The notes beneath the pieces were generated by a model that saw only the letters and a list, made by a program, of their open reading frames with translations, was not told where the DNA came from and searched no databases. Shown in pieces: positions 1 to 32,000 of a stretch of DNA of 32,000 bases (position 1 is its first letter; every line of letters starts with the position of its first letter). The translations under genes were made by a program, and so were the position numbers. The stretch is taken from assembly GCA_963675515.1 (NCBI GenBank), contig OY776328.1:2670001-2702000 (forward strand). The letters are read 5' to 3'. This DNA is from Coprobacillaceae bacterium. Lineage in GTDB: Bacteria; Bacillota_I; Bacilli_A; Erysipelotrichales; Coprobacillaceae.

Positions 1-6810: not shown

Positions 6811-8276
6811 GAGTTTCCTTCGTGTAATTCCAGTTTCGCAATCAACTGTTCCATTTTCTTTGCGGTCAACGGGTAATCTACGGAGTGGCTGATCACACTC
6901 TCAAGTGACTTGTCGATGTGGCTTTTCGCATTAATCAGCACGATAGGCACCTGAACTCCAAGATGGCTGTCTTTCAAATCAGCGATCATCAAATGATGTT
7001 CAACCGTCAGCTTGTGATGATCGAGCACCAAAGCCTTGATATTGTCGTCGCCCTGTTCGATGATCTCCACAGCCTGTCTCCAAAGGCTCGGGTTGAGACA
7101 TTCATATTCGCTCACACCATTGAAAATCTCGATGGCCTCCTGATCGCAGTCGAACAGGATCATCTTATTTGACGGCATGAGATCTGCGATATGTTTCACA
7201 AGGAATCCGCTCAGGCCTTGTTTGTTCATATACATCACCTTGTCAGCAAACTGGTACAGGAGCTCGAACCTGACAGGTTCAGGGTTAACCAGAACCCCAC
7301 CCAAAGAAAGGCTGACCCTGATATCGAGTTGATCGGCCACTGCTTCTTTAACAACCTGGCGAAGATGATGAAGCTTCTTGTTGACCAGATCAAGATTGTC
7401 AATATCCTTGAGGAGCACCAGAAACTCGTCTCCGCCGATCCGGCCGATTATATCAGTATCCAGAAACACTTTTTCAAGCTGCTCGCCGACATTCTTCAAA
7501 ACCATGTCGCCCTGATAATGGCCAAAACTGTCATTGATGTTCTTGAAGTTGTCGACATCGATGATTACCATGGCACAGCCCGCTCCCTCCCGATTCGCCA
7601 GATATTCCCTGCAGGCATCCTCGCAAGGTCTTTTGGCCAGTATTCCGGTCAGATCGTCATATGAAGAAAGCCTGATATAGTGGCTTTTCAACATGAACTC
7701 CTTGTATCGAAGCTTGTTGACAATCAAAAATACCACAACCGCAAGAAAATAACCCGAGATGACCATGAAAAGGTCTTCCCCGATTACGCCATCCGCCTTG
7801 AAAGTGAAAGTCATGCATATATATGAAATCAGAATCCCGCTGAATATCGCAAATGCCTCCAGCAGTGAAAAGCTGAACAAAGCCGCACTCAAAATCATCA
7901 TCGAAGCCATCAGCGTTCCCGGCTTGTCAGGATAGGGAACGGTATTTATATAAGCAATCAGGATCAGCGAAATGAATGTGTAGGTTGCAGTGATAAACCT
8001 GATCAGATTCACATTCTGATTTACGACTTTTATCAAATGCCTGGAAAGCAACATAAAAAAGAGATAATTGCCCATGATAAATAAATGCCCGATGGAAATG
8101 AACCACCCAGGTATCAAAATTGGCGTCAAAAGACACAAAGCGATTGTGATAACAAGACCCAAGCCGCTTGACTGATGGACGACTGCCAGGTTGGTTAAAG
8201 CATTCAGGTCCCGACTTCCCTGGATCAGAGCCTGATTTTGAATGAATGGCGCTCGCAACATATCCTTGATTTTCAT
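6807..8276 (-). CDS. Membrane diguanylate cyclase (multi-TM N-terminal domain, GGDEF domain, C-terminal receiver-like domain)
   Basis: 489 aa. About 190 aa of hydrophobic helices are followed by DDLTGI...IDVDNFKNINDSFGH..GD.VL...RIGGDEFLVLL (an intact GGDEF). The C-terminal roughly 115 aa resembles a CheY-like fold. Confidence 0.85.
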   Translation of the reverse strand: MKIKDMLRAPFIQNQALIQGSRDLNALTNLAVVHQSSGLGLVITIALCLLTPILIPGWFISIGHLFIMGNYLFFMLLSRHLIKVVNQNVNLIRFITATYTFISLILIAYINTVPYPDKPGTLMASMMILSAALFSFSLLEAFAIFSGILISYICMTFTFKADGVIGEDLFMVISGYFLAVVVFLIVNKLRYKEFMLKSHYIRLSSYDDLTGILAKRPCEDACREYLANREGAGCAMVIIDVDNFKNINDSFGHYQGDMVLKNVGEQLEKVFLDTDIIGRIGGDEFLVLLKDIDNLDLVNKKLHHLRQVVKEAVADQLDIRVSLSLGGVLVNPEPVRFELLYQFADKVMYMNKQGLSGFLVKHIADLMPSNKMILFDCDQEAIEIFNGVSEYECLNPSLWRQAVEIIEQGDDNIKALVLDHHKLTVEHHLMIADLKDSHLGVQVPIVLINAKSHIDKSLESVISHSVDYPLTAKKMEQLIAKLELHEGNS

Positions 8277-8410
8277 AGACTACCGTCTCCCTTGATTAAA
8301 TAAACAGCTTGAACATTCGCCAATATTTACTAGACTGATGTCACTTATTATGAAACTTAACGTACCGCTCGATAAATTTGGTTACATTATACAACTTTTA
8401 CTTTTAGTTT

Positions 8411-8560
8411 ACCAGTGTAAAATAACTTGAACCTCCCATGACTCAAGTCACGAGATTCTTGGGATGGAGCTTACTTGAGTATGGTGCATCCACCATACTG
8501 TGCGGTTTCTCTTATTTACCAAGCTATCCCCGTAGTCCCTACGGTTTAGTTGTTATCTAT
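8411..8560 (-). ncRNA. Candidate orphan omega (re)RNA module of the deleted IS605 copy, including the putative guide at 8426-8411
   Basis: The same right-end hairpins as the full copy are present: CCGTAG/CTACGG at 8528-8543 and a 9-bp stem at 8478-8499 with a compensatory base-pair change. The sequence 3' of the right end is GTTATTTTACACTGGT. Confidence 0.4.
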
Positions 8561-9252
8561 GTTGATGCTATTATGCGTAGTCCTTCTTTCAGGATGTTCT
8601 TGCTCGCATTTATGTCCCTGTCATTGGTCGTGCCACATTTTGAACATGTCCATTCCCTGATGTGGAGTGGGTTTTTTCCATCCTTGTAACCACATTTGTG
8701 GTATATCTGACTTGACTCCACCTTGATGATTTCTCTGCCATACCATTCAGCCTTGTAGATAAGCTTATCCACAAATTACCTTTCCATAGACGGCTTTTAA
8801 GCTCAGGATGTTGCTTGAACAGGAATCTTGCAGATAACCATTTGAATGCTTTTACCATACTGGGAATATGGTGTTGGGGCTTGCAATCGATAAGCAAGTG
8901 GATATGGTCCTTATCCGATTCCATTTCAACGATATTTATGTCATTATCAGCTGCAATCTTAGTCAACAATTTCTTAACATCATCACCAACTTGACCAGTC
9001 AGAATATCTTGACGGTATTTCACACACCATACCAGATGGTATTGAATCGAATAGACATAACCACGCCCGCAATTAATATCAGCTATAATAATCAACTCAT
9101 ACACATTTAACATATGGTTGCTAAAAAATACAGTTTCAAAACACTTTTAGCTAGAAATATTTGATAATATAAGTAGCTTATCTATCGCATTTTGGAAGAT
9201 GCACACCTGATCGATTCATCTCCATGACTAAAGGAACGAGTGTTCTCGACCA
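8427..9252 (-). mobile_element. Internally deleted, non-autonomous copy of the IS200/IS605 element, inverted relative to the full copy
   Basis: The left end (9252 downward) and right end (down to 8427, ...GGGAGGTTCAA) align base-for-base by eye with 19851-21701. About 1 kb between tnpA codon ~105 and tnpB codon ~305 is missing. Confidence 0.8.
8557..9113 (-). pseudogene. tnpA'-'tnpB fusion remnant: truncated Y1 transposase fused out of frame to the TnpB C-terminal fragment
   Basis: ORF 8610-9113 follows TnpA (6 differences in 105 aligned residues) up to RLWKGNLW, then reads an alternative frame of tnpB. ORF 8557-8772 is the TnpB C-terminus ([11 protein letters not shown]...[22 protein letters not shown]). 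The tnpA ATGATG start and GAGGTGA ribosome-binding site are mutated to ATTATA and GAGTTGA. The catalytic-Tyr helix is lost. Confidence 0.85.
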
Positions 9253-9260
9253 GTTAATAA

Positions 9261-9289
9261 AAAAGCCAAAAAGGTGGTCAAAGACCACC
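9261..9289 (-). terminator. Intrinsic terminator of the PTS/bgl operon
   Basis: Minus strand: GGTGGTCTTTGACCACC hairpin directly after the TAA stop (9290-9292), followed by TTTTTGGCTTTTTT. Confidence 0.7.
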
Positions 9290-10774
<1,485 letters not shown>

Positions 10775-10892
10775 TTATTCTTCCTCCATCGTCAAATTTT
10801 TCCTTTTTATCTGTAATAATAACCCCATAGAAAATTGGAGCCCTTCGCTTCATAGAAAAGCACCAACTATAAAGCTGGTGCGTTTTTCTTAA

Positions 10893-12209
10893 CTAGTTTG
10901 CAGCCAATTCCAATTCAGCCGCTTCAGCTTCTTCGGCCGCCTTTTCTTTGGCAACCAGTTGTTTCTCATAGATTTTGAAGAATGGATACCATACCAGCGC
11001 AGATGGAATAAGCATCAGATAGTCCCAAATCGCATTTTGCCATCTTAAAGTTGTCAGATATTGACCGAATCCCATTGGCAACATCGCCATAACCAGGATC
11101 CAAGCCGGTTGCAGGAACCCAATCTGGTAGCCAAGATAAGTCAGCAACAAAATAATCGGGATATTCAACACATAAGGAATGCAAAGGATCGGATTGTACA
11201 TGATTGGCATCCCGAAAGTCATCGGTTCATTGATACCGAACCAGCCAGGAACTGCGGAAATTTTAGCTACCGCTGAAATCTGTTTAGATTTTGAGCGAAG
11301 ACCCATCAAAGCCAAAGGAAGAGTGTTTCCAGTCCCCCCGCACATCGCCATTGCCCCAAACAAGGCTACTGGATAGAACACCAACGGTTCACCAGCCGCA
11401 TGAGCTGCCGCATTGGCCATTGTCGCCTGGATTGCCAAAGGCATGATGATTGGAACGATGATCATGGTGCCATGAATACCAAAACACCATAACAGAGCCG
11501 CAAAAACAGTAAGGATGAACATACCTGGAACTGAAGTCAAGGCATTCAAAGGAGTTCCCAGCACATACATGAACCCAGAAGGCACATTGAAGGCACCGGC
11601 AGTTCCAAGATCAATTGCAGCGGCGATCACTTGGAGCACTACAACACTGAAGAACAATGGCAGGATTGAAGAGAACCCGTCTTGCAGGAACGGTGGCACC
11701 ACATCAGGCATTTTGATGCGGATATTGTGATCGGCACAGAATTTTTCGATATGAACTGAAATAGCCACAACGATGAACCCAACGAACATCCCTTGAGCTC
11801 CGATATAAGTCATATCGATGGCGCTTATCCCGGCTTCAGTTGTAACGATTGTCCCAGCCACCAACAGGAAGCAGATCAGCGCATCGATGGCGTTCATAAC
11901 TGGTGATTTCATTCTCAGATTCTTCGAGTAGTTATAAGCAAACAGCGCCACAACCCATAAAGACAGTGAGTTCATTGTGAAATTGTAAGGCATGTAGATG
12001 ATTTGGTAGATCTTGCTGTCTGATGTGAACAGTCCCAGCATAGTTTCTCCACCGACCGCAGTGATAATCTGGGAAATGGCACCAACCATGATTACCCCCA
12101 TCAATCCCATCATTGAAGCTTGCAAGGCACTTAAAAACTTGTTACTCCCTAATTTTTGGCCAAAATCCTGAAGCTTCATCATGGCCGGGCTTTGAAATAA
12201 TTTTTCCAC
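10893..12209 (-). CDS. PTS lactose/cellobiose-family EIIC permease
   Basis: 438 aa polytopic protein with the typical EIIC(cel) N-terminus (M..L....KLG.NK.L.AL....M..M), between EIIB and GH1. Confidence 0.9.
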   Translation of the reverse strand: MEKLFQSPAMMKLQDFGQKLGSNKFLSALQASMMGLMGVIMVGAISQIITAVGGETMLGLFTSDSKIYQIIYMPYNFTMNSLSLWVVALFAYNYSKNLRMKSPVMNAIDALICFLLVAGTIVTTEAGISAIDMTYIGAQGMFVGFIVVAISVHIEKFCADHNIRIKMPDVVPPFLQDGFSSILPLFFSVVVLQVIAAAIDLGTAGAFNVPSGFMYVLGTPLNALTSVPGMFILTVFAALLWCFGIHGTMIIVPIIMPLAIQATMANAAAHAAGEPLVFYPVALFGAMAMCGGTGNTLPLALMGLRSKSKQISAVAKISAVPGWFGINEPMTFGMPIMYNPILCIPYVLNIPIILLLTYLGYQIGFLQPAWILVMAMLPMGFGQYLTTLRWQNAIWDYLMLIPSALVWYPFFKIYEKQLVAKEKAAEEAEAAELELAAN

Positions 12210-12227
12210 TTTTTCTTCTCCTTTTAA

Positions 12228-12527
12228 TTAGATCTCCGCATATAATTTTTTAGCAAGTTTCATAATGTTCGGACAGTTGGCAATCGCATAATCGAAAGAT
12301 TCAATCGCAGCTGTTGGCAACCCTGTGTTTTCCTTAACGTCTTTCAAGCGGTAAGAAACCTGAGGTCCCATCATCACAATGTCGAAATTCTGGCAGACAT
12401 CCTGATACTCAGACAGACCGACCGCCTTGATTTCCAGATCCTCGCCATTTTCTTTCCAATATTTTTCCATCTTTTTCATTAAGATACTTGTTGACATTCC
12501 GCCTGCACATACTAATAAGATTTTCAT
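12228..12527 (-). CDS. PTS lactose/cellobiose-family EIIB
   Basis: 99 aa. MKILLVCAGGMSTSILMKKME carries the active-site Cys motif. Confidence 0.9.
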   Translation of the reverse strand: MKILLVCAGGMSTSILMKKMEKYWKENGEDLEIKAVGLSEYQDVCQNFDIVMMGPQVSYRLKDVKENTGLPTAAIESFDYAIANCPNIMKLAKKLYAEI

Positions 12528-12541
12528 TTTATAATTCCTCC

Positions 12542-12856
12542 CTATTTTGATTTGTAAAGCAAGATGATTTCTTTGATCAGTTCCGATGCCAGCATCGATG
12601 TCATCAGGTGATCTTGTGAATGGACAAGCAGGACATTGACATCCTGTCGGTTGCCATTGGCTTCTTTTACAAGCAGATCCGTCTGCGCCCGGTGTGCCAA
12701 GGTCGCCGCCTCTTCCGATCTTGCCAGAAGCGCTTCGGCCTCATTGAAGTTGCCGGATTTGGCTTGTTCCAAAGCTTGAAAAGCAAATGAACGCGCATCC
12801 CCCGCATTAGCTATAATTGACATTGAAACCAAATCGTTTTCAGTATCGAATTCCAT
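12542..12856 (-). CDS. PTS lactose/cellobiose-family EIIA
   Basis: 104 aa. I.NAGDARS.A..AL..AK.G.F..A..LL......LAHRAQT.L....A.G.......LLVH.QDHLMT are EIIA(lac/cel) signatures. Confidence 0.9.
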   Translation of the reverse strand: MEFDTENDLVSMSIIANAGDARSFAFQALEQAKSGNFNEAEALLARSEEAATLAHRAQTDLLVKEANGNRQDVNVLLVHSQDHLMTSMLASELIKEIILLYKSK

Positions 12857-12898
12857 TTTGTTTCCCTCCTTCTTAGTTGCGTTTGTTAAGCTGTCTAA

Positions 12899-12927
12899 AT
12901 AATATTACACAATAGCCTAACTGTCAA
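12899..12927 (-). promoter_or_regulatory. Candidate sigma-A promoter of the PTS operon
   Basis: Minus strand: TTGACA (12927-12922), 17 nt, then TATTAT (12904-12899), about 45 nt upstream of the EIIA ATG. Confidence 0.45.
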
Positions 12928-12937
12928 AGCGCTTTCT
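12924..12937. promoter_or_regulatory. cre-like (CcpA) catabolite-responsive element overlapping the -35 box
   Basis: TCAAAGCGCTTTCT matches the ideal palindrome TGAAAGCGCTTTCA at 12/14 positions, with a perfect AAGCGCTT core. Confidence 0.45.
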
Positions 12938-13304
12938 TCTTGTGTTTTTTCCGCTTTATACAGTAAGCATTCTTCATTATTACACGCTTACAAAAGCGAG
13001 TGTAATATTTTTTCGGTTTTGGAAAAGTATTAAGGCTTGTGTATATACATTATCCCCAAACACAAATTAGTGTTTAATCCATCGATTTGAAAGTATCAAA
13101 AACTTTTTGGATTATTTTTTTATTATTCGTTACTTTTTGGGTGTTTATTGGTCATAATTAACCAATCACGACACTGCAATTGAATACGTTGCGCGGTTGT
13201 AACCGCTTCATTATATACACAACTAGATTATAATATTATACACTCATTCGTTATTTTTATACTTTTATCTTTCGTTTTGTAATTTGCCATGCTATAATGG
13301 TCAC

Positions 13305-13796
13305 ATGAAACTAATCAGAACCTTTCCCATCACCATTGATGAATTCTATGATTTTCTTGAAAGTGATCTTTTGGCGAATGCCGCAACATGCACGAGTCGA
13401 TCTTTAAGCGTTAACGATATTAAGAAAGGATTCAAATATTCAAAACACGACAATAACGCGCACACTCGCATTGATGTGACGATTCTTGATTACCAGCGCC
13501 ACAAGCACTATAAAAGCAAAATCAAATCAATCGCTGATACCATCACAATCGAATACGAAACCAGAACCTGCGAGAAGGGACTTGAAATCACCTTCAATCA
13601 GCACTTTGAAAGCTTCGAAACCACCCGTCACAACAAATTCATGGAGTTGTTTTCCCAAGCTGTCTATCTTGGCCGGATGACCGACACCCTTTATGACATC
13701 GAACGCAAGATCGTCAACAGGCGTGAGGGAATCACAGAGATAGTCCAACCTAGACAAACCGAGCACAAATTGCTGCGCAAACTTATCTCAAAATAA
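13305..13796 (+). CDS. DUF3284-like protein, divergent from the PTS operon
   Basis: 163 aa. MKLIRTFPITIDEFYDFLESDLL... This family commonly neighbours cellobiose PTS operons (from recollection). Start uncertain: ATG at 13305 or TTG at 13284. Neither has a ribosome-binding site. Confidence 0.55.
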   Translation: MKLIRTFPITIDEFYDFLESDLLANAATCTSRSLSVNDIKKGFKYSKHDNNAHTRIDVTILDYQRHKHYKSKIKSIADTITIEYETRTCEKGLEITFNQHFESFETTRHNKFMELFSQAVYLGRMTDTLYDIERKIVNRREGITEIVQPRQTEHKLLRKLISK

Positions 13797-13818
13797 AAAA
13801 AGCCCGAGGGCTTTTTTT
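13795..13818. terminator. Bidirectional intrinsic terminator between convergent genes
   Basis: AAAAAAGCCCGAGGGCTTTTTTT: GC stem AGCCC/GGGCT flanked by an A-run and a T-run. Confidence 0.75.
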
Positions 13819-16436
13819 CATATCTTCTTGATAATCATTATGATTGTCGCTATCTCATCATCATCGATGATTACCTTGAATGTCTTCTCGAGCGGTTTGA
13901 TGATCCTGCTTACAAGCTGGTAGTCCTCTTCGAAAACGGAGAGGATTTTGTCTTTGTCACGGTTCTTGGCCGACGACTTGCCATCAAGAAGGCGTTCCAC
14001 CAGGCAGGCAAGATGCATGAACAGCCCCCCGCGCTGATCCTCGTTGAGATTGTAGAGCAGGGAGAATTCATCTATGATATCGGGAAGGACCGATTTCAAT
14101 TTGGGAATCGAAACGTAGCGGAACTGTTCTTCCAAAAACGCATAGACCTGGCGGTAATCGAAAGTATGGGAGTTGAGCGGTTCGAACATGATGATCCGAT
14201 CGAGGTCGCTTTTGGGATTCTCGAAGATCTTGGCAATCGGGATAAACGGGATTCCAAACATCTTGGGATCGTAGGTTCCGACGAAACAGTGGATCCGGTA
14301 GGTCTTCTGCAGGGCCATAACCTCCTTGAGCAGCTCGTCTCTTGAAGAGATGGCCAAAGGAATTGTCTTGATTTTCAATTTCGAATACTGGTCGATATAG
14401 CGTTTTAACTGGATTGCCCCCCCTTCTCCGGTGTGGCATAGGGTGATGATCGCTTCGTTGTGTTTTTCCTCGTTCATGTACATGTTGTTCAACTCGAGAT
14501 TGGCCATATGGTAGACATAATCGACGTCGCTTTCCATGGCACACTTTCGAGCGATGTCTATCCCCACCAGGGTGACAGGTATATTGATGTAGCGGATTTT
14601 GACATCTATTTCCTCGGCTATGGTTTCGAGCATCGTCTTGATTGAACCCATGTCATAGATGACAATGACCCCCTGCCCCTGGTCGATTGTCTGGATCAGC
14701 TCCTTGATTTCACCCATGGCCTGGCTCGTGTCCATTCCCAATGAAAGGTCGTAGCTGTAAGTGTTGTTGCAATGGGTCAGGCTGTTGGTCACATTCATCA
14801 GCGACCGGGCTGTCATATCGCCATGCATGATGTAAAGCAGGACCGGATGGCCTTGTTCGCTTGTCTCGTCCGACTCGATCAAAAACATCGCGATCAGCAC
14901 GACTTCCTGGATCGGCAGCTCCAATTCGAGAAATTCCTTGATCAACTTGGCGAATTGGACACTGGCGGTATACTCCTGAGGGTAGTCCTGGATAATCTTG
15001 ACAATCTGTTCGTTGTCCACCCGCTGGTTTTCCAGGTTCAGTGTCAGCAGCGAATTGAGATGGAGGCAAAGCCCATAAAAAACGTTCGGCTTGAATGAAC
15101 GGTTGAGCTCCTTCTGGGTGACGTCAAGAAACTTCCGGACCATGTCGATGACCCGAGGATCGACAATTTTGGAAAGTTGCTCCAGGTTGTTCAGGGAATC
15201 CATCCCTTTATAGTAGCGGTATTTCTTGAAGAGGTTGTTGACATGGGTGTTCATCACCTTCTCAATTGAAGCATCATTGATTCCCAGGCTGGCAAGCTCA
15301 TTGTACTGGCGCTGGATTTCGATATACATCTCATCATTCAAAGGCTCATTGATGACCCCCTGCTTGTCATAGATGATCACTTCGCGTTCACCCAGCAGGC
15401 TCTCGATTTCCAGACTGTTGTATTTCAGGTTCAACAATCCCTTTTTGATCGATCCTTTGAAGTCGCTGACACAGACACAGATGTCCTGTTCATGTTCGTT
15501 AACCACCCGCATGTAGGCATTGGCGCAGGCTGATTTTATTTCCATCGCAAGACCTTTGATGTTGTAATCGATGTCCGCAAGAAGCAAGGCCTTGATCGAT
15601 TCGATCGTGACCTCGATGTCCCGTTTGGAATTGGTCGCCTCAATCTGGAACAGGTGGTTGATCAGGTCAAGACGTTCTTTCAACGGCCGGGCCTTGAGCT
15701 CGGGCAGTTCGATGATGACCGGCACCAGCCTTGCCACCGGGCTGTTTGAAGATGCGGTCGACAGGATCAGCAGGACATTGGAGCAATCATAGTAATTGGC
15801 CTGTTCGTCCAGGAATATCTGGCCGGTTTCCAGGAAGCTGTAAAGACGGCTAAGCTGCTTGGCATCAAGCAGTTCCACATTGTCGATGAACAGGATCCCT
15901 TTTTTGGCCTGGAAGAAATAGCTTTTCTGGTAATTGTCGTCAAGTCCAAAAAGCAATTCATCAAGCAATCCGATATTCTTATGATAATGGCGGCAATCGA
16001 CATAGACAAATGGGGCTTTGGCTTCGAGAACCTTCTGCTCGATGGCGAATTTGTGCATAAGTGAGGCAAAATAAGTCGTGCCACATCCGAACTTGGCGCT
16101 AAGGAGCACGTTCAGGCTGGAATTGGGATATAGAATTGCTGCCTTGGCCAGCTGGATGGCATTTTTCAGGCTGCCGTTAGACCCGATCATCTCATTGAAG
16201 CATGATTCCTCGCTGCTTTGATTCTGGCTTGAAGCCAGTCGGTAATATACCGGCCGGGTATTGGTCTTGGCCAGCTTGCCTTCCTTGACCAGCTCGTTTA
16301 ACGTGGCGGATACATTGGGGCGGTGAAGATTCAAGGCTTCGGCGATGTCCTTGGTCTGCAGGCCTTCCCGGTTCAGGCTGTCCGACAACATTTCTTGCTG
16401 GATGTATTCGAATATAGTGGTTTTTACGGTTTTCAC
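13818..16436 (-). CDS. LevR/CelR-like PTS regulation-domain transcription factor (wHTH, AAA+-like, PRD, EIIA-Man-like, EIIB-Gat-like, PRD)
   Basis: 872 aa. N-terminal HTH (DIAEALNLHRPNVSATLNELVKEGKL); AAA+-like block (LLSAKFGCGTTY...ILFIDNVELLD); PRD-like segments (YGLCLHLNSLL, GGLFMHLACLVERL); VLLYIMHGDMTARSL (EIIA-Man-type His); ITLCHTGEGGAIQLK (EIIB-Gat-type Cys). Confidence 0.75.
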   Translation of the reverse strand: MKTVKTTIFEYIQQEMLSDSLNREGLQTKDIAEALNLHRPNVSATLNELVKEGKLAKTNTRPVYYRLASSQNQSSEESCFNEMIGSNGSLKNAIQLAKAAILYPNSSLNVLLSAKFGCGTTYFASLMHKFAIEQKVLEAKAPFVYVDCRHYHKNIGLLDELLFGLDDNYQKSYFFQAKKGILFIDNVELLDAKQLSRLYSFLETGQIFLDEQANYYDCSNVLLILSTASSNSPVARLVPVIIELPELKARPLKERLDLINHLFQIEATNSKRDIEVTIESIKALLLADIDYNIKGLAMEIKSACANAYMRVVNEHEQDICVCVSDFKGSIKKGLLNLKYNSLEIESLLGEREVIIYDKQGVINEPLNDEMYIEIQRQYNELASLGINDASIEKVMNTHVNNLFKKYRYYKGMDSLNNLEQLSKIVDPRVIDMVRKFLDVTQKELNRSFKPNVFYGLCLHLNSLLTLNLENQRVDNEQIVKIIQDYPQEYTASVQFAKLIKEFLELELPIQEVVLIAMFLIESDETSEQGHPVLLYIMHGDMTARSLMNVTNSLTHCNNTYSYDLSLGMDTSQAMGEIKELIQTIDQGQGVIVIYDMGSIKTMLETIAEEIDVKIRYINIPVTLVGIDIARKCAMESDVDYVYHMANLELNNMYMNEEKHNEAIITLCHTGEGGAIQLKRYIDQYSKLKIKTIPLAISSRDELLKEVMALQKTYRIHCFVGTYDPKMFGIPFIPIAKIFENPKSDLDRIIMFEPLNSHTFDYRQVYAFLEEQFRYVSIPKLKSVLPDIIDEFSLLYNLNEDQRGGLFMHLACLVERLLDGKSSAKNRDKDKILSVFEEDYQLVSRIIKPLEKTFKVIIDDDEIATIIMIIKKI

Positions 16437-16543
16437 AAGCTCACTCCTTTAATGTATAAAGACTGTATTAATTATATTCTATACAAAAAAGCCGGAAAAA
16501 TATACAATAAACTTGAAATAAATCAAATTTATCATCTTTCCGG

Positions 16544-17464
16544 CTAAAACAGTGTATCCACAATATTGCTTTTTTGAATGACCTTCCTGATCTGGCTATC
16601 CTTTTCGACACGGCCGACAAGCAGAGGTGCATCAGGATCATGGAGCGTGCTGTTTCTTTTCACCTGAGCAATTGACGCATTCGCATAACAATACAAACAG
16701 CCATGTATGCAGGTGTTGTAGGCTCCGATATCCCCGCCGATCAGGCAATCACAGCCAGGACGGGCAGCAGCCTTCCTGGCAAATTCAAACCTGACCCCCA
16801 GCGCCTTTTCCAGTACGTCCTGATTCATGCAGCCCGAAACCTTGACTCCATAGCCAGCCAGGTGGTCACCTTCGTGGCACGTCTGGATTTCCATGTTGAA
16901 TTCCCGGGCGATCGCCACCAGATTGCCTGCAAGGTATTGTTGTGTCTCCAGGGATATTTCCTGGACGCCAGGGAAATTGCGCTTCGTCTTGTCGTAGAGG
17001 TCGACAAAACTGATGACACAGGTCGATGTGTAACCCGACAGCTGCTGGGCCATCAGGCGGAAAGCGACCAGATGCTTTTCCACCGGCCAATTCTCATTAA
17101 TGATTATCGGATCATAGCGCCATACGACCCGATCCTTGCCGACCTTGTTCGAGAGTTCCTGGAAACTCCTGATGACTTCCTTCACCTTTGGAACATTAGG
17201 CTCGATATCCCGGGAGTACGGGGTGATGGTCACAAACCAGAACTGCCTGAATTGTGAGATTTCGTCCAGTCTTTCAAGCATCGGTTTGGGGTTCTTGGTG
17301 CAAAAACAAATGCAGTCAACCACTTTGGGGTCCAGCTTGTATTCATATATCATTTTTTCGTTGTATGGGTTCTTGACCAGGACATAACCTTCCCTGATCC
17401 GGTTGTAAAACCATTCGCTGTAAAAGGCGGGGATGTCAGTCCTTTGTCCGGTGTTTATTATCAT
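16544..17464 (-). CDS. DUF1848 family protein
   Basis: MIINTGQRTDIPAFYSEWFYNRIREGYVLVKNPYN...VDCICFCTKNP...C-terminal GAYNTCIHGCLYCYAN matches my recollection of DUF1848. Start at the ATG at 17464 with an AAGGAG ribosome-binding site. Confidence 0.75.
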   Translation of the reverse strand: MIINTGQRTDIPAFYSEWFYNRIREGYVLVKNPYNEKMIYEYKLDPKVVDCICFCTKNPKPMLERLDEISQFRQFWFVTITPYSRDIEPNVPKVKEVIRSFQELSNKVGKDRVVWRYDPIIINENWPVEKHLVAFRLMAQQLSGYTSTCVISFVDLYDKTKRNFPGVQEISLETQQYLAGNLVAIAREFNMEIQTCHEGDHLAGYGVKVSGCMNQDVLEKALGVRFEFARKAAARPGCDCLIGGDIGAYNTCIHGCLYCYANASIAQVKRNSTLHDPDAPLLVGRVEKDSQIRKVIQKSNIVDTLF

Positions 17465-17514
17465 GGCTGTAATCTCCTTGGTAAGTTTAGCATATTGTAA
17501 CACCTTTGCGACCG

Positions 17515-17551
17515 AACAAAAAGCCGGAGCTGCTCAGGCTTCCGGTTTTTT
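17515..17551. terminator. Hairpin terminator overlapping the stop codon of the GyrI-like gene
   Basis: CCGGAGC-7 nt-GCTTCCGG stem flanked by an A-run (17516-17522) and a T-run (17546-17551). The TGA stop (17534-17536) lies in the loop. Confidence 0.55.
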
Positions 17552-18013
17552 GGCTGCGATGACCATTTCAATTTTAGTCAGCAGCAGTTCTTGGGGGTAT
17601 TTTGGTGTATTGTAAAAATATTCATAAGCCGGCAGCACTATCTCGTAGCCGTTGTCTTTCACCCAATCCTCGAGTTTCGAGTAAGTCTGGGCCATGCCAT
17701 CATAAGGACCCTGATGGAAGGCGTTGACCCGCAATCCCTCCGGTATGACGAAAAGTTCGATCTGTCCCTTGGGCTCCAGCGCCTTTTTAACGGGAAACCC
17801 CACAACGGCATCGATCTGGCTGTCGTCATAGGAATAGAATCCCACAAATGTGACGCCCGAAGGAATCTCACCGATTTCCTTGAGGTATGCGCGGATTGCC
17901 TTGCGGCTTTGTTGCAGGATTCCTGAAAAATCCTGCGGCCTTGTCTTGACCCTGATGACCAGCGCATGCTGTTCTATAGAGTCCAATTTCATTATGTCGG
18001 TTATTTGAGCCAT
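17534..18013 (-). CDS. GyrI-like small-molecule-binding domain protein
   Basis: 159 aa. The pattern V.F.G.YS.DD...D...GFPV......G.I....IP.G...N..H.GPY......Y..L..W...NGY......YE.Y is typical of the GyrI-like/AraC-effector-binding fold. AGGTGA ribosome-binding site directly after the upstream stop. Confidence 0.7.
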   Translation of the reverse strand: MAQITDIMKLDSIEQHALVIRVKTRPQDFSGILQQSRKAIRAYLKEIGEIPSGVTFVGFYSYDDSQIDAVVGFPVKKALEPKGQIELFVIPEGLRVNAFHQGPYDGMAQTYSKLEDWVKDNGYEIVLPAYEYFYNTPKYPQELLLTKIEMVIAAKKPEA

Positions 18014-18022
18014 ATTTATCAC

Positions 18023-19024
18023 CTAAATTTTCTTTTCCTGTTTGAGCCATTCGACTTCATCGATAATCGTTTCCCGGAGCGGACGCGGATTGAAATCAAG
18101 TATTTCCCTGGCTTTGGATGTGTCGAAGCTGTTGTTGCGGACCAGGTTGTAGATCATGAAACTTGTCAGCTGCGGAGGTTTACCGGTAAAGGCGCTTATA
18201 GCTTTCATAAATGCCGCCACGACCAACGCCACCTTGGGACTCAGGTAATATCTGACCTGAGGGGCGTTTGCCACCCTGGCAATTTCTCCATAGAATTCCC
18301 GCATTGGTATCAATTCATTAGCCAGGATGTAACCTTCGCCTTTTCCCCCCTGATGGGTGCACTTGATAATGGCCTGAGCGAGGTCGCGCACATCGACCGC
18401 ATTGAAAGTCCCATCAACCGCAAATTGCACTTGACCTTTGGCCGCGGCTATGATTGTCTGGGTAGTCAAAGAATATCCGTAATCATATGGGCCGATGATT
18501 CCCGATGGGAAGATCAGGCATCCGTCAAGACCTTGGTTGTTGATGGCATCCATGACCGCCTGGCTGGCCATCGCCTTAGTTTTGGAGTAGTAGCCCCTGA
18601 CCTTGTCCGGGTCGAAATGGCTGACCTCTGTTATTTTAATGCCCTGAGGCAATTCCGGGATCGCTCCGATCGATGAGATATAGACGAACTTTTTCACCTG
18701 AGCCTTGAGGCTTTGCTCGATCATGTTCCTGGTTCCGATGACATTGACATCATAAACCAATTGGTTGAAATCAGGATCGATCGTCACCACGCTGGCACAG
18801 TGGATCACATACAATTCATCACCTTGTTCATGGGTGAAAAAACCCTCCAGGGACTTGACATCCTGCAAGTCACCGATCACGGGTTCAACTCCCGGATCCA
18901 ATTTCGTAATCGAAGCTTGGCGCACGAGCGCCTTGACTTTCCTGTTGTTTTCAACCAACATCTTCACAATATTGCTGCCAAGATTACCAGTAGCCCCTGT
19001 TACCAGATATACCTCACTCATTGT
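18023..19024 (-). CDS. NAD(P)-dependent epimerase/dehydratase-family SDR (dihydroflavonol-reductase-like)
   Basis: VYLVTGATGNLGSNIVKMLV is a Rossmann GxxGxxG motif; YSKTKAMAS is the YxxxK catalytic motif. Start placed at MTMSEV. Confidence 0.85.
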   Translation of the reverse strand, partial: TMSEVYLVTGATGNLGSNIVKMLVENNRKVKALVRQASITKLDPGVEPVIGDLQDVKSLEGFFTHEQGDELYVIHCASVVTIDPDFNQLVYDVNVIGTRNMIEQSLKAQVKKFVYISSIGAIPELPQGIKITEVSHFDPDKVRGYYSKTKAMASQAVMDAINNQGLDGCLIFPSGIIGPYDYGYSLTTQTIIAAAKGQVQFAVDGTFNAVDVRDLAQAIIKCTHQGGKGEGYILANELIPMREFYGEIARVANAPQVRYYLSPKVALVVAAFMKAISAFTGKPPQLTSFMIYNLVRNNSFDTSKAREILDFNPRPLRETIIDEVEWLKQEKKI

Positions 19025-19144
19025 CATCACCTTCGTTTTTCGGCTATATGATTGAAAAAAATGCAATATCCATTGATTTGACCAATGTTTTTCCAACTAC
19101 ATTCTAGCACATGATTGTGGCGAATTCAATGATCCATGATTATT

Positions 19145-19176
19145 GAAAAAAATAGCCATCTCGATCAAGAGACGGC
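19145..19176 (-). terminator. Intrinsic terminator after the HD-domain gene
   Basis: Minus strand: GCCGTCTC-6 nt-GAGATGGC hairpin followed by TATTTTTTT. Confidence 0.55.
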
Positions 19177-19190
19177 CAAAAATCACAGCT

Positions 19191-19676
19191 CTATAGATAG
19201 ATGGAGTCCAGGAGCTCCAACCCCGTTTCTGTCTTGAACACCTTTTCCCGGGTGCTTGCAATCTGGGCTTCACTCATTCCTCCCTCATCGAAGTTGACCA
19301 GAAAATCGGCCTCGAGAAGGATCTGGTAGTCAAGACCGTCCACCTCATTGAAGGTGTGATGATGTCCAACCAGAAAGCTAACCCGCTTGCATACCTGCTT
19401 GTCGCAGCCAAGTTCCTCCAGAAAATCGTAGGCCAGTTTCTCCCCTTCGATTTCCTGATACCTGCCATTGGTGTTGCCGTATTTTACCCGGCACAGGGGA
19501 CAGGCGATATCGTGGACGATGGCCGCCAGTTCCAGATTAAGCTGCATATCTTCGCTTAGCCCCTCGACTTGTCCAATCAGTTTGGCAAAGCTGTGGACTT
19601 TGAGAAAATGGCCGATGTCATGGGTGTTTCCCTTTGAATATTCAATCATCTTGATGATCGCTTGATTTATTTCCAT
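19191..19676 (-). CDS. HD-domain phosphohydrolase-family protein
   Basis: 161 aa with H..KV...A, AAIVHDIA (the HD dyad) and VGHHHTF. Confidence 0.8.
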   Translation of the reverse strand: MEINQAIIKMIEYSKGNTHDIGHFLKVHSFAKLIGQVEGLSEDMQLNLELAAIVHDIACPLCRVKYGNTNGRYQEIEGEKLAYDFLEELGCDKQVCKRVSFLVGHHHTFNEVDGLDYQILLEADFLVNFDEGGMSEAQIASTREKVFKTETGLELLDSIYL

Positions 19677-20015
19677 CTGTTCGCTCCTTCTACATTGATA
19701 ATATTATAGCGCAATTTCAAAGAAATACCAAACAACGACGACAATCGATTTCCAGCCCCGTTCCACCAAATGTCATATAAAGGATGAAAACGATTCAATT
19801 TGGATATCCCCTTTTCTTAGTTTACGGTATAATTATGTTAGTTTATAAACTGGTCGAGAACACTCGCGGCTTTAGTCATGTAGATGAATCGACCAGGCAT
19901 GCATCTTTTCGTCTGTGCTGGAAAATGTACATATATTATCAAATATTTCTCACTAAAAGTGCTTTAAAGCTGTATTTTTTAGCAATCGTATGTTACAAAG
20001 TATATGAGGTGATAA

Positions 20016-20444
20016 ATGATGGCTGATATTAATTACGGACGTGGTTATGTCTATTCAATTCAATACCATCTAGTCTGGTGTGTGAAATACCGTCAGGATA
20101 TTTTGACTGGTCAAGTTGACGATGATGTTAAGAAATTGTTGACTAATATTGCAGCTGATAATGACATAAATATCATTGAAATGGAATCGGATAAGGACCA
20201 TATCCACTTGCTTATCGATTGCAAGCCCCAACACCATATTCCCAGTATGGTAAAAGCATTCAAAGGGTTATCTGCAAGATTCTTGTTTAAGCAACATCCT
20301 GAGCTTAAAAGTCGTCTATGGAAAGGTCATTTGTGGAATCCTAGTTACTTTGTTGCTACTGTTAGCGATAATACTCAACAGCAAATAAGAGATTATATAA
20401 AAAGTCAGAAAAAGAAATCCGGTGATGATGATGTTGCACCATAA
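20016..20444 (+). CDS. tnpA: IS200/IS605 Y1 (HUH) transposase
   Basis: 142 aa. YHLVWCVKYR, the HUH motif DHIHLLI, and the C-terminal catalytic-Tyr context QQQIRDYIKSQ. Confidence 0.92.
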   Translation: MMADINYGRGYVYSIQYHLVWCVKYRQDILTGQVDDDVKKLLTNIAADNDINIIEMESDKDHIHLLIDCKPQHHIPSMVKAFKGLSARFLFKQHPELKSRLWKGHLWNPSYFVATVSDNTQQQIRDYIKSQKKKSGDDDVAP

Positions 20445-21570
20445 GGCATACAAGTTCAGGATCTACCCTGATAGTGAACAGGAGATACTGATCTGTAAAA
20501 CGATCGGATGTGCCCGATTTGTCTACAATCACTTTTTGAATTTGTGGAATGAGGAGTATGCTGGTACTGGAAAGGGTCTGTCTTACAATTCCTGCTCCGC
20601 CATGCTTCCTCAGATGAAACGGGATGAAAATACACAGTGGCTCAAGGAAGTAGACAGCATTGCCCTTCAATCATCGGTGAAGAATCTCTCCGATTCATTC
20701 GCAAGGTTCTTCACTAAGCAAAACAGCCACCCGCGATACAAGAGCAAGAAGAATCCGGTTCAAAGCTACACCACCAAGAATGTTAACAACAGTATTGCCG
20801 TAATCGGCAAATCAATCAAGATGCCCAAGCTAGGTATGGTCAAGTTCGCCAAGAGCCGGGAGATCAAAGGAAGAATAATTAAAGCGACTATCCGGAAAAA
20901 TCCCAGTGGCAAATACTTTGTTGCCATTGTTGTTGAAGAAAAGATTGATCAATTGCCTAAAACGAATTCGACAATTGGTATTGATCTTGGTATCCGTGAC
21001 TTTGCGATATTTTCAAACGGCAGAAAAGTCGCAAACCATAAATTCACCATTCAGATGGAAAAGAAACTTATCCGGGAGCAAAAAAAGCTGTCAAGAAGGG
21101 CGCTCCTTGCCAAAAGCAAAGGAATCAATCTTCTTAAAGCAAAGAACTATCAGAAACAAAGACGCAAAGTGGCATTGCTTCATGAAAAGGTAATGAACCA
21201 ACGCAATGACTTTTTGAACAAGTTGACAACCCAGATCATCAAAAACCACGATGTCATCTGCATAGAAGACTTGAACACATTAGGAATGTTGCGTAATCAT
21301 AGACTGGCTAGAAGCATATCCGATGTATCTTGGTCATCATTTGTGGACAAGCTCATCTACAAGGCTGAATGGTATGGTAAAGAAATCATCAAGGTGGACC
21401 GCTGGTATGAGTCCAGTCAAATATGCCATCAATGTGGCCACAAGGATGGCAAGAAGCCACTCCACATCAGGGAATGGACTTGTCCTAATTGTGGCAATAC
21501 CAATGATAGGGATATCAATGCGAGCAAGAACATCCTTAAAGAAGGGTTACGCATAATAGCATCAACATAA
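20422..21570 (+). CDS. tnpB: TnpB (OrfB_IS605) RNA-guided RuvC nuclease
   Basis: 382 aa. N-terminus HKAYKFRIYPDSEQE; RuvC contexts IGIDLGI, VICIEDLN and [11 protein letters not shown]; zinc finger CHQCG...CPNCG. Overlaps the tnpA stop. Confidence 0.92.
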   Translation: MMMMLHHKAYKFRIYPDSEQEILICKTIGCARFVYNHFLNLWNEEYAGTGKGLSYNSCSAMLPQMKRDENTQWLKEVDSIALQSSVKNLSDSFARFFTKQNSHPRYKSKKNPVQSYTTKNVNNSIAVIGKSIKMPKLGMVKFAKSREIKGRIIKATIRKNPSGKYFVAIVVEEKIDQLPKTNSTIGIDLGIRDFAIFSNGRKVANHKFTIQMEKKLIREQKKLSRRALLAKSKGINLLKAKNYQKQRRKVALLHEKVMNQRNDFLNKLTTQIIKNHDVICIEDLNTLGMLRNHRLARSISDVSWSSFVDKLIYKAEWYGKEIIKVDRWYESSQICHQCGHKDGKKPLHIREWTCPNCGNTNDRDINASKNILKEGLRIIAST

Positions 21571-21717
21571 ACAACTACTTAACCGTAGGGACTACGGGGA
21601 TAGCTTGGTAAATAAGAGAAACCGCTGATTATGGTGCATCCACCATAATCAAGTAAGCTTTGTTCCCAAGAATCTCGTGACGTCAGTCGTGAGAGGTTCA
21701 AGTGAGGAGGAAGCATT
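21520..21717 (+). ncRNA. Candidate omega (re)RNA: tnpB 3' end, 131-nt right end and about 16-nt flank-derived guide (5' end not determined)
   Basis: Perfect 10-bp stem with 4-nt loop GATTATGGTG-CATC-CACCATAATC (21627-21650). CCGTAG-GGA-CTACGG stem (21583-21597). A further imperfect hairpin CTCGTGAC..GTCGTGAG lies near the terminus. The guide would be GTGAGGAGGAAGCATT (21702-21717). Confidence 0.45.
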
Positions 21718-21720
21718 TCA

Positions 21721-23027
21721 ATGAAGAAATCAAGATTGATTTATCGAGTTTTTTGGCTCTGGGTCTGGTTGCCTGTGCTAGTGGCGACACCGGCAGCGAC
21801 ACCATCGACGGTACTTACAGCTACCAGGTGACCGGTTACGACTGGGGCGCTGGCGTAAACAAAGCGGTATTGTCTTTGGATCACAAGCTGACCCAGATTG
21901 ACGCCCAGGACTTGAAAGTTGTCGAAACTAAACAAGTGACCGACTGGTCGGATTCGACATACCCGGTCAATGTCGTTGATATCGATCGCACCATCACTGA
22001 TGTCTATCTGTGTGACGCGGACGGAAACAAGGTTGAAGGCGACAGCAAATTTGTGGCTGTGGAAATGTATGTCAGCCCAAGTGACGGTTCGCCATTGTTG
22101 TATTCGATGGCGACATCACGCAACACCTGGTCAAACCCATACACTTTGACTTTCACTCTGGCTGATGGTGCCACCGTCGATTCAATGGGCGAAACAGTAA
22201 CGACATTCACTGTCGACACTGAGGCGGCAGCCTACACAACTTCAGCAAGCATGTTCGAAGAAGGTTCTTACCAAACCGACTCAGGTGAGACTTATGGTTA
22301 TGTGACCTACGAACCGACCGAAAAATCAGACACCCTGTTTGTCTGGCTCCATGGTGGTGGTGAAGGTTACGTTGAAGGTTTTGATGTCTCTATCCCGGTT
22401 CTGGCAAACAAAGTGACTGCCCTGGCCGGAGAATAATTCCAGACCGCAATCGGCGGAGCGGCAATCCTGGCGCCACAATCTCCGACATTCTGGATGGACA
22501 GTGGTGACGGTACTTGGACAGGCGACAACGTGACCAAGTATACTGAAAGCCTGATGCAGCTGATCGACCATTACAAAACCGAATATGGAGCTACCAAAGT
22601 GGTTGTTGCCGGATGTTCTAATGGCGGATTCATGACATTGGATCTGATGATGAACTACCCAGAATACTTCACTGCGAGACTACCAATCTGCGAAGGTAAA
22701 CTTGACGAAAACGTGACCGACGAACAGATTGCTGCCTTAAAAGACCAAGCGATGTTCTTCATCTATGCCAAAAACGATACAACACTTGACCCTTCAATCT
22801 ATAGCGAACCAACTATCGCCCGCTTGAAAGAAGCAGGAGCAACCAACCTGATGGTGGCATCACCTGACACAGTTGTTGACACATCCGGTATATACATAGA
22901 TGCTCATGGAAACCCTTATTCATATTCAGGTCACTGGTCTTGGATCTACTTCGACAACAACGAAGCTCTCGATGACACAACCCAACAAGACTCATGGTCT
23001 TGGATCGCTGAACAATTGAACAAATAA
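21721..23027 (+). pseudogene. Decayed lipoprotein alpha/beta-hydrolase (esterase): 1-nt frameshift in the signal peptide plus an in-frame TAA
   Basis: ATG at 21721 (GAGGAGG ribosome-binding site) encodes MKKSRLI in one frame. The lipobox LSSFLALGLVAC continues in the -1 frame, which is consistent with loss of one T at 21740-21742. TAA at 22434-22436 separates ...KVTALAGE from FQTAIGG... in the same frame. The downstream part carries the GCSNGG nucleophile elbow. Confidence 0.7.
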
Positions 23028-23088
23028 TCAATCATTAAAATCCTGATCCTTTATCTTTCATTCCATATCAATAATCCATATTAACATT

Positions 23089-23117
23089 AAAAAAGATGGC
23101 TTCCGCCATCTTTTTTT
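23089..23117. terminator. Bidirectional intrinsic terminator
   Basis: AAAAAAGATGGC-TTCC-GCCATCTTTTTTT between convergent genes. Confidence 0.75.
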
Positions 23118-23125
23118 GTATGCCA

Positions 23126-23656
23126 TTATAACGACTTTGCCTTTTCGTACATGCGTTCGACTTCTCCTTTGGGTATGACCCGCCCGAGCAAGAAGGCGAT
23201 GATGATTATCCCCGGGATGTCGACAAGCAAGCGGACCAGGGCGAACTTGGGTCCCAGCGACGACATTTCGAAAAGCAAGAGCGGAATCTTGGTAGTCGAC
23301 CAGGCACCCACAAAGATCAGGATATTCGAAAATTTGACGCCCTTTTTCATGAATACCGCCGCCACCGGAAACGCGCCGTACAGCGGCCCCGCCGCCACCG
23401 ATCCGACTACAAAAGCCAGGATTATTCCCTTCATTCCCGAGTCCGGCCCCATATATCTGACCATCGTCTCTTTGGATACCCAGACATCGAGCAGGCCAAG
23501 AAGGACGAATACCGGGGGAATTATCATGATCATTTCCTTCAGGGAATAGACAGTCACGTCGAATGCTCTCATGCCCAGTTTTCCATTGATAAGATAAAGC
23601 CCCAGCATGGCTGTCAGCGCGCCCAGGACAAAACGGTATCTCTTAAAAACACTCAT
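23126..23656 (-). CDS. Permease, C-terminal-half homologue of the UPF0718/ArsP-like permease family (split-gene subunit)
   Basis: 176 aa, 5-6 TM helices. The pattern resembles the C-terminal half of the 334-aa permease at 27245-28249. Confidence 0.7.
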   Translation of the reverse strand: MSVFKRYRFVLGALTAMLGLYLINGKLGMRAFDVTVYSLKEMIMIIPPVFVLLGLLDVWVSKETMVRYMGPDSGMKGIILAFVVGSVAAGPLYGAFPVAAVFMKKGVKFSNILIFVGAWSTTKIPLLLFEMSSLGPKFALVRLLVDIPGIIIIAFLLGRVIPKGEVERMYEKAKSL

Positions 23657-23659
23657 AAT

Positions 23660-24133
23660 CTACACCACCATCCCTATAATCAGTGCCACTACAAAGGAGA
23701 ACAAAAACGCCAGCAGGTTGCGGGCCAAAGCCAGTTTCTTCCCGAAATACCTGATCTCGACGGGCAGGGTGATGACCCCGACCATCATCAAAGCCGAAAC
23801 AAAGGCGCCGATCTGCATGTAGCCTGCCCCATTTTCAAGAAGCATGGCAGCCATGGGAAAGGCGACAAATCCCGGAATGAGCGTAACCGCCCCGGCAAAG
23901 GAGGCCACAACCACCCCGAACCAGCCCGAGGAAGCCCCGATCGACGTTGATATCGCCTGACTGTCAAATAACGCCAGCAGGATCCCCACCATTAAAATAA
24001 CCCCCAGAAACTGGGGCAGGATATTCTCGAATGACCGCCAGGATTTCTTCAAAGCCATCCTTGTCTTGATTTTATCCTTCATTATGGAAAATCCCAGCAG
24101 GCAAATGGCCAATCCATACAAAAACATCGTCAT
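23660..24133 (-). CDS. Permease, N-terminal-half homologue of the UPF0718/ArsP-like permease family (split-gene subunit)
   Basis: 157 aa, 4-5 TM helices. It is 3 nt upstream of the partner gene. 157 + 176 aa is about the length of the fused paralogue (334 aa). Confidence 0.7.
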   Translation of the reverse strand: MTMFLYGLAICLLGFSIMKDKIKTRMALKKSWRSFENILPQFLGVILMVGILLALFDSQAISTSIGASSGWFGVVVASFAGAVTLIPGFVAFPMAAMLLENGAGYMQIGAFVSALMMVGVITLPVEIRYFGKKLALARNLLAFLFSFVVALIIGMVV

Positions 24134-24162
24134 AACTGATCCTCCTTAGTTGTTGATGCATA

Positions 24163-24192
24163 TATATTAACGACATATGTTCATAATGTCAA
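24163..24192 (-). promoter_or_regulatory. Candidate sigma-A promoter of the split-permease operon, with a palindromic operator in the spacer
   Basis: Minus strand: TTGACA (24192-24187), 18 nt, then TAATAT (24168-24163). The spacer contains AACATATGTCGTTAA. Confidence 0.45.
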
Positions 24193-24206
24193 CCTGTTTG
24201 CACTCA

Positions 24207-24231
24207 CAAAAAAACCACAGGCTGCCCTGTG
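24207..24231 (-). terminator. Intrinsic terminator after the ferritin-like gene
   Basis: Minus strand: CACAGG-GCAG-CCTGTG followed by GTTTTTTT, starting 3 nt after the stop. Confidence 0.65.
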
Positions 24232-24233
24232 AT

Positions 24234-24536
24234 TTATTTTGATTCTTCCATTTCTTCTTCGACTTCTTCAGCTCCCTCTTTATAGAAAACTTCCTCATCT
24301 GGAGCGAGTTCCTTCAAGAGTCGCAGGAATTCACCGGCATGGACCCTTTCCTCGTCGGCGATGTCCTCCAACACCGCTATCGCCAGCTTATTATCGGTCG
24401 ATTCGGCAAGCTGCATGTAAAGCTGGATTGCTTCATATTCGGCCGCCACCATATAGCGGATGGCCCTGATCAACTCGGCTTCGGTCAGTTTCCGTTTATG
24501 AGCCAGTCCTGAAAAAGGATTTGCAAATTCAGGCAT
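24234..24536 (-). CDS. Small ferritin-like / rubrerythrin-superfamily protein (EncFtn-like)
   Basis: 100 aa. LTEAELIRAIRYMVAAEYEAIQLYMQLAESTDN...VLEDIADEERVHAGEFLRLLKELAPDE shows the E...Y / EExxH pattern of encapsulated-ferritin-like proteins (from recollection). Acidic C-terminal tail. Confidence 0.6.
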   Translation of the reverse strand: MPEFANPFSGLAHKRKLTEAELIRAIRYMVAAEYEAIQLYMQLAESTDNKLAIAVLEDIADEERVHAGEFLRLLKELAPDEEVFYKEGAEEVEEEMEESK

Positions 24537-24618
24537 TTAAATCACCTCCATCAATATGCCTATATCACAAGAACATTTTATCATTTATCGGAAGCGCTAA
24601 CAAGCATTTCGGTTTAAT

Positions 24619-32000: not shown

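Follow-up and report, generated by a model that had tools for sequence, protein, structure and literature searches.

ISDra2 from Deinococcus radiodurans gave the best solved-structure match for both the TnpA and the TnpB of the element described here, with the same catalytic residues. In ISDra2 the omega-RNA ends at the right end and takes its guide from the flanking DNA, an arrangement that the present element would have in common with it. The two differ in the TAM (TTTAT here, TTGAT in ISDra2) and in the ~30-aa C-terminal extension of ISDra2 TnpB, which our TnpB does not have. Furthermore, our scaffold starts only after the tnpB stop codon, whereas that of ISDra2 overlaps the 3' end of tnpB, and the internal parts of the two scaffolds are not alignable by eye. 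The right end of an ISDra2-like element from Deinococcus aquaticus (GAGAATCACGCGACTTCAGTCGTGTGAGGTTCAA up to the cleavage site) shows the same hairpin and the same GAGGTTCAA terminus as the present element.

ISGst2 from Geobacillus stearothermophilus shares with our locus the TTTAT TAM, a transposon-encoded motif (TEM) of the TTCAC/TTCAA type, DNA guides that covary with TAM and TEM, and the presence in the same genome of non-autonomous, PATE-like copies that keep the omega-RNA. For this system Meers et al. (bioRxiv 10.1101/2023.03.14.532601) report the covariation of DNA guide and TAM, an experimentally determined TTTAT TAM for TnpB2 and experiments that show TnpB to act as a homing endonuclease. 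ISGst2 differs in host and sequence.

IS608 from Helicobacter pylori resembles the element in its subterminal imperfect palindromes and its 4-nt guides 5' of each hairpin foot, which pair with the cleavage sites. The right guide of IS608 is GAAT and appears identical to that of our element. The IS608 cleavage sites are recognised by the 4 bases 5' of the hairpin foot (PMC3201880, which also gives the sequences TTAC, TCAA and AAAG), and the right cleavage site TCAA is identical to ours. The target differs (TTAC in IS608, TTTAT here), as do the spacings (19/10 nt compared to 16/8 nt here), and the IS608 TnpA is more distant (E=4e-26). Plasmid-borne IS200/IS605 elements with tnpA and tnpB from Enterococcus and Paenibacillus, found in 500+ plasmid records, match ~85% of the element at ~72-73% DNA identity. 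Their TnpB proteins are 72-75% identical, and the elements represent a different sub-lineage. Among the fetched chromosomal relatives from Enterococcus, many differ by a longer terminal hairpin, by ends in TTCAC and by TTTAA as the target.

The window (the whole stretch of 32,000 nt that was analysed) contains the following features:

1304..1347, + strand: copy 3, a 44-nt single-hairpin remnant (repeat pairs I5 and I7; motif searches)
8427..9256, − strand: copy 2, a non-autonomous internal-deletion derivative (repeat pairs I1-I4 and I6; sequence read)
19842..19846, + strand: TTTAT, predicted target and TAM, outside the element (five independent insertions; start of the match in relatives; ISGst2 TAM)
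19847..19897, + strand: left end, LE (direct reading; spacing kept in L002 and L025)
20016..20444, + strand: tnpA, Y1 HUH transposase of 142 aa (Pfam Y1_Tnp and ISDra2 TnpA structure matches)
20428..21570, + strand: tnpB, RNA-guided nuclease (three TnpB Pfam domains; ISDra2 TnpB structure matches)
21583..21701, + strand: conserved putative omega-RNA scaffold, ~119 nt (alignment, RNAalifold consensus, covariation, single-sequence fold)
21670..21701, + strand: right end, RE, a TnpA substrate (likeness to the Deinococcus aquaticus RE; guide/TEM covariation)
21702..21717, + strand: predicted 16-nt guide GTGAGGAGGAAGCATT in flanking DNA (first 16 nt after the RE boundary)

Positions 19847-21701, with the ends, TAM and omega-RNA proposed below, very probably form one of several copies of an ISDra2-like element in the IS605 group of the IS200/IS605 family. 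It is apparently an ordinary, intact ISDra2-like insertion sequence that consists of TnpA, TnpB and a conserved guide-RNA scaffold. At the level of sequence comparison, the present analysis establishes the protein identities and catalytic residues, the conserved RNA structure, the comparative boundaries and the covariation of TAM and guide. The yield is a delimited, probably active element with a TTTAT TAM, whose relevance is mainly to annotation. Its compact 380-aa TnpB and a ~119-nt scaffold wholly outside the ORF would be handy for testing another small RNA-guided nuclease.

Proteins, copies and group assignment

The original prediction had described an intact-looking TnpA+TnpB element of the IS605 family, and our searches agree: both ORFs are full length and the catalytic residues are kept. 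TnpA matched the full Pfam model Y1_Tnp (2-121/121, E=1.8e-42) as well as the ISDra2 TnpA structures 2XM3 and 2XMA (E=5e-47). The HUH motif and the Tyr previously read in tnpA are both aligned to ISDra2 TnpA, DHIHLL with DHVHLL and RDYIKSQ with QKYIESQ. For TnpB we found the Pfam domains HTH_OrfB_IS605, OrfB_IS605 and Cas12f1-like_TNB. The ISDra2 TnpB structures 8H1J and 8EXA matched at E~1e-88, with 41% identity to ISDra2 TnpB. The tnpB ORF had been given as 382 aa, overlapping tnpA and carrying RuvC-like contexts and a CxxC..CxxC finger, all of which we recovered: D188, E282 and D364 (382-aa numbering) correspond to D191, E278 and D361 of ISDra2 TnpB, and the finger reads CHQC...CPNC. The length of 382 aa counts from the GTG at 20422, where the ORF opens. 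From the ATG at 20428 the protein has 380 aa, the form contained in public collections, and the overlap with the tnpA stop is 17 nt; the tnpB stop codon lies at 21568-21570.

The architecture is that of the IS605 group. Downstream of tnpA and on the same strand lies a tnpB with the three domains. Both ends carry subterminal imperfect palindromes, which are in direct orientation and similar to each other, and there are no terminal inverted repeats. The insertion lies 3' of TTTAT and shows no target duplication, as no flank bases are repeated at the right end.

At least 10 TnpB variants with 92-100% identity are encoded on the same 2.88-Mb contig. The repeat pairs revealed three copies of the element family in the window and, together with motif searches, confirmed the three left-end copies that had been noted earlier. 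In copy 2 the tnpA breaks off ahead of the catalytic Tyr and continues out of frame into the 3' end of tnpB; this copy retains both ends and the complete omega scaffold, with TTTAT as TAM at 9261-9257 and GTTATTTTACACTGGT (8426-8411) as the predicted guide. Copy 3 joins the 5' part of LE to the 3' part of RE, with TTTAT (1299-1303) in front and TTCAA at its end. A promoter scan found no consensus + strand promoter in the left flank or LE of the full-length copy; a TATAAT-like string occurs at 19828-33, without a -35 element.

Right end and putative omega-RNA scaffold

The tail behind the tnpB stop codon spans 131 nt (21571-21701) and ends with GAGGTTCAA at 21701, as described before. Direct reading also recovered the three hairpins that had been listed for it, namely a 6-bp hairpin (21583-21597), a perfect 10-bp hairpin with a 4-nt loop (21627-21650) and a terminal imperfect hairpin, which spans 21674-21693 and includes two G.T pairs. 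In the single-sequence fold the tail beat 200 of 200 shuffles (z=-3.6). We then aligned 24 distinct relatives and computed the consensus with RNAalifold. In the resulting scaffold, stem 1 (21583-97) is joined by two further stems, the long-range CUUGG/CCAAG pairing and AGAG/CUYU, as well as by the variable hairpin at 21627-50 and the terminal one at 21674-93. About 30 related elements preserve these final ~119 nt (21583-21701) as an RNA fold whose changes are compensatory. Across the 24 sequences 97.6% of the cells in the 24 pairs were paired, compared to 28-48% in slid controls; 10 pairs had changed on both sides and the observed values were reached in none of 500 shuffles. The frequent G.U pairs argue for an RNA on the strand of the element. 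These comparisons support the right-end tail as a conserved structured RNA of the putative omega-RNA type. A possible pseudoknot pairing (5'-AAC with GUU-3') is invariant across all sequences and can therefore not be tested by covariation. A scan of 19851-21717 with the Rfam covariance models returned no family at the gathering level. The best sub-threshold match was the Enterococcus sRNA Ref70 (RF02841) with 23.1 bits, against a gathering score of 115. As none of ten related loci gave this weak match again at E<=0.01, we regard it as a lead only.

It is quite unlikely that the tail is a mere DNA substrate of TnpA with no functional RNA, or that the element is an inactive fossil in decay. In favour of such readings, TnpA uses the terminal hairpin and TTCAA as signals, the left-end hairpin is imperfect here and two of the three window copies are dead derivatives. 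However, TnpA requires only ~30-40 nt and yet ~119 nt are conserved, and stems distant from the end carry compensatory changes and G.U pairs. Moreover, the two ORFs are full length and have kept their catalytic residues, and the non-autonomous copy 2 has still retained the whole scaffold.

The right end that we propose for the element consists of the DNA guide GAAT (21670-73), the imperfect palindrome CTCGTGAC-GTCA-GTCGTGAG (21674-93) and TTCAA (21697-21701) as the TEM. TnpA is predicted to cleave after 21701. This is also where the right end had been placed originally, and related copies diverge directly after TTCAA or TTCAC. A 1860-bp metagenome contig (L034) has TTTAT as its first bases and ends exactly with GGTTCAA. 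Conserved fold and similarity both break off precisely behind TTCAA/TTCAC, which supports the right end and, with it, the 16-nt guide.

Proposed left end, TAM and cleavage-site pairing

We compared five independent insertions: the three window copies, L001 and the L029 group. All five have TTTAT directly 5' of the element, and the four nucleotides after it vary (AAAC, TAAC or TATC). Paralogue pairs among the relatives begin to match at TTTAT, TTTAA or TTGAT, and the 4 nt in front of the left-end hairpin change together with this flanking motif: TTAT occurs with AACA or AATA, TTAA with AAGT and TGAT with CAAA. The same applies to the right end, where TCAA is accompanied by GAAT and TCAC by GAAG. 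This covariation is consistent with both the IS608 scheme and the ISGst2 report. Because all five insertions carry TTTAT and the motif covaries with the guide, we call TTTAT as the TAM and 19847 as the element start.

The left end starts with AAAC and further comprises an outer stem (19851-57/19889-95), AACA as the DNA guide (19859-62) and an imperfect palindrome, CTCGCGGC-TTTA-GTCATGTAG (19863-83). From TTTAT to GAGAAYACTCG the same 9-nt spacing is found in L002 and L025. Compared to the family consensus CTCGTGAC..GTCATGGAG the LE hairpin contains one C.A mismatch and two G.T pairs, and due to this imperfection the excision of the copy 19847-21701 may be impaired.

The left boundary is where our results depart from the original prediction. 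It had the element start at 19851, with T(T/A)AAC as the motif recognised by TnpA and TnpB, so that the natural TnpB target would be TTTATAAAC joined to GTGAGGAGG. We consider this very unlikely. Directly upstream of TGGTCGAG, L001 and the three window copies do have TAAAC or TTAAC, but a further insertion of the same family (L029-L035) has TTATC at the corresponding place and reads TTTAT followed by TATC, and thus TWAAC is not constant. The upstream TTTA would have to recur by chance at all five sites, and relatives hold TTTAT while the next 4 nt become AACC, CGAG or TGAG. Furthermore, the pairing scheme that accounts for all other TAM/TEM pairs of the set predicts that the LE guide AACA matches TTAT and not TAAC. 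The nucleotides 19847-19850 thus belong to the element and TTTAT is the conserved flank. The re-joined empty site proposed earlier, TTTATAAAC joined to GTGAGG, has to be revised accordingly, as the comparison puts the left cleavage 4 nt upstream. The predicted empty site, supported by this comparison, reads ...GTTAGTTTAT joined to GTGAGGAGG, with TTTAT followed by GTGAGGAGG... as the candidate homing target. Gapped-pattern scans of metagenomes for the empty site of window copy 1 and for that of the L029-type insertion both came back without a match, and the element boundaries therefore rest on the comparison of copies. In the ISDra2-like IS605 family the element may already include the bases next to the point where its left end first becomes recognisable. 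For this reason TAMs should be called from several independent insertions and guide/TAM covariation and not from the copies of one genome.

Guide, proposed cycle and the esterase gene

With the right end at 21701, the guide would be GTGAGGAGGAAGCATT (21702-21717), the interval given originally, if we assume a length of 16 nt as in ISDra2. Allowing up to 3 mismatches, the window contains no second match to it. In the proposed cycle TnpA, a Y1 HUH transposase, would excise and insert the top strand ('peel and paste'). It would bind the subterminal imperfect palindromes and locate the cleavage sites by the 4-nt DNA guides 5' of the hairpins, AACA in LE specifying the cut after TTTAT in the flank and GAAT in RE the cut after TTCAA, the last bases of the element. 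The tnpB transcript would run through the ~119-nt scaffold into the flanking DNA, and TnpB would bind and trim it into an omega-RNA guided by the ~16 nt after the right end. At the occupied site TnpB is not expected to act, because there the guide match adjoins TTCAA and not TTTAT. After excision the re-sealed donor, TTTAT joined to GTGAGGAGGAAGCATT, would be the only good target, with both TAM and guide match. TnpB would then cut it and recombination with the sister copy would restore the element. How the RNA is produced and processed, how long the guide is, and the cleavage and homing steps are carried over here from the work on ISDra2 and ISGst2 and would apply by analogy.

The guide had further been described as the Shine-Dalgarno (SD) region of the downstream esterase gene. 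This is literally true, with GGAGG at 21706-21710, 10 nt before the ATG at 21721. The overlap is a by-product, since the insertion followed a TTTAT in the esterase leader, and it carries no demonstrated function. An in-frame TAA (22434-36) ends the esterase ORF at a point beyond which homologues extend (ALAGE-stop-FQ compared to ALAGEEFQ). The HGGGEG region and the GCSNGG serine motif fall on opposite sides of this stop, which makes the gene a pseudogene irrespective of where it starts. The lipobox lies in another frame than the native ATG 21721, and a frameshift in the start region is probable. A frameshift at 22436-22494 was rejected: the two ORFs share one frame with a single TAA between them. 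A homologue search of the protein collection for an uninterrupted orthologue gave only the protein itself and homologues with <=44% identity.

That the insertion regulates or expresses the esterase, either through tnpB read-through and the SD-like GAGAGG (21692-97) driving a GTG at 21702, or through TnpB modulating it on a co-transcript, is highly improbable: GAGAGG does lie 5 nt before this GTG, which opens a 244-aa ORF called by public annotation (P0121), and the native ATG is out of frame with the lipobox frame, but the in-frame TAA makes the gene a pseudogene and other copies show no conserved arrangement of this kind. No better can be said for the idea of a portable expression cassette, in which each insertion would set a ribosome-binding site and tnpB/omega-RNA read-through 5 nt from host DNA, with GTG 21702 as the new start here and TnpB processing coupled to the expression of the neighbour. 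The RE terminus of this IS family reads SD-like G(G/A)GAGG followed by TTCAA.

Proteins and copies of the element

The element under study (copy 1) lies on the forward strand, and its region holds two overlapping ORFs on that strand. Two further copies of the same IS occur in the window.

Features of the three copies (coordinates, strand, description)
20016-20444, +, tnpA of copy 1, 142 aa
20422 (GTG; or ATG 20428) to 21570, +, tnpB of copy 1, the second ORF
8427-9256, -, copy 2, internal-deletion derivative, non-autonomous
1304-1347, +, copy 3, 44-nt single-hairpin hybrid remnant of left end (LE) and right end (RE), TTTAT at its flank and TTCAA at its end

The 142-aa ORF covers the full Pfam model Y1_Tnp (E=1.8e-42). 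Its closest solved structures are those of ISDra2 TnpA (2XM3/2XMA, E=5e-47), with DHIHLL opposite DHVHLL and RDYIKSQ opposite QKYIESQ in the alignment. TnpB, which public collections hold as a 380-aa form starting at ATG 20428, carries the Pfam domains HTH_OrfB_IS605, OrfB_IS605 and Cas12f1-like TNB and aligns with the ISDra2 TnpB structures 8H1J and 8EXA (E~1e-88, 41% identity). Counted along the alignment, D188, E282 and D364 (382-aa numbering) correspond to ISDra2 D191, E278 and D361, and the CHQC...CPNC finger is preserved. The hairpins described earlier can also be read directly at their coordinates. As ORFs, domains, catalytic residues and hairpins are all present, the observation of an element with an apparently intact HUH TnpA and a RuvC/zinc-finger TnpB is real.

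In copy 2 the deletion cuts tnpA before the catalytic Tyr and fuses it, in another reading frame, to the final ~230 nt of tnpB; LE, RE and the whole omega scaffold tail survive. Copy 2 could provide TnpB in trans with a second guide, GTTATTTTACACTGGT. Copy 3 looks as though the palindromes of LE and RE had recombined with each other, and it is probably immobile because the RE guide GAAT is absent. At least 10 TnpB variants, 92-100% identical to that of copy 1, are encoded on the source 2.88-Mb contig, and copies of the same family were found in Logan/ENA assemblies (loci L001 and L029-L035). A genome scan gave 27 Bacillota relatives with TnpB 51-82% identical, in hosts including Erysipelotrichaceae, Oceanobacillus, Gracilibacillus, Enterococcus, Ligilactobacillus and Paenibacillus. 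Elements annotated as tnpA + tnpB and ~72% identical at the DNA level also occur in over 500 plasmid records, mainly from Enterococcus.

Left end, target motif and DNA guides

The original prediction placed the element start at 19851 and took T(T/A)AAC as the transposon-adjacent motif (TAM). The comparison of five independent insertions does not bear this out.

Left flanks and first bases of the five insertions, with the four bases after TTTAT set apart
copy 1: GTTAGTTTAT AAAC TGGTCGAG
copy 2: GGCTTTTTTAT TAAC TGGTCGAG
copy 3: TAATTTTTTAT TAAC TAGTCGGG
L001: CTGTCTTTTTAT TAAC TGGTCGAG
L029 group: ACGAACTTTAT TATC TGGTCGAG

TTTAT is constant, the next four bases vary, and no bases are common to the five insertions 5' of TTTAT. 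Relatives keep TTTAT followed by AACC (L003), CGAG (L002) or TGAG (L025), at a constant distance of 9 nt from GAGAAYACTCG. Matching between paralogues of the same genome begins at TTTAT (L002/L025), TTTAA (L007/L008, L010/L011) or TTGAT (L009/L021), and the contigs L034 and L035 start at TTTAT. From these alignments and the guide pairings below we conclude that the TAM is TTTAT (19842-19846), that the element would span 19847-21701 and that the predicted empty site is GTTAGTTTAT joined directly to GTGAGGAGGAAGC. Metagenome pattern scans for empty sites of copy 1 and L029-type insertions found none. In L009 and L021 (Gracilibacillus massiliensis) the target is TTGAT, as in ISDra2, and the LE lies only ~250 nt 5' of tnpB; these are therefore tnpB-only elements without tnpA.

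The right guide (GR) of IS608 is GAAT. In that element the four bases 5' of each hairpin foot read the cleavage sites (TTAC/AAAG and TCAA; PMC3201880), which implies the pairing scheme C1-G2, C2-G1, C4-G4. All six site/guide pairs satisfy such a scheme.

Cleavage sites and guides (site, guide, loci)
TTAT, AACA, copy 1 family and L003
TTAT, AATA, L002 and L025
TTAA, AAGT, L007, L010, L012, L013 and L020
TGAT, CAAA, L009 and L021
TCAA (right), GAAT, copy 1 family and relatives
TCAC (right), GAAG, relatives

TAAC/AAAC as the cleavage site would need a guide TA?G, which is not present. TTTAT was determined by experiment as the TAM of ISGst2 TnpB2, with the right-end motif TTCAC (bioRxiv 10.1101/2023.03.14.532601); for copy 1 TTTAT is derived comparatively.

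Compared with the family consensus, the LE hairpin of copy 1 has one C.A mismatch and two G.T pairs, and copy 1 may therefore excise poorly. An outer stem (19851-19857/19889-19895, TGGTCGA/TCGACCA) surrounds this hairpin and is kept by compensatory changes: AGCCGA/TTGGCT (L003), CTGA/TCAG (L002) and AAGCTGA/TCGGCTT (L025). It may be a structure of the tnpA 5'-UTR or one that blocks read-through.

Right end and candidate omega-RNA

The layout 3' of tnpB is common to all relatives, whose similarity ends directly after TTCAA or TTCAC, and L034 (1860 bp) terminates exactly at GGTTCAA. These comparisons confirm the predicted right end at 21701. The folding energy of a 124-nt tail is -40.2 kcal/mol (z=-3.6), a value that 0 of 200 shuffles equalled. 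We built a consensus fold from an alignment of 24 distinct tails, comprising stem 1 CCGUAG/CUACGG, a long-range CUUGG/CCAAG stem, an AGAG/CUCU stem and a variable hairpin. In this fold 97.6% of cells are paired, compared to 28-48% with slid partners, both partners vary in 10 of the 24 pairs and none of 500 shuffles matched any observed measure, which supports the structured omega-RNA proposed earlier. G.U pairs are frequent, which speaks for an RNA with the sequence of the forward (tnpB) strand rather than a DNA signal. Conservation of the scaffold begins at ~21583, 13 nt past the tnpB stop, and extends over ~119 nt, close in length to the ordered scaffold of ISDra2. Its final ~35 nt can be recognised in an ISDra2-like element from Deinococcus aquaticus, which reads GAGAATCACGCGACTTCAGTCGTGTGAGGTTCAA up to the boundary. 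The predicted guide would be the ~16 nt after the RE, GTGAGGAGGAAGCATT (21702-21717), which occurs once in the window.

No Rfam family reached threshold on copy 1. Ref70 (Enterococcus sRNA 70) gave a weak full-length match (21577-21704, 23 bits, E=0.11) that was not recovered on related loci, and we treat it as a lead only. If the similarity is real, the published Enterococcus sRNA may in fact be the omega-RNA of a TnpB.

The best reading of copy 1 is the established IS200/IS605 cycle, in which TnpA would first excise and insert the element by peel-and-paste and TnpB with its omega-RNA would then cleave the re-sealed site, TTTAT followed by the guide, in homing. The proteins, both ends, the fold of the RNA and the TAM are seen directly or strongly argued for by the comparisons; production and processing of the omega-RNA and cleavage are predicted by analogy with ISDra2 and ISGst2. 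Copy 1 belongs to a kind of element that is already well characterised; the comparisons correct its TAM and left boundary.

The esterase neighbour and a possible group II intron

The guide does overlap a Shine-Dalgarno (SD) sequence, as had been proposed: GGAGG (21706-10) lies within 21702-21717, 10 nt 5' of ATG 21721. The downstream esterase (21702-23027) comprises an EstA Ig-like N-terminal domain and an alpha/beta-hydrolase; protein collections held no close orthologue. The frame from ATG 21721 ends after 35 codons, and it is the frame opened by GTG 21702 that encodes the lipobox (LVAC) and everything that resembles homologues, which suggests a 1-nt indel near 21740. An in-frame TAA (22434-36) at a conserved Glu (ALAGE*FQ, homologues ALAGEEFQ) splits the hydrolase domain, and on this evidence the esterase is a pseudogene. 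The public annotation gives a 244-aa product from GTG 21702, the first base 3' of the IS. As the guide is sense to the esterase mRNA and the occupied site carries TTCAA (TTCAC-type) in place of a TAM beside the guide match, no regulatory consequence of the overlap is expected. It is a by-product of insertion after TTTAT in the esterase leader.

Elsewhere in the window a group II intron match (Rfam RF00029, 61.6 bits, E=5.7e-10) occupies 30075-30159 on the minus strand; the adjoining minus-strand ORFs (30174-31328, 31213-31968) may encode the intron protein.
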